From Clostridiales bacterium (GTDB lineage Bacteria; Bacillota; Clostridia; Oscillospirales; Oscillospiraceae): a stretch of DNA of 64,000 nucleotides. Each line of letters opens with the position of its first letter. Positions within the stretch are counted from its first letter, which is position 1. Below the pieces are notes generated by a model. That model searched no databases, was not told the DNA's origin, and worked only from the letters and a program-made list of their open reading frames with translations. The stretch is taken from positions 9,041-73,040 of the forward strand of contig JAJUGN010000004.1 of assembly GCA_029265975.1 (NCBI GenBank). Reading direction: 5' to 3'. The position numbers were made by a program, and so were the translations under genes. This document shows, piece by piece, positions 1-64,000 of the stretch.

Positions 1-968
1 TCTATCACAGCGGGGAAAGCGAGAAAATCGCCGGAGAGCTGCTTGTGGGGCGTTATCCGCGTGACAGCTTCCAGCTCGCCACCAAGATGCCGGTCATGGA
101 AATGAAAAGCGGCGAAGAATGCGAAAGGATTTTCACTACCCAGCTTGAGCGCACAAAGGCCAAATATTTCGACAACTATCTGATCCACGGGATCAACAGG
201 GGAACAGCGGGGAAGACCGAAGAGTTCGGGGTCTGGGATTACCTGAAACGCCAAAAGGAAAAAGGGCTTATCCGTCACCTGGGCTTTTCCTTCCACTCGA
301 CGGCCGACCACCTTGAGCAGATATTGAACGAGCATCCGGAAGCCGAGTTCGTGCAGATACAGCTCAACTACGCCGACTGGGAGAGCAAGGAGGTGCAGTC
401 GCGGCTCTGCTATGAGGCTGCCGAAAAATTCGGCAAAAGAGTGCTCGTCATGGAGCCAGTCAGGGGCGGGGCTCTTGCGGCCATGCCGCCGGAGGTCAGG
501 GAAATTTTCTTCAGAGCCGCGCCGGAGAGGAACCTTGCCTCATGGGCGCTGCGTTTCGCCGGCTCCTTCCCGCTCGTAGACGTAGTGCTTTCCGGAATGT
601 CTGAAATGAAGCATATGATCGAAAACACCGAAACCTTTGACAATTTCGAGCCGCTTTCGAAGGAGGAGCTCGGGGTTATCGCGGAAGCGCTTGAAATGCT
701 CTTGAAAATGCCGACGGTGCCCTGCACCGCCTGCAAATACTGCGTGGACAGCTGTCCGGAAAAAATAAACATACCCGGCATAATCAAGCTATATAACGAC
801 TACCACATATACAGGAACCTTGAAGCGAACAAAAGGCGTTACGATATGGTGACGGCGCGCGGCGGCAAAGCCTCGTCATGCGTCAAATGCGGCGAATGCG
901 AGAGGCACTGCCCGCAGAATATCGGCATAAGGGATACGCTTGAGCTCGCGGCCGGGGATTTCGAGTGA
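1..968 (+). CDS. Aldo/keto reductase with C-terminal 4Fe-4S ferredoxin-type domain (5' end outside window)
   Basis: The frame stays open to the window edge (YHSGESEKIAGELLVGRYPRDSFQLATK...). It has an AKR-like core plus two Cys clusters, CTACKYCVDSCP and CVKCGECERHCP. Confidence 0.8.
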   Translation, partial: YHSGESEKIAGELLVGRYPRDSFQLATKMPVMEMKSGEECERIFTTQLERTKAKYFDNYLIHGINRGTAGKTEEFGVWDYLKRQKEKGLIRHLGFSFHSTADHLEQILNEHPEAEFVQIQLNYADWESKEVQSRLCYEAAEKFGKRVLVMEPVRGGALAAMPPEVREIFFRAAPERNLASWALRFAGSFPLVDVVLSGMSEMKHMIENTETFDNFEPLSKEELGVIAEALEMLLKMPTVPCTACKYCVDSCPEKINIPGIIKLYNDYHIYRNLEANKRRYDMVTARGGKASSCVKCGECERHCPQNIGIRDTLELAAGDFE

Positions 969-1050
969 TTGAAAGCTTAATGCTTTTCTCCGGTGCACAC
1001 GCCGTCGGAAAGACGATTATTTGATATTAAAATGTTTTCTGACAGGCTTA

Positions 1051-1085
1051 AAGAGGCTCCGCGGTCCCTGACCGCGGAGCCTCTT
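1051..1085. terminator. Bidirectional intrinsic terminator between convergent genes
   Basis: Perfect 15-bp stem AAGAGGCTCCGCGGT / ACCGCGGAGCCTCTT with a 5-nt loop and a T-rich 3' flank. It abuts the lepA stop. Confidence 0.7.
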
Positions 1086-2900
1086 TTATTCGTCAAGCTT
1101 CAAAACGGCCATAAAAGCTTCCTGCGGTACCGTTACGGAGCCGAGGTTCCTCATGCGCTTTTTGCCTTCCTTCTGCTTTTCAAGCAGCTTCTTCTTTCTT
1201 GTAATGTCGCCGCCGTAGCACTTTGCAAGCACATCCTTGCGCATTGCCTTTATTGTTTCGCGGGCGATTATCTTGCCGCCGACAGCGGCCTGCACGGGGA
1301 CCTCGAAAAGCTGTCTGGGAATGCTCTCCTTCAGCTTTTCGGCTATCCTCCTGCCCCTCGGATAAGCCTTGTCCTTATGAACGATAAACGAAAGCGCATC
1401 CACGATTTCCCCGTTCAGCAGGATGTCAAGCTTAACGAGATTAGACTCGCGGTATCCGGCAAACTCGTAGTCCAGAGAAGCGTAGCCGCGGCTGCGGGAT
1501 TTTAGCGCGTCGAAAAAGTCGTAAATTATCTCGTTCAGGGGAAGCGCATAGCGAAGCTCGACGCGATCCTTGTCTATATATACCATTTCCTTGTATTCTC
1601 CGCGCCTGTCCTGGCAGAGCTCCATGATATTTCCCACATATTCGGTGGGGCACATTATGCCGGCGTTGACAAAGGGCTCCTCGGCGACGGCGATAACGGC
1701 CGGATCGGGGTAGTTGAGCGGATTGTCTATCATGAGCACCTCGCCGTCAGTCTTCGTTATCCTGTATATGACGCTCGGAGCCGTTGTTATCAGGTCGAGG
1801 GAATATTCGCGCTCCAGACGCTCCTGGACGATCTCCATATGGAGAAGGCCTAAGAAGCCGCAGCGGAAGCCGAAGCCGAGGGCGGCCGAGGACTCCGGCT
1901 CGAACGACAGGGCCGCGTCGTTGAGCTTGAGCTTTGAGAGGGCGTCGCGGAGATCGGGGTATTTGGCGCCGTCCGTCGTGTATATGCCCGAAAACACCAT
2001 GGGGTGCGCCGGCCTGTATCCCGGAAGGGGCTCGGAACAGGGCCTGGCGGCCTCCGTGACCGTATCGCCCACCTGAGTGTCGGTGACGTTTTTAATGCTC
2101 GCGGTGAAATAGCCGACGTCGCCGGCCGAAAGGACATCGCAGGGCTCCATCCTTGTCGGACGCAGGTGACCCAGCTCGACCACCTTGTAAACCGCGCCGG
2201 AGGCCATCATTTTTATTTCCGAGTCCCTGCGTATTTCTCCGTCGATGACGCGGATATATACTATGACGCCGCGGAAGCTGTCGTACTGGCTGTCGAATAT
2301 AAGCGCGCGGAGCGGATCTGTGCGGTCGCCCTTAGGCGGAGGGATAAGCCTTACTATGCTTTCAAGGACATTTTCGATCCCAATTCCCAGCTTCGCCGAA
2401 ATTTCCGGCGCGTCCATGGCGGGGATTCCGATGATGTCCTCTATTTCGGCCTTGACCTTCTGCGGATCCGCACCCTGCAGATCGATTTTATTGATTACCG
2501 GCAATATCTCAAGGTTATGGTCAAGGGCGAGATAGGTGTTGGCAAGCGTCTGAGCCTCTATGCCCTGCCTTGCGTCAACTACCAGAACGGCTCCCTCGCA
2601 GGCGGCAAGGCTCCGGGAAACCTCGTAGTTGAAATCGACATGTCCCGGAGTGTCTATTAGGTTCAGAGTGTAGGTTTCGCCGTCCTCGGCCTTGTATTTC
2701 AGCCCGACCGCGCGGGCCTTGATGGTTATGCCGCGCTCGCGCTCCAAATCCATGTTGTCAAGTATCTGGTTTTCCATTTCACGGGGATCGACCGCGCCGC
2801 ACTTCTCCAAAAGGCGGTCCGCAAGGGTGGATTTTCCGTGGTCTATGTGGGCGATTATTGAAAAGTTTCTTATCTTGGCCTGATCAGTCAAGAGAATCAC
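1086..2900 (-). CDS. lepA: Elongation factor 4 (LepA)
   Basis: 604 aa. GTPase G1 motif [28 protein letters not shown], and the LepA-type C-terminus ...[12 protein letters not shown]. Confidence 0.95.
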
Positions 2901-2907
2901 CTCTGTT

Positions 2908-3540
2908 TTACTTTTTGTCCGCTTTCGAGGCCCCGAGCCGCCCCTCGATTTTAGAAATCACCGACTCGAAGGATTTGTAGCTGTTTTTTGATATTATGCC
3001 GCGCAAAATTTCGGGGGTGATTTTTATGTTGCGCCTGGCCAGCTCCTCGGATATTTCAAGGCAGAGCAGCTTCATGTCGACCTCGCTTAGAATTTCCGCT
3101 CTTTTCGTATCAGGGGAAATAAGCTCCGAATCGGGGCCCACAATTCCGCACAAAAGCCTGTATTCGGCGGAAATGATATAATTAAGGGCCGCTTCCGCGG
3201 CGTCGCCCCCGCAGTTATAAACTATCTTCAGTATGGCCGCCGCCAATACTACCGCGTCCTGAGCCATCCTGTCAAGAACAGAAGGGTTTTCGCCCTCGTT
3301 CCGGACTCCGCTGCCGGAGAGGACCGTCTCTCGGATACTGGTCCTGCCCAGAACATAATCCGCGGAAACCCCGTAGTAATCGCAGACTCGGACCACAAAA
3401 TCCAGACCCGGTTCGCGTATGCCGTTTTCATAGTGCGATAAAAGCGCCTGCGAAATTTTCAGCTCGGAAGCCGCCTTGCGCTGGTTAAGACCGCGTTCCT
3501 TTCTAAGCTTGGATATGTTTTCTGAAAATCCCGTTTCCAT
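2908..3540 (-). CDS. XRE-family helix-turn-helix transcriptional regulator with uncharacterised C-terminal domain
   Basis: N-terminal [33 protein letters not shown] is a classic Cro/C1 HTH. About 140 aa of the C-terminal part is unassigned. Confidence 0.8.
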
Positions 3541-3711
3541 GGCGTTACCTCCTGAAGCGATTGTTGATTACAGCCAGTATATTATATAGGCAAGGGGGGC
3601 ATTTTGTAAACATAATATTGATAAATAAGTTAAATTTTTATGATGCTCTTGAACTTTAACAAGTATGGTGATAAAGTACACAGGTACAGTATAATAATCA
3701 CGGAGGATAAA

Positions 3712-4290
3712 ATGAAACAGCTTCAAGTAACGATAGAAGGTTCCGGGCGCCACATACATCTGACAAAAGAATGCCTCGAAACGCTTTTCGGCGCGGGTTA
3801 TGAGCTCGAGCCTAAAAAATTCCTTTCTCAGCCGGGAGAATTCGCGAGCAGCTCCAAGGTGGACGTGGTCGGCCCGAAGGGCACGATCAAGGGGGTTTCC
3901 ATTCTTGGCCCCTGCCGCCCCTTCACCCAGGTGGAGCTCTCGTTTACTGATGCCCGCATACTCGGAATCAATCCGCCCATCCGCCAGAGCGGCAATATTG
4001 CCGGCAGCGCGCCGGTGACGCTTATAGGCCCGGCCGGCAAGGCGGAGCTTAAAGAGGGCGCGATAGTGGCCAAGCGTCATCTGCACATTTCAAAGGCCGA
4101 CGCGGACGAATACGGCATAAAGAACGAGGAAATCGTCCAGATAAAGGTCGGCGGAGAGCGCGGGCTGATTTTCGACGAGGTCGTCGCGAGGGTAAGCGAC
4201 AAGTTTGAGACCGTCGTACATCTGGATTACGACGAGATAAACGCTGCGGCGCTTTTCGGCGACAACGCGGTCGGCACGGTTCTGAGATAA
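3712..4290 (+). CDS. pduL: Phosphate propanoyl/acetyltransferase PduL
   Basis: Duplicated PduL signature (GRHIHL..., KRHLHIS...). GGAGGA RBS 6 nt upstream of the ATG at 3712. Confidence 0.85.
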   Translation: MKQLQVTIEGSGRHIHLTKECLETLFGAGYELEPKKFLSQPGEFASSSKVDVVGPKGTIKGVSILGPCRPFTQVELSFTDARILGINPPIRQSGNIAGSAPVTLIGPAGKAELKEGAIVAKRHLHISKADADEYGIKNEEIVQIKVGGERGLIFDEVVARVSDKFETVVHLDYDEINAAALFGDNAVGTVLR

Positions 4291-4361
4291 GCCCGTAAAA
4301 AAGATTTTCCAGGCGGAGGCGGTGATTGCCGCCTCCGCGAAAACATGCAGGGGGTGTTCGA

Positions 4362-5273
4362 TTGGGCGGCGCTGCGATAAAGATCTTCGGCTACCTTGTG
4401 ATAATAGCTCTCGGATATATTCTGAAACGGGCCGGGCTCTTCCGGACGGAACATTCCGAGGTGCTTTCGAAAATTATTCTGAATATTACGCTTCCAAGCG
4501 TCATCATAACCGGATTCCAGAACGTGTCACTGTCGGGAGAATTTGCCGCCGTCCTCGCAATGGGCTTTGCGTTTAACGCGGCGATGTTCGGTCTCGGCGT
4601 TTTTTTTGCAAAGCGGGCCGGAGAAAAAAGCGACAAGATAATGTACGGGCTTTTTATACCTTCCCAAAACATAGGGATATTCGGCGCCCCTATTGTGCAG
4701 GCCTGTTTTTCCCAGGTGGTTTCCGCCGCTATATTCATTTTTGACATAGGCAACGCCGTTATAATGTTCGGGCCGTCGTTTGTCATGGCCTCGGCCGTAT
4801 CGGAAGGCGTCCGAATAACCCCGGCGTCGGTAATAAAAAAGCTTTTTTCCACGGCGGCCTTTGACGCATACATACTGGTCATAGCGCTCTCGCTTCTGAA
4901 TTTGAAGCTTCCCGCTCCCGTTTTGACCTTGGCCGGCATCTGCGGCGCGGGCAACGGATTTATTGCGATGCTGTTTTTCGGCATAATGCTTGAGCCGAAG
5001 CTGGACCGAGCCGACATGCGGCTGGTTGCAACGATCCTGTCCGTCCGTTTGGCGGCAGGAGCGGCCGCGGCCCTCATCGTCTGGACCTTGCTTCCTATAA
5101 CTCTGGAGCTTAAAATCGGCGTCACGCTCTGCCTTTCCATGCCGATAGCGACGGCGTCCGCCGCCCATGCCTCGGGTCTTGACTGCAAAAAGCAGAGGAT
5201 ATCGGGACTGTCGGCCGCGAGCCTGTTTATTAGCGCGGGACTGGCTATATTTATCGCCGCGGTTTTCTCGTAA
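4362..5273 (+). CDS. AEC (auxin efflux carrier) family membrane transporter
   Basis: Polytopic hydrophobic protein with an LGYILKRAGLF N-terminal motif. The start is uncertain (TTG 4362 preceded by AGGGGG; the ORF opens at 4326). Confidence 0.7.
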   Translation: MGGAAIKIFGYLVIIALGYILKRAGLFRTEHSEVLSKIILNITLPSVIITGFQNVSLSGEFAAVLAMGFAFNAAMFGLGVFFAKRAGEKSDKIMYGLFIPSQNIGIFGAPIVQACFSQVVSAAIFIFDIGNAVIMFGPSFVMASAVSEGVRITPASVIKKLFSTAAFDAYILVIALSLLNLKLPAPVLTLAGICGAGNGFIAMLFFGIMLEPKLDRADMRLVATILSVRLAAGAAAALIVWTLLPITLELKIGVTLCLSMPIATASAAHASGLDCKKQRISGLSAASLFISAGLAIFIAAVFS

Positions 5274-5414
5274 ATGCTTATGGTTCCGAATGCGCGGCTC
5301 CACAGATTCTTTTCCGTACCATTATAAAATTGTTTTTTATCAAAAAAATGGTACGAATATTTGAATATGTATGCTACAATGTATTCAAATAATCAGAGAA
5401 AAGAGGTCTTGTAT

Positions 5415-6506
5415 ATGAAGGTTACTGCATACACGCGTCCTGGAGACTTCGGGCTTATAATTTATGCCCTTGAGGCGGAAACAGACATAGGGGGGAGAGT
5501 CGAGGCTTCGGATTTTGAAATCAGCGGAAATTATGCCGAGCGCTTTACCGACAAAAAAGCCGAGGGAATAAAAGACGTGCGGCTTGCGGCAGGCGTCATA
5601 AGATTCGAGCTGTACGATTTTTATTACATGAGAAGCAGGTTTGAGATAAAGGGAAAAGGCCCGGCCGAAGGCTTCTCGGTCTCGAAAGACGATGTGACGG
5701 AGATTAAAACCGACATCGCTGACGAATTCGAATACTGCGAGGAGGACGGGATACTTTACAGGCTCCACGTTCCCTCGACAAAGGAAAAGAGGCCTTTGGT
5801 CCTGTTCCTTCACGGGGGCGGAGAAAACGGCTTTGACAACAAGCTGCAGCTCGTGGGCAGCATCGGCGCTCCGGCGATAGCAAAAAGATACCCCGACGCC
5901 TACGTTATGGCGCCGCAGGCGCCAGCAAGGCCTGGCTTTGACGGCGGACCCCCGATGCCGATGTCAAAGCAGCGCTTCCACGAGAACCTGATTTCAGCCA
6001 CCGACAATCCCTACGGCTGGAACAGGACAAATCTTGCCGCCATATGCAATATAATAAGGCGCATGATTGCGCAAGGCAGGGTGGACGAGAAAAGGGTCTA
6101 TGTCACGGGCCTTTCCATGGGCGGCGGCGGCACTATAATGTCGCTGTCGGTCGGAGCCGGGCTTTTCGCGGCGGCGGTGCCAATCTGTCCGACCATGACG
6201 CCGGACACATACAGGGTGCTTTGCGGGCTTACGAAGCAGAAGCTGTGGGTTGCGGCCGCCTTTGTGGACCACACCATCTACCGCCACAAGTACATAGTGG
6301 ACGCGATACTTCAGCTGCGCGATGCGGGAAACAAGGACGCGAAGCTCACGCTTTTCGCGCCGGAGGAGCTTGAAGCGTACGGAATGGGAGTCGCGGACGG
6401 GATCCCGTATGAAAAGAAGTTCGAGGAGTATCACAACTGCGCGGCTCTGGTCTACCACAACGAGCACGGCATCATGGACTGGATGATGGACCAGACCAAA
6501 GACTGA
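5415..6506 (+). CDS. Alpha/beta-hydrolase fold esterase (serine hydrolase)
   Basis: LFLHGGGENG oxyanion-type motif and GLSMGG nucleophile elbow (G-x-S-x-G). AAGAGG RBS before the ATG at 5415. The N-terminal ~130 aa domain is unassigned. Confidence 0.75.
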   Translation: MKVTAYTRPGDFGLIIYALEAETDIGGRVEASDFEISGNYAERFTDKKAEGIKDVRLAAGVIRFELYDFYYMRSRFEIKGKGPAEGFSVSKDDVTEIKTDIADEFEYCEEDGILYRLHVPSTKEKRPLVLFLHGGGENGFDNKLQLVGSIGAPAIAKRYPDAYVMAPQAPARPGFDGGPPMPMSKQRFHENLISATDNPYGWNRTNLAAICNIIRRMIAQGRVDEKRVYVTGLSMGGGGTIMSLSVGAGLFAAAVPICPTMTPDTYRVLCGLTKQKLWVAAAFVDHTIYRHKYIVDAILQLRDAGNKDAKLTLFAPEELEAYGMGVADGIPYEKKFEEYHNCAALVYHNEHGIMDWMMDQTKD

Positions 6507-6532
6507 AAATACCTTCAGAAAAGCAGAAATAT

Positions 6533-6578
6533 AACGGGCCGTTTCGAAATGGAAATCGAAGCGGCCCGTTGGGTTTTT
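6533..6578 (+). terminator. Intrinsic terminator after esterase gene
   Basis: AACGGGCCG ... CGGCCCGTT stem with an inner TTTCGA/TCGAA helix, followed by GGGTTTTT. Confidence 0.6.
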
Positions 6579-6589
6579 AGTTCCGCGTA

Positions 6590-7939
6590 TCAGGAAAACA
6601 GAGCCTGAAGAACAAAGTTCAGCACGAAAAGGGCGGAAGCGACCCAAAGTATCGGGTGCGTGTTCTTGACGTCCTTTTTAGCAATCTTCACGATGCAGTA
6701 GAAAATGAAACCGGCGCCGATTCCGTAGGAAATGTTGTAGCAAAGCGCCATGAAGACGCCGCAAAAAAAGGCTGGTATGGCTTCCTCAAGGTCGTCCCAC
6801 TTGACGTCGATGAAGGAGGACATCATCATTATTCCCACCACTACAAGGGCAGGCGCCGTCGCCGCCATGGGTATCGCGCTGACGAACGTCGCGAGGAAGG
6901 CGCTCAGGATAAAGAGCACGGCGGTTACGACGCTTGTCAGCCCCGTGCGGCCGCCTTCGCTGATGCCGGCTGCGCTTTCGATGTATGTCGTGGTGTTGGA
7001 AGTGCCGAAAATGGCTCCGATGGAAGTTGCGATGGAGTCCGCGAACAGAGCCTTGTCCATCTTGGATTTGAAGCCTGTGCTGTTTTCAAGGGCCCTCTCG
7101 TCCTCCTCGCTGAAGATGCCGCTGCGGCGGCCGGTGCCTATGAAGGTGCCGATTGTGTCAAAGGTGTCGGAAAGGCTGAAAGCGAAAATGGTGACGAGGG
7201 CTATCGGTATTTTGGAGGGATCCGAGAACAGAGAAACAAGACCCGCCTTAGTAAAGATGACCCCGAATGCGGAGGGCAGCGATTTGTACGCGTCCGCGAG
7301 GCTTATGGTGTTTGAAGTCTTGGTGACCCCGACGAATATTCCTATTATGGTAGTCGCGATGATGCCCCAGAGTATGGCGCCCCTCACCTTCATGAGCATC
7401 AGCAGAACAATCAGGAAAAGCCCGACAAGGAAGAGTATGAGCGAGGGCTTGTTGGGCATCGTCATTGCGGGAACCCCTGCCGCAAAGTTAATAAGCCCCG
7501 AGTCAACAAGTCCGATAAATGCTATGAATATGCCTATGCCGCCGCTTATAGCGTGCTGAAGGCTTTTGGGTATAGCCTTGATTATTTCCTTCCTTATCCT
7601 TGTGACCGTTATGAATATGTTTATAAGCCCGCAGATAAAGACCATCGACAGCGCCTGCTGCCAGGTGAATTTCAGACCGAAGCAGACCGTGAACACAAAG
7701 AACGCATTCAGCCCCATGCCGGGCGCCAGAGCGTAAGGCACATTGGCGAAAAGGCCCATGACGAGGGTGCCTACCGCCGAGGCGATGATTGTGGCGAGGA
7801 ACACGGCGCCCCACTCCATGCCCGCCTGGCTCAGGATTGTAGGATTCACAACTATGATATACGCCATTGTGAAGAAGGTAGTGATGCCCGCGATGATTTC
7901 GGTAGAAACGGTTGTTCCGTTTTCCTTAAGCTTGAACAT
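6590..7939 (-). CDS. NCS2/AzgA-family purine (adenine/guanine/hypoxanthine) permease
   Basis: About 450 aa polytopic protein. N-terminus MFKLKENGTTVSTEIIAGITTFFTMAYIIVVNP is typical of the AzgA/PbuG family. Confidence 0.85.
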   Translation of the reverse strand: MFKLKENGTTVSTEIIAGITTFFTMAYIIVVNPTILSQAGMEWGAVFLATIIASAVGTLVMGLFANVPYALAPGMGLNAFFVFTVCFGLKFTWQQALSMVFICGLINIFITVTRIRKEIIKAIPKSLQHAISGGIGIFIAFIGLVDSGLINFAAGVPAMTMPNKPSLILFLVGLFLIVLLMLMKVRGAILWGIIATTIIGIFVGVTKTSNTISLADAYKSLPSAFGVIFTKAGLVSLFSDPSKIPIALVTIFAFSLSDTFDTIGTFIGTGRRSGIFSEEDERALENSTGFKSKMDKALFADSIATSIGAIFGTSNTTTYIESAAGISEGGRTGLTSVVTAVLFILSAFLATFVSAIPMAATAPALVVVGIMMMSSFIDVKWDDLEEAIPAFFCGVFMALCYNISYGIGAGFIFYCIVKIAKKDVKNTHPILWVASALFVLNFVLQALFS

Positions 7940-8043
7940 AATCTTTTCTCCCCGTATCGTATTTGCATAATATTCTAAGCGTTTCCCCAATTTTGAGCAA
8001 TAGTAAATGCGACTTTGTTTTTTGAAGATATTTTGAGGAACTG

Positions 8044-8406
8044 CTAGATTTCATTCCTTATCCTGTCGACGATTATATCCGCAAGACGCCTGTCCGCCCC
8101 AAGCGTTTTTCCCATAGTAATCTTCACGCCGGGGTGCAGGGCCTTGAACTCCTCCAGCTCGGCGGGGATATCCTCCTTTATATGCACTCCCTCAAACAAA
8201 AAATACGGTATCACGCTGATATCGGTAACCCCTTTTTGTATGAGACTCTCAAGCCCCTTTTCAAGATTCCTGTCGCGGAACTGAAGGTACGCTTCCTCCA
8301 CAAGGGCTCCTTCGAGACCCTGCCTTACATATTCCGTGATTTTTTGCATCGTTTTTTCCGTATCGCCCTCGCGGCTGCCGTGCGCCAATAAAAGTATTCC
8401 CTTCAT
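8044..8406 (-). CDS. cbiX: Short CbiX-type sirohydrochlorin cobaltochelatase
   Basis: About 120 aa with LLLAHGSR...VIPYFLFEGVHIKEDIP. It lies directly downstream of cbiO in the same operon. Confidence 0.7.
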   Translation of the reverse strand: MKGILLLAHGSREGDTEKTMQKITEYVRQGLEGALVEEAYLQFRDRNLEKGLESLIQKGVTDISVIPYFLFEGVHIKEDIPAELEEFKALHPGVKITMGKTLGADRRLADIIVDRIRNEI

Positions 8407-8410
8407 ATCT

Positions 8411-9304
8411 TTACACCTTGTCCTTTCGCATATCCTCGCCGGGAGCGCCGCCCCGGCGATTTTCTTCAAACAAATGCTTGATGGTCTTCCGCGCCTGTGA
8501 AATGGTCGAAGCGGTCGAGTCCAGATCGAGGCTGTCCCTGCTTCTCAGGATGCTCATAAGGTGGGTAATCCTCGGAAGGCGCAGGTTGTGCGCCCTCAGC
8601 AAATCGGGGCGTGAAAAAAGCGATTCCGGAGTGCCGCCGAAGATGACTGAGCCGCCGTCCAGCACATAAACTTCGTCGCAGTATAGGGGCACCAGGTCTA
8701 TATCGTGAGTCGAGATAATCACGGTTATTCCGAGTCTCTGCTTTATTTCATCAAGAAGGTTCAGGATTTCGCTTACTCCCTGGGGATCGAGCCCCGCCGT
8801 CGGCTCGTCGAGTATTATGACGGAGGGCTCCATGACCAGTATCCCGGCGATCGCGACGCGCTTTTTCTGGCCGAAGCTTAAGGCGTGCGTCGGTTTGCCG
8901 ACTATGCTCTCTATTCCCGTCTGCTTTACGACAAGCTCGACCCTTCTCCTTATCTCATCCTCCGAGAGACCGAGCTTCATGAGACCGAAGGAAATGTCCT
9001 TGACGACGCTGGAAGAAAAAAGCTGGTCGTCCGGGTCCTGAAAGACGATGCCTATCTTTCGCCTGATTTCAGTCAGGCCGCTTTTGCTGTAGCTTACCTC
9101 TTTCCCCTCGAAAAAGACCCTGCCGCTTTTGGGAGTCAGAACGCCGTTCAGGTTCAAAAAAAGCGTGGACTTGCCGGCGCCGTTTCCTCCGAGTATGGCG
9201 GTCGTTTTGCCGCGTTTTATCGACATGCTGACATTCTTGAGGGCGGGAGCTCCGTCCTCGTATGAGAAACAGAGATCGGAAATTTCTATAATGTTCATTT
9301 TCAA
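8411..9304 (-). CDS. cbiO: Cobalt ECF transporter ATPase CbiO
   Basis: Walker A GGNGAGKST, signature LSFGQKKR, Walker B ILDEP. Start/stop overlap with cbiQ. Confidence 0.9.
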   Translation of the reverse strand: MKMNIIEISDLCFSYEDGAPALKNVSMSIKRGKTTAILGGNGAGKSTLFLNLNGVLTPKSGRVFFEGKEVSYSKSGLTEIRRKIGIVFQDPDDQLFSSSVVKDISFGLMKLGLSEDEIRRRVELVVKQTGIESIVGKPTHALSFGQKKRVAIAGILVMEPSVIILDEPTAGLDPQGVSEILNLLDEIKQRLGITVIISTHDIDLVPLYCDEVYVLDGGSVIFGGTPESLFSRPDLLRAHNLRLPRITHLMSILRSRDSLDLDSTASTISQARKTIKHLFEENRRGGAPGEDMRKDKV

Positions 9305-10071
9305 AGCCTTTCGATCAAGCCTATCGCCGTAAAAGAAACCGCGGCGAGAACGGTCAGCCCCGTGAGAAGAAGGCTCGGCTCCTCCTTTTCGGCGAGATAG
9401 TCGAAGTTGCCTTCAAAACCTCTGGAGTCAAGCGCGAGGCTTATGCGGTCAACGCGCCTGAGAGCCCTTATAAAAACCGTGGTCACAAGCTCCCCGAGCG
9501 AGGCCATGCTGTTTTTTAAGCCTTTGTAGCCTAGACGCGAGGCCTGCGCCGTCCGGATTCTCTGGGCTTCGTCCCAGATTATGAAAATAAAGCGGTAAAT
9601 AAGCTCCATAAGCTCTACAAAAACGCCGGGCGTCCTTCTCCGCAGAAGGGAGAGGAAGGAGTTCATCGGGGTGTTGAGAGAGAAAAAGTAGAGGCATGAA
9701 ACCGCCCCCAAAGACTTCAGCAAAAGGTTTACGCCAAGGCTCAGAGACTGCCGGCTGATACCGAAATAAGAGCCGAAGAGCCTGAAATAAAAAAGCGCCG
9801 CACCGGTGTCCGTTATTTTGTTTATCACTATCGTCACAACTCCGGTAATGAGGAAGGCAAACGGCACCAGCATCAGCTCCAGGTATTTTGAGGGTCGGCA
9901 GCCGCCCAGAAAAAGGGTGGCTGCCGACATTACAGCGATAGTCAGCAGGCTTATGGCATTCGAGCTGAACGCAAGGCAAATAAGCATCAGGCAAACGGAA
10001 AAGAGCAGCTTGCTTGACGCTTTGACGCCCGAGATTTTCGATTGGTATGCGTGTTTGTCTATGCCGCTCAC
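9301..10071 (-). CDS. cbiQ: Cobalt ECF transporter transmembrane (T) component CbiQ
   Basis: Hydrophobic 256 aa protein positioned between cbiN and cbiO with 4-nt overlaps. Confidence 0.85.
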   Translation of the reverse strand: MSGIDKHAYQSKISGVKASSKLLFSVCLMLICLAFSSNAISLLTIAVMSAATLFLGGCRPSKYLELMLVPFAFLITGVVTIVINKITDTGAALFYFRLFGSYFGISRQSLSLGVNLLLKSLGAVSCLYFFSLNTPMNSFLSLLRRRTPGVFVELMELIYRFIFIIWDEAQRIRTAQASRLGYKGLKNSMASLGELVTTVFIRALRRVDRISLALDSRGFEGNFDYLAEKEEPSLLLTGLTVLAAVSFTAIGLIERL

Positions 10072-10355
10072 TTTTTTTCGCTCGCCTTGTGCCTTTCCGA
10101 AAGCTTTCCGAAGCCGAAGCCGATAATTAAACCGCCTATCGAGGCCTGAAGCGCGAAAAGAAGAGATTCGACCTCGCCGCTCGGGGGCTCGTAAATCGAT
10201 TTGAACCAGGGCTCGTATTCGGGCCTGATTTCGGATATGACGGATTCGGCCTTATCGTCCGCTCCGCCGTACTCTCCCTTCACGATTGCGAGGGGCACGA
10301 CGCATATAAGCAGCGCAAGAGCCAAAAGAAGGAGATTTTTTTTCCAAAGCTTCAT
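10068..10355 (-). CDS. cbiN: Cobalt transport protein CbiN
   Basis: About 95 aa with two TM segments (MKLWKKNLLLLALALL... and ...GGLIIGFGFG). It sits in the canonical position after cbiM. Confidence 0.8.
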   Translation of the reverse strand: MKLWKKNLLLLALALLICVVPLAIVKGEYGGADDKAESVISEIRPEYEPWFKSIYEPPSGEVESLLFALQASIGGLIIGFGFGKLSERHKASEKK

Positions 10356-10368
10356 TTTACAGCCCTCC

Positions 10369-11145
10369 TTAATCCGCTTTAAGCGCCTGAAGCTCGGCGT
10401 TGCTGTACTTTTTGAGTCCGTTATAAACAATGACGGTCAAAATGCCTTCCGCAACGGCGAGAGGCAGCTGCGTAAAGGCGAAAATGCCAAGAAATTTCGC
10501 CGCCGAAACGAAGAAGCCGCCGCCCGAATCTGGGAAGGCCGCTCCGAGTTGGAGCGAAGTCACGATATATGTAAAGATGTCGCCAATAAAAGCCGCTATG
10601 AAAACCGAAACGGTGCTTTTTACGCCCAGCTTCTTAAGCAGGCGGTAGACGAAATAAGAGGCAAAGGGACCGGCTATGCCCATCGAGAAAGTGTTTGCCC
10701 CGAGGGTGGTCAGCCCGCCGTGAGCCAGCAGTATGGCCTGAAAAAGCAGAACGATGACGCCGATCACCGACATGGCGGTGGGCCCGAACATGATCGCGCC
10801 CAGTCCGACTCCCGTCGGGTGGGAGCAGCTCCCTGTCACGGAAGGCAGCTTAAGCGCGGAAAGAACGAAGGCAAAAGCGCCGCACATCGCGAGCAGAAGC
10901 AGCATTCTTGAATTTCCGCTTATCTTTTTCTTAATGGAGAAGAAGCCTTTCACGACGAAAGGGATGCAAATCGCGCCCCAGGCGACGGCCCAGCCGGGAG
11001 GGAGAAAGCCCTCCATTATGTGCATCGCTTTTGCGCCCATAACGGGAAAAGCCAGAACAACCGCCAAAACAACGGCGGCTTTCTGCATGTATTTTTCAAT
11101 TAAAACGCTGTTTTTCGATTTTGACGCTCCGGTTTTTAAGCGCAT
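10369..11145 (-). CDS. cbiM: Cobalt ECF transporter substrate-capture component CbiM
   Basis: [10 protein letters not shown] motif after a signal-like N-terminus. GGGAGG RBS 5 nt before the ATG at 11145. Confidence 0.9.
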
Positions 11146-11156
11146 TTTTACCTCCC

Positions 11157-11188
11157 GGAAAAAACAGCACCCTCCGTCGGGAAGGTGC
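11157..11188 (-). terminator. Intrinsic terminator forming the expression platform of the cobalamin riboswitch
   Basis: Minus strand reads GCACCTTCC-CGAC-GGAGGGTGC followed by TGTTTTTT, immediately 5' of the cbiM RBS. Confidence 0.6.
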
Positions 11189-11235
11189 GTCAATTCCGGC
11201 CTTCGATTGTTTGCCATTGAAATCGACCCTCCTTA

Positions 11236-11428
11236 TGCTTCGTAAGGTTTGAGTTTTCTCGGACGAAAGATGAGCGACATCTCCCGCCCCGGTTCCGGCT
11301 CAGTATCCTGACTAATGCTTCGTCGCGCGGGCCGCCTTCCCGGTTTCATCCAGTGGCATAATGGCCGTAGCTCGGCAAATACAGTTGCGAGACAGCACGG
11401 GATTCTCACCCGTTTCCTGTAACCGAAT
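11236..11428 (-). promoter_or_regulatory. Cobalamin (B12) riboswitch aptamer
   Basis: Minus strand reads ...GGAAACGGGTGAGAATCCCGTGCTGTCTCGCAACTGTA... and B12-box-like GCCACTGG...CCGGGAAGGC. It lies upstream of cobalt uptake genes. Confidence 0.85.
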
Positions 11429-11433
11429 CCGCA

Positions 11434-11463
11434 AATTATAATGTTTTGCAAAACATTATAATT
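11434..11463. repeat. Perfect 30-bp palindrome carrying TATAAT on both strands (operator or divergent -10 candidate)
   Basis: AATTATAATGTTTTGCAAAACATTATAATT is its own reverse complement. It lies just upstream of the riboswitch 5' end. Confidence 0.5.
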
Positions 11464-11610
11464 ATACATTAATTATTGAAAGAGTCAAGGCGTTTTTAAG
11501 TAAAAACGGCTTTCGGAGCGCCCGCGCGCCGAAATATTAAGAGCTTATGGATACCGGCTTATAAAACGGAGGCCTTTATTATGCCTAATGTACATATATG
11601 TTTTTACGGC

Positions 11611-11639
11611 TTCAAAAACCGCGGATGCCGTGATAAAAT
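11611..11639 (+). promoter_or_regulatory. Candidate sigma-A promoter of glycyl radical enzyme 1
   Basis: TTCAAA - 17 nt - TAAAAT, about 110 nt upstream of the ATG at 11750. Confidence 0.35.
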
Positions 11640-11749
11640 GTACCAAAATCGAGTGCAAACGCAATTAAAAATATATGTTTTGAATAACGCCCGCCGAAGT
11701 GTGAGGGAAGGCCTTCCGACTTCGGGAGACCAGGAAAGCGAGGAATAAC

Positions 11750-14152
11750 ATGAAAGAGATGCTTGAACGCATAGAGAGGATTAAAAAAAGAGTCGTTGTC
11801 GATCACTATCCGATCTGCATCGAGAAATTCCGCATAGCGATGGATATGATAGAGGAGACCAAAAACGACCCCGTAATTGTCCGGAGAGCGAAGATACTGA
11901 GCGCGACGCTTGAGCGGGTGCCCATAGCCATCGCGCCCGACGAGCTTATCGTCGGCATAGGCGCTTCAAAACCCATGGGGCTTGAAATCGACCCCGATTA
12001 CGGAATCTGGACTCAGGACGAGATAGATTCGCTCATCGAGGACGGCTACCAGATGGATCCGCAGGATGTGATAGATCTCCAGGAGCTTAACAAAAAATAC
12101 GATCCCCCCACGCTTATCGGGCAGATGGGAAACATCGTATATGAGAATGAACGCATAATTTCACTGCTTAAGGCGGGAATAATACTCCCGCCGTGGAAGG
12201 ATAAGCAGGAGGGCAGGGGCGTCGGCGGCGGCTACTGCCAGTCCGGCCTCGGCCTCGGGCCTTCGCTTATTCTGCTTTGCATAGACTACACAAAGATGCT
12301 GCACCTCGGCACCAACGCGATGATCAGCCAGGCCAGGGAGGAGAGGAGCAGGCTGCGCTTCGACGAGAAGGGAGCCGTCGCCAAGTTCAATTATTACAAT
12401 TCCGTGATCATGTGTCTGGAGGCCGCTAACAAGCTCGCGCTGCGCTATTCCGCCCTCGCCAGGGAAATGGCGGAAAAGGAGGCGGACCCGAAGCGCCGGG
12501 CGGAGCTTTTGCAGATAGCCGAAAACTGCGCCTGGGTGCCCATGAATCCCGCCAGAACCTTCCGGGAGGCCGTGCAGTGCTTCTGGTTCCAGTTCCTCAT
12601 GCTCAGCCCCTCTACGACGCTGCCGGGAGCGCGCTTCGACCAGTACATGTACCCTTACTACAAGGCGGACATCGAAGCCGGGCGCATAACGAGAGACGAG
12701 GCTCTGGAGCTGCTGTGCCTGCTGCGCCTTAAGGACATGGAGCTTAACCGCACCTCGGGAAAAAATAACCGCAAGAAGAACGCGGGAATGGCCAAGTGGC
12801 ACAACTTCACCATCGGAGGAGTCGACAGGCACGGCAACGACGCGACAAACGACATAACATATCTGCTGCTTGACGCGGCGGCCATAACAAAGGTGCCGCA
12901 CCACACGCTCACGCTCCGAGTACACTCCGGGACGCCGGAAAAGCTGATGCTGAGGGCTCTCGAGGTGGTCAGGATGGGCATGGGAATGCCGGCCTTTGTG
13001 GGCGACGAAAGCTACATAAAGTGCTTTACCTCCCGCGGACTGCCCGTCGAGGACGCAAGGGAGTATGTAATGACAGGATGCCTTGACGCGAACGTGCCCG
13101 GCCTTTCACGCACCGGCCCGGTGCCGATGATAACCATTCCGCTCATTTTTGACATATTCAGGCATAACGGCGTCAACGTAAAAAACGGAGAGCTCTGCGG
13201 CATACGCACGGGCGAGTTCACGGAGTTTGAAACCTACGAGGAGCTTTTTGAAGCCTTCAGGAAGCAGCTCGACTACTGTCTGCGCATCGTGGGGGAAAAG
13301 AACAACATAGAGCTTACCATCACTCAGGAGCTGCTGCCCGACCCGATACGTTCCGCCACGATGTGGCGCGGCATAGAATCCGGGGAGGACACCTTCCGCC
13401 GAACCATGCCGTTTGAAAACGGAGCGGTGCTCAATCCCATAGGCATGGTGAACGTGGGGGATTCTCTCGCGGCAATAAAGAAGCTGGTATTCGACGAGAA
13501 AAAGTACACGCTAAAGGAGCTTAACGACGCGCTTGAAGCCAACTGGGTCGGATTTGAGGATATGCAGAGGGATTTCCTAGCTGCTCCTAAGTTCGGCAAC
13601 AACGACGACTATGTGGATAAGATTGTAGCCGAATGCTATCAGATGTTCTGCGATATCGCGGCGACCATGCCGACGATACTTGGCGGCGTTCACATACCTA
13701 CGGGCATATCAATCACGTCCCATCAGCCGGGCGGAGGACTCACGGGCGCTACTCCGGACGGCCGCAAGGCGGGGGAAATACTTGCAGACGGCACGATGTC
13801 TCCGATGCACGGAATGGACGAACACGGCCCGACGGCGGTGCTGCAGAGCGCCATGAAAATAAATCAGGATCCCTTCCAGGCCACGCTGCTCAATATGAAA
13901 TTCCACCCCTCGGCGCTGAAGACCGAGGAGGATCTTATAAAGCTCGCCAGCATGATAAAGGTATATCTCACGAACGGCGGAAAGCACATACAGTTCAACG
14001 TAGTAGATAAGACAACGCTGCTGGCGGCGAAGTCCGATCCCAAGACCTACCGCGACCTCATAGTGCGCATAGCGGGATACAGCGCATATTTCGTGCAGCT
14101 GAACGAGCAGATGCAGGACGAGGTAATAGCCCGCGTCGAGCACAGGCTGTAA
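11750..14152 (+). CDS. Glycyl radical enzyme, PFL2/dehydratase-like clade, substrate unknown (paralogue 1)
   Basis: 800 aa. C-terminal glycyl radical motif LIVRIAGYSAYF. Cys loop VMTGCLDANVPG. GAGGAA RBS. Confidence 0.9.
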   Translation: MKEMLERIERIKKRVVVDHYPICIEKFRIAMDMIEETKNDPVIVRRAKILSATLERVPIAIAPDELIVGIGASKPMGLEIDPDYGIWTQDEIDSLIEDGYQMDPQDVIDLQELNKKYDPPTLIGQMGNIVYENERIISLLKAGIILPPWKDKQEGRGVGGGYCQSGLGLGPSLILLCIDYTKMLHLGTNAMISQAREERSRLRFDEKGAVAKFNYYNSVIMCLEAANKLALRYSALAREMAEKEADPKRRAELLQIAENCAWVPMNPARTFREAVQCFWFQFLMLSPSTTLPGARFDQYMYPYYKADIEAGRITRDEALELLCLLRLKDMELNRTSGKNNRKKNAGMAKWHNFTIGGVDRHGNDATNDITYLLLDAAAITKVPHHTLTLRVHSGTPEKLMLRALEVVRMGMGMPAFVGDESYIKCFTSRGLPVEDAREYVMTGCLDANVPGLSRTGPVPMITIPLIFDIFRHNGVNVKNGELCGIRTGEFTEFETYEELFEAFRKQLDYCLRIVGEKNNIELTITQELLPDPIRSATMWRGIESGEDTFRRTMPFENGAVLNPIGMVNVGDSLAAIKKLVFDEKKYTLKELNDALEANWVGFEDMQRDFLAAPKFGNNDDYVDKIVAECYQMFCDIAATMPTILGGVHIPTGISITSHQPGGGLTGATPDGRKAGEILADGTMSPMHGMDEHGPTAVLQSAMKINQDPFQATLLNMKFHPSALKTEEDLIKLASMIKVYLTNGGKHIQFNVVDKTTLLAAKSDPKTYRDLIVRIAGYSAYFVQLNEQMQDEVIARVEHRL

Positions 14153-14170
14153 CATAACCCTGAAAGGAAA

Positions 14171-14202
14171 GGGAGCTCCCGGAGAATTTTCCGGGAGCTC
14201 CC
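14171..14202. terminator. Bidirectional terminator between the two convergent GRE genes
   Basis: Perfect 12-bp stem GGGAGCTCCCGG / CCGGGAGCTCCC with an 8-nt loop. Confidence 0.8.
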
Positions 14203-14222
14203 TCTTAATACATTTTTGCGGC

Positions 14223-16613
14223 CTAGACCACGTTTGAGGTGCGCTTGATTATCTCGTCCTGGACCGGCCTTGTGAGCAGGGTGAAGTATGTGCTGTACCC
14301 GGCTACGCGGACGATAAGATCCCTGTAGTCCTGGGGCTTTTCCTGGGCGGCCATGAGAACCTTGTTGTCAACGACGTTGAACTGGATGTGCTTTCCGCCG
14401 TTTGTGAGATAAATCTTAACGAGAGAGGCAAGCTTCATAAGGTCCTCCTCGGTCTTCAGCGCCGAGGGGTGGATTTTCATGTTGAGAAGCATCGCGTTGA
14501 AGGGGTCCTGATTTATTTTCATAGCGCTTCTGAGAGAAACGGTCGGCCCGCTTGTGTCCGTTCCCTGCATCGGGGAAACCGCGCCGTCGGAGAGCGTCTC
14601 GCCTTTTTTGCGCCCGTCTGGGGTTGCGCATGTATAGGAACCGCCGGGCGCGTGGGAGGTGATGGATATGCCGGTGACTCTCGGCGGCTCGCCGTAAATG
14701 CCCCTGAAGGTGTTCGCGCTGTCGGCCCAGAACTGGTAAAGGTCGGCGGCGAGATCGTCCGCCACGTCGATGCCGTTGCCGTATTTGGGAGCCTCAAGGC
14801 AGAGCGCGCGAATATCCTCGTAGCCTTCCCAGTTTGCTTCTATGGCCTTGTAGAGGTCCTCCATGGTGAACTTTTTCTGCTCGAAGACAAGGGTCTTGAC
14901 GGCTGCCATGGAGTTGGCCACGTTTATTACGCCGACAGGGTTCAGCATTGAGGCGTTTTCGTAGGGCATTTTGCGGTCCATCATGTCACGGCCGGACTTT
15001 ATTCCGTCATATGTAAACGCGGAATGGACGACGTCGTTCTGCAGCGCCCTCGTGCAGCGGCAGAGTATGTTGTGCTCCTCGTTGTACATGCTCATAAAAT
15101 GGTAAAGCTGCTTTTTGAACGCCGCGTAGAAATCCTCAAAGGTCTTGAAATCCTTCATTTCGCCGGTCGCAGGGCCTATCTGCTCGCCAGTGGCCGTATT
15201 CACGCCGTTGTGCATCGTGATATCCAGCACTCTCGGCACTATGAACATGCCGAGCGCGTTTATGCGGGACTTTCCGGGCAGGTTGAGGTCAAGGCAGCCG
15301 GCAAGGGCGTAATCGCGCGCCTCCTCGAGAGGAACCCCCTGACCGACAAGCCCGCTTATATAGCTCTCGTCGGAGACGAAGGCGGGCATTCCAATACCGG
15401 TTCTGACCAGCTCCATGGCCTTTTTCATGAGCTCGTCGGGAGTGTCTTTGTTCACGCGGACCGTGATCGTGTACTGGGGCGTTCTGACTTCGTTAGCCGC
15501 CTCGATTATGAGATAGGAAAGCTCGTTCGTGGCGTCCTTGCCGTTCCTGTCGACGCCGCCGATAAGGAAGTTGTGCCATCTCGCCATGCCGGCCCACTTG
15601 TCTCGCTGCTGCTTGCCGCCGTTTACAAAATTGAACTGCATGATCTTGATGCGAAGGCATTCTATGAGCTCCAAAGCCTCGTCGCGCGTAAGCTCGCCGC
15701 TCTCGATGTCTTTTTTGTAATATGGGTACATTATCTGGTCGAAGCGCCCGCCGGGGGTGACTCCGTGAGCTATCATCATCCAGTAGAACCAGAAGGCCTG
15801 CATCGCGTCCCGGAAATTGCGCGCCGGGTGCTCGGCTATCCAATGGCAGCTGTCAGCCATGCGCAGGAGCTCGGCCTTGCGGCGCTGGTCTGAAGTGGAC
15901 TTTGCCTTTTCCATGCAGACGTCGCCGTAACGGTGGTACATGCGGACCATTGCGCCGAGGGCTATTATAACGGCCTGCAGGTACTGGGATTTGTCGAAGG
16001 ATTCGCTGTCGGTGTAACGAAGGTTCCTGAGCTCCTCCTCCGCGTCGTCGAGGGTCGCCTTGACTCCGTATGAGATTATCCTGGCATAGTCCGGAACAAA
16101 GAAGCTGAGTCCTATGCCCATGCCCCAGCCGAAGCCGGCTCCGCCGCCGCCGCGGCCCTTCTGCTTATCCGTCCAGGGCGGGCAGAGCACGCCGGACCTG
16201 ATGAAGGGCCACAAGCGCGCGTCGTCGTAAAAAGTGCCCTGCCATTCATAAAACTGGCGGCCCTTTCCCGCCCAGAAGGAGTCGAGCTCGCGCAAAGCCT
16301 TCCGGTCCTCCGGGTCGATGGTGAAGTTGCCCTGCAAAAGGCCGTCCAAATCCTCGTCGTCCCAGAAGGGGCCCCAGCAGGAGGCCTCCATTCCCATGGG
16401 TTTTGAAGCGACGTTCCCCACGATCAGCTCGTCTTCGTCCACATAAATGGTTCTCTTGTCAAGGTAGTTTGCGGTTTCGTAGGCTCTCTGAAGTATGCTC
16501 GGAAGCCCCTCGTGAGCGCTCCATGCCTCAATGACAAGCTTCGCTTTCTCCGCGCATATGGGATACTTATCCACATTCAGCGCCGCCAACATTCGTTTGA
16601 TCCTGTCGGTCAT
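14223..16613 (-). CDS. Glycyl radical enzyme, PFL2/dehydratase-like clade, substrate unknown (paralogue 2)
   Basis: About 796 aa. LIVRVAGYSTYF glycyl motif. Cys loop ALAGCLDLNLPG. Colinear similarity to 11750-14152. The RBS context GAAAGCGAGGAATA is shared with paralogue 1. Confidence 0.9.
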   Translation of the reverse strand: MTDRIKRMLAALNVDKYPICAEKAKLVIEAWSAHEGLPSILQRAYETANYLDKRTIYVDEDELIVGNVASKPMGMEASCWGPFWDDEDLDGLLQGNFTIDPEDRKALRELDSFWAGKGRQFYEWQGTFYDDARLWPFIRSGVLCPPWTDKQKGRGGGGAGFGWGMGIGLSFFVPDYARIISYGVKATLDDAEEELRNLRYTDSESFDKSQYLQAVIIALGAMVRMYHRYGDVCMEKAKSTSDQRRKAELLRMADSCHWIAEHPARNFRDAMQAFWFYWMMIAHGVTPGGRFDQIMYPYYKKDIESGELTRDEALELIECLRIKIMQFNFVNGGKQQRDKWAGMARWHNFLIGGVDRNGKDATNELSYLIIEAANEVRTPQYTITVRVNKDTPDELMKKAMELVRTGIGMPAFVSDESYISGLVGQGVPLEEARDYALAGCLDLNLPGKSRINALGMFIVPRVLDITMHNGVNTATGEQIGPATGEMKDFKTFEDFYAAFKKQLYHFMSMYNEEHNILCRCTRALQNDVVHSAFTYDGIKSGRDMMDRKMPYENASMLNPVGVINVANSMAAVKTLVFEQKKFTMEDLYKAIEANWEGYEDIRALCLEAPKYGNGIDVADDLAADLYQFWADSANTFRGIYGEPPRVTGISITSHAPGGSYTCATPDGRKKGETLSDGAVSPMQGTDTSGPTVSLRSAMKINQDPFNAMLLNMKIHPSALKTEEDLMKLASLVKIYLTNGGKHIQFNVVDNKVLMAAQEKPQDYRDLIVRVAGYSTYFTLLTRPVQDEIIKRTSNVV

Positions 16614-16695
16614 CGTATATTCCTCGCTTTCTGTTCCGTGTTTTTCAAAATACAACAAGTCTGAACTCAGGTGCGTATTGGTCTTTTTCAGCTAA

Positions 16696-16723
16696 AGTAT
16701 ATCATTCCGAGGCCCGTTTTCAA
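16696..16723 (-). promoter_or_regulatory. Candidate promoter of glycyl radical enzyme 2
   Basis: Minus strand reads TTGAAA - 16 nt - TATACT, downstream of the terminator that follows the PrpD-like gene. Confidence 0.35.
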
Positions 16724-16893
16724 GGCGTTGGGGCGTAGGGGAAGCAAGTGTATGCAAAGCTGGCTATGCAGGCTTAAAAATAGCGGCACGATGCACAAAA
16801 TACCTGAAAAACGAGATTTTGCTGAATAAGGGCAGCAATAATCGCGTAAGGATAACTTCGAGTCAGAATTCGAGGCGTTTTTCGGCAAATAAT

Positions 16894-16939
16894 AAACCCC
16901 GCTCCGAGGGATTGTTCCGAAAGGCCGAAGGCGGGGTTT
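16894..16939 (-). terminator. Intrinsic terminator after MmgE/PrpD-family gene
   Basis: Minus strand reads AAACCCCGC ... GCGGGGTTT followed by ATTATTT. Confidence 0.55.
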
Positions 16940-16959
16940 GGCGCTGCCGTATTAAGGCG

Positions 16960-18339
16960 TCAGAGCAGCTCCGCGAGCTGAGAAATGTTCTCAAGCTTTT
17001 CAAGATTTTTCACGGCAAGCTCAAGCCTATTAAGTTCGTCCGCGCTTCTGGGGTAAAGCGCGCCGGCGGCGCAGGCGCGCATTTTGGCTGCCATGCCCTC
17101 GGCATTCATAGGGTTTTCCGGTGTGCCGTAAGGCGATGAAACCATTTTGCTGAAAACTCCGCGCTCCGTAAATATTGTCGTTTCGGCCCATGTCTCCCTG
17201 CCCCTGCCCCAGTCCTCGCATATCTCGTGCGTAAACTTTTTGGTCAGGTCAAGGATGCGCGGGTCGGCATATTTTTCGGCGGAAAAGCTCGAGAGCGTTA
17301 CGTCGCCGTTTATTATGGCCTCCGCGACGGTAAACGGTATGCTGAACTTCGCTATTATGGAGGCAGTGGGAGACTTTCTGATTTCCTCGGGCTCAAGCAG
17401 TATGCGGTTGAGCTGCGCCGCCTTTACATGAATGCGGGTGATTTCTTCAGGCGCGATTTTATGCTCTTTTACGAGCTGCAGAGCGGCGTCTATGCAGGAA
17501 TGCGTTCCGAAGCAGCTCGGCCATGCCTTGAAGGTGAGCTTCTCGCACTCAAAGTCCCTGCCGAGACCTTCAAGCACGCGCGACTTTGTGTATTCTCCCC
17601 GCAGATATGCTTGATAGAAGCCGTTTTTGCCCTCCAGAGGCTCCGCAAAGCCCTTCAGCCCGCGCTTCGCCATATAGCAGGACAAAATCGCCGACTTCGA
17701 GGTGAAGCTCTCACGGACCGAGCGCACTACGGTGTCGGAGTTGTTCAGCAGCTCCGAGCTGCAGGTCGCCTGGCACAGATTAAAGGAAAAGGCGTTCACC
17801 GTTTCCTCCGGGGACAGGTCGAGCAGCCTGGATACCGCGGCGACGGCGCCGAACGAGGAGTAGATGGTGGGGATATAAAAACCGTAGGAGGTCGTGTTTA
17901 TATCGGCGCCCATGGCTATGCGGCAGGCGGTCTCGCTTCCCACCACCAGGGCCGTCAAAAATTTCTTTCCGCCGATATTTCCGAGCTTTTCGGCCACCGC
18001 AAGCGCCGCCGGGAAGGAGGAGGAGTTTGAATGTATGGTGCTCCTGCTGTGCGTGTCCCCGAAGTCGAGCGAATGAGCCATGGAGCCGTTGGCGAAGGCG
18101 GCCCAGGGCGCGGGAAGCTTTTTTCTGAAGCCTATAACCGTCGCCTCCGGCCTGCCGCCTGCCGACAGCTCCTCGGCGAGCTCAACCATTTCCCGGCAGC
18201 CGTCGCCGAGCGTCGCCGCGCCGAGCGTTATCGCGATCGCGTCCATGACGGATTTTTTCTGCGTTTCGATCACAGATGCGGGGATATCCTCAAACTGGGT
18301 TTTAGAGACAAATTCGGCCAGCTGATAAGACAGTCCCAT
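16960..18339 (-). CDS. MmgE/PrpD-family protein (2-methylcitrate dehydratase-like fold; function unknown)
   Basis: 459 aa. N-terminus LAEFVSKTQFEDIPASVIETQKKSVMDAIAITLGA is typical of MmgE/PrpD. Confidence 0.85.
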   Translation of the reverse strand: MGLSYQLAEFVSKTQFEDIPASVIETQKKSVMDAIAITLGAATLGDGCREMVELAEELSAGGRPEATVIGFRKKLPAPWAAFANGSMAHSLDFGDTHSRSTIHSNSSSFPAALAVAEKLGNIGGKKFLTALVVGSETACRIAMGADINTTSYGFYIPTIYSSFGAVAAVSRLLDLSPEETVNAFSFNLCQATCSSELLNNSDTVVRSVRESFTSKSAILSCYMAKRGLKGFAEPLEGKNGFYQAYLRGEYTKSRVLEGLGRDFECEKLTFKAWPSCFGTHSCIDAALQLVKEHKIAPEEITRIHVKAAQLNRILLEPEEIRKSPTASIIAKFSIPFTVAEAIINGDVTLSSFSAEKYADPRILDLTKKFTHEICEDWGRGRETWAETTIFTERGVFSKMVSSPYGTPENPMNAEGMAAKMRACAAGALYPRSADELNRLELAVKNLEKLENISQLAELL

Positions 18340-18442
18340 TCCGGTGTTCCTCCTTTGATTATGATAATAACGGCTTAAGAGCCTGCGCGGTTTCCCGGCC
18401 GGGCGATTATAGAATGCCGGCTCGGAAGATCCGAAAAAGCGC

Positions 18443-20452
18443 CTATACCTTGAAGCAGGCGGCCTGATGCCCGTTGCCGTAGTCCGAAAGCGGCGGGGCG
18501 GAGCGCCTGCACCGCTCGTCGGCGTGGGGGCAGCGGGGATGGAATACGCAGCCGTCGGGACGGTTTATAAGGCTGGGGACCTCGCCCTCGATGCGGGTTC
18601 TCACGCGCTCCTTTTCGACAATCGGGTCGGGGATGGGTATGGCCGACAGCAGGGCCTTCGTATATGGATGAAGAGGCTTTTCGTAAAGCTCGTTCCAGGG
18701 GGAGATCTCCACCACCCTGCCGAGATACATTACCACTATTCTGTCGCTTATATGGCGCACGACGGAAAGGTCGTGCGCGATGAACAGATACGTGAGCCCG
18801 CGCTTTGCCTGAAGGTCTATCAGGAGGTTTATTATCTGGGCCTGGATCGACACGTCGAGCGCGGATATTGGTTCGTCGCAGATGACGAAGCTCGGTTCGG
18901 ACGAAAGGGCGCTCGCTATGCTGAGGCGCTGCCTCTGGCCGCCAGAAAACTCATGGGGGACCCTGTTCTTAAGAGCGGGATCAAGCCCTACGGCCATAAA
19001 AAGCTCATCAACTTTCCGCGAATACTCCTCCGGCGTTTTTGCAAGCCTGTGGGCCTTTATCGCCTCGCCCACTATGCTTCCCGCGCTCTGGCGCGGGTCG
19101 AGAGAGCCGAAAGGGTCCTGGAAAATAAACTGGACCTCTCGGCGGACGTCCTTAAGCCTGCGCTCCGGAAGCTTTGAAATATCCCTTCCGTTGAAGATTA
19201 TGCTGCCGCCGGTTACGTCGTAAAGGCGGAGTATCGTTTTCGCGAGAGTGGTTTTGCCGCAGCCGGATTCCCCTACCAGACCGAGGGTTTCGCCCCTGTA
19301 TATCTCGAAGCTCACGTCGTCGAGCGCTTTAACGTCAGCTATCTTCCTGCGGGTTACGCCTTTGAAGACCGGAAAGTATTTCTTTACGTTTTTCAGCTCA
19401 AGAATCTTCTCGGAAGAGATTCTTTTAGTTAAAACGCTTTCGGCGGCATCGGGCCGCCTATTTTTCAGCTCCTCGGGCCTGAACCAGCAGGCGGAGGCGT
19501 GAGCAGGGGAATATTCGATATAGGGAGGCATGGAGTCCTCGGAGCACTTTTCGGCTGCGAAGGGGCAGCGTTCCCAAAAGGGGCAGCGCCCGCTTTTTTT
19601 CGCGGGATTGGGCGGCAAGCCGTCTATTGCGACAAGACGCCTTGACTTGTCGCTGTCAAGCCTGGGTATCGCTTTGAGGAGGCCCATGGTATAAGGGTGG
19701 CTCGTTTCGCGGAATATTTCCTCGCTGGTGCCCCGCTCGACGATATTGCCGGCATACATGACGTATACGCGCTGGGCGTACCTCGCGACTATGCTTAGGT
19801 TGTGGGTGATTATAATAAGAGCTGTGTTTGTTTTTTTGACTATCTCCCGCAGAAGCTCCAGTATCTGCTCCTGGGTGGTGACATCAAGCGCGGTTGTGGC
19901 CTCGTCGGCGATGAGTATCTTTGGGCTGCTGGCCATAGCCATCGCTATCATTATTCGCTGGCGCATTCCGCCGGAAAACTGCGTCGGATAATAGTTTATC
20001 CGGCTTTCACCGTCCGGAATGCCCACAAGGCGGAGAAGCTCTATCGCGCGCTCTCGCGCCCTGGCCCTGGAATAGCCGAGGTGCAGCATTACGCTCTCCT
20101 CTATTTGCTGCCCCACTGTAAGCACGGGGTTAAGCGAGGTCATTGGCTCCTGAAATACCATGGATATACCGCCGCCGCGGACCTTTCGTATCTCGCTGCT
20201 TTTAGTGTCATAAGAGAGGATGTTTTCGCCCTGAAATATTGCTTCGCCGCCGGCGATTTCGCCGGGCGGCATTTCTATAAGCTTCAAAACGCTCATCATG
20301 GTCACGGATTTTCCGCTGCCGGACTCTCCGACTATGCCGATTATTTCGCCCTCGTCCACATAAAGGCTCGCATCGTCGACAGCGCGCATAACGCCTTCTC
20401 GCATGCGGAAAAGGGTCTTAAGATGCCTTATTTCCAATAAATGCTCGGACAT
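18443..20452 (-). CDS. Fused double ATPase of a peptide/opine-type (Dpp/Opp-like) ABC importer
   Basis: Two ABC cassettes (GESGSGKS...LSGGMRQR...; GESGCGKTT...FSGGQRQR) with C-terminal oligopeptide-type Cys motifs. Confidence 0.9.
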   Translation of the reverse strand: MSEHLLEIRHLKTLFRMREGVMRAVDDASLYVDEGEIIGIVGESGSGKSVTMMSVLKLIEMPPGEIAGGEAIFQGENILSYDTKSSEIRKVRGGGISMVFQEPMTSLNPVLTVGQQIEESVMLHLGYSRARARERAIELLRLVGIPDGESRINYYPTQFSGGMRQRIMIAMAMASSPKILIADEATTALDVTTQEQILELLREIVKKTNTALIIITHNLSIVARYAQRVYVMYAGNIVERGTSEEIFRETSHPYTMGLLKAIPRLDSDKSRRLVAIDGLPPNPAKKSGRCPFWERCPFAAEKCSEDSMPPYIEYSPAHASACWFRPEELKNRRPDAAESVLTKRISSEKILELKNVKKYFPVFKGVTRRKIADVKALDDVSFEIYRGETLGLVGESGCGKTTLAKTILRLYDVTGGSIIFNGRDISKLPERRLKDVRREVQFIFQDPFGSLDPRQSAGSIVGEAIKAHRLAKTPEEYSRKVDELFMAVGLDPALKNRVPHEFSGGQRQRLSIASALSSEPSFVICDEPISALDVSIQAQIINLLIDLQAKRGLTYLFIAHDLSVVRHISDRIVVMYLGRVVEISPWNELYEKPLHPYTKALLSAIPIPDPIVEKERVRTRIEGEVPSLINRPDGCVFHPRCPHADERCRRSAPPLSDYGNGHQAACFKV

Positions 20453-20471
20453 TTTATGCTCCTTTCCGCCG

Positions 20472-21320
20472 TCACAGCGCTCCGCGCAGACGCGGATCGA
20501 GCGCGTCGCGCAGCCCGTCGCCGAATATGTTGAAGGCCAGCACGAGGATAATTATTGCGAAGCCGGGCGCCAGCGCAAAAAGGGAGTTTGTCGTCAGATA
20601 TCTGTACCCGTCGTTCACCATGGCGCCCCAGGAGGCGGTGGGCGGGAGTATGCCGGCTCCGAGGAAGCTCAGCGCGGCTTCGGCAAGAATCGTGTTGCCT
20701 ATGCTCTGAGTCATGATCACAATCATCGGGGAAAGACAGTTGGGGAGAATGTGCCTCAGCATGGTGACGAAGCTCCTGTTCCCGCGAATCCTGCTGGCGG
20801 AAACATAGTCCAGGTCGCGCACGGTGAGCACCTGGCCGCGCATCATCCGGGCGAAAGGCGGGATGTTAGAGACCGCAAGCACCACGGTAAGCATGGTCAT
20901 GCTGCGCCCGAGTATGGCCACAAGGGCGAGCGCGAGGATAAGCGGGGGGATGGCCATCATCGCTTCGACTATCCTCATGATGACGTTGTCCACCCATCCT
21001 CCGAAATAACCGGATAAAAGGCCGAAGACCGTTCCGACTATGCCGGACATTATAACAGAGAAAATTCCTACGATAAAGGCTATCCTGGTGCCGTAGACTA
21101 TGCGGCTGTATACGTCGCGCCCGTACTGGTCGGTGCCTAGCCAGTGCCTTGAGGAAGCGCCCTGAAGAAATTCTGCCAGGTTCTGCTGGTTGGGGTCGTG
21201 AGTCGCAAAAACGGGTGAGGCCACCGCGCAGAGCAGGAAGAAAAGTATGACGAGCGCGGAAACAACCACAAGCTTCCGGGAAAACAAGGTCCGGAAGAAA
21301 ATTTTCGCTTTGTCGTTCAT
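20472..21320 (-). CDS. ABC importer permease (DppC/OppC-like)
   Basis: Polytopic protein with a binding-protein-dependent transport motif. The ATG at 21320 lies just after the upstream permease stop. Confidence 0.85.
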   Translation of the reverse strand: MNDKAKIFFRTLFSRKLVVVSALVILFFLLCAVASPVFATHDPNQQNLAEFLQGASSRHWLGTDQYGRDVYSRIVYGTRIAFIVGIFSVIMSGIVGTVFGLLSGYFGGWVDNVIMRIVEAMMAIPPLILALALVAILGRSMTMLTVVLAVSNIPPFARMMRGQVLTVRDLDYVSASRIRGNRSFVTMLRHILPNCLSPMIVIMTQSIGNTILAEAALSFLGAGILPPTASWGAMVNDGYRYLTTNSLFALAPGFAIIILVLAFNIFGDGLRDALDPRLRGAL

Positions 21321-21331
21321 CTCCGCGCCTC

Positions 21332-22276
21332 CTATTCCAGCCTGATGCGGGGGTCCGCATAAGCGTACGCTATGTCTACAAGAAGATTGCATATACATGT
21401 AACCGCTGCGAGAAGCAGCAGGCTTGTCTGCAAAGTTGTATAATCGCGGTTGTTGAGCGACATCACCATTACCTGCCCGAGGCCGGAAATGTTGAATATC
21501 GTTTCGATGATTGCCGAGCCGCCGAAGCTGTTGCGAAGCGTGAGACCGATGAGCGTGAGTATCGGTATGAGAGCGTTTTTGACGGCGTGGCCGTAAATGA
21601 TTTTAGATTCCTTCAGCCCTTTGGATCTCGCTGTGCGTATGTAGTCCTGCCGGATAACCTCCAGCATGCTGGAGCGCGTCTGTCTTGCGTATATGGCGAC
21701 GCCGCCGACGCTCATGCATATGACAGGCATTATCGTCTGCCTTAAGCTCAGTACCGGGTTCTCCCAGGGGAGGGTGAAGCCGTGCACCGGAAGCCATTTC
21801 AGCTTGAGCCCGAAGATGAGTATGAGGATCACCGCCAGCCAGAACGTGGGCATTGCTATGCCTATGTTTGCAAGCACCGTTATCACGGAATCGGTCTTCG
21901 AGCCGCGCCTTACCGCCGTCACGATCCCGAAAAATATGCCCAAAATCACGCTGAAAACGGCGGAAACTATGCCCAGATAAAGAGTCGTCGGAAGGCGGTT
22001 CATGACCACTTCCGCAACCGTCTGCCGGAAGTAATAGGAATATCCCAAATCTCCCTTAAGTATGTTGCCGAGCCAGAAGAAATACTGCTCGACAAGAGGC
22101 CTGTCAAGTCCCATCGTGTGATATACCTGGTCGTGGTACTCCTTCGGGATCTCCGAGCCGAGCATGGCGTAAACGGGATCGCCCGGGACAAGGTGTATAA
22201 GCGAAAAAGCGATCACGGATATGATAAGGAGGATCACGACGGTCTGAAAAAGCCTGTTTATTATGTATTTAGCCAT
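21332..22276 (-). CDS. ABC importer permease (DppB/OppB-like)
   Basis: MAKYIINRLFQTVVILLIISVIAFSLIHLVPGDP is the canonical DppB/OppB N-terminus. Confidence 0.9.
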   Translation of the reverse strand: MAKYIINRLFQTVVILLIISVIAFSLIHLVPGDPVYAMLGSEIPKEYHDQVYHTMGLDRPLVEQYFFWLGNILKGDLGYSYYFRQTVAEVVMNRLPTTLYLGIVSAVFSVILGIFFGIVTAVRRGSKTDSVITVLANIGIAMPTFWLAVILILIFGLKLKWLPVHGFTLPWENPVLSLRQTIMPVICMSVGGVAIYARQTRSSMLEVIRQDYIRTARSKGLKESKIIYGHAVKNALIPILTLIGLTLRNSFGGSAIIETIFNISGLGQVMVMSLNNRDYTTLQTSLLLLAAVTCICNLLVDIAYAYADPRIRLE

Positions 22277-22352
22277 AGCTGCTCCTTATGCAAAATTCGG
22301 GAACCGCCCAGGATGCCTGTTAGCCGGGCGGTTCCCGAATTCTATTGCGGCA

Positions 22353-23939
22353 TTATTTGGTGATCTTGACGGTCTCGGGAGTCCATGTGTAGATCGCGGT
22401 GGTGGCGATGCCGTGATCCTTTACCTTCGCTGTTCCGGCATAGAGGTTCTGAGTTATGTAAAGCGGGAAATACAGGCAGAGCTCGTCGATGTTCTTTTTC
22501 TGGAGATCCATAAGAGCCGTTTTCTGCTGGGCGGGATCCGTCCCGTACATGTACTTCGAATAAAGATCGATTACGCCCGCGGCCTTCAGGTCCATAGCGG
22601 GTCCGACCATGGTCGTCGGAGTGGTGGTGAAGTAGCGGGTCCAGCCCGTGGCGTTGGGCGGGGCTATCCACTGGGCCGTGCTGGTGTAGGGGGTGGGCTT
22701 GCCGACGATTATGCGGTCGCCGTATACCGCGGCGTCGACCTCGTCCAGCTTGACGTTGAAGCCGGCGGCCTGGAGATAGCCCTGAATGGCGACATAGATA
22801 TCCTTGAACTGGAGCTGATAGGTCAGGGTGACGGTAGGCTTGTTGGTATCGCTGTATCCCGCCTTCTTGAGAAGCTCCTTGGCCTTGTTGACGTCATACG
22901 GGTATCCGACTACCTTGTCGTTGTATTCCTGCGTGCCCGGCACCGCAAGCTGGTTCGTATATGTTCCGGTGCCGTAGGTAAAGGCCTTGATTATCGCTTT
23001 CGTGTCTATGGCGTGGCAGAAGGCCTGGCGCACGAGGAGGTTGCCCATCGGGTCGGTCTTGCTGCCGCTTGCAAAGAATATGCCCTGGAGAGTCGGAGTG
23101 ATGCAGGTGTCAAGGCCGAAGCGCTGGAAGCCCGCGGCGATGAGGTCTGTGTAAACCTTGGAGTCCACGATGTTCAGCATTACCTGCGCCTCGCCGCTTT
23201 TGAGTATGTTGGCCGCGGTGTTTATGTCCTTGGCCGTGATTATCTTTATGCCGTCCAGGAAGGGCTGGCCCTTGATTCTGTAATTGGGGTTTTTCGTGTA
23301 TTCGATGCCCTCGCCGACCTTTACGGATTTCGCGACGAAGGGGCCGGTGCCGACTATCCTGGTGTACATGCCTTCCATGCCGTACTGCTTGAACAGAGCA
23401 GGCTGGATCATCCATCCGGCCTCGATGAAGACGCGGCTCAGGGTGTCTGCCGCCCACTGGGTCAGCATAACGGTAACTTCGTTATTTCCTGTGGCGGAGT
23501 AGCTTTTAACGTTGGAGAATTTTGATGCGTAGCCGTTTGCCTTGTAGATGTCCCATACGTCCACTACCGTCTTTGCGTTGAAATCCGCTCCGTCGGAGAA
23601 CTTGACGCCTTCCTGAAGCTTGACGACGATTTTAAGGTTGGCCTTGTCAACGTTTATTTCCTTTGCCAGCCAGGGTATGACCTCGCCCTTTTCATTGTAG
23701 CGGGCAAGGGTTTCGATTGCGGGCGCAGAGCAGAACTGCTCCACGAATCCTCCCGCTATCGGGAAGCCGGAAACATTTTTGAGAACGCCGCCGTTGACTA
23801 TCGTAAGCGTTCCGCCCGTTCCAGCTGCCGTGTTTGCGGAAGGCGCGGGAGTGCTCTGCGTTCCGCCTCCGCAGGCGGTCAGAGCAAGCAGCAATACAGC
23901 CGCTAAAAGAAGCGACACCAGTTTTTTAGCTCTTTTCAT
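22353..23939 (-). CDS. Family-5 ABC substrate-binding lipoprotein (peptide/nickel/opine type)
   Basis: Lipobox signal MKRAKKLVSLLLAAVLLLALTACGG. About 528 aa. GAGGAGG RBS. Confidence 0.9.
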   Translation of the reverse strand: MKRAKKLVSLLLAAVLLLALTACGGGTQSTPAPSANTAAGTGGTLTIVNGGVLKNVSGFPIAGGFVEQFCSAPAIETLARYNEKGEVIPWLAKEINVDKANLKIVVKLQEGVKFSDGADFNAKTVVDVWDIYKANGYASKFSNVKSYSATGNNEVTVMLTQWAADTLSRVFIEAGWMIQPALFKQYGMEGMYTRIVGTGPFVAKSVKVGEGIEYTKNPNYRIKGQPFLDGIKIITAKDINTAANILKSGEAQVMLNIVDSKVYTDLIAAGFQRFGLDTCITPTLQGIFFASGSKTDPMGNLLVRQAFCHAIDTKAIIKAFTYGTGTYTNQLAVPGTQEYNDKVVGYPYDVNKAKELLKKAGYSDTNKPTVTLTYQLQFKDIYVAIQGYLQAAGFNVKLDEVDAAVYGDRIIVGKPTPYTSTAQWIAPPNATGWTRYFTTTPTTMVGPAMDLKAAGVIDLYSKYMYGTDPAQQKTALMDLQKKNIDELCLYFPLYITQNLYAGTAKVKDHGIATTAIYTWTPETVKITK

Positions 23940-24021
23940 CAAAATCCTCCTCATAAAAATAACTTTTACTATGTATTCAAGTGCGCGTAAAAATATGGCG
24001 GAGACTGTGCGGCCTAAATAA

Positions 24022-24035
24022 CTAAATCGATTTAG
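24022..24035. promoter_or_regulatory. Candidate LacI-family operator (perfect 14-bp palindrome)
   Basis: CTAAATCGATTTAG has a central CG in an AANCGNTT-type core. It lies in the divergent region between the SBP operon and lacI-family gene. Confidence 0.45.
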
Positions 24036-24172
24036 CAAAAACGCACACCCAATAGCAATTATAAATTATAAACAAAAAAGCATAAAAAGTCAATCTGAAA
24101 TCGGGTGCTTTGTGCGAAATGACTTGTGTAATATGGATTTTTATGTATAATGAGAACAGAGGGGGGAGACCG

Positions 24173-25228
24173 ATGGCAAGTATAGAGGATGTGGCGAACA
24201 AGGCGGGCGTGTCGGTCAGCACGGTGTCTTTTGTTCTGAACGGACGCGCGGAGGAAATGAGGATTTCCGAAAAAACCATAAACAAGGTTTTCGCGGCGTC
24301 GCAGGAGCTGGGATATATACCGAACCTGGCCGCGAAAAAGCTCTCCAGCCGCGGCGGATCTTCGCTTCCGGAGGTTGCGCTGTTTTGGACTCCCGTTCAG
24401 AACTCTACTTTTTTGACAGTCTTTATTTCCGAGGCGCAGGCCCTTTTCGACGAGGGGGGAGCGCGCGAGATGCGTTTTGTGGTGGAGCCGTTCAGGACAG
24501 GGAAGCTTTGCCAGCTTGAGGACGTGCTTACGGGCGGGCAATACAACGGCGTAATAGTGCCTCCCGTATCCTTGGAGGACATAGAATACATGAATTCGCT
24601 CGACCTCCACATTCCCGTTGTGATGCTTCACGGCGGGACCGACAAGTATTCGATGCTCTCTCTTGACAACTATGAGGCGGGGCATAAGGCGGCCGAGATA
24701 TTCGCCGCAAGGGGATTCAAGAAAGTCGCGGTTGTTAATCACAAGTGCAGCTCCGAGGATTACAACGTGATGAACCGCAGCAGGGGATTTCTGGACGCCT
24801 GCGACGAGTACGGGCTGACCGCCGAAATCATCGACGCCGAAATGAAGCAGATACCCGGGATGGCCTTTTTTAACAAGAACGCGGGGCTCGGCAGCATAGC
24901 GGCGGAAAATCTGCTCAGGAGGGGCAGCCTTCCGGAGGCCGTGTTCATTCAAAACGACAGCCTCGCCGCCAGATTTATGAATACAATGACGGACGCCGGG
25001 GTGAAAGTGCCGGGCGACCTGGAGATAATAACCTTCGGAAACGAATTTCTTTCTGAAACCTGCCGCCCATCGATGACGGCTATACAGTTTCCGACCGCCG
25101 AGCTCACCAGGGAGGCGATAATGCTTATGTCGGACCTGCTGGTAAATCCTCTGGCGCCGCTGCGGAGAAAAACGCTGATACCAAAGGTCATTTTCAGGCA
25201 GAGCTGCCCGAAGCCGCCGGGGTTTTGA
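24173..25228 (+). CDS. LacI-family transcriptional regulator
   Basis: HTH MASIEDVANKAGVSVSTVSFVLNG plus a periplasmic-binding-protein-like core. AGGGGGGAG RBS. Confidence 0.9.
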   Translation: MASIEDVANKAGVSVSTVSFVLNGRAEEMRISEKTINKVFAASQELGYIPNLAAKKLSSRGGSSLPEVALFWTPVQNSTFLTVFISEAQALFDEGGAREMRFVVEPFRTGKLCQLEDVLTGGQYNGVIVPPVSLEDIEYMNSLDLHIPVVMLHGGTDKYSMLSLDNYEAGHKAAEIFAARGFKKVAVVNHKCSSEDYNVMNRSRGFLDACDEYGLTAEIIDAEMKQIPGMAFFNKNAGLGSIAAENLLRRGSLPEAVFIQNDSLAARFMNTMTDAGVKVPGDLEIITFGNEFLSETCRPSMTAIQFPTAELTREAIMLMSDLLVNPLAPLRRKTLIPKVIFRQSCPKPPGF

Positions 25229-25379
25229 GCGGACATATAAAGGGAAGCGGCTCGTAACGGGCATACGCAATCGTTTTTTGAAAATAATAATCTGCACGCC
25301 TTCTTATCTCAGCGGAGCTATGCTTTTGCGGGTCGGAGGCGTGTTTTTTCTCGCGAGTGTATACGAAGATAAAATATTT

Positions 25380-25427
25380 ACACAACATATTGACCATTAG
25401 CCTGGAGTGAGCTACAATATATAGCAC
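25380..25427 (+). promoter_or_regulatory. Pair of NrdR-box-like operators
   Basis: ACACAACATATTGACC and CTACAATATATAGCAC have cores CAACATATTG and CAATATATAG. Centres are 32 bp apart, directly upstream of nrdJ. Confidence 0.6.
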
Positions 25428-25455
25428 AGACTTGGAAATGGGGAGTGGTGATCGC

Positions 25456-27735
25456 ATGGAGATCGGAGAAAACGCCCGCGTTGTGCTGGAAAAGCGTTAC
25501 ATCGCCAGGGACGCGAACGGAAATGCAACGGAGACCGTCGAAGGACTTTTCAGGCGCGTGGCCTCCGCCGTCGCAAGGGCGGACCTTAATTATGATAAAA
25601 ATGCCGACATAGCGGAGGTGGAGAAGGAGTTTTTCGAACTCATGGCCAGCCTGCGCTTTCTGCCCAATTCGCCCACGCTCATGAACGCGGGCAAGGAGCT
25701 GGGGCAGCTGTCGGCCTGCTTCGTCCTGCCGGTCGAGGACTCGATGGAGAAGATATTCGACACTATAAAGCAGGCGGCGCTGATCCACAAATCAGGGGGC
25801 GGGACCGGGTTTTCCTTTTCGAGGCTGCGGCCGAAGGGGAGCGTTGTCAGGACTACGGGCGGAGTGGCCTCCGGCCCGGTGAGCTTTATGAAGGTTTTCA
25901 ACGCGGCTACCGAGGCCGTGAAGCAGGGAGGAACGCGCAGAGGCGCCAATATGGGGATACTTAGAGCCGACCATCCGGACATTCTCGAATTTATATACTG
26001 CAAAGCCGAAAACAGCGACATAACGAACTTCAACATCTCCGTGGCCCTTACTGAGGAATTTATGGAGGCCGCTTCCAGGGGCGATGACTATGAGCTGATC
26101 GATCCGCACACCCGCAGGGTGACCGGACGGCTGAACGCGGCCGACGTGTTCAACAGGATAGTGGAAGCCGCCTGGCGGAACGGCGAGCCGGGTATTATTT
26201 TTATAGACAGGCTGAACCGCGACAATATTGTGCCTTCGAGGGGGGAAATAGAGTCCACGAATCCCTGCGGCGAGCAGCCCCTTCTGCCTTACGAGTCCTG
26301 CAATCTCGGCTCAATCAACCTTACGTCGGTGGTTAAGGAAGAGAACGGGAGAAGGTCGATAGACTACGCGCTTCTGGGACGGACGGTTGATGAGGCGGTT
26401 CATTTTCTGGACAATGTAATCGACGTAAACCTTTATCCGCTCGAGATAATTGCCGAGACAACCCTCGCAACGCGCAAGGTGGGGCTGGGGGTGATGGGTT
26501 TTGCCGATATGCTTCTGCTGCTCGGGATACCCTACAATTCCGATGAGGGCATCCGGACCGCCGAGGAGGTAATGAGCTTCATAAACGCCCGGGCACGGGC
26601 GATGAGCGCCAGGCTTGCCGAAAAACGAGGCGCTTTTCCGCTGTTCGCCGAGAGCATCTTCGCTTCCGGACCCAGGTACCGAAACGGAACCGTCACCACA
26701 ATAGCGCCTACGGGCACGCTTTCGATAATAGCCGGCGTTTCGAGCGGCGTCGAGCCGGTATTCGCCTACGCCTATATCAGAAACGTGATGGACGGCACCG
26801 AGCTTCTCGAAACGAACCCTGTTCTGAGACGGGAGCTTGAGCGCAGGGGGGTTTACACGGAACAGCTCATGCGGAGAATAGCGCAGGAGGGGACTCTGGC
26901 CCGCGTCGAAGAGCTTCCCGAGGACATAAAGCGCGTTTTCGTCTCGGCGCACGATGTCAGCCCGGAATGGCATGTGCGAATGCAGGCGGCGTTTCAGCGC
27001 CATACGGACAATGCGGTTTCGAAAACGGTAAATTTTCCGCATGACGCCACCCGGGAGGATGTTGAGCAGGTCTATGTCCTTGCCTGGAAGCTCGGCTGCA
27101 AAGGCGTCACTATATACCGCGACGGCAGCAGGGATTCGCAGGTTCTCAATATCGGCGGCGTCAAAAGGGGAAAGCCGGAGGATGCTCCCCTGACGGAGCC
27201 TGAGCCGGCCGGAAAAATAAGGCCGCGCCCGAGGCCGGCGAGCCTGAGGGGAGTTACCGAGCAGGTATATATCGGATGCGGCAAGCTCTACGTCACGGTG
27301 AACTATGACGAGCATGGCATCTGCGAGGTTTTCACCAACACGGGGAAGCACGGGGGATGCCCGTCCCAGTCCGAAGCGGTGGGCCGACTTGCTTCGGTGG
27401 CGCTCCGCAGCGGCATAAGCACGGAAGAGGTCATAAAGCAGCTTAAAGGCATAAGATGCCCCTCGACCATACGCCAGAAGGGGCTCGGCGTTCTCTCATG
27501 CCCGGACGCGATAGCGAAGGTGCTGGAATACACGGAAAAGGCGATAGCCGGCGAGGGCGGAGCGGGCAAAGCCGGCGAAATGCCCGCCGGGGTGTCTGCG
27601 GAACATCGGAAAGGCGGAAGGGAAGCGGCGTTCGAGCTCGACAGGATCCGTTTCTGCCCCGAATGCGGCGCCGCAATAGTCCACGAGGGAGGCTGCGTAA
27701 CCTGCCGTCAGTGCGGATACTCGAAGTGCGGCTGA
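25456..27735 (+). CDS. nrdJ: Class II (adenosylcobalamin-dependent) ribonucleotide reductase
   Basis: LPNSPTLMNAG, active-site NPCGEQPL, VSKTVNFP, and a C-terminal Zn-ribbon CPECG...CVTCRQCG. The start is uncertain (25432-25456). Confidence 0.9.
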   Translation: MEIGENARVVLEKRYIARDANGNATETVEGLFRRVASAVARADLNYDKNADIAEVEKEFFELMASLRFLPNSPTLMNAGKELGQLSACFVLPVEDSMEKIFDTIKQAALIHKSGGGTGFSFSRLRPKGSVVRTTGGVASGPVSFMKVFNAATEAVKQGGTRRGANMGILRADHPDILEFIYCKAENSDITNFNISVALTEEFMEAASRGDDYELIDPHTRRVTGRLNAADVFNRIVEAAWRNGEPGIIFIDRLNRDNIVPSRGEIESTNPCGEQPLLPYESCNLGSINLTSVVKEENGRRSIDYALLGRTVDEAVHFLDNVIDVNLYPLEIIAETTLATRKVGLGVMGFADMLLLLGIPYNSDEGIRTAEEVMSFINARARAMSARLAEKRGAFPLFAESIFASGPRYRNGTVTTIAPTGTLSIIAGVSSGVEPVFAYAYIRNVMDGTELLETNPVLRRELERRGVYTEQLMRRIAQEGTLARVEELPEDIKRVFVSAHDVSPEWHVRMQAAFQRHTDNAVSKTVNFPHDATREDVEQVYVLAWKLGCKGVTIYRDGSRDSQVLNIGGVKRGKPEDAPLTEPEPAGKIRPRPRPASLRGVTEQVYIGCGKLYVTVNYDEHGICEVFTNTGKHGGCPSQSEAVGRLASVALRSGISTEEVIKQLKGIRCPSTIRQKGLGVLSCPDAIAKVLEYTEKAIAGEGGAGKAGEMPAGVSAEHRKGGREAAFELDRIRFCPECGAAIVHEGGCVTCRQCGYSKCG

Positions 27736-27768
27736 CAGGATCTGCGAAGCCTGTTCAAAGCATAAAAT

Positions 27769-27806
27769 CCCCCGAAGCGTCTCTCTGACGCTTCGGGGGA
27801 TTTTCA
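27769..27806 (+). terminator. Intrinsic terminator of nrdJ
   Basis: CCCCCGAAGCGT-CTCTCTG-ACGCTTCGGGGG followed by ATTTTCATT. Confidence 0.8.
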
Positions 27807-27891
27807 TTCAATAATTGGAGCTGGACATTTGTTCGGGGGACGTGCGCTCCGGATTTTGCGGCGGGGCCGCTTTCGCCGCCATAAAGGTGCT

Positions 27892-28650
27892 TTATATTCC
27901 GAAAAACCGCTTCCCGTTTTCGGTTGTTAACGAGGCGATGCTCTCCAGGGAGGCGCCGCGGAGCTCGGCTATGCGTTCCGCTATGAACCTGAGGTTTCCG
28001 GAATCGTTCCTCCTGCCGCGAAAGGGCACCGGAGCGAGGTAGGGGCAGTCCGTTTCTATCATAAATCTGTCCTCGGGCATGAACGTGACGACCTCAGGCG
28101 CCTTCCGGGCGTTTTTGAAAGTGACCGAGCCGGTGAATGAAATATACCAGCCGAGCTTCACCAGCTCTTTAGCCATCTCAAGGCTTCCCGAGTAGCAGTG
28201 GAAAACTCCCTTCACCCCCGGGAAGGTTTTCACAATGGCCATGGAGTCCTCGTGAGCGTCCCTGTCATGCACTATCACGGGCAGCTTAAGCTCTCCGGCC
28301 AGCTCCATCTGCCTGACGAAGGCCTCGCGCTGTTTCTCGCGGGGGGAAAAATCGTAGTAATAGTCAAGACCGATTTCTCCGATCGCCCTGACCTTCGTAT
28401 TCGAGGCGAGGGCGCGTATTTCGCCGAGGGAGTCCCGCGTCAGAGAGGAAGCTTCGTGAGGATGCACTCCTACGGCCGCGTAAAAGAAATCGTATTTTCC
28501 GGCGAGCTCCACAGACTTTCTTGAGGACTCGAGGCTGCTCGACGCGTTGAGGACCAGCGAAACGCCTTTTTCGGGAAGCCCTGAAATCACCGAATCCCTG
28601 TCGGAATCGAACGCCTCGTCGTCATAATGGGCGTGAGTGTCAAAATACAT
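27892..28650 (-). CDS. TatD-family metal-dependent hydrolase
   Basis: MYFDTHAHYDD..., GEIGLDYYY, HCYSGS motifs. Confidence 0.9.
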   Translation of the reverse strand: MYFDTHAHYDDEAFDSDRDSVISGLPEKGVSLVLNASSSLESSRKSVELAGKYDFFYAAVGVHPHEASSLTRDSLGEIRALASNTKVRAIGEIGLDYYYDFSPREKQREAFVRQMELAGELKLPVIVHDRDAHEDSMAIVKTFPGVKGVFHCYSGSLEMAKELVKLGWYISFTGSVTFKNARKAPEVVTFMPEDRFMIETDCPYLAPVPFRGRRNDSGNLRFIAERIAELRGASLESIASLTTENGKRFFGI

Positions 28651-28784
28651 GCGTTTTTCACCTTAATTTCAAAAAACTATTGAAAATATTTTACGTATAT
28701 GGTATCATGTTTCGTACGAAAAGACAACTCTGTTTACCGTCCCTTCGCCCACAAACGCCGGCACAGCGCCGGCATTCGAAAGGA

Positions 28785-29021
28785 ATGTTTGCTTTGCGTC
28801 TTGCCATTACCATAGTTCAGCTTATATGCGGAATAGCCATAATACTTGTGGTTCTGCTTCAGTCCGGCAAAAAAGCCGGCCTTTCCGGCGCCATAGCAGG
28901 CGGCGTTGATACATTTTTGTCCAAAAACAAATCCAGATCTGCGGACGCCCGCCTTGCGCGCATGACGAAATGGGTCGCGGCCGCTTTCATCGTACTGACT
29001 ATCGTGCTGAGCATTATCTGA
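28785..29021 (+). CDS. secG: Preprotein translocase subunit SecG
   Basis: About 78 aa with two TM segments and the LLQSGKKAGLSGAIAGG signature. TTGAAA-17-TATCAT promoter candidate at 28680-28708. Confidence 0.8.
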   Translation: MFALRLAITIVQLICGIAIILVVLLQSGKKAGLSGAIAGGVDTFLSKNKSRSADARLARMTKWVAAAFIVLTIVLSII

Positions 29022-29098
29022 GCTCTTTTGGATTGATTGTACGCGCCTTGCGCGCATCATTCGGTAAAACGGCTTGAAAATGAGGAGTTTCAAATAAA

Positions 29099-29339
29099 GA
29101 GGCGGGCGCTTTGCGCCCGCCTCAGCTTGTAGAAAAACTTGTTTACAGCAAAAAAGCTTCGCAGAATTTCCGCCACGAATGGCGGAAACAAAGTCAAATC
29201 TGTCGTTTCCGGAGGCGTGTACGTCGGAAATGACACCTCTCATGACGGGCGCGGCAGAGCGGCCGTCATTAAACCCCCTTGTCAAAAAAGCCCTTTTGTT
29301 TTTTTTGACAGTCTGAGGCGGGCGCTTTGCGCCCGCCTC
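29099..29339 (+). mobile_element. Hairpin-duplicating structured element, copy 1 (191-nt unit 29124-29314 plus 25-bp flanking direct repeats)
   Basis: GAGGCGGGCGCTTTGCGCCCGCCTC is present at 29099-29123 and 29315-29339. The internal unit is near-identical to 56490-56680 and 58428-58622. Confidence 0.7.
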
Positions 29340-29447
29340 GCGGTTTTATGGGAACAGAAAATCAAAAAGGCGAAAGGCGAAAAATTGTTTTCCGGAAGCG
29401 TTACAGAGGGAAAAATGCATATTGATTCGCGATGCGGGGCCGGACCG

Positions 29448-30443
29448 TCATATGAGCTCGCGTTTTTTCAGCCTGATGTCCCGGCCGCAGAAATTCAAAA
29501 CCACATATTCGCCCTTTAGCCTCGAGGCCACCTGAGGCGTGTAGCGCTTATCCAGCTCGTCCCATGAAAGGTTTGAGTTGATGATGGTCTTTTTGCCGTT
29601 TATAAGCCTTGTGTTAATAAGCGTGTAAAGGGCGCTCGAAACCATGCTGGTGAGCATTTCCGTCCCCAGATCGTCGACTATCAGAAGGTCGCAGTTCAAA
29701 AGGCGGTGGACCTTTTCACGGGTTTCCGAGGCGTCCGAGCCTCTTCCGAACTTTTCCTCCTCGAAGGCTGCGAAAATATTGACCGCTGTGTCGTATACGA
29801 CCGAAAAGCCCTTCTCGGAAACGACTTTGGCGATGCTTGTTGAAAGAAAGGTCTTGCCGAGCCCCGTGCCTCCGCTGAGGAAAAGGTTGGGGGAGTCCTT
29901 CCTGAACTCTCTGGCGTATTTTTTGCATTTTTCAAAGATCAGGGACATGGTCTCCCGGGGCGAAACGCCCGTCTGGTCCTTCACGTTGTCGTAATATTCA
30001 AGACAGAAGGTGTTGAAAGTCTCCTGACCGAGCTTCAGACAGGCCGAGAGCTCCTTGCGCTGCTCATCCCTGTAAATGTCCATAAGGCAGCCGCAGGGCT
30101 TTGCGCCCAGAAAGCCGCTGTCGCCGCATTTTTTGCAATTCGGCTCGTCGTCTATGTCCGACTCGCGGCAGCCCGCCGCCGCCAGTATCTCCGAACGCTC
30201 CGCCTGGAGCTTAAGGCTTCTTTTCCGGGCAAGGTCGATCTCCCTCTCCACGTCCAGGCTTCCCGAAACGGCGGTTCCGATCGCGTCCAGCATTATTGAG
30301 CGCAGCTCGGCGTCTATTTCCCGAACCCGCGGGTGTTTTTCGTAGACCATGGCCCTTAGCTTCGCCGCTTTCGCCGCGCGCGCCAGCTTTTCCTCGTTGA
30401 GCCGTTCGATTGCCTGCCTGAGCAGCTTGCCGTCCAAAGACAT
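29448..30443 (-). CDS. dnaI: DnaC/DnaI-type helicase loader ATPase
   Basis: N-terminal Zn motif CKKCGDSGF...CGC, Walker A GGTGLGKTF, Walker B LLIVDDLG. Confidence 0.8.
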   Translation of the reverse strand: MSLDGKLLRQAIERLNEEKLARAAKAAKLRAMVYEKHPRVREIDAELRSIMLDAIGTAVSGSLDVEREIDLARKRSLKLQAERSEILAAAGCRESDIDDEPNCKKCGDSGFLGAKPCGCLMDIYRDEQRKELSACLKLGQETFNTFCLEYYDNVKDQTGVSPRETMSLIFEKCKKYAREFRKDSPNLFLSGGTGLGKTFLSTSIAKVVSEKGFSVVYDTAVNIFAAFEEEKFGRGSDASETREKVHRLLNCDLLIVDDLGTEMLTSMVSSALYTLINTRLINGKKTIINSNLSWDELDKRYTPQVASRLKGEYVVLNFCGRDIRLKKRELI

Positions 30444-30461
30444 ACCAGTTACTCCTCCCGC

Positions 30462-31382
30462 TCAGATCATTTTGTCCAGATATCGCCTCATGCGTTCAAA
30501 CTCCTCCTGAGTCGGAGCCTCGGCTTTGCCGGACGCCTTTTTCGGGGGTTCACGCCTGCCGTCGCCCTCGTTTATTTCGGCGACGGTCAGAAGCCCCTTC
30601 GCGCGCCAGTTCTTGATAATTGAGTTCATGTAAGCCCAGCTCAGCTCGCCCGTTTTGACAACGGTCTTGTCGTAAGCCAGCTCGATCGCATCGCGCTCAA
30701 AGCCCATATCCATCCATGCCGTTAGATATTTTTCCTCTGTGGGCGAAAGCTCGCGGTTTTTTATCCCCAGGGCTCTCTTGAGCTCCTCGGTCTTCCTTTT
30801 CGTCTCGATTTTGCGGCGCAGGTGCTCCTCGGCCAGGTCCTGAGTGAAAATGCCGAGCCTGGCCCAGGCGTAAGCCTCTTTTTCGATGTAGCGCATGGTA
30901 GGCATTCTGCCCTCGCCGTAACGCCGCCTGTTTTCCTCTATGCAGTATGTAATGAGCGTCAGTATCACTTCCGCGGGAAGGCCGAGGTAATCGAATATGC
31001 CGAAAAGGATGGTGAGGTCCCCGCCCGAAAGTATTCTGCCCAGACGGCGCTGCATCTCCTGCACCAGCCCGCTGAACTCGGCGGAGTCGTTAAGGCGCAT
31101 TTTTATGTCCTCCGCGCTGTAATCGGGCGGCGCATCCTCCCGGGCAAGCGCCGCTTTGCCGAGGACGCCCAGACCCGACAGCTTCAGGAACGCGGATTCG
31201 ACCTTGTCGCGAGGCAGTGAAAGCGCCGAGGCTGCAGATTCGGAGTCGAAAACGCCGCCGTTTCGCAATATAAAAAGATACAAAAGCGCCGCGCTCCCGT
31301 CTCCGGCGCCTATCAGGGCGTCCGCGGCTGAGGGGCTTATACAAATCGATTTGTCGTGAACGCCGTCGCTCAAACGCAGCAC
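30462..31382 (-). CDS. DnaD-domain replication initiation/restart protein (Firmicute DnaB/DnaD-like)
   Basis: DnaD-type C-terminal region (YIEKEAYAWARLGI...; SWAYMNSIIKNWRAKG). It lies immediately upstream of the loader ATPase. Confidence 0.7.
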   Translation of the reverse strand: MLRLSDGVHDKSICISPSAADALIGAGDGSAALLYLFILRNGGVFDSESAASALSLPRDKVESAFLKLSGLGVLGKAALAREDAPPDYSAEDIKMRLNDSAEFSGLVQEMQRRLGRILSGGDLTILFGIFDYLGLPAEVILTLITYCIEENRRRYGEGRMPTMRYIEKEAYAWARLGIFTQDLAEEHLRRKIETKRKTEELKRALGIKNRELSPTEEKYLTAWMDMGFERDAIELAYDKTVVKTGELSWAYMNSIIKNWRAKGLLTVAEINEGDGRREPPKKASGKAEAPTQEEFERMRRYLDKMI

Positions 31383-31561
31383 ATCCTTTCATATCTTAAA
31401 AAATCAAGCGAGAATATTATAGCAAAAAAGCGGAGGACAGGCAACGATAATCGGAATTAGCGTAAAAATTATGTTTAAAATACCCTTGGAATATGATATT
31501 ATTATAGGACGAGGCAAGGCGACTGACGCCGCACAGAGAGAAATGAAGGAGGGGGGTTGCG

Positions 31562-31879
31562 ATGCAGGACCGCGTATCCATTACCATTGACGGACGCAGA
31601 TACGTTCTGGTCACCGAGGAAAGCGAAGATTATCTTCGCGTGCTGGCCGACTATGTCAGCGAAAAGATCCGGGAGCAGAAGCAGACCTTCCGAGTTTCAG
31701 AAACCGACGCCGCGGTGATGTCGGCGCTTATAATATGCGACGAGCTTTACAAATCCAGGCTGGCCGCCACAAACGCCTTGAACGAGATACAGAGCTGTCT
31801 TGAGGACGCCAGAAAGGCCAGAGCCGAGGCCGCCGAGCTCAAGCGCGAGCTTAAAAAGCTCCGGCATATGCTCAGATAG
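31562..31879 (+). CDS. zapA: Cell division protein ZapA
   Basis: 105 aa. VSITIDGRRYVLVTEESEDYLRVLADYV plus a C-terminal coiled coil. Confidence 0.8.
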   Translation: MQDRVSITIDGRRYVLVTEESEDYLRVLADYVSEKIREQKQTFRVSETDAAVMSALIICDELYKSRLAATNALNEIQSCLEDARKARAEAAELKRELKKLRHMLR

Positions 31880-31907
31880 ACGACTGTGTACGAAAGAGGA
31901 ATCGTTG

Positions 31908-33998
31908 ATGCTTGAACTTTTGGCCCCCGCCGGCTCTCCTGAAAGCGTGGTGGCCGCCGTGAAAAACGGAGCCAACGCGGTGTATATGGGCTTCGGCAGC
32001 TTTAATGCCCGCCGGAACGCAAAAAACTTCACGGAGAGCGAGTTTGCGGATATTGTCAGCTATTGCCGCGCCCGCGGCGTAAAGGTATATACGACGCTGA
32101 ACACGCTTTTGACCGACAGGGAGCTCCCCGAAGCTCTCGACCTTGCGGAACGCGCATGTTCCTACGGCGCGGACGCGATAATCGTCCAGGATCTCGGGAT
32201 TATGCGCGCGATAAGGGAGGCTCTGCCGGATATTCCCATACACGCGAGCACGCAGATGAGCATCCACAGCCTTGACGGCGTAAAAAAGGCGGCCGAGCTG
32301 GGCGCCTCCCGGGTAGTCCTGGCGAGGGAGCTTTCAAGGGAAGAGATAGCCTATATATGCCGCAATTCCCCTGTCGAAATCGAGGTCTTCTGCCACGGCG
32401 CCCTCTGCATGAGCTATTCAGGGCAGTGCTATATGAGCTCGGTTATCGGGCGGCGGAGCGGCAACCGGGGCCTTTGCGCCCAGCCCTGCCGCCTGAACTA
32501 CGGCATGGGTCTCAAAACCAACGAATACCCGCTCAGCCTGAAGGATCTCTGCCTTGTGGAACATTTGCAGGACCTTGAAAAGTGCGGAGTATCGTGCCTC
32601 AAGATAGAGGGGCGGATGAGGCGGCCGGAATATGTGGCGATCGCGACAGGGATATATTCGCGGGCGCTGAGATACGGCAAAAATCCCACGAAGCGCGAGC
32701 TTTCCGACCTTGAGGCGGCCTTCTCCCGCCAGGGCTTCACGGACGCTTATTTTACGAACAGCAAGGGACCCGGCATGTTCGGGATAAGGGAGGAATCCGA
32801 CAAAAAGGAGCCCTCGATATTCGCGGAGGCGAAAAAAGCGTACTCGAGCGGGGACGGCGCGAGCATACCCGTACGCTTTTACGCGGTGCTGCGCCGCGAC
32901 CGCCAGATGTGCCTCGGAGTTGAGGACCTGTCCGGAAACAGGATTTCCGTAACGGGGCCGGTGCCTCAGGAATCCATTTCGCATCCTCTTACAGAGGAGA
33001 CGCTTGCGGAGCAGCTTTCCAAGACCGGAGGGACGCCATACCGCGCGGAGAGCGTCCAGTGCATCGTCGATGAGGGGCTTTACCTGCCTCTGTCGGTTAT
33101 CAACGAGCAGCGCAGGCTCCTTCTCACGAGGCTTTCAGAGAAGCGTTCGGAGATAAAACTGCGTCGCTACTGCGGATATAAATTCAGCCCCGAGTGCGAA
33201 AACATCAGCGGCCCGCCCAAGCTGAACATTTCGGTCATGTCGGCAAAGCAGCTTACTCCCGAACTCGCGTCATATAAGCCCGCAATTCTTTATGTCCCGC
33301 TTGAGGAGCTTTCCCACAATTTCAGCAGGGTGGCGCCCTTTATGAGAAACGGCGTGACGAAGGTCGCGGCAGCTCTGCCGCCCGTTTTTCACGACGATGA
33401 AAAGCCCCGGATCAGGGGCATGCTTGAAAAAGCCCGGGCCGCGGGAATAAGCGACGCGCTGGTGGGCAATCTCGGCCATATCGAGCTTGCCGCATCCATG
33501 GGTTTCATGCTTCACGGTGATACCGGACTCAATATTTTCAACTCCGAGGCGCTGAGGACGGCTCAGGAAATGGGTCTTATTTCCGCGGCCTTGTCCTTTG
33601 AGCTGCGCTTCAGGCAGATCCAGGACATCGCAAAGTGCATCGACACGGAGATAATAACATACGGGCGGCTTCCTCTTATGACCACGGAAAACTGCGTGGT
33701 GAAAACCGCCGGCGGCTCCTGCTCCTGCGACAACTCCCCGCAGCTCCGGGACAGGCGCGGACTCATGTTTCCCGTCGTGAGGGTTTTCGGCTGCCGGAAT
33801 GTCATTTTGAATACTAAGAAGCTCTTCCTTTGCGGAAGGGAGCAGGATTACATGTCCATAGGTCTCTGGGCGGAACGGCTCAGCTTTACCACCGAAAACG
33901 CAAGAGAGTGCCAGATGGTGACCGCGCGTTATCTGGGTCTGGACACCTTCGACCCGCAGGGCGGCACCGCAGGGCTTTACTACCGCGGTGTAGAATGA
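31908..33998 (+). CDS. Peptidase U32 family protein (long form with C-terminal extension)
   Basis: MLELLAPAGS..., ADAIIVQD, E-x-F-x-HGALC, and LKIEGR motifs. AAGAGGA RBS. Confidence 0.85.
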   Translation: MLELLAPAGSPESVVAAVKNGANAVYMGFGSFNARRNAKNFTESEFADIVSYCRARGVKVYTTLNTLLTDRELPEALDLAERACSYGADAIIVQDLGIMRAIREALPDIPIHASTQMSIHSLDGVKKAAELGASRVVLARELSREEIAYICRNSPVEIEVFCHGALCMSYSGQCYMSSVIGRRSGNRGLCAQPCRLNYGMGLKTNEYPLSLKDLCLVEHLQDLEKCGVSCLKIEGRMRRPEYVAIATGIYSRALRYGKNPTKRELSDLEAAFSRQGFTDAYFTNSKGPGMFGIREESDKKEPSIFAEAKKAYSSGDGASIPVRFYAVLRRDRQMCLGVEDLSGNRISVTGPVPQESISHPLTEETLAEQLSKTGGTPYRAESVQCIVDEGLYLPLSVINEQRRLLLTRLSEKRSEIKLRRYCGYKFSPECENISGPPKLNISVMSAKQLTPELASYKPAILYVPLEELSHNFSRVAPFMRNGVTKVAAALPPVFHDDEKPRIRGMLEKARAAGISDALVGNLGHIELAASMGFMLHGDTGLNIFNSEALRTAQEMGLISAALSFELRFRQIQDIAKCIDTEIITYGRLPLMTTENCVVKTAGGSCSCDNSPQLRDRRGLMFPVVRVFGCRNVILNTKKLFLCGREQDYMSIGLWAERLSFTTENARECQMVTARYLGLDTFDPQGGTAGLYYRGVE

Positions 33999-34025
33999 CC
34001 TGCAAAAGAAAACGGAGATGAGTAT

Positions 34026-34604
34026 TTGAAGATAGTGCTTGCGTCGAAATCGCCAAGAAGGCGCGAAATCATGGAAATGCTGGGCTTTCGTGATTTTTTG
34101 ATAATCCCCTCGGAGGAGCCGGAAATAGTGCCGCCCGGGCTGACGCCGGAGGAAACCGTGTGCGAGCTGGCCGGAAGGAAGGCCGCGGAGGCGGCTTCGA
34201 GGGTTGAGGGAGCGGCTTTGATAATCGCGGCCGATACGATAGTCTGTCTCGACGGACGCGTCATCGGAAAGCCCGAAAGCGAGGAAGACGCAAGGGCCAT
34301 GCTGAGGAGCCTTTCGGGCCGCAGCCATATCGTCTATACCGGCATATCTATAGCCTGCGGCTCGCGTCTGGCATCACAGGCGGAATCCACCGAGGTGAGC
34401 TTCCGCGAAATGAGCGACCGCGAGATTTCTGACTATATCGCGACGGGAGAGCCTATGGACAAGGCCGGCGCTTACGGGGCGCAGGGGCTCGGAGCCCTCT
34501 TTATCAGAGAAATAAAAGGCGATTTTTTCAACGTGATGGGGCTGCCGGTGTTCAGGCTTGGCCTTATGCTGAGGGATTTCGGAATAGACGTTCTGAAGAA
34601 TTGA
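34026..34604 (+). CDS. maf: Maf nucleoside triphosphate pyrophosphatase / septum formation protein
   Basis: LASKSPRRREI..., KAGAYGAQG motifs. Confidence 0.9.
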   Translation: MKIVLASKSPRRREIMEMLGFRDFLIIPSEEPEIVPPGLTPEETVCELAGRKAAEAASRVEGAALIIAADTIVCLDGRVIGKPESEEDARAMLRSLSGRSHIVYTGISIACGSRLASQAESTEVSFREMSDREISDYIATGEPMDKAGAYGAQGLGALFIREIKGDFFNVMGLPVFRLGLMLRDFGIDVLKN

Positions 34605-34622
34605 TTTGCTGGGGTTTTTGTT

Positions 34623-35465
34623 TTGAAAGACTTTTTAAGAAAAAAAGGATCGGTAATAATAGTAGTGGCGCTGGCGGCGGCTCTCTTAACGGGACTGACG
34701 GCGCATTCGCTCGGCGGAGGCAGGGGGCTTTTTTCCGGCGCCGTCGACTTGCTTATGAACCCGATAGGCCGGGGAGTGGCCGTTCTTGCGGACTATTTTG
34801 AGAGCGTATACGGCTATATGTTCAGATACGACCAGCTTAAGACTGAAAACGAGAGCCTGAAGGGCAGGATCGCCGAGCTTGAACGCCAGATGCGCGACAA
34901 TTTAAGCGCGGAGGAGGAGAACAAGCGCCTTCGGGAGCTTCTCAAGCTCAAGCAGAAGCACTCCGATTTCGATCTTGAAACGGCTACGGTCATCTCCTGG
35001 GGAGCATCAAACTGGACATCGACATTCACGATAAGCAAGGGGAAAAGCTCGGGCCTTGAGCTTAACGAATGCATAATAACGGAGAACGGCTATTTAGTCG
35101 GCCAGATAATCGAAATAGGGGAATATACCGCCAAAGCAAGGACTATCATAGATCCCAGCATGAACATAGGCGCGATGATACACCGCACCGGAATTCCGGC
35201 GGTCGCGGGAGGGGACTTTGAAGCCATGAGGAAAGGCAATCTCAAGCTTTCGTACATCCCCGAGGGCGCGGCCACCGCAAACGGAGACGTAATTACCACC
35301 TCGGGCAAGGGAAAGACCGTTCCGAAGGGGCTCATGATAGGGAAGATCGTGGACGCCGGCATCGACGCCTCCGGCACTTCCCGCTACGCCATAATAAAGC
35401 CCGCGGCGGCTCTCAACGAGCTTTCTCAGGTTTTCGTAATAAAATCCTTCAACGTAGAGGACTGA
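34623..35465 (+). CDS. mreC: Rod shape-determining protein MreC
   Basis: N-terminal TM segment, coiled coil (ENESLKGRIAELE), beta-rich C-terminus. Positioned before mreD. Confidence 0.9.
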   Translation: MKDFLRKKGSVIIVVALAAALLTGLTAHSLGGGRGLFSGAVDLLMNPIGRGVAVLADYFESVYGYMFRYDQLKTENESLKGRIAELERQMRDNLSAEEENKRLRELLKLKQKHSDFDLETATVISWGASNWTSTFTISKGKSSGLELNECIITENGYLVGQIIEIGEYTAKARTIIDPSMNIGAMIHRTGIPAVAGGDFEAMRKGNLKLSYIPEGAATANGDVITTSGKGKTVPKGLMIGKIVDAGIDASGTSRYAIIKPAAALNELSQVFVIKSFNVED

Positions 35466-35468
35466 AAG

Positions 35469-35960
35469 ATGGACAAGCTTTTCTTGAAAAAAATTCTGCG
35501 GCTCGCCTTCTTTCTTTTTGTCCTTTACATATTCCAGGCGTTCGTTTTCACGCGCGTCGCGGTAAAGGGCGTGAAGCCCCTTATCATACCGGTCGCCGCA
35601 ATAGGCGTCGGATTTTTCGGAGGAGGCGTAAAGGGCGGAGTTTTCGGGCTCTTTTGCGGGATATTGTGCGACGCGGCGTTTGATTCCGTCCCGCTCTTTG
35701 TGTTTCTGCTGCCCGTTCTCGGAATGTTCTCGGGATTGATTACGGAATATTATCTTATTCCCGGTCTGCCCTCCTATATAATCTGCTCGCTGGGCGGGCT
35801 TTTGGTGATATCGGTATTTCAGATGTTTTCCTTTGTAATGTTCAAAAACGCGAGCCTTGCGGTCGTGGCCGAAGCGGCGCTTTACCAAAGCCTCTACTCG
35901 CTTATTTTTGCGTTACTGCTTTACTGGCCCTCGCGGCTCGTTTCGGGCGGCAGGAAATAG
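35469..35960 (+). CDS. mreD: Rod shape-determining protein MreD
   Basis: 163 aa polytopic membrane protein directly after mreC. Confidence 0.75.
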   Translation: MDKLFLKKILRLAFFLFVLYIFQAFVFTRVAVKGVKPLIIPVAAIGVGFFGGGVKGGVFGLFCGILCDAAFDSVPLFVFLLPVLGMFSGLITEYYLIPGLPSYIICSLGGLLVISVFQMFSFVMFKNASLAVVAEAALYQSLYSLIFALLLYWPSRLVSGGRK

Positions 35961-35995
35961 TCGGCACAAGCCACATACCTATCTAAGGAGCAGTT

Positions 35996-38026
35996 ATGAA
36001 GATCAAATCAGCGCGAATATCAGTCATCGCTGTATTCCTTGCAGCAGTATTGATTCTGTATACAGCCGCCCTCTATAATCTGCAGATAATAAAGGGAGCG
36101 GACTATTATTACGAATCTCTCAACTCAATAGTCACTACGAACACGGTAAAGGCTTCGAGAGGCGAGGTCTTCGACCGTTACGGCAACGTGCTGATATCCA
36201 ACAGGACTATATACAATCTTACCATCAACCACTCGATACTTACAAACTCGGACAATCCGAACGCCACGCTTCTCAAGCTGAAAAAAGTTTGCGAGGACCA
36301 CGGAATAGCCTTTTCAGACACCCTGCCCATATCCTCGGATTCGCCGTACGCCTATGTTTCTTTCCAAACGGACATCCAGAAAACCCAGTTTGACAAGTAC
36401 CTGAAATACTTCGAGTTTAAGCAGACGCCGTCTGCGGAGGATTTCATGGCTTACCTTGTGAAGCACTACAAGATAGCCGGTTCATACAGCAAGGCGGAAG
36501 CGAGGACGATCGCAGGGCTCAGGTACGAGCTCGAGCTGAGGCTTATATTCCCGATGTCCGAGTTTATAATAGCGCGGGACGTGAAGATAGACCTAATTTC
36601 CGTGATACTGGAGCAGAATCTTGTCGGAGTGCAGATAGACAGCTCCACCGTGAGGGAATACCACACGCCCTACGCGGCGCATTTGCTCGGAACGGTCGGA
36701 CAGATGGACGAGGCTGAATACGCGAAGTATTCCAAACTCGGCTACATGATGGACGACGTCATCGGAAAGGACGGGATAGAAGCGGAGTTCGAGTCTTATC
36801 TCAGAGGCACGAACGGAACTAAAACCTCCACCGTCAACTCCTCCGGGGCTGTTACCAACGTCATCTACAACAAGAAGCCCGAGCCGGGGAAGAACGTCGT
36901 GCTCACCCTGGACATAGGGCTTCAGGGAGCCGCGGAAAACATCCTGGCCAAACGTATCGCGGCGCTCAACTCGGCGCGAGGGGAAAAGGAGGAAAAGATA
37001 CCCGGCGGAGCGGTCGTAGCGATCCAGGTCGCAACCGGAGACATTCTGGCCTGCGCTTCAAACCCGACCTACGACCTTTCAAAGTTTTACGAACAGTACG
37101 GCAGCCTTGTCAAGGATCCCGCCCTGCCTCTTTTCAACCGTGCGCTCCAGGGCACCTACTCCCCCGGCTCCACCTTCAAAATGGTAACCGGCGTCGCGGC
37201 GCTTCAGGAGGGCGTAATAACCCCGAGCACCAGGATATACGACGAAGGAAAATATACCAAATACCTCGATTACCAGCCGAACTGCTGGATATACCCCGAC
37301 ACGCACGGCTGGGAAAACATAGCCGAAGCCGTCCGCGATTCCTGCAACTTCTTTTTCTTTTCGATAGGCGACAGGCTGGGCATAGACAGGATAGCGTCTT
37401 ACGCCTCCCAGTTCGGACTCGGCAGGGAAACCGGCGTGGAGCTTTACGAGGAGCTCGGCACTCTCGCAACCCCGGAATATAAGGAGGAGGCGGTAGGTGA
37501 GGAATGGTACGGAGGCGACACGCTTCAGGCCTCCATCGGGCAGTCGTTCAATCTTTTCACCCCGCTCCAGATAGCAAGCTATACCGCTACCATTGCGAAC
37601 AACGGAATTCGGTACAAAACCCATTTCTTGAAGTCCGTCGTGAAATACGACTTTTCCTCGACCTACCTGACCGAAGACAGGGAAATCCTGAGTACGGTGA
37701 AAGCGGGCAAGGAGGCCTTCGACGCGATTCATCAGGGCATGCTTCTGGTGACCACGCAGGGCACCCCCGCGGCCGTTTTCAAGGACTTCGGTATCAAGGT
37801 CGCCGCCAAGACGGGTACGGCACAGCTGGGCGAGGACCTGCAGAACAACGCGATATTCATCTGCTACGCGCCCTATGAAAACCCGGAGATCGCGGTTGCG
37901 GTGGTTATCGAAAAGGGCGGCTCCGGCAACGCCATCGCAAGCATCGCAAAGGAGGTACTCCAGTACTACTTCAACGAAAAAGCCGAAAGGGAGAAAACGA
38001 CGGGCGAAAACAGGCTGGTCAACTGA
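35996..38026 (+). CDS. mrdA: Penicillin-binding protein 2 (elongation transpeptidase)
   Basis: SPGSTFK (SxxK), SCN, and KTGTA motifs, with an N-terminal TM anchor. Confidence 0.9.
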   Translation: MKIKSARISVIAVFLAAVLILYTAALYNLQIIKGADYYYESLNSIVTTNTVKASRGEVFDRYGNVLISNRTIYNLTINHSILTNSDNPNATLLKLKKVCEDHGIAFSDTLPISSDSPYAYVSFQTDIQKTQFDKYLKYFEFKQTPSAEDFMAYLVKHYKIAGSYSKAEARTIAGLRYELELRLIFPMSEFIIARDVKIDLISVILEQNLVGVQIDSSTVREYHTPYAAHLLGTVGQMDEAEYAKYSKLGYMMDDVIGKDGIEAEFESYLRGTNGTKTSTVNSSGAVTNVIYNKKPEPGKNVVLTLDIGLQGAAENILAKRIAALNSARGEKEEKIPGGAVVAIQVATGDILACASNPTYDLSKFYEQYGSLVKDPALPLFNRALQGTYSPGSTFKMVTGVAALQEGVITPSTRIYDEGKYTKYLDYQPNCWIYPDTHGWENIAEAVRDSCNFFFFSIGDRLGIDRIASYASQFGLGRETGVELYEELGTLATPEYKEEAVGEEWYGGDTLQASIGQSFNLFTPLQIASYTATIANNGIRYKTHFLKSVVKYDFSSTYLTEDREILSTVKAGKEAFDAIHQGMLLVTTQGTPAAVFKDFGIKVAAKTGTAQLGEDLQNNAIFICYAPYENPEIAVAVVIEKGGSGNAIASIAKEVLQYYFNEKAEREKTTGENRLVN

Positions 38027-38109
38027 TAAAATTGATATTGAAAATATTAGAAAATCAGATATAATTATATAGTTACCATTGGAGCTGAATAACAGATTCT
38101 GGAGGAAGT

Positions 38110-38862
38110 ATGGGGAAGGTCTATGTCATAACCTCCGGCAAAGGCGGCACGGGGAAAACAACCACGGCTGCCGCTTTGGCCTCGGCTCTCGCGAAAAAAA
38201 ATCTCAAAGTATTGTGTGTGGACGCCGACATCGGCTTGAAAAACCTCGATCTCAGCTTAGGACTTTCCGAAATGGCGCTGCCGGACATCTCCGACGTTCT
38301 CGGAGGAGGCGTTTCTCTTGAAAGCGCGGCGTTTGAGCATCCTCTGATACCGTCGCTCTATTTTTTGCCCGCGCCGTCCTTTTCCTCCGTATCCGATATC
38401 GACCCGGAAAAAATGCGCTCTTTTGTTTCCGAGGCAAAGCGGATTTTCGACTATTGCATAATAGATTCGCCGGCGGGGCTAGGGAGCGGGTTTCGTCTCG
38501 CGGCGCGCTTCGCCGACGCGGCCGTAATAGTCACAACGGGCGATGTAACGAGCTGCCGGGACGCTCAGCGGGTAGTGATGGAGCTGAAAGCTCTGGGGAT
38601 ATCGGATATATCCCTTATTGTGAACAGGGTGCGTCCGCGCATTTTCAGAAAGTCCGGACAGAACATCGACGACATAGTGGACGCCGTAGGCGCGCGTCTT
38701 CTGGGCCTTGTTCCCGAGGACCGCTCGGTTATAATATCCGCAAATCAGGGCAGCCCTCTTCTTCTGTTCAGCGCACGCGGCGCTTCGGCCGCATACGGAA
38801 GGATAGCGGGCCGGATTCTGGGCGAGCGCATACCGGCGGGCGATATGAAACCCATTATATAG
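38110..38862 (+). CDS. minD: MinD/ParA-type septum site-determining ATPase
   Basis: Deviant Walker A SGKGGTGKTT and DSPAG motif. Confidence 0.8.
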   Translation: MGKVYVITSGKGGTGKTTTAAALASALAKKNLKVLCVDADIGLKNLDLSLGLSEMALPDISDVLGGGVSLESAAFEHPLIPSLYFLPAPSFSSVSDIDPEKMRSFVSEAKRIFDYCIIDSPAGLGSGFRLAARFADAAVIVTTGDVTSCRDAQRVVMELKALGISDISLIVNRVRPRIFRKSGQNIDDIVDAVGARLLGLVPEDRSVIISANQGSPLLLFSARGASAAYGRIAGRILGERIPAGDMKPII

Positions 38863-38877
38863 AAAGGCGGAATATAC

Positions 38878-39279
38878 ATGAATATAGCGTTGCTCGCACA
38901 CGACAACAAAAAAGAGCTGATGGTTCAGTTTTGTATCGCTTACTGCGGGATTCTCGCAGGACACAACATTTGCTCCACAAATACGACCGGGAAGCTGGTG
39001 GCAGAGGCCACCGGACTGCCGATAAAGCTCTATCTTTCCTGCAGCCAGGGGGGAGAACAGCAGATCCGCGCCCGCGTAGCATATAACGAGATAGACCTGG
39101 TCCTTTTTTTCTGGGACAGCCAGAGCTCGGATTCAACTGCCGACATCAACGATATGGCGAGGCTCTGCGACCAGTATAACGTGCCCTTCGCGTCAAACCT
39201 TGCCACTGCTGAGGTCCTTATCCGGGGGCTGCAGCGCGGCGACCTGGATTGGCGCGACATCGTGAACCCCAAAAAATAG
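38878..39279 (+). CDS. mgsA: Methylglyoxal synthase
   Basis: MNIALLAHDNKKELM... and the characteristic ~130 aa length. Confidence 0.9.
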   Translation: MNIALLAHDNKKELMVQFCIAYCGILAGHNICSTNTTGKLVAEATGLPIKLYLSCSQGGEQQIRARVAYNEIDLVLFFWDSQSSDSTADINDMARLCDQYNVPFASNLATAEVLIRGLQRGDLDWRDIVNPKK

Positions 39280-39381
39280 CTGCGGGAGAATTCGGAACGG
39301 GGCGGTTTTTGCCGCCTCTTAAGGCGGCGCGAGACAATCCCGCCGCTTTTTAAGTTTTCTTTCCCGAAAGGAAGGTTTTAT

Positions 39382-40644
39382 TTGTCTGAGTTAATACTGA
39401 AACCCAAGGGCACGAACGATGTCCTGCCCGAGGAAAGCTACCGCTGGCAGCATTTAGAGAGTGTTCTTCGCCGGGCGGCTGCGGATTTCGGCTACCGGGA
39501 AATACGCTTTCCCACTTTTGAATATACGGAGCTTTTTGTGCGCGGCGTAGGCGACACGACCGACGTCGTGCAGAAGGAGATGTTCACTTTTACCGACCGC
39601 GGAGGGCGCTCCGTGACCCTTAGGCCGGAAGGAACGGCGTCGGCCGTTCGAAGCTATCTTGAAAATTCTCTTTACGGAGCGGGTCTTCCCGTAAAGGTAT
39701 TCTATATCGCGCCCAATTTCAGGGGCGAGCAGCCTCAGGCGGGCCGCTACCGCGAATTTCACCAGTTCGGCGTGGAATATCTCGGCTCCCCCTGCCCGGC
39801 GGCCGACGCCGAGGTGATAGGCCTCTATTCGGATATTCTCGACAGGCTGTGCATAAAAAACATAAGGCTCGAGATAAATTCGATAGGCTGCCCTGAATGC
39901 AGGCCCGCATTCCACGCCGCGCTGAAAGAGTATTTTCAGTCCAGGAGGGACAGGCTCTGCGGCTCCTGCATCGAGCGAATGGAAAAAAACCCTTTGAGGA
40001 TACTTGACTGCAAGAGTCCCGTATGCGGCGAGATCGCAGCCGGTTCCCCTGTCGGGCTAGATCATCTTTGCGGCGAATGCAGGGACCATTTTGAAGCGAC
40101 AAAGGCCATGCTAGACGCGATGGGCATCGCTTATGAAATAAACCCGAAAATTGTACGCGGGCTCGACTATTACACGCGCACCGTCTTTGAGTTCGTTTCC
40201 GGGGATCTCGGAGCGCAGAGCACCGTGTGCGGAGGCGGGAGGTACGATGGGCTTATCGAGGCTCTGGGCGGGCAGAGCGCTCCGGGGCTCGGCTTTGCCG
40301 CGGGCCTTGAGAGGATGCTGCTTGTGATGGACGCGCAGGGCATCTCAATACCAAAGCCCGAGGGCTGCCGCATATTCATAGCGTCGCTGGGCGCGGCGGC
40401 GGACAAGCCCGCGCAGAAGCTGGTCAACGACCTCAGAAAGCTCGGCGTCAAAGCCGAGAGGGACACAATGGGACGGGGGCTGAAAGCCCAAATGAAGTAC
40501 GCCGACAGGCTGGGCGCCGCCTTCAGCATGGTGATAGGCGACAACGAGCTTGAGAAGGGCAGGGCGAATATTAAGGACATGGCGACCGGAAGCACCTTTG
40601 AATGCTTTCTTTCAGCCGAGGATATAAAGAACGCCGTTACCTGA
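39382..40644 (+). CDS. hisS: Histidine--tRNA ligase
   Basis: KGTNDVLPEE..., class II motifs (FRGEQPQAGRYREFHQ; GGGRYDGL). TTG start preceded by AAGGAAGG. Confidence 0.95.
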   Translation: MSELILKPKGTNDVLPEESYRWQHLESVLRRAAADFGYREIRFPTFEYTELFVRGVGDTTDVVQKEMFTFTDRGGRSVTLRPEGTASAVRSYLENSLYGAGLPVKVFYIAPNFRGEQPQAGRYREFHQFGVEYLGSPCPAADAEVIGLYSDILDRLCIKNIRLEINSIGCPECRPAFHAALKEYFQSRRDRLCGSCIERMEKNPLRILDCKSPVCGEIAAGSPVGLDHLCGECRDHFEATKAMLDAMGIAYEINPKIVRGLDYYTRTVFEFVSGDLGAQSTVCGGGRYDGLIEALGGQSAPGLGFAAGLERMLLVMDAQGISIPKPEGCRIFIASLGAAADKPAQKLVNDLRKLGVKAERDTMGRGLKAQMKYADRLGAAFSMVIGDNELEKGRANIKDMATGSTFECFLSAEDIKNAVT

Positions 40645-40780
40645 GCCGCCCAAGGCGCTTCAGGCTAAAGCGGATATTTAAGAGGCGCGCCGCTGGCCGT
40701 TAAAGCGGCGTCCGCGAAAACGCCCACGGGGAGTGCCTTTTGAGGCTTCCTGCGGCGGCGCGCGGAACACGGAGGTAAAA

Positions 40781-42559
40781 TTGGACTCACTGTTTGGTTT
40801 TAAGCGTACAAATTACTGCGGAGAGCCGAGAATGTCGGATGTCGGCAAAACAATATCCGTTTGCGGCTGGGTTCAGCGCAGACGCAATCTCGGAAGCCTT
40901 ATATTCATCGATCTCCGCGACAGAACGGGAATACTGCAGCTTGCCTTTGACGATTCTACGGAACGCGAAATCTTTGAAAAGGCTTTTTCCGTCCGTTCGG
41001 AATATGTGCTTGCGGCGACGGGCAAGCTGCGCGAGCGCTCGTCGAAAAATCACGAGATACCCACCGGCGACATTGAACTTGAGGTTACCGAGCTTCGCGT
41101 GCTTTCGGAATCGGAGACCCCGCCGTTCGAGATAATCGACGAATGCAACGCCGGAGAGGCTCTCCGTCTCAAGTACCGTTATCTGGACTTAAGGCGTCCG
41201 GCCCTGCAGCGGAACATCCTGTTCCGGCACAGGGCGGCAAAGGTCACGAGGGATTATTTCGACGAGAAGGGCTTTGTGGAGATAGAGACGCCGATCTTAA
41301 TCCGCTCGACGCCCGAAGGAGCGCGTGATTTTCTGGTGCCGAGCCGGATTCACAAGGGGAGCTTCTATGCCCTGCCTCAGTCCCCCCAGCTCTATAAGCA
41401 GCTGTCGATGGTCGCGGGCTTCGACAGGTATATGCAGATTGCGCGCTGCTTCCGAGACGAGGATTTGAGAGCGGACAGGCAGCCCGAATTCACGCAAGTC
41501 GACCTCGAAATGTCTTTTGTCGATATGGAGGATGTCCTTTCCCTTGTGGAGGGCTATATAGCGCGTCTTTTCAGAGAGCTGCTCGGCCTTGAGGTGCCGA
41601 CGCCCCTGCCCCGCCTGACATATGCCGAGGCGATGTCCCGGTACGGCTCGGACAAGCCGGATACCCGCTTCGGAATGGAGATTTTTGACCTTTCGGATAT
41701 CGTTTCCGAAAGCGGGTTCGGCGTTTTCTCCTCCGCCGTCGGCGCCGGAGGGAGCGTGAGGGGCATATGCGCCAAAAACAGCGTGTCGGCTCTGAGCCGC
41801 AAGGAAATAGACAAGCTCATTGAGTATATAAAGGGCATAGGAGGAAAGGGGATAGCCTGGATAAGGCTTGGCGAGGAAGGCGCCGCTTCGTCCTTTTCCA
41901 AATTTGTTTCGGAGAGCGAAATGTCCGAAATCCTCAGACGCGCTCAAGCGGAAAAAGGCGACGTCGTTCTCATAATAGCCGACGCCAAAAACTCTGCGGT
42001 GCTTTCCCAGCTGGGTGCCCTTCGCCTTGCTGTGGCAAAAAAGCTTGACATTATACCAAAGCAGAAGTTCAACTTCCTGTGGATAGTCGAGTTTCCGTTT
42101 TTCGATTGGGACGAGGAGGCTCAGGAATTCGTCGCCATGCATCACCCCTTCACCGCTCCGATGGACGAGTGCCTTCAGTATCTTGAAATCGATAAGGCTA
42201 AGGTCAGGGCAAAGGCCTATGACCTTGTTCTCAATGGCATAGAGCTTTCAAGCGGCTCCATCAGGATCACGGATCCAGAGCTTCAGAACCGGATATTCCG
42301 GCTTCTCGGGCTTAGCGAAGAAGAGGCGCACAGAAAATTTGGATTTTTGCTCGACGCCTTCAGGTACGGCGCGCCTCCCCACGGCGGTATGGGCATCGGC
42401 CTCGACCGTCTTGTCATGCAGATGCTGTCGGCCGAGAGCCTGCGCGACGTTGTGGCTTTTCCGAAGCTTCAGAATGCTTCGGAGCCCATGACAGGCTGCC
42501 CGGACGCCGTGGACGCAAAGCAGCTTGAGGAACTCGGCCTTTTTATGAGAAATAATTAA
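40781..42559 (+). CDS. aspS: Aspartate--tRNA ligase
   Basis: KRTNYCGE..., FRDEDLRADRQPEFTQ, GGMGIGLDRL motifs. TTG start at 40781 follows a GGAGGT RBS. Confidence 0.95.
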   Translation: MDSLFGFKRTNYCGEPRMSDVGKTISVCGWVQRRRNLGSLIFIDLRDRTGILQLAFDDSTEREIFEKAFSVRSEYVLAATGKLRERSSKNHEIPTGDIELEVTELRVLSESETPPFEIIDECNAGEALRLKYRYLDLRRPALQRNILFRHRAAKVTRDYFDEKGFVEIETPILIRSTPEGARDFLVPSRIHKGSFYALPQSPQLYKQLSMVAGFDRYMQIARCFRDEDLRADRQPEFTQVDLEMSFVDMEDVLSLVEGYIARLFRELLGLEVPTPLPRLTYAEAMSRYGSDKPDTRFGMEIFDLSDIVSESGFGVFSSAVGAGGSVRGICAKNSVSALSRKEIDKLIEYIKGIGGKGIAWIRLGEEGAASSFSKFVSESEMSEILRRAQAEKGDVVLIIADAKNSAVLSQLGALRLAVAKKLDIIPKQKFNFLWIVEFPFFDWDEEAQEFVAMHHPFTAPMDECLQYLEIDKAKVRAKAYDLVLNGIELSSGSIRITDPELQNRIFRLLGLSEEEAHRKFGFLLDAFRYGAPPHGGMGIGLDRLVMQMLSAESLRDVVAFPKLQNASEPMTGCPDAVDAKQLEELGLFMRNN

Positions 42560-42628
42560 CAACTTTTCTCACATATTTTGTACCACCATACAAAACGCAA
42601 AATATATACAATCTTTTCCTAAAAATAG

Positions 42629-42657
42629 TTGACTAATTAGGAAAACCGTTATATAAT
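42629..42657 (+). promoter_or_regulatory. Candidate sigma-A promoter of the orphan c-di-GMP riboswitch unit
   Basis: TTGACT - 17 nt - TATAAT. Confidence 0.55.
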
Positions 42658-42671
42658 ACAACCGTATTGTT

Positions 42672-42762
42672 TATGCTTATATTTGGCAAACCTGCGGAAA
42701 CGCCGGGACGCAAAACTCTAGAGCCTAAGTCGCTTGCGATAAGGCAGTCAGTTGCATGTTCG
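42672..42762 (+). promoter_or_regulatory. c-di-GMP-I (GEMM-I) riboswitch-like aptamer 1
   Basis: GGCAAACCTGCGGAAACGCCGGGACGCAAAACTCTAGAGCC...AAGGCAGTCAGTTGCA matches the GGCAAA / GNRA hairpin / GACGCAAAGC core as recalled from the Vc2 aptamer. Confidence 0.7.
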
Positions 42763-42900
42763 GAGCCTGATAATAATGGGCGGCTTATGTTTTTCCGGGG
42801 GTGCAGCTGGGGTGACCTGATTGCGCCTCGTGTTTTGTCTTTGAAGCTCCCGTTTTACGATTTAATTGAATATTTTTCTTCTCATACTTTAATCCTCTCC

Positions 42901-42940
42901 CCAGGGAAGCGGCGCTATGCGCCGCTTCCCTGGCTTTTAC
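42901..42940 (+). terminator. Strong intrinsic terminator ending the riboswitch-1 transcription unit
   Basis: Perfect 15-bp stem CCAGGGAAGCGGCGC / GCGCCGCTTCCCTGG with loop TAT, followed by CTTTTAC. Confidence 0.8.
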
Positions 42941-43011
42941 ACAAAAAATCGAAAATAATAGAAAAATTTAACATAAAACTATTGCATTTTACCAATTTGT
43001 ATGATAACATC

Positions 43012-43100
43012 AGCTTAAATAAAGGCAAAGCAGGCGAAAGCCTGTGACGCAAAGCTATCAGGGCCCTCGACCTTCGGTCAGGGCAGCCAGTTGCTGCTAT
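43012..43100 (+). promoter_or_regulatory. c-di-GMP-I (GEMM-I) riboswitch-like aptamer 2
   Basis: GGCAAAGCAGGCGAAAGCCTGTGACGCAAAGCTATCAGGGCC...GGTCAGGGCAGCCAGTTGCTGC. Confidence 0.8.
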
Positions 43101-43130
43101 TGATTTTTCAATGGTGGCATTTTGCTTTTT
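43093..43130 (+). terminator. Terminator/expression platform of aptamer 2
   Basis: GCTGCTATTGA-TTTT-TCAATGGTGGC (G-U wobbles) followed by ATTTTGCTTTTT. The 5' arm overlaps the aptamer 3' end. Confidence 0.6.
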
Positions 43131-43144
43131 AGAGCATCGAAGAT

Positions 43145-43238
43145 AAGTAAAAAGGGCAAAGCAGGCGAAAGCCTGTGACGCAAAGCTATCAGGGCCCTCG
43201 GCCTCCGGTCAGGGCAGCCAGTTGCTGCTATCGTTTCT
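43145..43238 (+). promoter_or_regulatory. c-di-GMP-I (GEMM-I) riboswitch-like aptamer 3
   Basis: Near-identical copy of aptamer 2. The differences (GACCTTCGGTC vs GGCCTCCGGTC) keep the hairpin pairable. Confidence 0.8.
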
Positions 43239-43258
43239 CCGATAGTGGCTTTTTGTTT
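43224..43258 (+). terminator. Terminator/expression platform of aptamer 3
   Basis: GCTGCTATCG-TTTCTC-CGATAGTGGC followed by TTTTTGTTT. Confidence 0.65.
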
Positions 43259-43317
43259 ATCATAGGGATGCTTCTTGCTGGCAAAAGCCTTACAGAAAAA
43301 GAAAGGAAGCGGCAAAA

Positions 43318-44172
43318 ATGAGCGAGAACGAAATAATACTCGATAATATTCTCAGCGAGGTAATGGACTACATACGCCAGCTCAAGACCAAACGCTCCGC
43401 GTTCGGCGGCTACGACAAGGAATATGTATTGTATACGATTCAGGAGATCTGCAACCTTTACGAAAAGCAAATATCAAAAATATGCTCCGACAACAAGACC
43501 CACTTTGACATGCTGAACAAGGAGATTTCCGAGCTTCGGCAGCGAAACGAGGTTCTCTCACGCCGCACAACTGCCGATCCTTCCATAATCGACAAGGCGA
43601 ACCAGTCGATAGCGGAGGCCAACTCCAGGATAGAGGCCGCAAACAACCATATTGCGAAGCTGCAGGCGCTCTATGAAGAGGCGGAGGCTAAGCTCAGGGA
43701 AAAGGAGGCCTACATCGGCAGCCTGCTTGCCGGAAGCCAGGCGCCCCTGAGCGGCGCAAGAGACTCCGGCAGGGAAGTTTTGAGAAATGACCGCGTCGTT
43801 CAGAATGCCGATACGAGCGCGGAGGTAAAGGCCTCTGCGGAGGAGATTATAAGGCGGGCGCGAGACGAGGCGGAAAAGCTCCGCAATTTCGCAAGATGCG
43901 AGGCGGAGTCGATTATACGCGAAAGGCGCGCGGAAATGCGTGCCGAAGAGCGGCTGCACGAGGAGCTTCTTTCCGAGCTTAAGAACAAGTATGTGAAATA
44001 CAGGGAGTTCTTTTCCAAAATGCAGGAAGGGATAAAGGAAATTGAAAGCGAAATAGACCCCATGATCTTAAGGCACGACGAATTCAAGGCGGAAAACTAT
44101 GACTCCTACGACAGGATTTCGCATCTGCCCTGGAATGACGATTTCCCCAACAATTTCAGAAAAGGAAATTAA
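43318..44172 (+). CDS. Coiled-coil protein with DivIVA-like N-terminal motif
   Basis: 284 aa. SAFGGYDKEYVLYTIQEI resembles the DivIVA F..GYD..EV motif. The rest is heptad-rich (E/K/R/A/L). Confidence 0.65.
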   Translation: MSENEIILDNILSEVMDYIRQLKTKRSAFGGYDKEYVLYTIQEICNLYEKQISKICSDNKTHFDMLNKEISELRQRNEVLSRRTTADPSIIDKANQSIAEANSRIEAANNHIAKLQALYEEAEAKLREKEAYIGSLLAGSQAPLSGARDSGREVLRNDRVVQNADTSAEVKASAEEIIRRARDEAEKLRNFARCEAESIIRERRAEMRAEERLHEELLSELKNKYVKYREFFSKMQEGIKEIESEIDPMILRHDEFKAENYDSYDRISHLPWNDDFPNNFRKGN

Positions 44173-44312
44173 TATTTAAGGTTTGGCGACAGGAATGCGG
44201 CCAAACGGAGTATTTTGACGATGGCGGATGAAAATCCGCCATTTGTTTTGCTCCGGTTGACATATTGCTCGCGGCGGTTTATTATGAGTTTACATCTGGC
44301 AGGGGGGATGTT

Positions 44313-45521
44313 ATGGCCAAAAAAGTAGGAGTCTATATTCATATACCGTTTTGCGCAAGCCGCTGCAAGTACTGCGACTTCTGTTCGCTCGCGGGTTTTG
44401 ACTCCCTTATGCCCAAGTATCAGGACGCGCTGATACGCCATATGCGCGAATTCAGGCAGCGTGTGGCTTCCTATTATGTGGACACCGTGTATTTCGGCGG
44501 AGGAACGCCCAGCTACTACGGCGCTAAGCGCCTTGTGAAGCTTTTCGATGTTCTCAAGACATATTATAACGTCCTGCTCGACTCCGAGGTCACGGTTGAG
44601 GTGAATCCCGACAGCGTTTCCTTTGAGGATATGAAAATGCTCCGCCGCGCGGGCTTCAACCGTATTTCGATAGGGGCACAGTCCGCCAGCGATGAAATAT
44701 TGGAATTCATCGGCAGGAGGCATAATTTCCGTCAGGTCGAAAAAACCGTTCTGGACGCGAGGAAAGCGGGCTTTGAAAACATAAGTCTCGATTTGATTTA
44801 CGGTCTTCCGAACCAGACTCGCGACGACTGGGCTGATACGCTAAACCAGGCAGTTGCGCTCAAGCCCCAGCACCTTTCCTGCTACGGGCTGAAGCTGGAG
44901 GAGGGCACTCCTCTTTTCGAGCTTCGGGATACCGATATGATGCCCGACGACGATGCTCAGGCCGACATGTACCTGTACACGGTTGAGGCGCTGGAGCGTT
45001 ACGGGTATTACCAGTACGAAATATCAAATTTTGCTCGCAAGGGCGTGGAGTCCAGACACAATCTCAAATACTGGGCGCTTAAGGACTATGTAGGCTTCGG
45101 GGCGTCGGCGGCGTCAAACCTCGGCAGCCAGAGGTACACATATATATACAGCCCGGCAGAGTACATAGAGGCTGTGCAGAGCGGCGGGGAACTCATAAAC
45201 GAATACGAAAACCTTTCAAATTATGACCGCGCTTCCGAATACCTAATGCTGGGGCTTCGCACCGTGAACGGCATTTCCGAGGATGAATACCGAAAAATTT
45301 ACAGATGCAGCTTTTCTCCTATCAGCGATCTGCTGAAGTCCTATATGGAAAAGGGCTGGTCGAGGTTTGTTAACGGTCGATGGAGCTTCACTCCGAGAGG
45401 GTTCCTCATATCGAACCGCCTTATAAGCGAAATACTGGATACGCAGGCAGATCAGAAAATATCCTCAAGCATACCATGGATGCACAGCGTTTATTATCAG
45501 GATCGTTTCGAGGGGTTTTAA
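44313..45521 (+). CDS. hemW: HemN-family radical SAM protein (HemW-like heme chaperone)
   Basis: IHIPFCASRCKYCDFCS (CX3CX2C) with a HemN-type C-terminal domain. AGGGGGG RBS. Confidence 0.85.
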   Translation: MAKKVGVYIHIPFCASRCKYCDFCSLAGFDSLMPKYQDALIRHMREFRQRVASYYVDTVYFGGGTPSYYGAKRLVKLFDVLKTYYNVLLDSEVTVEVNPDSVSFEDMKMLRRAGFNRISIGAQSASDEILEFIGRRHNFRQVEKTVLDARKAGFENISLDLIYGLPNQTRDDWADTLNQAVALKPQHLSCYGLKLEEGTPLFELRDTDMMPDDDAQADMYLYTVEALERYGYYQYEISNFARKGVESRHNLKYWALKDYVGFGASAASNLGSQRYTYIYSPAEYIEAVQSGGELINEYENLSNYDRASEYLMLGLRTVNGISEDEYRKIYRCSFSPISDLLKSYMEKGWSRFVNGRWSFTPRGFLISNRLISEILDTQADQKISSSIPWMHSVYYQDRFEGF

Positions 45522-45650
45522 TTAAGCGGTAGAGCGCTTTCAATTAAAAGCCGGGCAGGGAAAGAGTCCTGCCATTTCCTCCGCCTGTCAGCAATAAAAC
45601 TTGCGGATAATGTCTGCGTAATTCAGCCCGCCATCCGGCATTGGTCTGAG

Positions 45651-45689
45651 AAAAACAGGAGTGCCTCAAATTTCATTTTGAGACACTCC
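45651..45689 (-). terminator. Intrinsic terminator of small gene 45695-45910
   Basis: Minus strand reads GGAGTGTCTCAAA-ATGAAA-TTTGAGGCACTCC followed by TGTTTTT. Confidence 0.65.
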
Positions 45690-45694
45690 CGTTT

Positions 45695-45910
45695 TCAGCT
45701 CTTTTTATTTTTGGAAATAGTTTCGTCTATTCTGTCCGGCACCGGGATCCCGTAAAGCTGGGCGTAGGACTCCGCCGAGTCCTCGCACATAGGCATCGAG
45801 GGCGTAAGCCCGGTCAGCTCCGAAGCAGACGCTACCGAGCTTAGATTGTAAAACTGTTCAAAAAGCTCCATGCGGGCGGCATCGTCGGCGCTTTTGTTTT
45901 TGCTGTCCAT
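45695..45910 (-). CDS. Small acidic hypothetical protein (71 aa)
   Basis: AAGGTGA RBS 5 nt before the ATG, and its own terminator. No family recognised. Confidence 0.55.
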   Translation of the reverse strand: MDSKNKSADDAARMELFEQFYNLSSVASASELTGLTPSMPMCEDSAESYAQLYGIPVPDRIDETISKNKKS

Positions 45911-46088
45911 TTTTTCACCTTACCCACTCAGTTTTCGCCTGTATTATTCCGCAAACGTGTTTTTTTATTTATGAAATCCCCCGAAAATTAAGCTTTTGCC
46001 TCGCAGGCAAATCCCGAAGCCCGGACATGACCCGATTCGGGGCTGAGTTTTTTGGGGGGCTTGCATACAAAGCTTGCTGAATGCTGAT

Positions 46089-46268
46089 GCAGGGCGGCAT
46101 GTGCCGCCCTGCATCAGCTTGTCGAAAAACTTGTTTACAGTAAAAAAGCTTCGCAGAATTTCCGCCACGAATGGCGGAAAAAAGTCAAATCTGTCATTTA
46201 CGGCGGCGTGTACGTCGGAAATGACAGCTCTTATGACGGGCGCGGCAGGGCGGCATGTGCCGCCCTGC
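46089..46268 (+). mobile_element. Hairpin-duplicating structured element, copy 2 (3'-truncated, ~132 nt) with 24-bp flanking direct repeats
   Basis: GCAGGGCGGCATGTGCCGCCCTGC is present at 46089-46112 and 46245-46268. The internal unit matches the first ~130 nt of the other copies. Confidence 0.6.
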
Positions 46269-46276
46269 GTGTGTTT

Positions 46277-46483
46277 TCAGCTCCGGTCGTACCGCTTTTC
46301 GCGCTCGCGGAACAAAAGCGATATGCACCATATTCCGGCCAAACCGACTATGGTATATACAACCCTGCTTACGACGGCCGTCTGCCCGCCGAAAAGGGCG
46401 GCCACGAAATCGAACCTGAAAAGACCGATACTGGCCCAGTTGAGGGCGCCTATTATGACAAGCACCAAAGAAATCCTGTCCAT
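46277..46483 (-). CDS. DUF378-family small membrane protein
   Basis: 68 aa with two TM segments. LVIIGALNWASIGLF...D.V motif as recalled for DUF378. Confidence 0.7.
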   Translation of the reverse strand: MDRISLVLVIIGALNWASIGLFRFDFVAALFGGQTAVVSRVVYTIVGLAGIWCISLLFREREKRYDRS

Positions 46484-46521
46484 GTTACACTCCTTTTATA
46501 TTTTTCGCACTCTGCTTAAGA

Positions 46522-47007
46522 TTAGTATTTTCCGCCGCCCTGCGTCTGCCTGGGCTGACCGTACTGCGTATTCTGGCCGTACTGCGAAGGAGCGCCGGAC
46601 TGTGTGCCCGAAGCCGTATTCATAGTTCCGCCCGTCGTGCCCTGCTGCTTCATGCCGGAAATAATCTGTGGTATCTTGTCGATAAGATTTCCTCCCGCGG
46701 CGGAGGAGTTTACCGGCAGCATGAAGACGTTTTGTCCGTCCACCACTATGACGGCGTCCGTGCAGAGCTTTGCACCGAGTCCGTGCGCGCCCGTTCCGCT
46801 GCCGGATCCAATGTTGGCGGCGGAGCTTGTGGCGCTGCCCTTCATAGTGGCATTTCCGCCTCCGTAGCCTACCATTATCGAAACTACGGGAAGGAAGGTC
46901 TTGTCGCCCTGGGTTACGGGCTTTCCGATTATGCCCTCGCTTTGCGTAAAGCTCTCAAGGCTCTTGAACAAGGTGTCCACGTCGTTGTTCAGGATTGCCT
47001 GATCCAT
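46522..47007 (-). CDS. ytfJ: Sporulation protein YtfJ (GerW family) with Gln/Gly-rich tail
   Basis: GKPVTQGDKTFLPVVSIMVGYGGG core. Low-complexity C-terminus ...QYGQNTQYGQPRQTQGGGKY. Confidence 0.75.
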   Translation of the reverse strand: MDQAILNNDVDTLFKSLESFTQSEGIIGKPVTQGDKTFLPVVSIMVGYGGGNATMKGSATSSAANIGSGSGTGAHGLGAKLCTDAVIVVDGQNVFMLPVNSSAAGGNLIDKIPQIISGMKQQGTTGGTMNTASGTQSGAPSQYGQNTQYGQPRQTQGGGKY

Positions 47008-47507
47008 GGTATATCTCTCCTTTTCGTTCTGCTGAATCTTTGTTTAACAAGGTTAAGCGCTGTTCTGCCCAAGTCTATATCCGTATGCGCTTCTATTTTA
47101 AGGTACTCTCTCTGCGGGACATATTCGGGGTACTGCTCAAGCGCCGCCGAATCAACCAGAGAGGCTAAAAATGCCGAGGCGGCGTAAAATATCCCCGTAA
47201 GGTGAGGCGCGGTCAAGCCGTAAAATGTTTTGATCCGAGTGTCCCGCAAGCTTAGTGCGCCAGTAAAGCTCATATCTGTTTTTCCTTTCAGGATTTTTGA
47301 AAATACCCGCCTGCCCAGGAAATAGAAGGTAATATGCGGCGAGAAGCCGATAACCCGGACCTCGGCCCTTATCGCTTTGAGCCAGATTATATCCGCCATC
47401 ATTTTCATCTCATCGCTGTCAAGCAGAAAAGCCACCTTCAGGGGTTTCTTAAAAAACAGATATGTCAGAGCGGCTGTCAGTATAATGAGAAGTATTAAAT
47501 AATACAT
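46989..47507 (-). CDS. DUF2953/YtfI-like sporulation membrane protein
   Basis: N-terminal TM segment. Overlaps and precedes ytfJ, as in the Bacillus ytfI-ytfJ pair. The family call is from memory. Confidence 0.55.
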   Translation of the reverse strand: MYYLILLIILTAALTYLFFKKPLKVAFLLDSDEMKMMADIIWLKAIRAEVRVIGFSPHITFYFLGRRVFSKILKGKTDMSFTGALSLRDTRIKTFYGLTAPHLTGIFYAASAFLASLVDSAALEQYPEYVPQREYLKIEAHTDIDLGRTALNLVKQRFSRTKRRDIPWIRQS

Positions 47508-47706
47508 ACGAGCTTACCTCGTTTTATATTGTGACCGCGAATCATTCTTTTATTTATGAACAATTTGACAAAAAAACTATGAGGCCAAGCCGCCGAACCG
47601 CGTTTTTCTTTTTTTCACGGCGATTAAAATATTAGGCTAGCGGATTAAAATCATAAGAGGGCTGAGGCGAATAAGATGTACTGTAATCTTCTTAGGAGCT
47701 GACTAT

Positions 47707-48273
47707 ATGCCTTCAAACATTTTTGGCGGCGGCACGGCGCCGAACAATCCCGCAAAACCCCCAGCGGCTGCGCCTGAAGCTGAAAACAGGCGGCAGCCGC
47801 CATTCAGGCCGCACCCCGCGCCTCTCATAAGCGCAAATCCCCCGCTCTTCAGCCTTACGGCCTTCAAGCAGCTTTCCGCATACCCGAATTACGGAAACCC
47901 CAGCCGGAACGCCGACATTCTTTACACGGGAACACGGGGCGCGTGGAATATCGAGCTCCCCCCGTTTATGCTTGTCCCGGGCAGATTCAGGGCCCAGCTT
48001 GTCATACGGGCGGTGCTAGACGACCATATGAAGGTTCCTGTGAGCAGGTACTCCGCAAGAATAACGATAAACGGCACGCAGGTCCATAACGGCAGGCTGC
48101 CGCTGGAGCACGGCGCTCCGGCGGGCGGAATGTTCGTGAACTGGGGGGAACTCACCTTCAACATACCAAACCCCGGCAAGGACGTCCGCATAATAATAGA
48201 AAACACCTCCGCAGCGGCCCCCGGAGACTGGATAGGCTTGGACTGGATAGAGCTCAGGCAGCACCCGAGATAA
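47707..48273 (+). CDS. Hypothetical protein with Pro-rich N-terminus and beta-rich C-terminal domain
   Basis: AGGAG RBS 8 nt upstream of the ATG. No family recognised. Confidence 0.5.
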   Translation: MPSNIFGGGTAPNNPAKPPAAAPEAENRRQPPFRPHPAPLISANPPLFSLTAFKQLSAYPNYGNPSRNADILYTGTRGAWNIELPPFMLVPGRFRAQLVIRAVLDDHMKVPVSRYSARITINGTQVHNGRLPLEHGAPAGGMFVNWGELTFNIPNPGKDVRIIIENTSAAAPGDWIGLDWIELRQHPR

Positions 48274-48434
48274 AGGGCGCCGCAACTGAAAGGCCTTCGG
48301 AAAAATCCGAAGGCCTTGGCTTGAAACGAGGCTTATTTCTATTGCGTTCCAGGCAATAAAATAATTGTTCTTAAATCTTGAACTTGAAAGATTTGCGGTT
48401 TTGTGATATATTATCTCTTAACGTAGTTGGGCAT

Positions 48435-48510
48435 GCGCCCGTGGCTCAACGGATAGAGCATCAGATTCCGGTTCTGAGGGCTGGGGGTTCGAGTCCCTCC
48501 GGGCGTGCCA
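48435..48510 (+). tRNA. tRNA-Arg (anticodon CCG), CCA encoded
   Basis: Manual cloverleaf: acceptor GCGCCCG/CGGGCGT, D arm GCTC/GAGC, anticodon arm TCAGA-TTCCGGT-TCTGA, T arm GGGGG-TTCGAGT-CCCTC, then GCCA. Confidence 0.9.
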
Positions 48511-48697
48511 GAAATAGAAGTCCCGCAGTCGTTGAGATTGCGGGATTTTTCTTTATATATCAACGGTTTGCGGGCTTTTGATGCGAAAATATTTTTTCGA
48601 TTTTGAAAGCCCGTTAGCATTTCCAGAAACATTATTTTCAACGATTTTGCTAACGAAAATGCTAACAAAAAACCGACGAGCATTACGCGCTCGCCGA

Positions 48698-48724
48698 TTC
48701 GAGTCCCTCCGGGCGTGCCAGAAA
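48698..48724 (+). repeat. Direct repeat of the tRNA-Arg 3' end (att-like)
   Basis: TTCGAGTCCCTCCGGGCGTGCCAGAAA occurs at 48488-48514 (within and after the tRNA) and again at 48698-48724. Confidence 0.8.
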
Positions 48725-48975
48725 GACATATCTTCCGCATACGGCAAGGTATGTCTTTTTATTATTGAATGTGTTATAATAAACCCAAAACGCAAGGCGG
48801 CCGAAGCAATTTCAACCTGCCTTTGCAGGGCCGCGCGGGTACTGGGGACAGCTGGGCCGAAAGGGAGCCGCGAGCCGGTCCCAGGGCCCTTGCTAATTCG
48901 AACGCGGCAAACCTGCGCCGAATAAGGCGGGCAGAGCATGCGGACAATGCCGCCGAGCGCTTGAGAGGTGAAATT

Positions 48976-50187
48976 ATGCGGACGGTGCTCATAATAGGCG
49001 CCGGTGCTTCCGGTATGGCGGCGGCGATAACAGCTGCGGGCTGCGGAGAAAACCGGGTGATACTGATCGAAAAGCAATCACGCCCCGGGAAAAAGCTGCT
49101 CGCGACCGGAAACGGCTGCTGCAACCTTACGAATACGGACATTTCCGCTGAAAACTATTTCGGAGAGGAAAAGGACTTCGCAATCCCTGCGCTGACGCGC
49201 TTCGGTCTTGAATCGACCGTGGGATTTTTCAGATCCCTCGGGCTTCTGACCCGCAGAGAGCGGGGCGGAAAAATATACCCGTACAGCATGCAGGCCTCCA
49301 GCGTGCTCGACGTGCTGAGATTCGCGCTTGACAGGCCCAACGTCGAGCTTTATTGCGATACCGCGGCGGTTTCGATAGAGAAAAAGGGATCAGGCTTCAA
49401 TGTGGCGACAGATAAGGGGTCTTTTTTCGCCGACAGGCTGATAGTGGCCGCCGGAGGAGCGGCCTCTCCGAAGCTCGGCGGAACATGGGACGGCTACAAG
49501 CTTCTTCAGGGGCTGGGACACAGCCGTACGGCTATTTATCCTTCCCTGGTGCAGGTGAAAACGGAAAACACATATCCGCGCGCTCTCAAGGGCATAAAAA
49601 CGGACGCCAGAGCGGCGCTTTACAGCGGCAAAGCAGCCGTTTGCGTGAGCGAGGGCGAAATTTTGTTCACCGAATACGGCCTGAGCGGCCCCGCCGTATT
49701 TGAGCTTTCGCGGTTCGTATCGGCCGAGAGGGACCTTTCAATATCGCTTGACCTCATGCCGGAATATGAGGAAGGCGAGGTGGAAGCCCTGCTCCTGGAA
49801 AACAGAAAAAGCGCGGGCAATCTCGCGTGCGAGAACTTCCTGGCGGGAGTGCTGAACAAAAGGCTGGGACAGATGCTCATGAAGTACAGCGGAATCCCGT
49901 TTTCCGCGCCGGCGGCTTTGCTCAGGGACGCCGAAATAAAAAAGCTTGTCCGCAGCATCAAGAATTTCTCGCTGCCCGTCAAGGGAACGACGGGATTTGA
50001 GAACGCGCAGGTGACGGCGGGAGGGATAAGGACGAAGGAGTTCAGGAGCGACACGCTGGAAAGCAGGCTCTGTCCGAATCTTTTCGCCGCGGGAGAGGTT
50101 CTGGACGTGGACGGACGCTGCGGCGGCTATAACCTTCAATGGGCATGGTCGAGCGGAAGGCTGGCGGGAAAGCTGGGAGCCTTATGA
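48976..50187 (+). CDS. HI0933/BaiN-family FAD-dependent oxidoreductase
   Basis: MRTVLIIGAGASGMAAA dinucleotide fold, KLLATGNGCCNLTN, C-terminal GGYNLQWAWSSG. GAGAGGTG RBS. Confidence 0.85.
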   Translation: MRTVLIIGAGASGMAAAITAAGCGENRVILIEKQSRPGKKLLATGNGCCNLTNTDISAENYFGEEKDFAIPALTRFGLESTVGFFRSLGLLTRRERGGKIYPYSMQASSVLDVLRFALDRPNVELYCDTAAVSIEKKGSGFNVATDKGSFFADRLIVAAGGAASPKLGGTWDGYKLLQGLGHSRTAIYPSLVQVKTENTYPRALKGIKTDARAALYSGKAAVCVSEGEILFTEYGLSGPAVFELSRFVSAERDLSISLDLMPEYEEGEVEALLLENRKSAGNLACENFLAGVLNKRLGQMLMKYSGIPFSAPAALLRDAEIKKLVRSIKNFSLPVKGTTGFENAQVTAGGIRTKEFRSDTLESRLCPNLFAAGEVLDVDGRCGGYNLQWAWSSGRLAGKLGAL

Positions 50188-51770
50188 TCAGAATAAACGA
50201 TATATTTCTTTCCCCGGACGAAGACGAGAGCCTGCTGCCCCGCAGGTGCGCGGAGCTTTTGAATATCCCGGAATCGGGAATCCTGTCCTGCAGGATAAGA
50301 AAAAAGTCGCTGGACGCGAGAAGGAAAGGCGAAATACGCTTCGTGTATGCGGTGGATGCGGAGACCGATTGCGAAGACGCAGTCCTGAAGCGTACAAGCA
50401 GCCCCAAGATTACTAGGGCCGAGGATTACGAATACGAAATTCCGAGGGCGGATTCGGACAAAAGACCGCTCATAGCCGGTTTCGGGCCCGCCGGAATGTT
50501 CGCCGGACTCGTTCTCGCGGAAGCGGGACTGAGGCCCGTAATCATCGAGAGAGGGCTTGACGCGAAGGCGCGCCGGGAGAAAGTGGACCTTTTCTGGAGA
50601 AACGGAAAGCTCGATCCGGATTGCAACGTGCAGTTCGGGGAGGGAGGAGCGGGCACCTTCTCGGATGGCAAGCTTACGACCGGCACGAAAAACGTGAGGA
50701 TAAAATGGGTGCTTGAGCAGTATGTTTCGGCGGGCGCGCCCCGGAATATTCTATACGACGCAAAGCCACATATCGGCACGGACATCCTGGTGACGGTCGT
50801 GCAGAATTTAAGGAAGCGCATTGAGAGCCTAGGCGGAGAGGTGAGGTTCGGGCACAGGCTTTCGGGCTTTCATGCCCGAAACGGAGTATGCTCGGTTTCC
50901 GTAGAAGCGGCGGAGGGGGCATACGATTTGAGCTGCTCAGAGCTAATCCTCTCGATCGGGCACAGCGCAAGGGACACATTTGAGATGCTTTATTCGAGCG
51001 GCGTCGCGATGGAGCCCAAGCCGTTTTCGCTGGGGGTCAGGATCGAACACCTCCAGAAAAACATAGACAGAGCCCAGTACGGCGCCTTTGCCGGTCACGC
51101 CGCGCTTCCGCCCTCGGATTACAAGCTGTCGTGCCACCTTGAGAACGGCTCCGCCTACACCTTCTGCATGTGTCCGGGCGGCTACGTCGTCGCCGCCTCT
51201 TCCGAGGAGGGCGGCGTTGTGACAAACGGAATGAGCTTTTCGCTGCGGGACGGCAAAAACGCAAACGCCGCGCTGCTTGTCGCCGTCACGCCGGAGGACT
51301 TCCCGGACAAGACTCCTCTGGGGGGTATGTACTGGCAGCGCGAGATAGAAAGGGCGGCCTTTGCCGAGGGAGGAGGAAATTACAGCGCCGTGTCCCAGCT
51401 TGTCGGCGATTTTTTAAGAAAAAGGCCCAGCACAGGCCCGAAAAGCGTTGTCCCCAGCTATAAGCCCGGCGTGAAATACGGGGATATCCGGAAAGTCCTG
51501 CCTCCTTCGATATGCGCCGCCCTGGCTTCGGCGATACCGGAGCTTTCAAAAAAGCTGCGCGGCTTCGATGATCCCGAGGCGGTTCTCACAGCACCGGAAA
51601 CGAGGAGCTCGTCCCCGGTGCGAATCGTTCGCGGTGAAAACAGGGAGGCCAGCGTGCCCGGAATTTATCCCTGCGGGGAGGGCGCGGGCTACGCGGGCGG
51701 AATAATGTCAGCCGCGGTGGACGGCATGCTGACTGCGGAAGCGGTAATAGAAAAGTATTTGAAAAAATAA
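50184..51770 (+). CDS. FAD-dependent protein (COG2509-like NAD(FAD)-utilising dehydrogenase)
   Basis: ATGA start/stop overlap with the upstream gene. GFGPAGMFAGLVLAEAG fold and C-terminal CGEGAGYAGGI. Confidence 0.85.
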   Translation: MIRINDIFLSPDEDESLLPRRCAELLNIPESGILSCRIRKKSLDARRKGEIRFVYAVDAETDCEDAVLKRTSSPKITRAEDYEYEIPRADSDKRPLIAGFGPAGMFAGLVLAEAGLRPVIIERGLDAKARREKVDLFWRNGKLDPDCNVQFGEGGAGTFSDGKLTTGTKNVRIKWVLEQYVSAGAPRNILYDAKPHIGTDILVTVVQNLRKRIESLGGEVRFGHRLSGFHARNGVCSVSVEAAEGAYDLSCSELILSIGHSARDTFEMLYSSGVAMEPKPFSLGVRIEHLQKNIDRAQYGAFAGHAALPPSDYKLSCHLENGSAYTFCMCPGGYVVAASSEEGGVVTNGMSFSLRDGKNANAALLVAVTPEDFPDKTPLGGMYWQREIERAAFAEGGGNYSAVSQLVGDFLRKRPSTGPKSVVPSYKPGVKYGDIRKVLPPSICAALASAIPELSKKLRGFDDPEAVLTAPETRSSSPVRIVRGENREASVPGIYPCGEGAGYAGGIMSAAVDGMLTAEAVIEKYLKK

Positions 51771-51832
51771 GGGGCCGCGGAAAAACGTATCTGCCGCGGC
51801 AAGCTGCGCAAAGAAACAGGCCGGCGAATAAG

Positions 51833-51885
51833 AAAATGCGCTTTGAAATGGCTTTTTGGGCCAAATCAAGGCGCATTTTTTGTGC
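51833..51885. terminator. Bidirectional terminator between convergent genes
   Basis: AAAATGCGC ... GCGCATTTT outer stem with an inner TGGC/GCCA helix. T-runs on both strands. Confidence 0.6.
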
Positions 51886-51935
51886 AATGTTTTTTCCGGC
51901 GAGGGCGTTTTGCCATAGCCGCGTTATTATAATTA

Positions 51936-53867
51936 CTATCTTATTTTCGAGCCTGGCGCGACGTCGCCGTCGACAAAAATTACTCTTGCGGCGTCTCCGG
52001 AATCGGCGGCAAGTATCATTCCGCGGCTTTCCTCACCTCTGAGCTTTGCGGGAGCGAGATTTGAGACCAGAATCACGTTCTTTCCGACAAGGTCGCCGGG
52101 CTCGTACCACTTTCTTATGCCGGAAACAACCTGCCTCGTTTCGCCTCCCAGATCCACCTTCAGCTTCAGAAGCTTGTCAGATTTCGGAACGGGCTCGGCG
52201 GAAACCACCTTTGCCACGCGCAGCTCGGTTCTGGCGAATTCGTCTATCGTGATCTCCGGAGCCTGGGGTGCTTTTTCGGGGGGGTCTGCCGCCGGCCCGG
52301 CTTTTGCGGATTCAAGCTCCTCGAGCTTCTTTTGCATATCTATGCGGGCAAAGAGTATTTCGGGTGTTGCGATTTTATGGCCCGACTCGAGAGCCCCGAA
52401 GGCGTTCAGGCTTTCCCAGCTGGAAGGCTCTATCCCGAGCTGCCTGAAAATCTTGCTGCCGGTTCCGGGCAGGAAGGGGCTGATGAGCGTCGCGGCGAAG
52501 CGTATGGTTTCAAGGAGGTTATACAGCACGGTTTCAAGCCGCGCCTTGCTTTCGGGGCTTTTTCCAAGCACCCATGGAGAGGTTTCGTCTATATATTTGT
52601 TGGCGCGCCTAAGGAGCGTGAAAATTTCGTCTATGGCGTCCGCCACGCGGAGCTCCGACATTTTGGCCTCAACTTTTGCGGGCGTTGCCAGGCAGAGGGA
52701 AATAAGGTCGCTGTCGTATTCTCCGGCGCAGCCCGGGTTGTTGACGAAGCCGTCCGAATACTTAATGCACATTGCAAGCGTGCGGTTCACAAGGTTCCCC
52801 AGAATGTTCGCAAGGTCGGAGTTTATTCTCTCGATCAGAAGCTCGTAGGTGAAGGTGCCGTCGCTGGCGAAAGGCATTTCATGGAGCATGAAATAGCGGA
52901 CTGCGTCCACGCCGAAAGCTTCCGCAAGGTCGTCGGCGTAGACGACGTTGCCCTTGGACTTGCTCATTTTGCCGTCCCCGACCAGAAGCCAGGGGTGACC
53001 GAAAACCTGCTTGGGCAGCTCAATGCCGAGGGCCATCAGCATTATCGGCCAGTAAATCGTGTGGAAGCGGAGTATGTCCTTTCCGATGAGATGGACGTCG
53101 GCGGGCCAGTACTTTCTGAAGGTTTCTCCGTGGTTTCCGTCCGCGTCGTAGCCGGGAAGCGTAATATAGTTTGACAGCGCGTCTATCCAGACATAAACGA
53201 CATGTCTCGGATCAAAGGTGACAGGAATGCCCCATTTGAAGCTGGTGCGGGAAACGCAGAGATCCTGAAGCCCCGGCTTTAAGAAGTTGTTGATCATTTC
53301 GTTCCTGCGGGACTCAGGCTGTATGAAGGCGGGGTTCTTCTCTATGTGCTCCATAAGACGGTCCGTATATTTGGAAAGGCGGAAGAAGTAAGCTTCCTCC
53401 TCCGCTTCCTTGACGTCCCTGCCGCAGTCCGGGCATTTGCCGTCAACAAGCTGGCTCTCCGTCCAGAAGCTCTCGCAGGGGGTGCAGTATAGCCCTTTAT
53501 ATACGCTCTTGTATATATCGCCCTGCTCGTAAAGCTTGGTGAATATCCTTTGCACCTGCTTTTCATGCACGGGATCGGTAGTGCGGACAAAACGGTCGTA
53601 GGACGTGTCCATCACGTCCCAGATGCGCTTTATTTCAGCCGCGACTCCGTCCACAAAGGTCCGGGGATCGACGCCCGCCGCGGCGGCCTTTTCCTCTATC
53701 TTCTGCCCATGCTCGTCCGTGCCGGTCTGAAAGTATACGTCGTATCCGGTAAGGCGCTTGAAGCGGCAGATGGCGTCGGCAAGCACTATTTCGTAGGTGT
53801 TTCCGATGTGCGGTTTTCCGGAGGTATAGGTAATGGCGGTGGTAAGGTAAAATTTCCCCTTGTTCAT
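51936..53867 (-). CDS. metG: Methionine--tRNA ligase with C-terminal tRNA-binding domain
   Basis: HIGN motif (GKPHIGNTYE), KMSKS, four-Cys knuckle (CTPCE...CPDCG), and a Trbp111-like C-terminus. Confidence 0.95.
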   Translation of the reverse strand: MNKGKFYLTTAITYTSGKPHIGNTYEIVLADAICRFKRLTGYDVYFQTGTDEHGQKIEEKAAAAGVDPRTFVDGVAAEIKRIWDVMDTSYDRFVRTTDPVHEKQVQRIFTKLYEQGDIYKSVYKGLYCTPCESFWTESQLVDGKCPDCGRDVKEAEEEAYFFRLSKYTDRLMEHIEKNPAFIQPESRRNEMINNFLKPGLQDLCVSRTSFKWGIPVTFDPRHVVYVWIDALSNYITLPGYDADGNHGETFRKYWPADVHLIGKDILRFHTIYWPIMLMALGIELPKQVFGHPWLLVGDGKMSKSKGNVVYADDLAEAFGVDAVRYFMLHEMPFASDGTFTYELLIERINSDLANILGNLVNRTLAMCIKYSDGFVNNPGCAGEYDSDLISLCLATPAKVEAKMSELRVADAIDEIFTLLRRANKYIDETSPWVLGKSPESKARLETVLYNLLETIRFAATLISPFLPGTGSKIFRQLGIEPSSWESLNAFGALESGHKIATPEILFARIDMQKKLEELESAKAGPAADPPEKAPQAPEITIDEFARTELRVAKVVSAEPVPKSDKLLKLKVDLGGETRQVVSGIRKWYEPGDLVGKNVILVSNLAPAKLRGEESRGMILAADSGDAARVIFVDGDVAPGSKIR

Positions 53868-53991
53868 GAATAATCCTCCTCGGGGTTTGATGCAGGTTGG
53901 ACATTATTTTACCACCAAATTAAGTCAAAATGCAACAAAAATAAAAAGGCTGGGTATCCGGAGCGTATATCGTATTTTAATCGGCTTGGGG

Positions 53992-54909
53992 TCAGAACCA
54001 TTTTTTCTTTTTGAAGTAAAGGAAACAGGCGCCCACTATGAGTACAGAAAGGCAGATTACCATGGGATAGCCGTATTCCCAGCCGAATTCGGGCATTTTC
54101 AGATTCATGCCGTACCAGCCGACAAGAAGCGTAAGCGGAAGAAAGACTGCCGTAAGCACAGTAAAAATCTTCATTATGTTGTTCAGCCCTATGTCCACCT
54201 CGGCCTGGTAAGCCTCCCGCACCTGGGTGACGTAATCGCGGAGGTTCAGTATCGTGCGGTAGCGCCTGTCCGCCTTGCCGTCAAAAATCTTAAAATATCG
54301 GAGGGAGGTTTCCGAAAGCAGGGAGTTTTCGTTTTCCAGAAGCTCGTCGAGCACGTTGAGAAGCTGCTCATAATAACGCTTGAGGACGAGAAGCCGCTTC
54401 CTCAAAGCCGCTATTTCCTTAACGAAGCTTCCTCCCCTTGATTCCAGCAGGGCGTCCTCAAGGTCGGCGATTTCCTGCTCTATGCTGTCGATCTCGCCGC
54501 AGTCCTCCGCTATGAGCCTTTCAAAAAAGTTGTTCAGCAGGCGGTCAAAGCCCGGAAATCCGCCCGGTTCGCTGAACCGAAGCAGTATTTTCTCGGCTCC
54601 GGGGGCGTTTTCAAGCAGAAACAGGATAAAATTCTCCTTCAGATATATGTGAACTTTGCCGACGGGTTCATCCGAATCGTAGGAGCCGCGTATATCCAGG
54701 CTCATAAAATCGTAGCCCTCCGAGTTTTCGTAAAGCATGGTTCTTGTCCCGGCGCACTCGACGGCATGATTCCCGCCGAAGCCGAAGCTTTCAGCTGCTC
54801 CGAGGCTCTCGGAATAGTCCAAAAAGCCAAAGTACTTTTCGTAACCCGAAAGGTCTATATTCCCGGGCTCGACTTCAATAAGCCTGCCGTTTTCGATCTT
54901 AAAAAACAT
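53992..54909 (-). CDS. corA: CorA-family magnesium/cobalt transporter
   Basis: GWYGMN motif before the last two TM helices. Confidence 0.9.
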   Translation of the reverse strand: MFFKIENGRLIEVEPGNIDLSGYEKYFGFLDYSESLGAAESFGFGGNHAVECAGTRTMLYENSEGYDFMSLDIRGSYDSDEPVGKVHIYLKENFILFLLENAPGAEKILLRFSEPGGFPGFDRLLNNFFERLIAEDCGEIDSIEQEIADLEDALLESRGGSFVKEIAALRKRLLVLKRYYEQLLNVLDELLENENSLLSETSLRYFKIFDGKADRRYRTILNLRDYVTQVREAYQAEVDIGLNNIMKIFTVLTAVFLPLTLLVGWYGMNLKMPEFGWEYGYPMVICLSVLIVGACFLYFKKKKWF

Positions 54910-54954
54910 AAAAGAAAACCTTCCTCGAGATGTCTTTAAAAAAGCAGAGGCGCT

Positions 54955-56265
54955 TCAGACGCAGGGGTGAGGGCAGTCGGGGCATCCTCTGAGGCTCTTC
55001 GCGGCCATTATGCGGAATTCGTTTCCGTCGTTCAGAATAACGGGCTTTTCGGCGCCCTTTGCGCAGACCACCGCCTCGTACGAAACTGTTTTGCCGGTGC
55101 GGTCTTTTGCGGTCAGCTCGAGGTGGTTCCTGACGAGGCGCCAGCCCTTTTCGCTCATTATGTGCACCGGTATTTTCACGCCTACCTGGGCTATCGCCTC
55201 CGGTTCTATCCGCGACCTCACCACCCTGGATGCGCAGGACCATATGAGGTCGGCGTTTTTCTGCATGGCGTCGGCGTTCGCCTCGTCGATGCCCGTCGAA
55301 CAGAGCCCGAACTTGTAAATCGTCACCCCGTCCTTTTCGAGTCCCGATATCTCGTTAAGGAGTATGTTGTCCATCCACGCCACTGAAACGGCGATTTTTT
55401 TATAGCCCAGCGCAATCGCGAGCTTCACTCCCGCGAGCTGGTCTATAACTGCGGTGTGCGGAAAAACCGGGATAATCTTCGCCTTGATCGCCGTGTCCAC
55501 GATTTCGCGGGACGGACTGGTCAGAAAAAGCCCCGTCATCCTTTTAACCGCGCCCTGCGTGTTGCTGTCGTCGGTCGTTATTATTGTTCCGAGATTATTG
55601 GATACGATAACCGCGGCGTCAAGAAGACCGCTTCTGAAGGCGGTGCTCATGGTTTCCGAGGCGCCGAACAGCACGTTTGCCTCACAGGAATTTAAGGGGC
55701 GCGAGGTGTCAAAATACCCGCCTTTTATCACTACCTCGTTTATGAGCCTTGTCATCAGCTCCGTCTGGTTGGCGGCGTCGCCGGACTCGACGGATGCAAG
55801 AAGGTTTTCCGCCGTTTTTCCGCCCACTTCCTTAAGCAGCTGGCGCATAAGCGGGCAGTAGCGAATCGGCACGGGGGTTGCTTTGCGCGCCTCCAGACCG
55901 CCCTTTGTCCGCTCTATATAGACAAAGCTGCCGAACATTCTTGTTATATGAATTTCGTTTTCCTCATAGAATTTCTCCAGAGCGTCGAGAAAGGCATTGA
56001 TAAACGGCCGAAGCGCATCTTCGTTTTGGGAGTCCGTCTCAAGCGCAATCTCGTCCCTGCCGATTGCCGGAGCGGAAAAGGAAAAAGCTCCCTCTGCAAG
56101 GCTCATAGCCTCGCCTATAAGGCGGTTCAGAACCTCGCCGCTTATAGGCTCGGGAATTGAAAAATCGGAGAAGTACCTGGAAAGATCCCTGTTTTGCTTG
56201 CGAAAAAATACCCTGATCCCGCTTTCGGTTTTTTCGATTCTGTATTCAGCCGTTGTTTTTTTCAT
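54955..56265 (-). CDS. Hypothetical protein, possibly DUF2099 (methanogenesis-marker-8-like), with C-terminal CPDCPHPC motif
   Basis: GGGGTGA RBS. The segment FGASETM...GLLDAAVIVSNNLGTIITTD resembles DUF2099 from memory only. Confidence 0.6.
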   Translation of the reverse strand: MKKTTAEYRIEKTESGIRVFFRKQNRDLSRYFSDFSIPEPISGEVLNRLIGEAMSLAEGAFSFSAPAIGRDEIALETDSQNEDALRPFINAFLDALEKFYEENEIHITRMFGSFVYIERTKGGLEARKATPVPIRYCPLMRQLLKEVGGKTAENLLASVESGDAANQTELMTRLINEVVIKGGYFDTSRPLNSCEANVLFGASETMSTAFRSGLLDAAVIVSNNLGTIITTDDSNTQGAVKRMTGLFLTSPSREIVDTAIKAKIIPVFPHTAVIDQLAGVKLAIALGYKKIAVSVAWMDNILLNEISGLEKDGVTIYKFGLCSTGIDEANADAMQKNADLIWSCASRVVRSRIEPEAIAQVGVKIPVHIMSEKGWRLVRNHLELTAKDRTGKTVSYEAVVCAKGAEKPVILNDGNEFRIMAAKSLRGCPDCPHPCV

Positions 56266-56453
56266 AATATTCACCCCGATGACGGCATGCGGAAGCCTCT
56301 GTCCCGGCCTGCGGCATCGCGTCAGGCGAGCCGGGAAGAGGAGCCCGTTTTTTTCCATTGTATCATTTCAAAGCCTTTTCGTATACGACGATTTTTTGCT
56401 ATTAAAACATTAATTTTTTAATTTTACAATATCTTATTTACCGGGCTATATTA

Positions 56454-56716
56454 TGGTATAATATCTGCAAAACAGATATTATACCATGCAGCTTGTCAAA
56501 GAACTTGTTTGCAGCAAAAAAGCTTCGCGGAATTTCCGCCACGAATGGCGGAAAAAAGTCAAATCTGTCATTTCCGGCGGCGTGTACGTCGGGAATGACA
56601 CCTCTCATGACGGGCGCGGAAGAGCGGCCGTCATTAAACCCCCTTGTCAAAAAAGCCCTTTGGGCTTTTTTGACAGTCTGTGGTATAATATCTGCAAAAC
56701 AGATATTATACCATGC
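56454..56716 (+). mobile_element. Hairpin-duplicating structured element, copy 3 (191-nt unit 56490-56680 plus 36-bp flanking direct repeats)
   Basis: TGGTATAATATCTGCAAAACAGATATTATACCATGC at 56454-56489 and 56681-56716. The unit has imperfect TIRs and four serial hairpins. Confidence 0.75.
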
Positions 56717-56885
56717 GCATGCGCCCTCTCCGAGGGCGAGCCCGAATCAAACTCGTTTCGCTCCGCTCCTTTGAGCCGGAAGCAAAACACGGCCGCATAC
56801 CATTTGGCAATTATACAAGGCGCAGCCCCAAGTCGGGGTTCCTGCCGCCGTGCTCGGCCGCGCCTTGCGCAGAAAGGGGAAAAAT

Positions 56886-58397
56886 ATGCTGACAAAAGTA
56901 AAAGTTGAAAACGGCCTTGTGGAAGGCCTGCCCGCCGCCGACCCCAGAATTACCTCCTTCAAGGGAATCCCCTTCGCGGCTCCTCCCACGGGCGAAAACC
57001 GATGGAGGGCGCCGCAGCCGGCCAAAAACTGGGAGGGGGTGCTGAAAGCGTACAAGTTCGGACCTATTTCCATGCAGCACAAGCCGGGAGAAGACCCGGA
57101 CAACATCTATTCGCGTGAATGGAACGTAAACCCGGAAATAGAGATGGACGAGGATTCGCTGCACCTCAACGTATGGACTCCGGCAAAAAGCGCGGACGAA
57201 AGGCTGCCGGTATTCGTATGGTACTTCGGAGGGGGGCTTCAGGAGGGCAACACGGCTGAAATGGAGTTCGACGGCGAACGCATAGCGAGGCGCGGAATAG
57301 TGGTGGTAACGGTCAATTACAGGCTGAACGTTTTCGGATTTCTCTGCCATCCCGAGATAAGCGCCGAAAATCCCGAGGCGCCGGCCAATTTCGGAAACCT
57401 TGACCAGCAGTTCGCCACGCGCTGGGTAAAGCGGAATATAGCGGCGTTCGGCGGCGACCCCGAGAATATAACGATAGGCGGTCAGTCGGCGGGTGGCGGA
57501 AGCGTGATGTCCCAGGTCATGTGCCTGAATAACGAGGGGCTGTTTCAGAAGGCCATAGTTGACAGCGGAGTATCAAGGGCGGCTTATCCGGGGAGCATGT
57601 TCCGCCCGCCTAAGACACTGGCGCAGGCAGAGGAGGAAGGGGTCAGGTTCTTCGAGTATCTGGGCGTTTCATCCCTGGCCGAGGCGCGGGCGCTTGACGC
57701 GTTTTACATAAGGGACAAGGCGATAGAATACAAGGGGCGCTGGGGCACCGTTTCGGACTGCAAATTCAACTTCGGAAACAACAACGAGCTCTTTATTGAA
57801 AATAAGTGCATCCGGATACCTATGATGTTCGGGCATACGCCGGTCGAGTTTCTCGAAAGGCCGAACGTAAATACGGCCGAGGAATTCAGGGCGTTTGCAA
57901 GGGAAAATTACGGCGAATACGCGGACGAGTTCCTGAGGATATGCTCATCCTCAAACGGAGCCGTAACCGAAATGCTTTATAAAGCAACAAGCAGCATTCT
58001 GGAGCATTCCATACGTCTTTTCGCGAGGGCCAGGGCGAAAACGGGCAACGATACGCCGCTTTATTACTGGGTGTTCCAGCCGGAGATACCTGGATGGGAC
58101 AATCCGGGCGCTTTCCACTCCTCGGACCTCTGGTTTTTCTTCGAGACGCTCGCGAAATGCTGGCGGCCCTTTGTGGGGAAACATTACGACCTGGCGCGGC
58201 AGATGTGTAATTACTGGGCGAACTTTATACGTTCGGGCGATCCCAACGGCAAAGACGCGGACGGCAGCGAAATGCCGTTCTGGAAGCCGTTCACGGAGGC
58301 GGAGCCTTACAGGATGTGGTTTAAGGACAAAGCCTTCCCGAGCGTCGATCCTCCGAGCGAGCTGATGAAATTCCTTCTTGACAGAAACTCAAAATAA
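56886..58397 (+). CDS. Type-B carboxylesterase/lipase (PnbA-like)
   Basis: FKGIPFAAPP, GGQSAGG nucleophile elbow, about 500 aa. Confidence 0.9.
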   Translation: MLTKVKVENGLVEGLPAADPRITSFKGIPFAAPPTGENRWRAPQPAKNWEGVLKAYKFGPISMQHKPGEDPDNIYSREWNVNPEIEMDEDSLHLNVWTPAKSADERLPVFVWYFGGGLQEGNTAEMEFDGERIARRGIVVVTVNYRLNVFGFLCHPEISAENPEAPANFGNLDQQFATRWVKRNIAAFGGDPENITIGGQSAGGGSVMSQVMCLNNEGLFQKAIVDSGVSRAAYPGSMFRPPKTLAQAEEEGVRFFEYLGVSSLAEARALDAFYIRDKAIEYKGRWGTVSDCKFNFGNNNELFIENKCIRIPMMFGHTPVEFLERPNVNTAEEFRAFARENYGEYADEFLRICSSSNGAVTEMLYKATSSILEHSIRLFARARAKTGNDTPLYYWVFQPEIPGWDNPGAFHSSDLWFFFETLAKCWRPFVGKHYDLARQMCNYWANFIRSGDPNGKDADGSEMPFWKPFTEAEPYRMWFKDKAFPSVDPPSELMKFLLDRNSK

Positions 58398-58401
58398 AGC
58401 C

Positions 58402-58648
58402 GGGGACCGCCTTTTTGGGCGGTCCCCGCAGCTTGTCAAAAAACTTGTTTACAGCAGAAAAGCTTCGCAGAATTTCCGCCGCGACCGGCGGAAACAAACA
58501 CAAATCTGTCATTTCCGGCGGCGTTTACGTCGGAAATGACACCTCTCATGACGGGCGCGGCATAGCGGCCGTAATGCAGCCCCCTTGTCAAAAAAGCCCT
58601 TTGGGCTTTTTTGACAGTCTTAGGGGACCGCCTTTTTGGGCGGTCCCC
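58402..58648 (+). mobile_element. Hairpin-duplicating structured element, copy 4 (195-nt unit 58428-58622 plus 26-bp flanking direct repeats)
   Basis: GGGGACCGCCTTTTTGGGCGGTCCCC at 58402-58427 and 58623-58648. The unit is colinear with copies 1 and 3. Confidence 0.75.
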
Positions 58649-58709
58649 TAAATCATTGCGCTGCGCGGAACCGAAGCGGAACGCGGCAGAAAGGCGCGCC
58701 GGGCTCCGG

Positions 58710-59405
58710 CTATTGCCGTCCGCCCCTTTTCCTTTCCTCGGACTTTATTTTCTTGCCGAAAATAATCCCGCGCTCAATCTTCATCACATATTTTATTATC
58801 TCGTCCTGCTGACGGCCGTCGATGTTTACGAATGCCAGGCGGCAGGTGTAGTTGTTTTTCGTATTTCCGGAGGACTCGGAGGAGAGCACGATGCCCTCGA
58901 CGGTAAGGAAGGCGTTTTCAAAAGAAAGGCGGCATAAGATGTGCTCGTTGACATAGAGCGGCTCGTCTGTCGTAAAGCAAATGCCTTTGCCGCTGATGTT
59001 TTTCGTAACGGCCCTGAAAACAGGCGGATTTTCCGCACTGTCGGGATCGTCCGGAGTCTGCATTAAAGTATATGAAAAGGGCAGGGTCACGTTCACCCTG
59101 TAATACTCGCGGCGCTGTATCTGTTCAAACTCGCCGACCTTTATTTTCATTAAGGTCACTCTGTCCTGCGTCAGGTATTCGGTTATTACGCCGTTTGCCT
59201 GAAGCAAGCCGTTTTGAGTGTAGAAAACAAAAACGTATTCCTTGTATATGGGGAAATTGATAACCTGGCCCTTGAAAATAGGAGCCTCGATAAGGAAGTT
59301 GTGCTCGTCCAGCACTTCTCCGACGCGGCTTGGGTATGAATGATTCGCGCGAAAGCCGGTCTTGGTGCTGACCGTCAGCTTGTCCCCCAGCTCTATCAAA
59401 GGCAT
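58710..59405 (-). CDS. PilZ-domain c-di-GMP receptor (YcgR-like two-domain protein)
   Basis: QRREYYR (RxxxR) and KNISGKG (D/NxSxxG) motifs in the C-terminal half. Confidence 0.8.
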   Translation of the reverse strand: MPLIELGDKLTVSTKTGFRANHSYPSRVGEVLDEHNFLIEAPIFKGQVINFPIYKEYVFVFYTQNGLLQANGVITEYLTQDRVTLMKIKVGEFEQIQRREYYRVNVTLPFSYTLMQTPDDPDSAENPPVFRAVTKNISGKGICFTTDEPLYVNEHILCRLSFENAFLTVEGIVLSSESSGNTKNNYTCRLAFVNIDGRQQDEIIKYVMKIERGIIFGKKIKSEERKRGGRQ

Positions 59406-59571
59406 GTCGCTCCCCCTCTGCAAGAGAATATACGATAAAGAAAAAGGTTTGACGCAAAAACGCACGCAGTATTCCGCTGTATTTATCGGATGTTTTTCTC
59501 AATTAATTAATATTTATAAGAATTTTCGTCAAATACTGCATAAATATTTCACACTACGGGGGACTTTCGGA

Positions 59572-60456
59572 TTACCTCTCTCCGTATACCCTGTATCTGC
59601 CGCCGCCCTCCTTTTTTGCCCGGTACATCGCCTCGTCGGCCTTCTTGATAAGCTCATTGATTCCTTCGCCGTTTTCGTGCATGGCAACGCCGATGCTCAA
59701 ACTCAGCGGCACCGACTGCTGACCGATCTGGAACGGCTGCAGCGAGGAAAGAATTCTCCCCGCGATCGTTTCCGCATCCCGGAGCCCGGTGTTGGGAAGG
59801 ACAGCCAGAAATTCGTCTCCGCCGTACCTTCCCGCTATGTCGGTTTTCCTTACGGCGGCCAAAAGCGTCCGCGCCACGCGGGCCAGAACTTTGTCTCCGG
59901 CGTCATGCCCGTAAAGATCGTTTATCAGCTTGAAGCGGTCTATGTCCATCATGAAGACGGCGAGGCCAAGCTTCTCCCGGCGCGCCTTGTCGAATTCGTA
60001 ATCGAGTCTGTAATCAAGGTAGTTCCGGTTATAAATTCCGGTTGTCTTGTCATAATGGGCCATTTCGGTCAGCTTTCGGCCCTCCACCCTGTCGGTAACG
60101 TCCACGCAGCTTCCGATATAGCCGCAGAATTCGCCCCTGTCATTGTAAAAGGGGACTCCTCTGTCGCTGATCCAGCGGGACTGGCCGTCAAAACGCTTAA
60201 GGCGGTACTCCATCTCGAAAGGCTCGCGTTTTTCAAAAGCCTCCAGATAGGTCTTGAGGCAGGCGTCATAGTCGTCCGGGTGAACGCCCTCGGCCCAGCC
60301 GCTGCCCAGCTCCTGCTCCAGAGTCTTACCGGTAAATTTAAGCCATGTTTCGTTGAAGTAATTGCAGTTCGCGTCTGTTCCGGCGCGCCAGATCATATTG
60401 GGTGAAGATTCCACAATCGCCTTGTACTCCGAATAGCTCAGGTCCATCATATACAC
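59572..60456 (-). CDS. PAS-GGDEF diguanylate cyclase
   Basis: N-terminal PAS-like region and RYGGDEFLAV active-site motif. Confidence 0.9.
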   Translation of the reverse strand: MYMMDLSYSEYKAIVESSPNMIWRAGTDANCNYFNETWLKFTGKTLEQELGSGWAEGVHPDDYDACLKTYLEAFEKREPFEMEYRLKRFDGQSRWISDRGVPFYNDRGEFCGYIGSCVDVTDRVEGRKLTEMAHYDKTTGIYNRNYLDYRLDYEFDKARREKLGLAVFMMDIDRFKLINDLYGHDAGDKVLARVARTLLAAVRKTDIAGRYGGDEFLAVLPNTGLRDAETIAGRILSSLQPFQIGQQSVPLSLSIGVAMHENGEGINELIKKADEAMYRAKKEGGGRYRVYGER

Positions 60457-60516
60457 TCCTTATACAAACAAGTCCGGCTTGCGATTCGGGAAAACAAGGA
60501 CTTAGGCGAAATCGTC

Positions 60517-61326
60517 TCAGCTCAACAGAAGAAGGCTGAGCGCCATCGTCGCCATGCCGCCGACAAGGCCGTAAATTGAAAGGTGGGGGTTTCCGTATTC
60601 TCTCGAGGCGGGGAGGAGCTCATCAAGGCTTATATAGACCATTATTCCGGCGACCGAAGCGAAAATAAAACCGAACACAGCCTCGCTGAAAAAGCTGCGC
60701 AGAAGAAGAAAACCTATAAAGGCGCCGACGGGCTCGGAAAGGCCGGACAAAAAGGACAGCCTGAAAGCCTTCCGTCTGCTTCCCGTGGCGTAGAACACGG
60801 GAACCGCGACCGCAATGCCCTCGGGTATGTTGTGTATGGCGATGGCTACGGCAATAGAAATGCCGAGCTTCGGATCGCTGAAAGCGGCCGTGAAAGTGGC
60901 AAGACCCTCCGGGAAATTATGTATCCCGATGGCGAGCGCTGAGAAAAGGCCCATTCTCATAAGGTTGGACCTGTGCTCCTCGCTTTTGCCGTCCATCTCC
61001 TCCACGGTGTGAACCTCGTGGGGGTTTTCGGCGGAAGGAACAAGTCTGTCGATCACGGCTATCAGGAGCATGCCGAAAAAGAAGCCGCCCGCGCAAGCCC
61101 ACGATCCCGAACCGTATCCCAGGGCGGATACCAGAGAGGCTTTCGCCTTTGCAAGTATCTCGACAAAAGAAACATAGATCATCACTCCGGCGGAAAAGCC
61201 GAGGGATAAGGAGAGGAAGCCCTTGTTTGTTTTTTTGGTGAGAAAGGCGAGCGCGCTGCCTATTCCGGTTGACAGCCCCGCCAGGAGGGTGAGCGCAAAA
61301 GCCGTCAGAACCCTTGAACAATCCAT
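60517..61326 (-). CDS. zupT: ZIP-family zinc transporter ZupT
   Basis: 269 aa polytopic protein with the HNFPEGLA / HNIPEGIAV motif pair. Confidence 0.9.
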
Positions 61327-61504
61327 TGAATTGCCTCCCTTGTATGCAGCGTTTTTCGCGTTATCTGCGCCGCCCGTGACAGAGGCGTTCCTTAAGAAGC
61401 CTTTGAAATTTTATCAATTATACCATGTTTCGACAGAAATTCCTAGTATCTTCGAAGGAAAAAAAGGAAGGTTTAAATTAAATCAAGGCAAAATAAGGGC
61501 ATTT

Positions 61505-64000
61505 TCACGGCCTCTTTGAGCGAATGCGGTTGAAAAGCTTCACTATCTCATACCACAGCACGGCTAGAGCCGCGATGCCCGCGGCGGCAAGCAGATCCGG
61601 AGCGGGGAGAGGAGCGAGCTTAAGAAAGCCCGACAGCGGCGTATACAGAATGAGGCCCAGAGCAAGCAGCGTGCCGATGTTCACAACCCACATTACCGGG
61701 TCTTTCATAAGGCGTGAGGCGGACAGAAGCACAAAGTCGCGGTTTGAGCTGTTCACCTGGACGAGAAACAGGTTTGAAAACATGATGACCGCAAGACCCA
61801 TGGCGCGTGCGGCAGGCGCGTTCGCCGGATTGCCGGCAAGGACTGCAAAATATGTACCGAAGGAAGCCGCGAAAACGCAAAGCCCCTGAACAACGCTTTT
61901 CAGCAGCGTCCGGCCGTCCAGCAGCTTCGCCTTCGGGTCGCGCGGCCTGCGCGTCATGATGTCGGTTTCGGGCGGCTGACGCTCCAGCACGATGGAGCAG
62001 GTCGGGTCGATTATAAGTTCGAGCAGAACGACATGCAGCGGCAGAAGCATAAGAGCGTCCGGCGCCACGCCCATCAGGGGTGCAAGCAGCGACGAAAGCG
62101 CGATAGGTATATGGATTGTAAAGACATAACCGACCGCCTTCCGGATGTTGTCATAGATCCTCCGGCCGTCCTTAACCGTTTCAACGATTGTCGTGAAGTT
62201 GTCGTCCATTAGTATGAGATCGGCGGCTTCCCTTGAAACCTCGCTTCCGCGATTGCCCATGGCTATGCCTATGTCGGCGTACTTGAGGGCCGGGGCGTCG
62301 TTTACCCCGTCGCCTGTCATGGCGACGATTTCGCCGTTTTCCTTAAAGGCCTTTACGATCCTCATTTTGTGTTCCGGAATGACGCGCGAGAAAATCGACA
62401 CCGTCTTGACAGCTTCGCGAAGCTCTTCATCGGACATTTTTTCCAGCATATCGCCCGTAATTATGTTTTCTCCGTGCTCCATGCCGATTTTCCGGGCTAT
62501 TGCGGATGCGGTTATCCCGTTGTCGCCGGTGATCATGACTACTCGGATGCCGGCCCGGCGGCACGCCTCGATGTCCGCCTTGACGTTTTCCCTGGGCGGG
62601 TCGGCAAGGCCGACAAGGCCGCGGAGCTTCAGCCTGCATTCAGCTATTCCCGGCGGGATGTCGTTTTCCGACGCGGGCGCCGAGGCGGCCACAGCGATAA
62701 CCCGCAGGCCCTCCTCCGACATTTCGGCTACCTTGCGCTCCGCGGTTTCCCTGTCCCGGTCGTTCAGCTCGCAGATTCTCAAAATGCTTTCCGGCGAGCC
62801 CTTGGCGGCGATCACAATCCCGCCGTTCCTGCGCCAGACGTGTCCCATCATCTTAAGCTCGTTTGTAAAAGCGTATTCTCCGATAAGCTCGCCTCCGAAC
62901 AGAAGCTCCCTGGACATCCCGCGCATGCCGCAATAGTCGAGCATGGCCTTTTCCATCGGGTCATAGGCATTTGTCTCGCAGCCCAGCCCCATTGTTTCGA
63001 TGAGTGAGTGTTCGTCCCCGTCCGGCGCCCAGATTTCCCGAACCGTCATCTGATTCATTGTGATCGTGCCGGTCTTGTCAACGCACAGCACCGAGACGGA
63101 GCCGAGAGTCTCAACGGAAGGCAGCCTGCGGACGAGCGACCGCTTTTTGGCAAGACGCCAGGCGCCCATTGAAAGGAAAACCGTCAATATGACGGGAAAT
63201 TCCTCAGGAATCATCGCCATAGCGAGTGTGATGCCGGAGAGGACGCTTTCTATCAGACGTTCGGAAAACCCGTGATCGGGTATGTTGAAATAGGTGACCG
63301 CGCCTACCAGAACAAACAGCACGGCCGCAATGCCTGCGCACGCTTTGACCAGCTTGCCAGTCTGCTCCTGCAAAGGCGTCGGAATATCAGGGGCGGAAGC
63401 GACGCTCGCCCCGATTTTGCCGTACTCGGTGGCGTCTCCGGTTTTTTCGACCAAAACGGAGGCCGTCCCCTGCGTCACGAGAGTGCCGGCATAGCAATAG
63501 TCCTTGCGCCAGTAATCGCCGGACGGCTCCGCGTCCATGATTGCGACCTTCCACACTCCCTCGGCCTCGCCGGTGAGCGAAGACTCCTCCACGCAGAGAT
63601 CGCTGCAGCGGACGACTACGCCGTCGGCGGGGATTTTTACGCCCTCGCATATGAGCATCAGGTCTCCCGGCACAAGCTCGGCGCTGGGGATCACCGTTTC
63701 TTTTCCGTCACGGATAACCGAGATATGCGGCGCGGACAAATCTTTAAGCGCGCTCAGCGTTTTGTCGGTTTTCCACTCCTGGATAAGGTCGATGCTGATG
63801 ATGCCGATAACGAAAACGAGCATGATTGCCCCGTCCCTCGGCTCGCCGAGAATAAAATAAATGACCGCAGCGACAATCAGCAGAAGGAACATCGGCTCGC
63901 ATACAATGTGGATTGCTTTTCGAAAAAAGCTCTCCTTTTTCTGCGGCGCAAGCTCGTTCCTGCCGTATTGCTGCTGCAATCTTTTCACCTCGTCGGAGCT
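61505..64000 (-). CDS. P-type cation-transporting ATPase (Ca2+/P2-type like), N-terminus outside window
   Basis: DKTGTIT, MITGDN, and GDGVNDAPAL motifs. The frame stays open beyond 63988 (SSDEVKRLQQQYGRNEL). Confidence 0.9.
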   Translation of the reverse strand, partial: SSDEVKRLQQQYGRNELAPQKKESFFRKAIHIVCEPMFLLLIVAAVIYFILGEPRDGAIMLVFVIGIISIDLIQEWKTDKTLSALKDLSAPHISVIRDGKETVIPSAELVPGDLMLICEGVKIPADGVVVRCSDLCVEESSLTGEAEGVWKVAIMDAEPSGDYWRKDYCYAGTLVTQGTASVLVEKTGDATEYGKIGASVASAPDIPTPLQEQTGKLVKACAGIAAVLFVLVGAVTYFNIPDHGFSERLIESVLSGITLAMAMIPEEFPVILTVFLSMGAWRLAKKRSLVRRLPSVETLGSVSVLCVDKTGTITMNQMTVREIWAPDGDEHSLIETMGLGCETNAYDPMEKAMLDYCGMRGMSRELLFGGELIGEYAFTNELKMMGHVWRRNGGIVIAAKGSPESILRICELNDRDRETAERKVAEMSEEGLRVIAVAASAPASENDIPPGIAECRLKLRGLVGLADPPRENVKADIEACRRAGIRVVMITGDNGITASAIARKIGMEHGENIITGDMLEKMSDEELREAVKTVSIFSRVIPEHKMRIVKAFKENGEIVAMTGDGVNDAPALKYADIGIAMGNRGSEVSREAADLILMDDNFTTIVETVKDGRRIYDNIRKAVGYVFTIHIPIALSSLLAPLMGVAPDALMLLPLHVVLLELIIDPTCSIVLERQPPETDIMTRRPRDPKAKLLDGRTLLKSVVQGLCVFAASFGTYFAVLAGNPANAPAARAMGLAVIMFSNLFLVQVNSSNRDFVLLSASRLMKDPVMWVVNIGTLLALGLILYTPLSGFLKLAPLPAPDLLAAAGIAALAVLWYEIVKLFNRIRSKRP

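Follow-up and report, generated by a model that had tools for sequence, protein, structure and literature searches.

Insertion sequences of the IS1182 family use palindromes or hairpins as targets without sequence specificity, according to the portion of PMC4923244 that cites Siguier 2015, and ISfinder, as quoted in PMC7335449, puts the length of their direct repeats at 2-60 bp. Two staphylococcal members, IS1272 and TnSha1, target hairpins or terminators without sequence specificity and delete the stem-loop wholly or partly, with no duplication (PMC4923244, PMC5678879). The published cruciform model also contains a branch in which the whole stem-loop would be duplicated (pathway b, Fig. 13, PMC5678879), an outcome that had previously been drawn for the IS1182 family only as a hypothetical pathway. 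Within the searchable literature, outside which the principal IS reviews lie, neither an IS1182-derived MITE family nor matched empty and filled sites showing duplication of a whole stem-loop were found.

The window, by which we mean the whole 64-kb stretch of DNA that was analyzed, contains 4 same-strand (+) copies of a non-coding element of about 193 bp, 1 of which is 3'-truncated. The data support insertion of this element at stem-loops of any sequence with duplication of the whole hairpin, and we classify it, with a probability of about 0.88, as a MITE of an IS1182-family lineage.

Results

Copies of the element in the window

A 36-mer, TGGTATAATATCTGCAAAACAGATATTATACCATGC, occurred exactly twice in the window, at 56454-56489 and 56681-56716, where shuffled sequences gave an expectation of 0; each copy holds a 14-bp stem, and the pair is exact, as a preliminary description of this DNA had reported. 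The sequence between the two 36-mers was found again on the + strand at 29124-29315 (93% identity) and 58430-58621 (91% identity), in the same orientation, as had also been reported. A third further copy had been counted as a full one; this sequence, at 46116-46254 (+, 92% identity to the copy at 56489), lacks its 3' end. A repeat search of the whole window returned 4 perfect direct-repeat pairs lying tight around the 4 element copies. Every pair has its own perfect stem-loop, 24-36 nt long with 10-14 bp in the stem, so the earlier claim of a different whole hairpin at every one of the four loci was borne out. The features are as follows.

56454..56488, no strand: left duplicated target stem-loop, 35-36 nt, with a 14-bp stem and the loop CAAAA
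56489..56680, + strand: full MITE copy, 192 nt, from its terminal inverted repeats (TIRs), fold and the repeat search
56489-56504, + strand: left TIR of this copy, CAGCTTGTCAAAGAAC
56533-56554, 56566-56600 and 56607-56634, + strand: internal stem-loops of this copy
56644-56676: end hairpin of this copy, in which an internal TIR-like copy pairs with the right TIR
56665-56680, + strand: right TIR of this copy, CTTTTTTGACAGTCTG
56681..56715, no strand: right duplicated target stem-loop (target-site duplication)
29099..29122, no strand: left terminator hairpin copy, GAGGCGGGCGCTTTGCGCCCGCCT(C), from the repeat search
29123..29315, + strand: full MITE copy of 193 nt, with convergent genes on its two sides
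29316..29339: right terminator hairpin copy (maximal repeat 29315-29339)
46089..46112, no strand: left duplicated hairpin, GCAGGGCGGCATGTGCCGCCCTGC, 24 nt, from the repeat search
46115..46244, + strand: 3'-truncated MITE copy, the left TIR plus about 130 nt
46245..46268, no strand: right copy of hairpin GCAGGGCGGCATGTGCCGCCCTGC, from the repeat search
58402..58427, no strand: left terminator hairpin copy, GGGGACCGCCTTTTTGGGCGGTCCCC, 26 nt, from the repeat search
58429..58621, + strand: full MITE copy of 193 nt, on which the esterase gene (+) and a PilZ-domain gene (-) converge
58623..58648, no strand: right copy of hairpin GGGGACCGCCTTTTTGGGCGGTCCCC, from the repeat search

The copy at 29123 has a SecG-like gene (+) upstream and a 331-aa gene at 29448-30443 (-) on its other side. 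At this copy the repeat reaches a maximum of 25 nt (29099-29123), the last nucleotide of which is ambiguous because it is also the first base of the TIR. The copy at 46115 lacks the right third of the element together with the right TIR, and its deletion ends at a microhomology, GCAG(A/G)GCGGC, to the hairpin copy on the right. The hairpin at 56454 lies in a divergent promoter region, between an ORF at 54955-56358 (-) and the esterase gene at 56886-58397 (+). It was considered as a terminator and rejected as such, being an AT-rich palindrome between divergent genes.

Empty orthologous sites

The preliminary description had proposed that the element recognizes stem-loops by shape and duplicates the entire hairpin, and that sister strains should be searched for empty sites carrying a single hairpin. 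A sister locus was reached through the window esterase, whose 90% cluster had one other member, located on the 162-kb contig JAJUHC010000002.1 with a gene order that agrees with the window. This contig belongs to MAG JAJUHC01 (GCA_029268065.1), a third MAG from the study that yielded JAJUHS and JAJUHD, which are considered below. The element was absent at all 4 orthologous sites of the sister MAG, and exactly one hairpin was present at 3 of the 4.

Site for 29124: single hairpin GAGGCAGGCGCCGAAGCGCCTGCCTC with recognizably orthologous flanks, element absent
Site for 46116: single hairpin GCATGGCGGCGCGGGACGCGCCGCCATGC, element absent
Site for 58430: single hairpin GGGGACCGCTTTTCAGGCGATCCCC, element absent
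Site for 56490: element and duplication absent, only half of the palindrome present

Three of the empty orthologous sites thus hold one stem-loop where the filled sites hold two, a result in favour of insertion with duplication of the hairpin. Recognition by shape with whole-hairpin duplication was thus upheld by these single-hairpin sites, and likewise by about 40 further insertions and by autonomous relatives, both described below. Two other loci were considered as empty sites and dropped: L032, which carries an 81%-identical esterase homologue, has a different gene context, and at the site of the insertion sequence in L158, approached through an 85% homologue of its neighbour, the intergenic region was too diverged.

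Copies and relatives in other genomes and metagenomes

A pattern scan for the element, covering one genome per species, matched the isolate Sporobacter termitidis DSM 10068 and two MAGs, JAJUHS ("bin70") and JAJUHD ("bin55"), that come from a single study. Many contigs of the two MAGs stop within the element. The isolate carries a divergent form, which also has stem-loop repeats at its sides. Among 25 near-full-length copies from the two MAGs and the window, most had hairpin repeats, different at each site. Orientation was mixed inside single contigs of the related genomes (L012 and L017; L010, L013, L014 and L027, which come from one contig).

Metagenomes scanned with the end sequence yielded TIR-bounded small elements of 162, 192-195, 209, 233, 260, 342, 361, 410 and 836 bp, most of which have only their ends in common with the window element and a wholly different interior. 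In all, 76 TIR-bounded intervals were detected, and both flanks were available for about 70. Direct repeats of 19-60 nt, all of them stem-loops, flanked about 40 of the approximately 70, and in these the ends of the element lie 0-2 nt from the base of the stem. At a few sites without a hairpin the duplications were about 7 bp, namely GAGTATG (L133, L154 and L155) and CTATATT (L151). The remaining 30 or so had no identical flanking hairpins, either because the two sides differ or because a hairpin is absent; these may reflect nesting, recombination between copies or joins made in metagenome assembly.

Nesting or a composite structure is visible in some of these. At L024, a composite made of an inversely oriented small element ("B"), an internal hairpin and the MITE lies within one 33-34-nt hairpin repeat, and the three have moved together as a single unit. 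In L164 and L096, an element already in place offered its end hairpin as the target of insertion. The flanking hairpins of L011, in Sporobacter, have inverted loops (AAA vs TTT), which counts against the duplication model, since simple gap repair predicts no loop inversion.

Element ends and internal fold

Comparison of the 25 near-full-length copies showed that the ends CAGCTTGTCAAAAAAC ... GTTTTTTGACAGTCTG are conserved; they form an inverted repeat of 16 bp, two positions of which are mismatched. Across the MITEs, the TIRs are 16-18 bp and follow CAG(C/A)(T/C)TGTC(A/G)AAAAA, with ends CAGCTTGTCAAA(G/A)AAC and CAGACTGTCAAAAAAG, and with CAGACTGTCGAAAAAG in some copies. The inverted repeat noticed in the preliminary description is therefore real, but it is slightly longer than the approximately 14 bp given there, and the first base of the element is the C of CAGCTTG, one position before the AGCTTG given as its start. 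The right end forms a hairpin of 13-15 bp through pairing of the terminal repeat with CTTGTCAAAAAAGCCC, an internal copy that resembles the TIR.

The four internal stem-loops reported for this element were confirmed. The + strand of the copy at 56489 folded at -82.5 kcal/mol (z = -7.2), and a consensus fold of 20 copies retained 51 pairs, of which 6 were kept by compensatory changes. The + strand folds better than the other strand, with G-T/G-U pairs. The internal stem-loops may be captured former target hairpins, as the L024 composite shows a hairpin turning internal, or they may bear a function of their own.

Such a fold would also be expected of a structured small-RNA gene or regulatory RNA, around which the hairpins had been doubled by local duplication or recombination rather than by transposition. 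The stability of the fold, the conserved stem-loops with their compensatory changes and the G-U bias toward one strand all agree with that reading, as does a weak relative lacking TIRs in Vescimonas fastidiosa pMM35_01, the sole match when the element was compared with plasmids by blastn. We nevertheless regard an RNA without mobility as very unlikely. The empty orthologous sites contradict the RNA-only form, the element is present in dozens of copies per genome at unrelated loci with a different flanking hairpin each time, and other MITE subfamilies have the same ends around completely different interiors. A comparison with Rfam, which the preliminary description had suggested, matched the element to no known family: in Rfam 15 the window had no match at the gathering score, and only sub-threshold chance matches were seen at E values up to 10. 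A role as RNA may exist on top of mobility.

Autonomous IS1182-family partners

The preliminary description had noted that the window holds no transposase and had suggested a search for a longer autonomous element with the same ends. Searches by tblastn with the IS1272 and ISClbu1 transposases agreed on the first point, detecting no transposase either in the window or across 280 kb of contigs closely related to it. An all-against-all comparison of the first 34 loci, together with tblastn using the IS1272 transposase, likewise gave no long repeats and no transposase. The second suggestion was productive in metagenomes, where full-length insertion sequences of about 1.5 kb share the MITE ends (CAGACTGTC[A/G]AAAAA...). 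In metagenome locus L136, a hairpin is followed by CAGACTGTCAAAAAAC and then by an ORF for the N-terminal portion of a transposase of the IS1182 family (NF033551, E = 9e-47; Pfam DUF772). Homologues of this ORF belong to complete elements of about 1.5 kb with two ORFs, DUF772 followed by DDE_Tnp_1_6. The best match of the ORFs from L136, L157, L158, L162 and L164 was NCBIfam NF033551 (IS1182 family; E values from 1e-44 to 3e-64), and ORF1 and ORF2 jointly cover positions 8-488 of that profile. L157 and L136 both have the exact end CAGACTGTCAAAAAAC and the IS end CAGACTGTCAAAAAACCC. Three complete copies were delimited.

L158 3927-5442: complete insertion sequence with a perfect 18-bp TIR, CAGACTGTCGAAAAAGCC, at both ends and a 19-nt hairpin duplication, AAGTAGGCAAAGCCTACTT
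L162 2427-3924: complete insertion sequence with the end CAGGCTGTCAAAAAAG and a 26-nt hairpin duplication, AAACAGGACCCGCAAAGGTCCTGTTT
L164 2426-3942: complete insertion sequence with a 35-nt hairpin duplication

The transposase is split over two ORFs in all three complete copies, so these may be decayed or may depend on frameshifting. Some other candidates were set aside. L008, from Sporobacter, has 27-nt hairpin repeats 1.5 kb apart and proved to be a DnaJ-like gene between unrelated REP-like repeats. A 2.2-kb "TIR pair" in L130 involved a chance left match within a gene, and the long ORFs beside lone TIRs in L040, L053, L062, L066 and L116 were neighbouring genes or spurious reading frames. 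Translating the ends of the MITE and of element "B" in search of a transposase C-terminus was uninformative, and 50 kb of pBtoxis, examined as a source of an IS1182 sequence, contained none.

We assign the window element to the IS1182 family because the same ends bound insertion sequences of about 1.5 kb that carry an IS1182-family transposase. The metagenome relatives encode the transposase and the window copies are non-coding; the TIRs match those of autonomous members; and the targets are hairpins with repeats of variable length, 19-60 nt at hairpins and about 7 bp away from them, against the 2-60 bp of the family. The window element also has the general properties of a MITE, being under about 300 bp and non-coding, with TIRs, target duplications, dispersed copies and presence/absence polymorphism. 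The earlier claim that no described family behaves in this way did not stand, as the ends are of the IS1182 family, which was already known for hairpin targets and 2-60-bp repeats.

Long duplications are also made by DDE elements of other families, from which a MITE could derive. Long variable target repeats are known in the IS1634 group of IS4. Members of the IS1202 family make unusually long duplications of 16-29 bp (PMC10132070, PMC10045372), a likeness to the window element. Descent from either is extremely unlikely in our judgement. The ends identical to those of the MITE bound IS1182-type ORFs (NF033551, DUF772 plus DDE_Tnp_1_6), not rve-type or IS4 ORFs. The IS1202 family, moreover, has a transposase related to IS481/IS3, ends of the form 5'-TG...CA-3' (ISHahy13, PMC10045372) where CAG...CTG is found here, and discrete duplication classes (3-6, 15-18 or 24-29 bp) with no reported targeting of hairpins, whereas the duplications here span 19-60 nt and track the palindrome.

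The length and palindromic character of the duplicated unit also resemble those of a CRISPR repeat, and insertion by a Cas1-type integrase (casposase or CRISPR-adaptation-like) could be imagined, such an enzyme likewise duplicating an entire repeat of 24-37 bp that is often a palindrome. Cas1-Cas2 has been reported to integrate adjacent to cruciform-forming sequences. We find this reading barely credible, with no cas1 gene linked to any copy, a DDE transposase of the IS1182 family encoded by the autonomous elements with these ends, and a target duplication that is reported to be fixed at 14-15 bp in casposons. Duplication of an att site by an integrase was also considered, and dropped.

Elements linked to hairpins or terminators include the HUH single-strand elements (IS200/IS605-type, palindrome-associated) and class C group II introns, of which the window element might have been a remnant. 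The former carry subterminal hairpins in place of TIRs, and the latter have intron RNA domains along with a reverse transcriptase. Neither kind makes target duplications or has TIRs like these, and the window element has both; no reverse transcriptase or TnpA(Y1) gene was linked to it, and no group II intron was matched in Rfam. An origin of this sort is improbable in the extreme.

Discussion

Proposed mechanism of insertion

The MITE would be mobilized in trans by a DDE transposase of the IS1182 family, which in the host genome would be encoded elsewhere. The transposase would choose its target by structure, and an extruded cruciform is the simplest form that such a target could take. With strand transfer at the 5' feet of the stem, the stagger would be as long as the palindrome itself, and repair of the gaps would then copy the whole stem-loop to both sides, a route that corresponds to pathway b of the cruciform model (PMC5678879). 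If the 3' feet were attacked, the hairpin would be deleted instead, as in IS1272 and TnSha1. Judging from the anatomy of the sites, each neighbouring gene would retain a complete terminator or palindrome, which could make insertions nearly neutral and let them accumulate in intergenic regions.

The same element and the same IS1182-family transposase could act on another substrate, namely a hairpin on transiently single-stranded DNA rather than a cruciform in supercoiled duplex. The single strand could be the lagging-strand template or the transcription bubble at a terminator, and the duplication would come from replication or repair of the intermediate. All 4 window copies lie on one strand, most targets are terminators, at which R-loops or stalled complexes could expose single strands, and the element folds better on the + strand with G-T/G-U pairs, all of which would suit such a target. 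Mixed orientation inside single contigs of related genomes does not, and duplex DNA is the substrate of DDE transposases of the IS5/IS1182 type. The duplication is symmetric with both cuts at the stem base, as predicted for attack on a four-way junction (PMC5678879), and IS1272 inserts both ways, which was taken as no orientation bias (PMC4923244). We therefore consider a single-stranded target unlikely.

A more specific proposal joins the cruciform to the fold of the element: the four-way junction would be the true substrate, attacked with a polarity opposite to that of IS1272, and the stem-loops of the MITE would not be passive. The strand-biased G-U pairing and the compensatory changes are the reason for supposing the latter. 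We put this combination forward as a speculation that is decidedly doubtful as a whole. If it were true, one transposase family would cover both the deletion and the duplication of hairpins.

Non-passive stem-loops could correspond to an RNA of about 150 nt, or to DNA structures that act in transposition or in regulation of neighbouring genes.

Significance

The element is a MITE that duplicates whole hairpins; it falls within a known transposon family and is not a new kind of element. The 4 insertions in the window, the single-hairpin empty sites that match 3 of them, some 40 insertions elsewhere and 3 autonomous copies form a replicated natural data set in which the duplication made by a DDE transposase is set by the secondary structure of the target and not by a fixed stagger. 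The contrast with the hairpin-deleting IS1272 and TnSha1 could reveal what decides the polarity of strand transfer at a cruciform. For annotation of Oscillospiraceae and of related gut and bioreactor Clostridia, doubled terminators around structured repeats of about 190 bp should be read as transposon footprints, not as sRNA genes or regulatory tandem terminators. The repeats of the element also break short-read assemblies, as seen in the many contigs of related MAGs that end inside it.

Comparison with known systems

The closest system is the IS1182-family insertion sequence of an Oscillospiraceae-associated lineage. The right end of the MITE, GTTTTTTGACAGTCTG, compares with the IS ends ...TTTTCGACAGTCTG and CAGACTGTCAAAAAAC; in both, an internal TIR-like copy forms the end hairpin, as also in ISClbu1, and in both the target duplication is a whole stem-loop whose length lies within the family's 2-60 bp. 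The window element differs in being about 193 bp and non-coding, with an interior of three conserved stem-loops unrelated to that of the insertion sequence, and an autonomous copy was seen neither in the window nor in the fragments of the closest relatives. The TIRs of ISClbu1 are GGGGCTGTATCAAA, its ends are hairpin-forming, and ISClbu1 and IS1272 have a CTG...CA(A/T)AA core in common with the MITE ends.

Like the window element, IS1272 and TnSha1 target hairpins or terminators of any sequence (22-30 bp) and insert at the stem. The TIR of IS1272, GAGTCTGGGACATAAA, is loosely similar to CAGACTGTCAAAAAAC, agreeing at 9 of 16 positions. In contrast, these two elements delete the stem-loop and the window element duplicates it, outcomes to which the published model assigns opposite polarities of attack; a stem-loop on both sides, in all 4 window copies and about 40 others, is not the replacement that IS1272 and TnSha1 produce.

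Other bacterial MITEs (such as Correia/NEMIS, RUP and Nezha) are likewise small, non-coding, multi-copy, intergenic, strongly folded and mobilized in trans, with TIRs; however, their duplications are short and fixed (for example, TA), whereas here the target structure sets both length and sequence. The insertion sequences that target REPs (IS1397, ISKpn1, ISPpu9/10 and IS621) also use extragenic palindromes as insertion sites. Those elements insert within one repeated REP sequence with little or no duplication, whereas the element described here accepts any stem-loop and copies it whole.

Unusual target duplications

At one Sporobacter termitidis copy of the MITE (L011 4255-4470), the hairpins at the two flanks have the same stems, with loops that are reverse-complemented (AAA vs TTT). 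The flanking duplication at this locus is inverted, not direct, and simple gap repair provides no explanation for it. The direct repeat at the flanks of another locus, L015 1108-1420, is approximately 55-60 nt and covers two neighboring hairpins; therefore, the stagger can be longer than one stem-loop. Elements of the same TIR family were also found at non-hairpin sites with 7-bp duplications (GAGTATG, CTATATT), at these loci from other genomes or metagenomes:

L133 903-1066, TIR-family element with 7-bp duplication
L154 6682-6844, TIR-family element with 7-bp duplication
L155 3469-3632, TIR-family element with 7-bp duplication
L151 1536-1728, TIR-family element with 7-bp duplication

These duplications suggest that, when the target is ordinary duplex DNA, the transposase has a default stagger of 7 bp.

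Composite and full-length elements

A small element of approximately 135 nt, designated B, has only its right end, GTTTTTTGACAGTCTG, in common with the MITE. It was located at three loci:

L024 2372-2783, composite that includes element B
L028 7757-7890, minus strand, element B
L007 4-141, element B

In L024, inverted B, a hairpin, and the MITE make up a 345-bp composite. Because this composite has perfect inverse ends and is flanked on either side by a 33-34-nt hairpin repeat, B, hairpin, and MITE transposed as a single unit.

The IS1182-type transposase was divided into two ORFs, DUF772 followed by DDE_Tnp_1_6, in all full-length IS copies recovered:

L158 4001-5417, two-ORF transposase
L162 2501-3903, two-ORF transposase; the ORFs overlap by 4 nt
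L164 2501-3914, two-ORF transposase
L157 71-1491, two-ORF transposase

The split could reflect programmed frameshifting or recoding, or else decay.

Assembly breakpoints

Many contigs of the short-read MAGs JAJUHS and JAJUHD (L001-L031) start or end in the interior of the MITE, which is a systematic breakpoint in k=141 assemblies. In some MITE copies (L018, L013), the hairpins on opposite sides are unrelated to each other, a pattern that assembly joins spanning the repeat could produce.

Other repeats and riboswitches

In the window region 48435-48724, the 3'-terminal 27 nt of a tRNA-Arg(CCG), at 48488-48514, have an exact second copy 210 bp downstream, at 48698-48724, with a non-coding, AT-rich spacer of 183 nt. 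The pair resembles an attL/attR scar left behind when nearly all of a tRNA-targeting integrative element was deleted. Riboswitches in the window were as follows:

42675-42759, plus strand, c-di-GMP-I aptamer
43014-43098, plus strand, c-di-GMP-I aptamer
43145-43229, plus strand, c-di-GMP-I aptamer
11280-11442, minus strand, cobalamin riboswitch

The three c-di-GMP-I aptamers are closely spaced, and a 131-bp tandem repeat holds the second and third. S. termitidis (L008 3284-4880) has several copies of an unrelated REP-like palindrome, GTCATTCCCGCGAAGGCGGGAATCC, with a tandem array of 20-bp period, CCGCCCGGTATTGTGCCGTA (approximately 7-8 copies), alongside.

A relative in Vescimonas fastidiosa

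Vescimonas fastidiosa pMM35_01 carries a relative of internal stem-loops 1 and 2 of the MITE, with no recognizable TIRs (L033 3001-3089). It has 75% identity to them, and the changes in the stems are compensated. On one side of it is a glpP gene, for an antiterminator, and on the other an operon for glycerol-3-phosphate dehydrogenase.

Follow-up and report, generated by a model that had tools for sequence, protein, structure and literature searches.

The repeat at positions 58402-58648 of the window (the whole 64,000-nt stretch of Clostridiales DNA analysed here) is very probably one insertion of a miniature, non-autonomous DNA transposon (MITE, ~195 nt) which targets hairpins and duplicates them whole. 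The MITE is bounded by 15-bp terminal inverted repeats (TIRs; 5'-CAGnnTGTCAAAAAA), has no conserved open reading frame (ORF) and is part of a wider superfamily of the Bacillota. It integrates at palindromic, mostly terminator-like hairpins of any sequence, and the whole hairpin is found on both sides of the element; thus, each flanking gene keeps a hairpin of its own. An earlier, sequence-only reading of this site had seen in it a folded nucleic acid maintained by selection and did not recognise the flanks as the whole-hairpin target duplication of a transposon, which is the main biology at this site.

The copy at 58.4 kb, the fourth in the window, lies between convergent genes for a carboxylesterase (PF00135) on the left and a PilZ protein on the right, and both the sequence and these assignments bore out the identical 26-bp flanks that had been reported at the esterase/PilZ junction. 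The 26-mer GGGGACCGCCTTTTTGGGCGGTCCCC is present twice, at 58402-58427 and 58623-58648, with all 26 positions identical, which is far above chance expectation. The left target-hairpin copy (GGGGACCGCC-TTTTTG-GGCGGTCCCC, predicted dG of -24.3 kcal/mol) starts 4 nt past the esterase stop codon and the right one is located ~60 nt beyond the stop codon of the minus-strand PilZ gene, no strand being assigned to either. The element proper extends on the plus strand from CAGCTTGTC to GACAGTCTTA (58429-58622), and G58428, between the duplication and the initial CAG, is assignable to neither. Of the 15 positions of the plus-strand 5' TIR (58429-58443, CAGCTTGTCAAAAAA), 13 agree with the consensus 3' end read as its reverse complement (CAGACTGTCAAAAAA); the 3' TIR, also annotated on the plus strand, occupies 58607-58622 (TTTTTTGACAGTCTTA). 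Four plus-strand hairpins were delineated within the element, namely H1 (58473-58494), with a compensated closing pair G58481-C58486; H2 (58507-58541), with the stem TGTCATTTCCGGCG / CGTCGGAAATGACA; H4 (58547-58576, CATGACGG..CCGTAATG), one pair of which is broken in this copy by a C>A change; and H3 (58586-58616), in which an inner inverted copy of the TIR is paired with the 3' TIR and which resembles an intrinsic terminator (AAAAAAGCCC-TTT-GGGCTTTTTT). Copy 4 is 88-94% identical to the 27 other copies and has a fold z-score of -7.

Searches with BLAST and nhmmer yielded 28 hits to the element, corresponding to 27 independent copies (the locus ends L016 and L023 being the two sides of one copy), in three genomes, that of the window and two MAGs (GTDB: Bacillota bin55, GCA_029268085.1, JAJUHD01, and Clostridiales bin70, GCA_029267755.1, JAJUHS01) whose copies were located with a pattern anchored outside the hairpins. 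They are ORF-less repeats of 192-197 nt with the ends 5'-CAG..CTG-3'; the unit starts with CAGCTTGTCAAAAAAC and stops with GCTTTTTTGACAGTCTG, and its 15-bp terminal inverted repeat matches at 13 of 15 positions. The family tree is star-like, with a grouping that does not track the genomes, and variation among copies is greatest in the TIRs, consistent with long inactivity. Several features by which a MITE is known were found together, in that the element is shorter than 300 bp, dispersed in many copies, without coding capacity, bounded by TIRs and flanked by a target duplication that is apparent against an empty site, although its length (23-61 bp) is atypical of MITEs. No reading frame is conserved among copies. 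The 1-nt indel that had been said to break the ORFs crossing the unit (GGAAACAAAG versus GGAAAAAAG) sets copies 1 and 4 apart from copies 2 and 3; indels break every frame, and no conserved ORF emerged with more copies, as the sequence-only reading had anticipated. A coding interpretation was considered and rejected, several frames being open by composition yet broken by indels between copies and radically altered by compensatory substitutions. Rfam searches of the window and relatives at gathering and permissive thresholds returned no relevant match and nothing near any gathering score, and no promoter-like site was found in or before the element. When the element and its TIR region were compared by BLAST to plasmids and phages, there was no match or chance matches only, the two best having no transposase nearby; the TIR pattern was absent from viral contigs and had one match in JGI metagenomes, which falls within a gene and is attributable to chance. 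Three extra hits to the TTTCCG..CGGAAA motif outside the element were judged to be due to chance. As to the assemblies themselves, many of the contig ends at L003, L013, L014, L016, L017, L019, L022 and L023 stop ~140 nt inside an element copy, which is k-1 for k141 assemblies. With so many copies at contig ends, the repeat evidently fragments MAG assemblies, and copy numbers are underestimated.

The window harbors four copies of the ~195-nt repeat, at about 29.1, 46.1, 56.5 and 58.4 kb. The first (29099-29339, plus strand) lies between convergent secG and dnaI-like genes and consists of a 25-bp hairpin duplication (29099-29123 and 29315-29339) around an element at 29123-29315. The second (46090-46268, plus strand) has a 23-bp hairpin at 46090-46112 and 46246-46268 and an element at 46115-46245 of which the 3' end is gone, the final ~60 nt being absent. 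In the region 46240-46268, the breakpoint coincides with a match of 10 of 11 nt that links the inside of the element to the right-hand hairpin. This suggests a short-homology deletion, which probably ran from the internal GCAGAGCGGC to its look-alike GCAGGGCGGC in that hairpin. Copy 3 (56454-56715, plus strand), with an element at 56489-56680, is flanked by a duplicated 35-bp palindrome (56454-56488 and 56681-56715). This target is not a GC-rich terminator but the AT-rich palindrome TGGTATAATATCTG-CAAAA-CAGATATTATACCATG, which carries TGGTATAAT (an extended -10 motif) on both strands and is promoter-like; it is located between divergent DUF2099 and esterase genes, such that one palindrome copy adjoins each gene after duplication. 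Elsewhere in the window, three tandem c-di-GMP-I riboswitch aptamers (42675-43229, 60-64 bits each), the last two of which make up the 117-nt direct repeat D3, precede an ORF without Pfam match (43318-44172). A cobalt-transport operon (cbiM / cbiQ / ABC-ATPase, 8411-11217) has a cobalamin riboswitch upstream of it (11280-11442, minus strand, 83.8 bits), and two paralogous pyruvate-formate-lyase-like glycyl-radical enzymes (800 and 811 aa) are encoded tail to tail at 11750-16658.

The best direct repeat across the element was sought in the 17 copies having both junctions. A direct duplication of a hairpin was found in 13 of them, with lengths of 23, 24, 25, 25, 26, 32, 33, 33, 33, 36, 37, 37 and 61 bp, and two further copies cut by contig ends fit a hairpin duplication as well. 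Every duplicated hairpin has a different sequence (predicted dG of -13 to -31 kcal/mol), the duplication ends 0-2 nt from the base of the stem in most copies, and a comparison of the flanks of family copies revealed no conserved flanking motif. Most targets look like bidirectional terminators between convergent genes; since copy 3 sits in an AT-rich palindrome between divergent genes, it is the shape of the target that matters rather than its function. An empty site was identified in L029 (GCA_964418735.1), which has the same convergent URO-D/HAD gene pair as L009, with a URO-D protein 92% identical. The 60-nt URO-D/HAD spacer of L029 contains a single hairpin (AAAATGCACCGG-ATTAT-CCGGTGCATTTT) where L009 displays hairpin, element and hairpin, providing direct proof that insertion duplicated a palindromic target. 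The window copies yielded no empty site, the closest homologue of the esterase (81% identity) not being syntenic, and neither did the 61-bp duplication of L008, whose homologues likewise lack synteny. This longest duplication (L008, 1100-1440; 2 mismatches) spans two adjacent hairpins between convergent genes for an MTHFR-like protein and a radical-SAM maturase and is not accounted for by a single cruciform. The exceptions are the family copies L005 and L012 and the relatives L035B and L037, where the hairpins of the two sides differ and nothing is duplicated; the relative L036 has no matching duplication.

No transposase or autonomous insertion sequence (IS) with matching TIRs was found in the window, in the 24 loci, or in searches of plasmid, phage, viral and JGI metagenome collections. 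Scanning 40 ORFs of the window with Pfam revealed housekeeping genes only, the loci contained no multi-copy ORF and no multi-copy DNA common to them, and the high-coverage contig L013 had no transposase. At the protein level, a search of 1.84 billion representative proteins with the translated element likewise returned no transposase among its matches. The only extra TIR-like site was a solitary TIR in L005 (1-140; CAGACTGTCAAAAAAC at 4-19), which lies 137 nt upstream of a copy with a degenerate 5' TIR of its own. An unrelated segment comes after the solitary TIR and contains a TTTCCG-N13-CGGAAA hairpin; the whole (4-337) may be a composite variant of greater length.

Closest to the element in outcome are IS1630 and ISMhom-1, IS30-family elements of Mycoplasma which are reported (PMC3317919, PMC2853133 and PMC7648426, all citing Calcutt 1999) to use inverted repeats or terminator-like hairpins of differing sequence as targets and to duplicate the repeat in full, with variable duplications of 16-26 bp. 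Whereas IS1630 shares with our element the duplication of a whole variable inverted repeat, a likeness drawn from insertion anatomy, both ISs are autonomous elements of 1.3-1.4 kb with 27-bp IRs and an IS30-type transposase; the element is 195 nt long and gene-less, has 15-bp TIRs, resides in Clostridia and yields duplications of up to 37 bp and, once, 61 bp. [quoted passage not shown] The target choice is the same as here, a hairpin without consensus, but the outcome is opposite, as IS1272 deletes or replaces the hairpin with no duplication and the element duplicates it (13 of 17 copies and the relative L038). No IS1182-type gene was found for the element. Membership of the IS30 or IS1182 family would depend on finding the partner transposase, the apparent likeness to either resting on insertion anatomy. 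IS30 of E. coli itself has a preference for near-palindromic hot spots (PMC9333248), but attacks the center of the palindrome with a 2-bp stagger, giving a 2-bp duplication, where the element duplicates the entire palindrome. Classical bacterial MITEs are small, TIR-bounded, ORF-less, intergenic, multi-copy and highly base-paired, and are enriched between convergent genes (PMC10969869, PMC3049150). Correia, RUP, BOX, ERIC, Nezha and Chunjie have these features in common with our element, yet their duplications are short and fixed (2-9 bp), and a keyword search of a 2024 review of prokaryotic MITEs found no mention of one that duplicates an entire hairpin.

From this anatomy and the published models, we infer that a transposase supplied in trans would attack both strands where an extruded hairpin or cruciform has its 5' feet, two points near in space and one palindrome apart in sequence, and that gap repair would then copy the hairpin. 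Hypothetically, attack at the outer feet of two neighbouring hairpins would produce the 61-bp duplication, and attack at facing feet would give each side a hairpin of its own while duplicating little or nothing. The internal hairpins, including H3 with its pairing of inner TIR copy and 3' TIR, are cis features of the element lineage; their putative role is most likely in recognition by the same structure-reading transposase, the alternative being a structured plus-strand transcript.

To what extent these internal hairpins are kept within the family was assessed by scoring four helices (H1, H2, H4 and H3; 45 pairs) on a 28-row alignment, of which 97.4% of the helix cells pair. The closing pair of H1 had been put forward by the sequence-only reading as a textbook covariation. 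The change itself is real, in that H1 reads TTTCCGCCA-CGAA-TGGCGGAAA in copies 1-3 and TTTCCGCCG-CGAC-CGGCGGAAA in copy 4 (58473-58494), with A-T replaced by G-C through changes on both arms, plus one loop change; as structural evidence it is weak, a compensated pair being expected by random placement of substitutions with a chance of 5.9% in copy 4 alone, 17% in any of the four window copies and 48% among the 27 copies. Three pairs are doubly changed in the family (in H1 the closing pair of copy 4, in H2 one of L002a, and in H3 one shared by three bin55 copies), compared to 0.7 in shuffles (12/500); random placement of each copy's substitutions predicted 0.65 copies with a compensated pair, with P(>=1) = 0.48 and P(>=3 events) = 0.023. 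The 46 changed stem cells comprise 25 non-wobble mismatches, 13 plus-strand G.U, 3 A.C and 5 compensated cells, such that 28 of the 46 are disruptive. The further claim that copies 1 and 3 bear G-U changes only holds for the 11-bp core of H2 but fails beyond it, since disruptive changes are present in H3 and extended H2 of copy 1; the H2 of copy 2 is likewise disrupted, by a C>A. Single G.U changes outnumber A.C changes 13:3 (nominal P = 0.02), a figure that rises to ~0.12 by our own arithmetic when the general A>G excess, which is present at unpaired positions, is allowed for. Divergence from the consensus was 2.4% at paired and 4.1% at unpaired columns, and 1.46% versus 1.99% (P = 0.25) when singletons only were considered and search anchors and termini removed. 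Within the family alone, support for selection on the stems is thus modest, and the stems decay almost like unpaired positions; individual genomic copies, copy 4 included, decay almost neutrally after insertion.

These observations bear on the rival explanation that survives best, namely that compensatory changes and clean palindromes arise without selection, through DNA-level template switching that corrects one arm of a palindrome against the other. We hold this to be possible, if clearly less probable than not as an account of the hairpins. Its signature is loop inversion, and such inversions were found between the two target-duplication copies of L010 (3520-3770; TTGC versus GCAA, the loop of the right hairpin copy being inverted) and probably of L024 (1-240), where the loop of the right copy appears to be inverted likewise. 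The same kind of loop flip is polymorphic in the element's own H3 (TTT versus AAA among copies), and DNA-level palindrome dynamics thus operate in the element. The copy 4 change, moreover, includes a tandem AT>CC creating CCGGCGG, a heptamer also present in H2; the compensated pair of copy 4 may be due to chance or to templated correction within the palindrome. Against template switching as the general explanation, 41 mismatched or wobble cells remain uncorrected in the family, and the position, length and architecture of the hairpins are kept across subfamilies although stem sequences are almost wholly replaced.

The latter observation comes from diverged relatives. The translated-element search had returned 54 short spurious ORF clusters; DNA was fetched for four of these 54 matches, and five diverged relatives were aligned. 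They share with the family a TIR (CAGnnTGTCGAAAAA), an invariant H2 stem with a conserved G.T, the linker ACNTCTCATG and the design of H3. Relatives from other metagenomes display the same four-hairpin architecture, with the stem sequences of H1 and H4 largely replaced. In their alignment (52 pairs, 95.3% paired), 11 of 52 pairs are doubly changed compared to a shuffle mean of 3.0 (0/500) and 0-3 in slid controls, with 4 of 10 pairs compensated in H1 and 6 of 15 in H4, a 15-bp stem that is 100% paired. This covariation among relatives indicates selection on the structure of H1 and H4 in the element lineage. H2 and the linker are conserved as sequence instead; the H2 stem sequence is invariant across subfamilies, its G.T is conserved in 32 of 32 sequences examined, and H2 thus looks sequence-specific. 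The fold of H2 is more stable on the plus than on the minus strand (-22.9 versus -17.0 kcal/mol with RNA parameters, -13.6 versus -11.6 with DNA parameters; L038 rows left out). The insertion mode is conserved too, as the relative L038 shows a perfect 35-bp hairpin duplication. In one human-gut metagenome contig (L035, 154-612), two diverged tandem copies with a single hairpin (AAGCCCACCCTTTCGGGGCGGGCTT) between them were merged by gene callers into one 170-aa ORF (P0366). The expectation of the sequence-only reading that stem substitutions would prove compensatory beyond chance with more sequences was borne out by the relatives (11 versus 3.0, 0/500), with modest support from the family (3 versus 0.65). 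Its conclusion that a folded plus strand and not a protein frame is maintained stands insofar as the relatives' covariation upholds the structure and the frames are broken, but the single-copy evidence cited for it was too weak to carry that conclusion. Selection on structure acts in the mobile-element lineage and not at the copy 4 locus, and the folded form is RNA or single-stranded or cruciform DNA, with a modest plus-strand bias.

Covariation of H1 and H4, the G.U retained by H2 in all sequences together with its more stable plus-strand fold, the 13 plus-strand G.U against 3 A.C single changes and the terminator-like 3' hairpin H3 would all suit an element that serves first of all as a gene or module for a structured plus-strand RNA, such as an sRNA or a 3'-UTR/terminator cassette, with hairpins selected at each locus for RNA function and mobility secondary. 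This we consider unlikely. In addition to the lack of a promoter-like site and of an Rfam match, the near-unpaired rate of stem decay with mostly disruptive changes and the fall of the G.U excess to about P = 0.12 argue against it, as do the TIRs and target duplications, which mark a DNA transposon. The C-GCA-G and C-GGA-G apical loops of the relatives are, furthermore, classic stable DNA triloops and are not known as typical RNA loops.

Mobilisation by a single-strand (HUH/Y1) transposase, in the manner of IS200/IS605-derived PATEs or REP/BIME, with the hairpins acting as ssDNA recognition sites, is improbable in the extreme. Several subterminal covarying hairpins, the plus-strand bias and the presence of all four window copies on the strand with positive GC skew are in keeping with it, and PATEs, REP/BIME and integron attC sites resemble the element in that a hairpin structure is recognised on one strand and its arms covary. 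Unlike the element, however, they have no TIRs or duplication and insert at fixed short motifs or site-specific sites, the HUH/Y1 families beside a fixed tetra- or pentanucleotide, whereas the element has TIRs, 23-61-bp duplications, no conserved flanking motif and an orientation that is mixed within contigs. Weakest of all, and hardly credible, is integration by a Cas1/casposase-like integrase or retro-mobilisation: Cas1-Cas2 also duplicates a repeat, one of roughly 30 bp that is often palindromic, and has a preference for cruciform borders, with duplication sizes that overlap those seen here, but the duplications of the element follow the length of each hairpin (23 to 61 bp) with no fixed ruler, the window contains no cas1 or reverse-transcriptase gene, and neither a poly-A tail nor any other mark of a retroelement is present in the element.

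The MITE family described here constitutes a natural data set of more than 15 insertion events and one empty site, from which it is seen that DNA shape can guide a transposon to its target, with the hairpin duplicated whole. In the literature, we met this way of inserting for IS1630 and its relative ISMhom-1 and among the pathways of the published IS1272 model; it is seen here in a MITE superfamily present in uncultured Clostridia and human-gut metagenomes. The element also accounts for a class of intergenic repeats out of which gene callers make small, spurious ORFs (54 protein clusters of this kind). Its covarying hairpins raise the question of whether the donor, too, is recognised as a structure. 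At its most speculative, a long shot in our estimation, the superfamily might represent an undescribed and widespread class of Bacillota transposons whose yet-unfound enzyme would read shape and not sequence at donor and target alike, the covarying H1 and H4 on the plus strand (ssDNA or RNA) marking the donor and any hairpin foot marking the target. If true, this would be a sequence-independent, structure-guided insertion system that copies terminators rather than destroying them. Once the hairpin is duplicated, either neighbouring gene has a terminator or promoter palindrome to itself, which may be why the element is tolerated.
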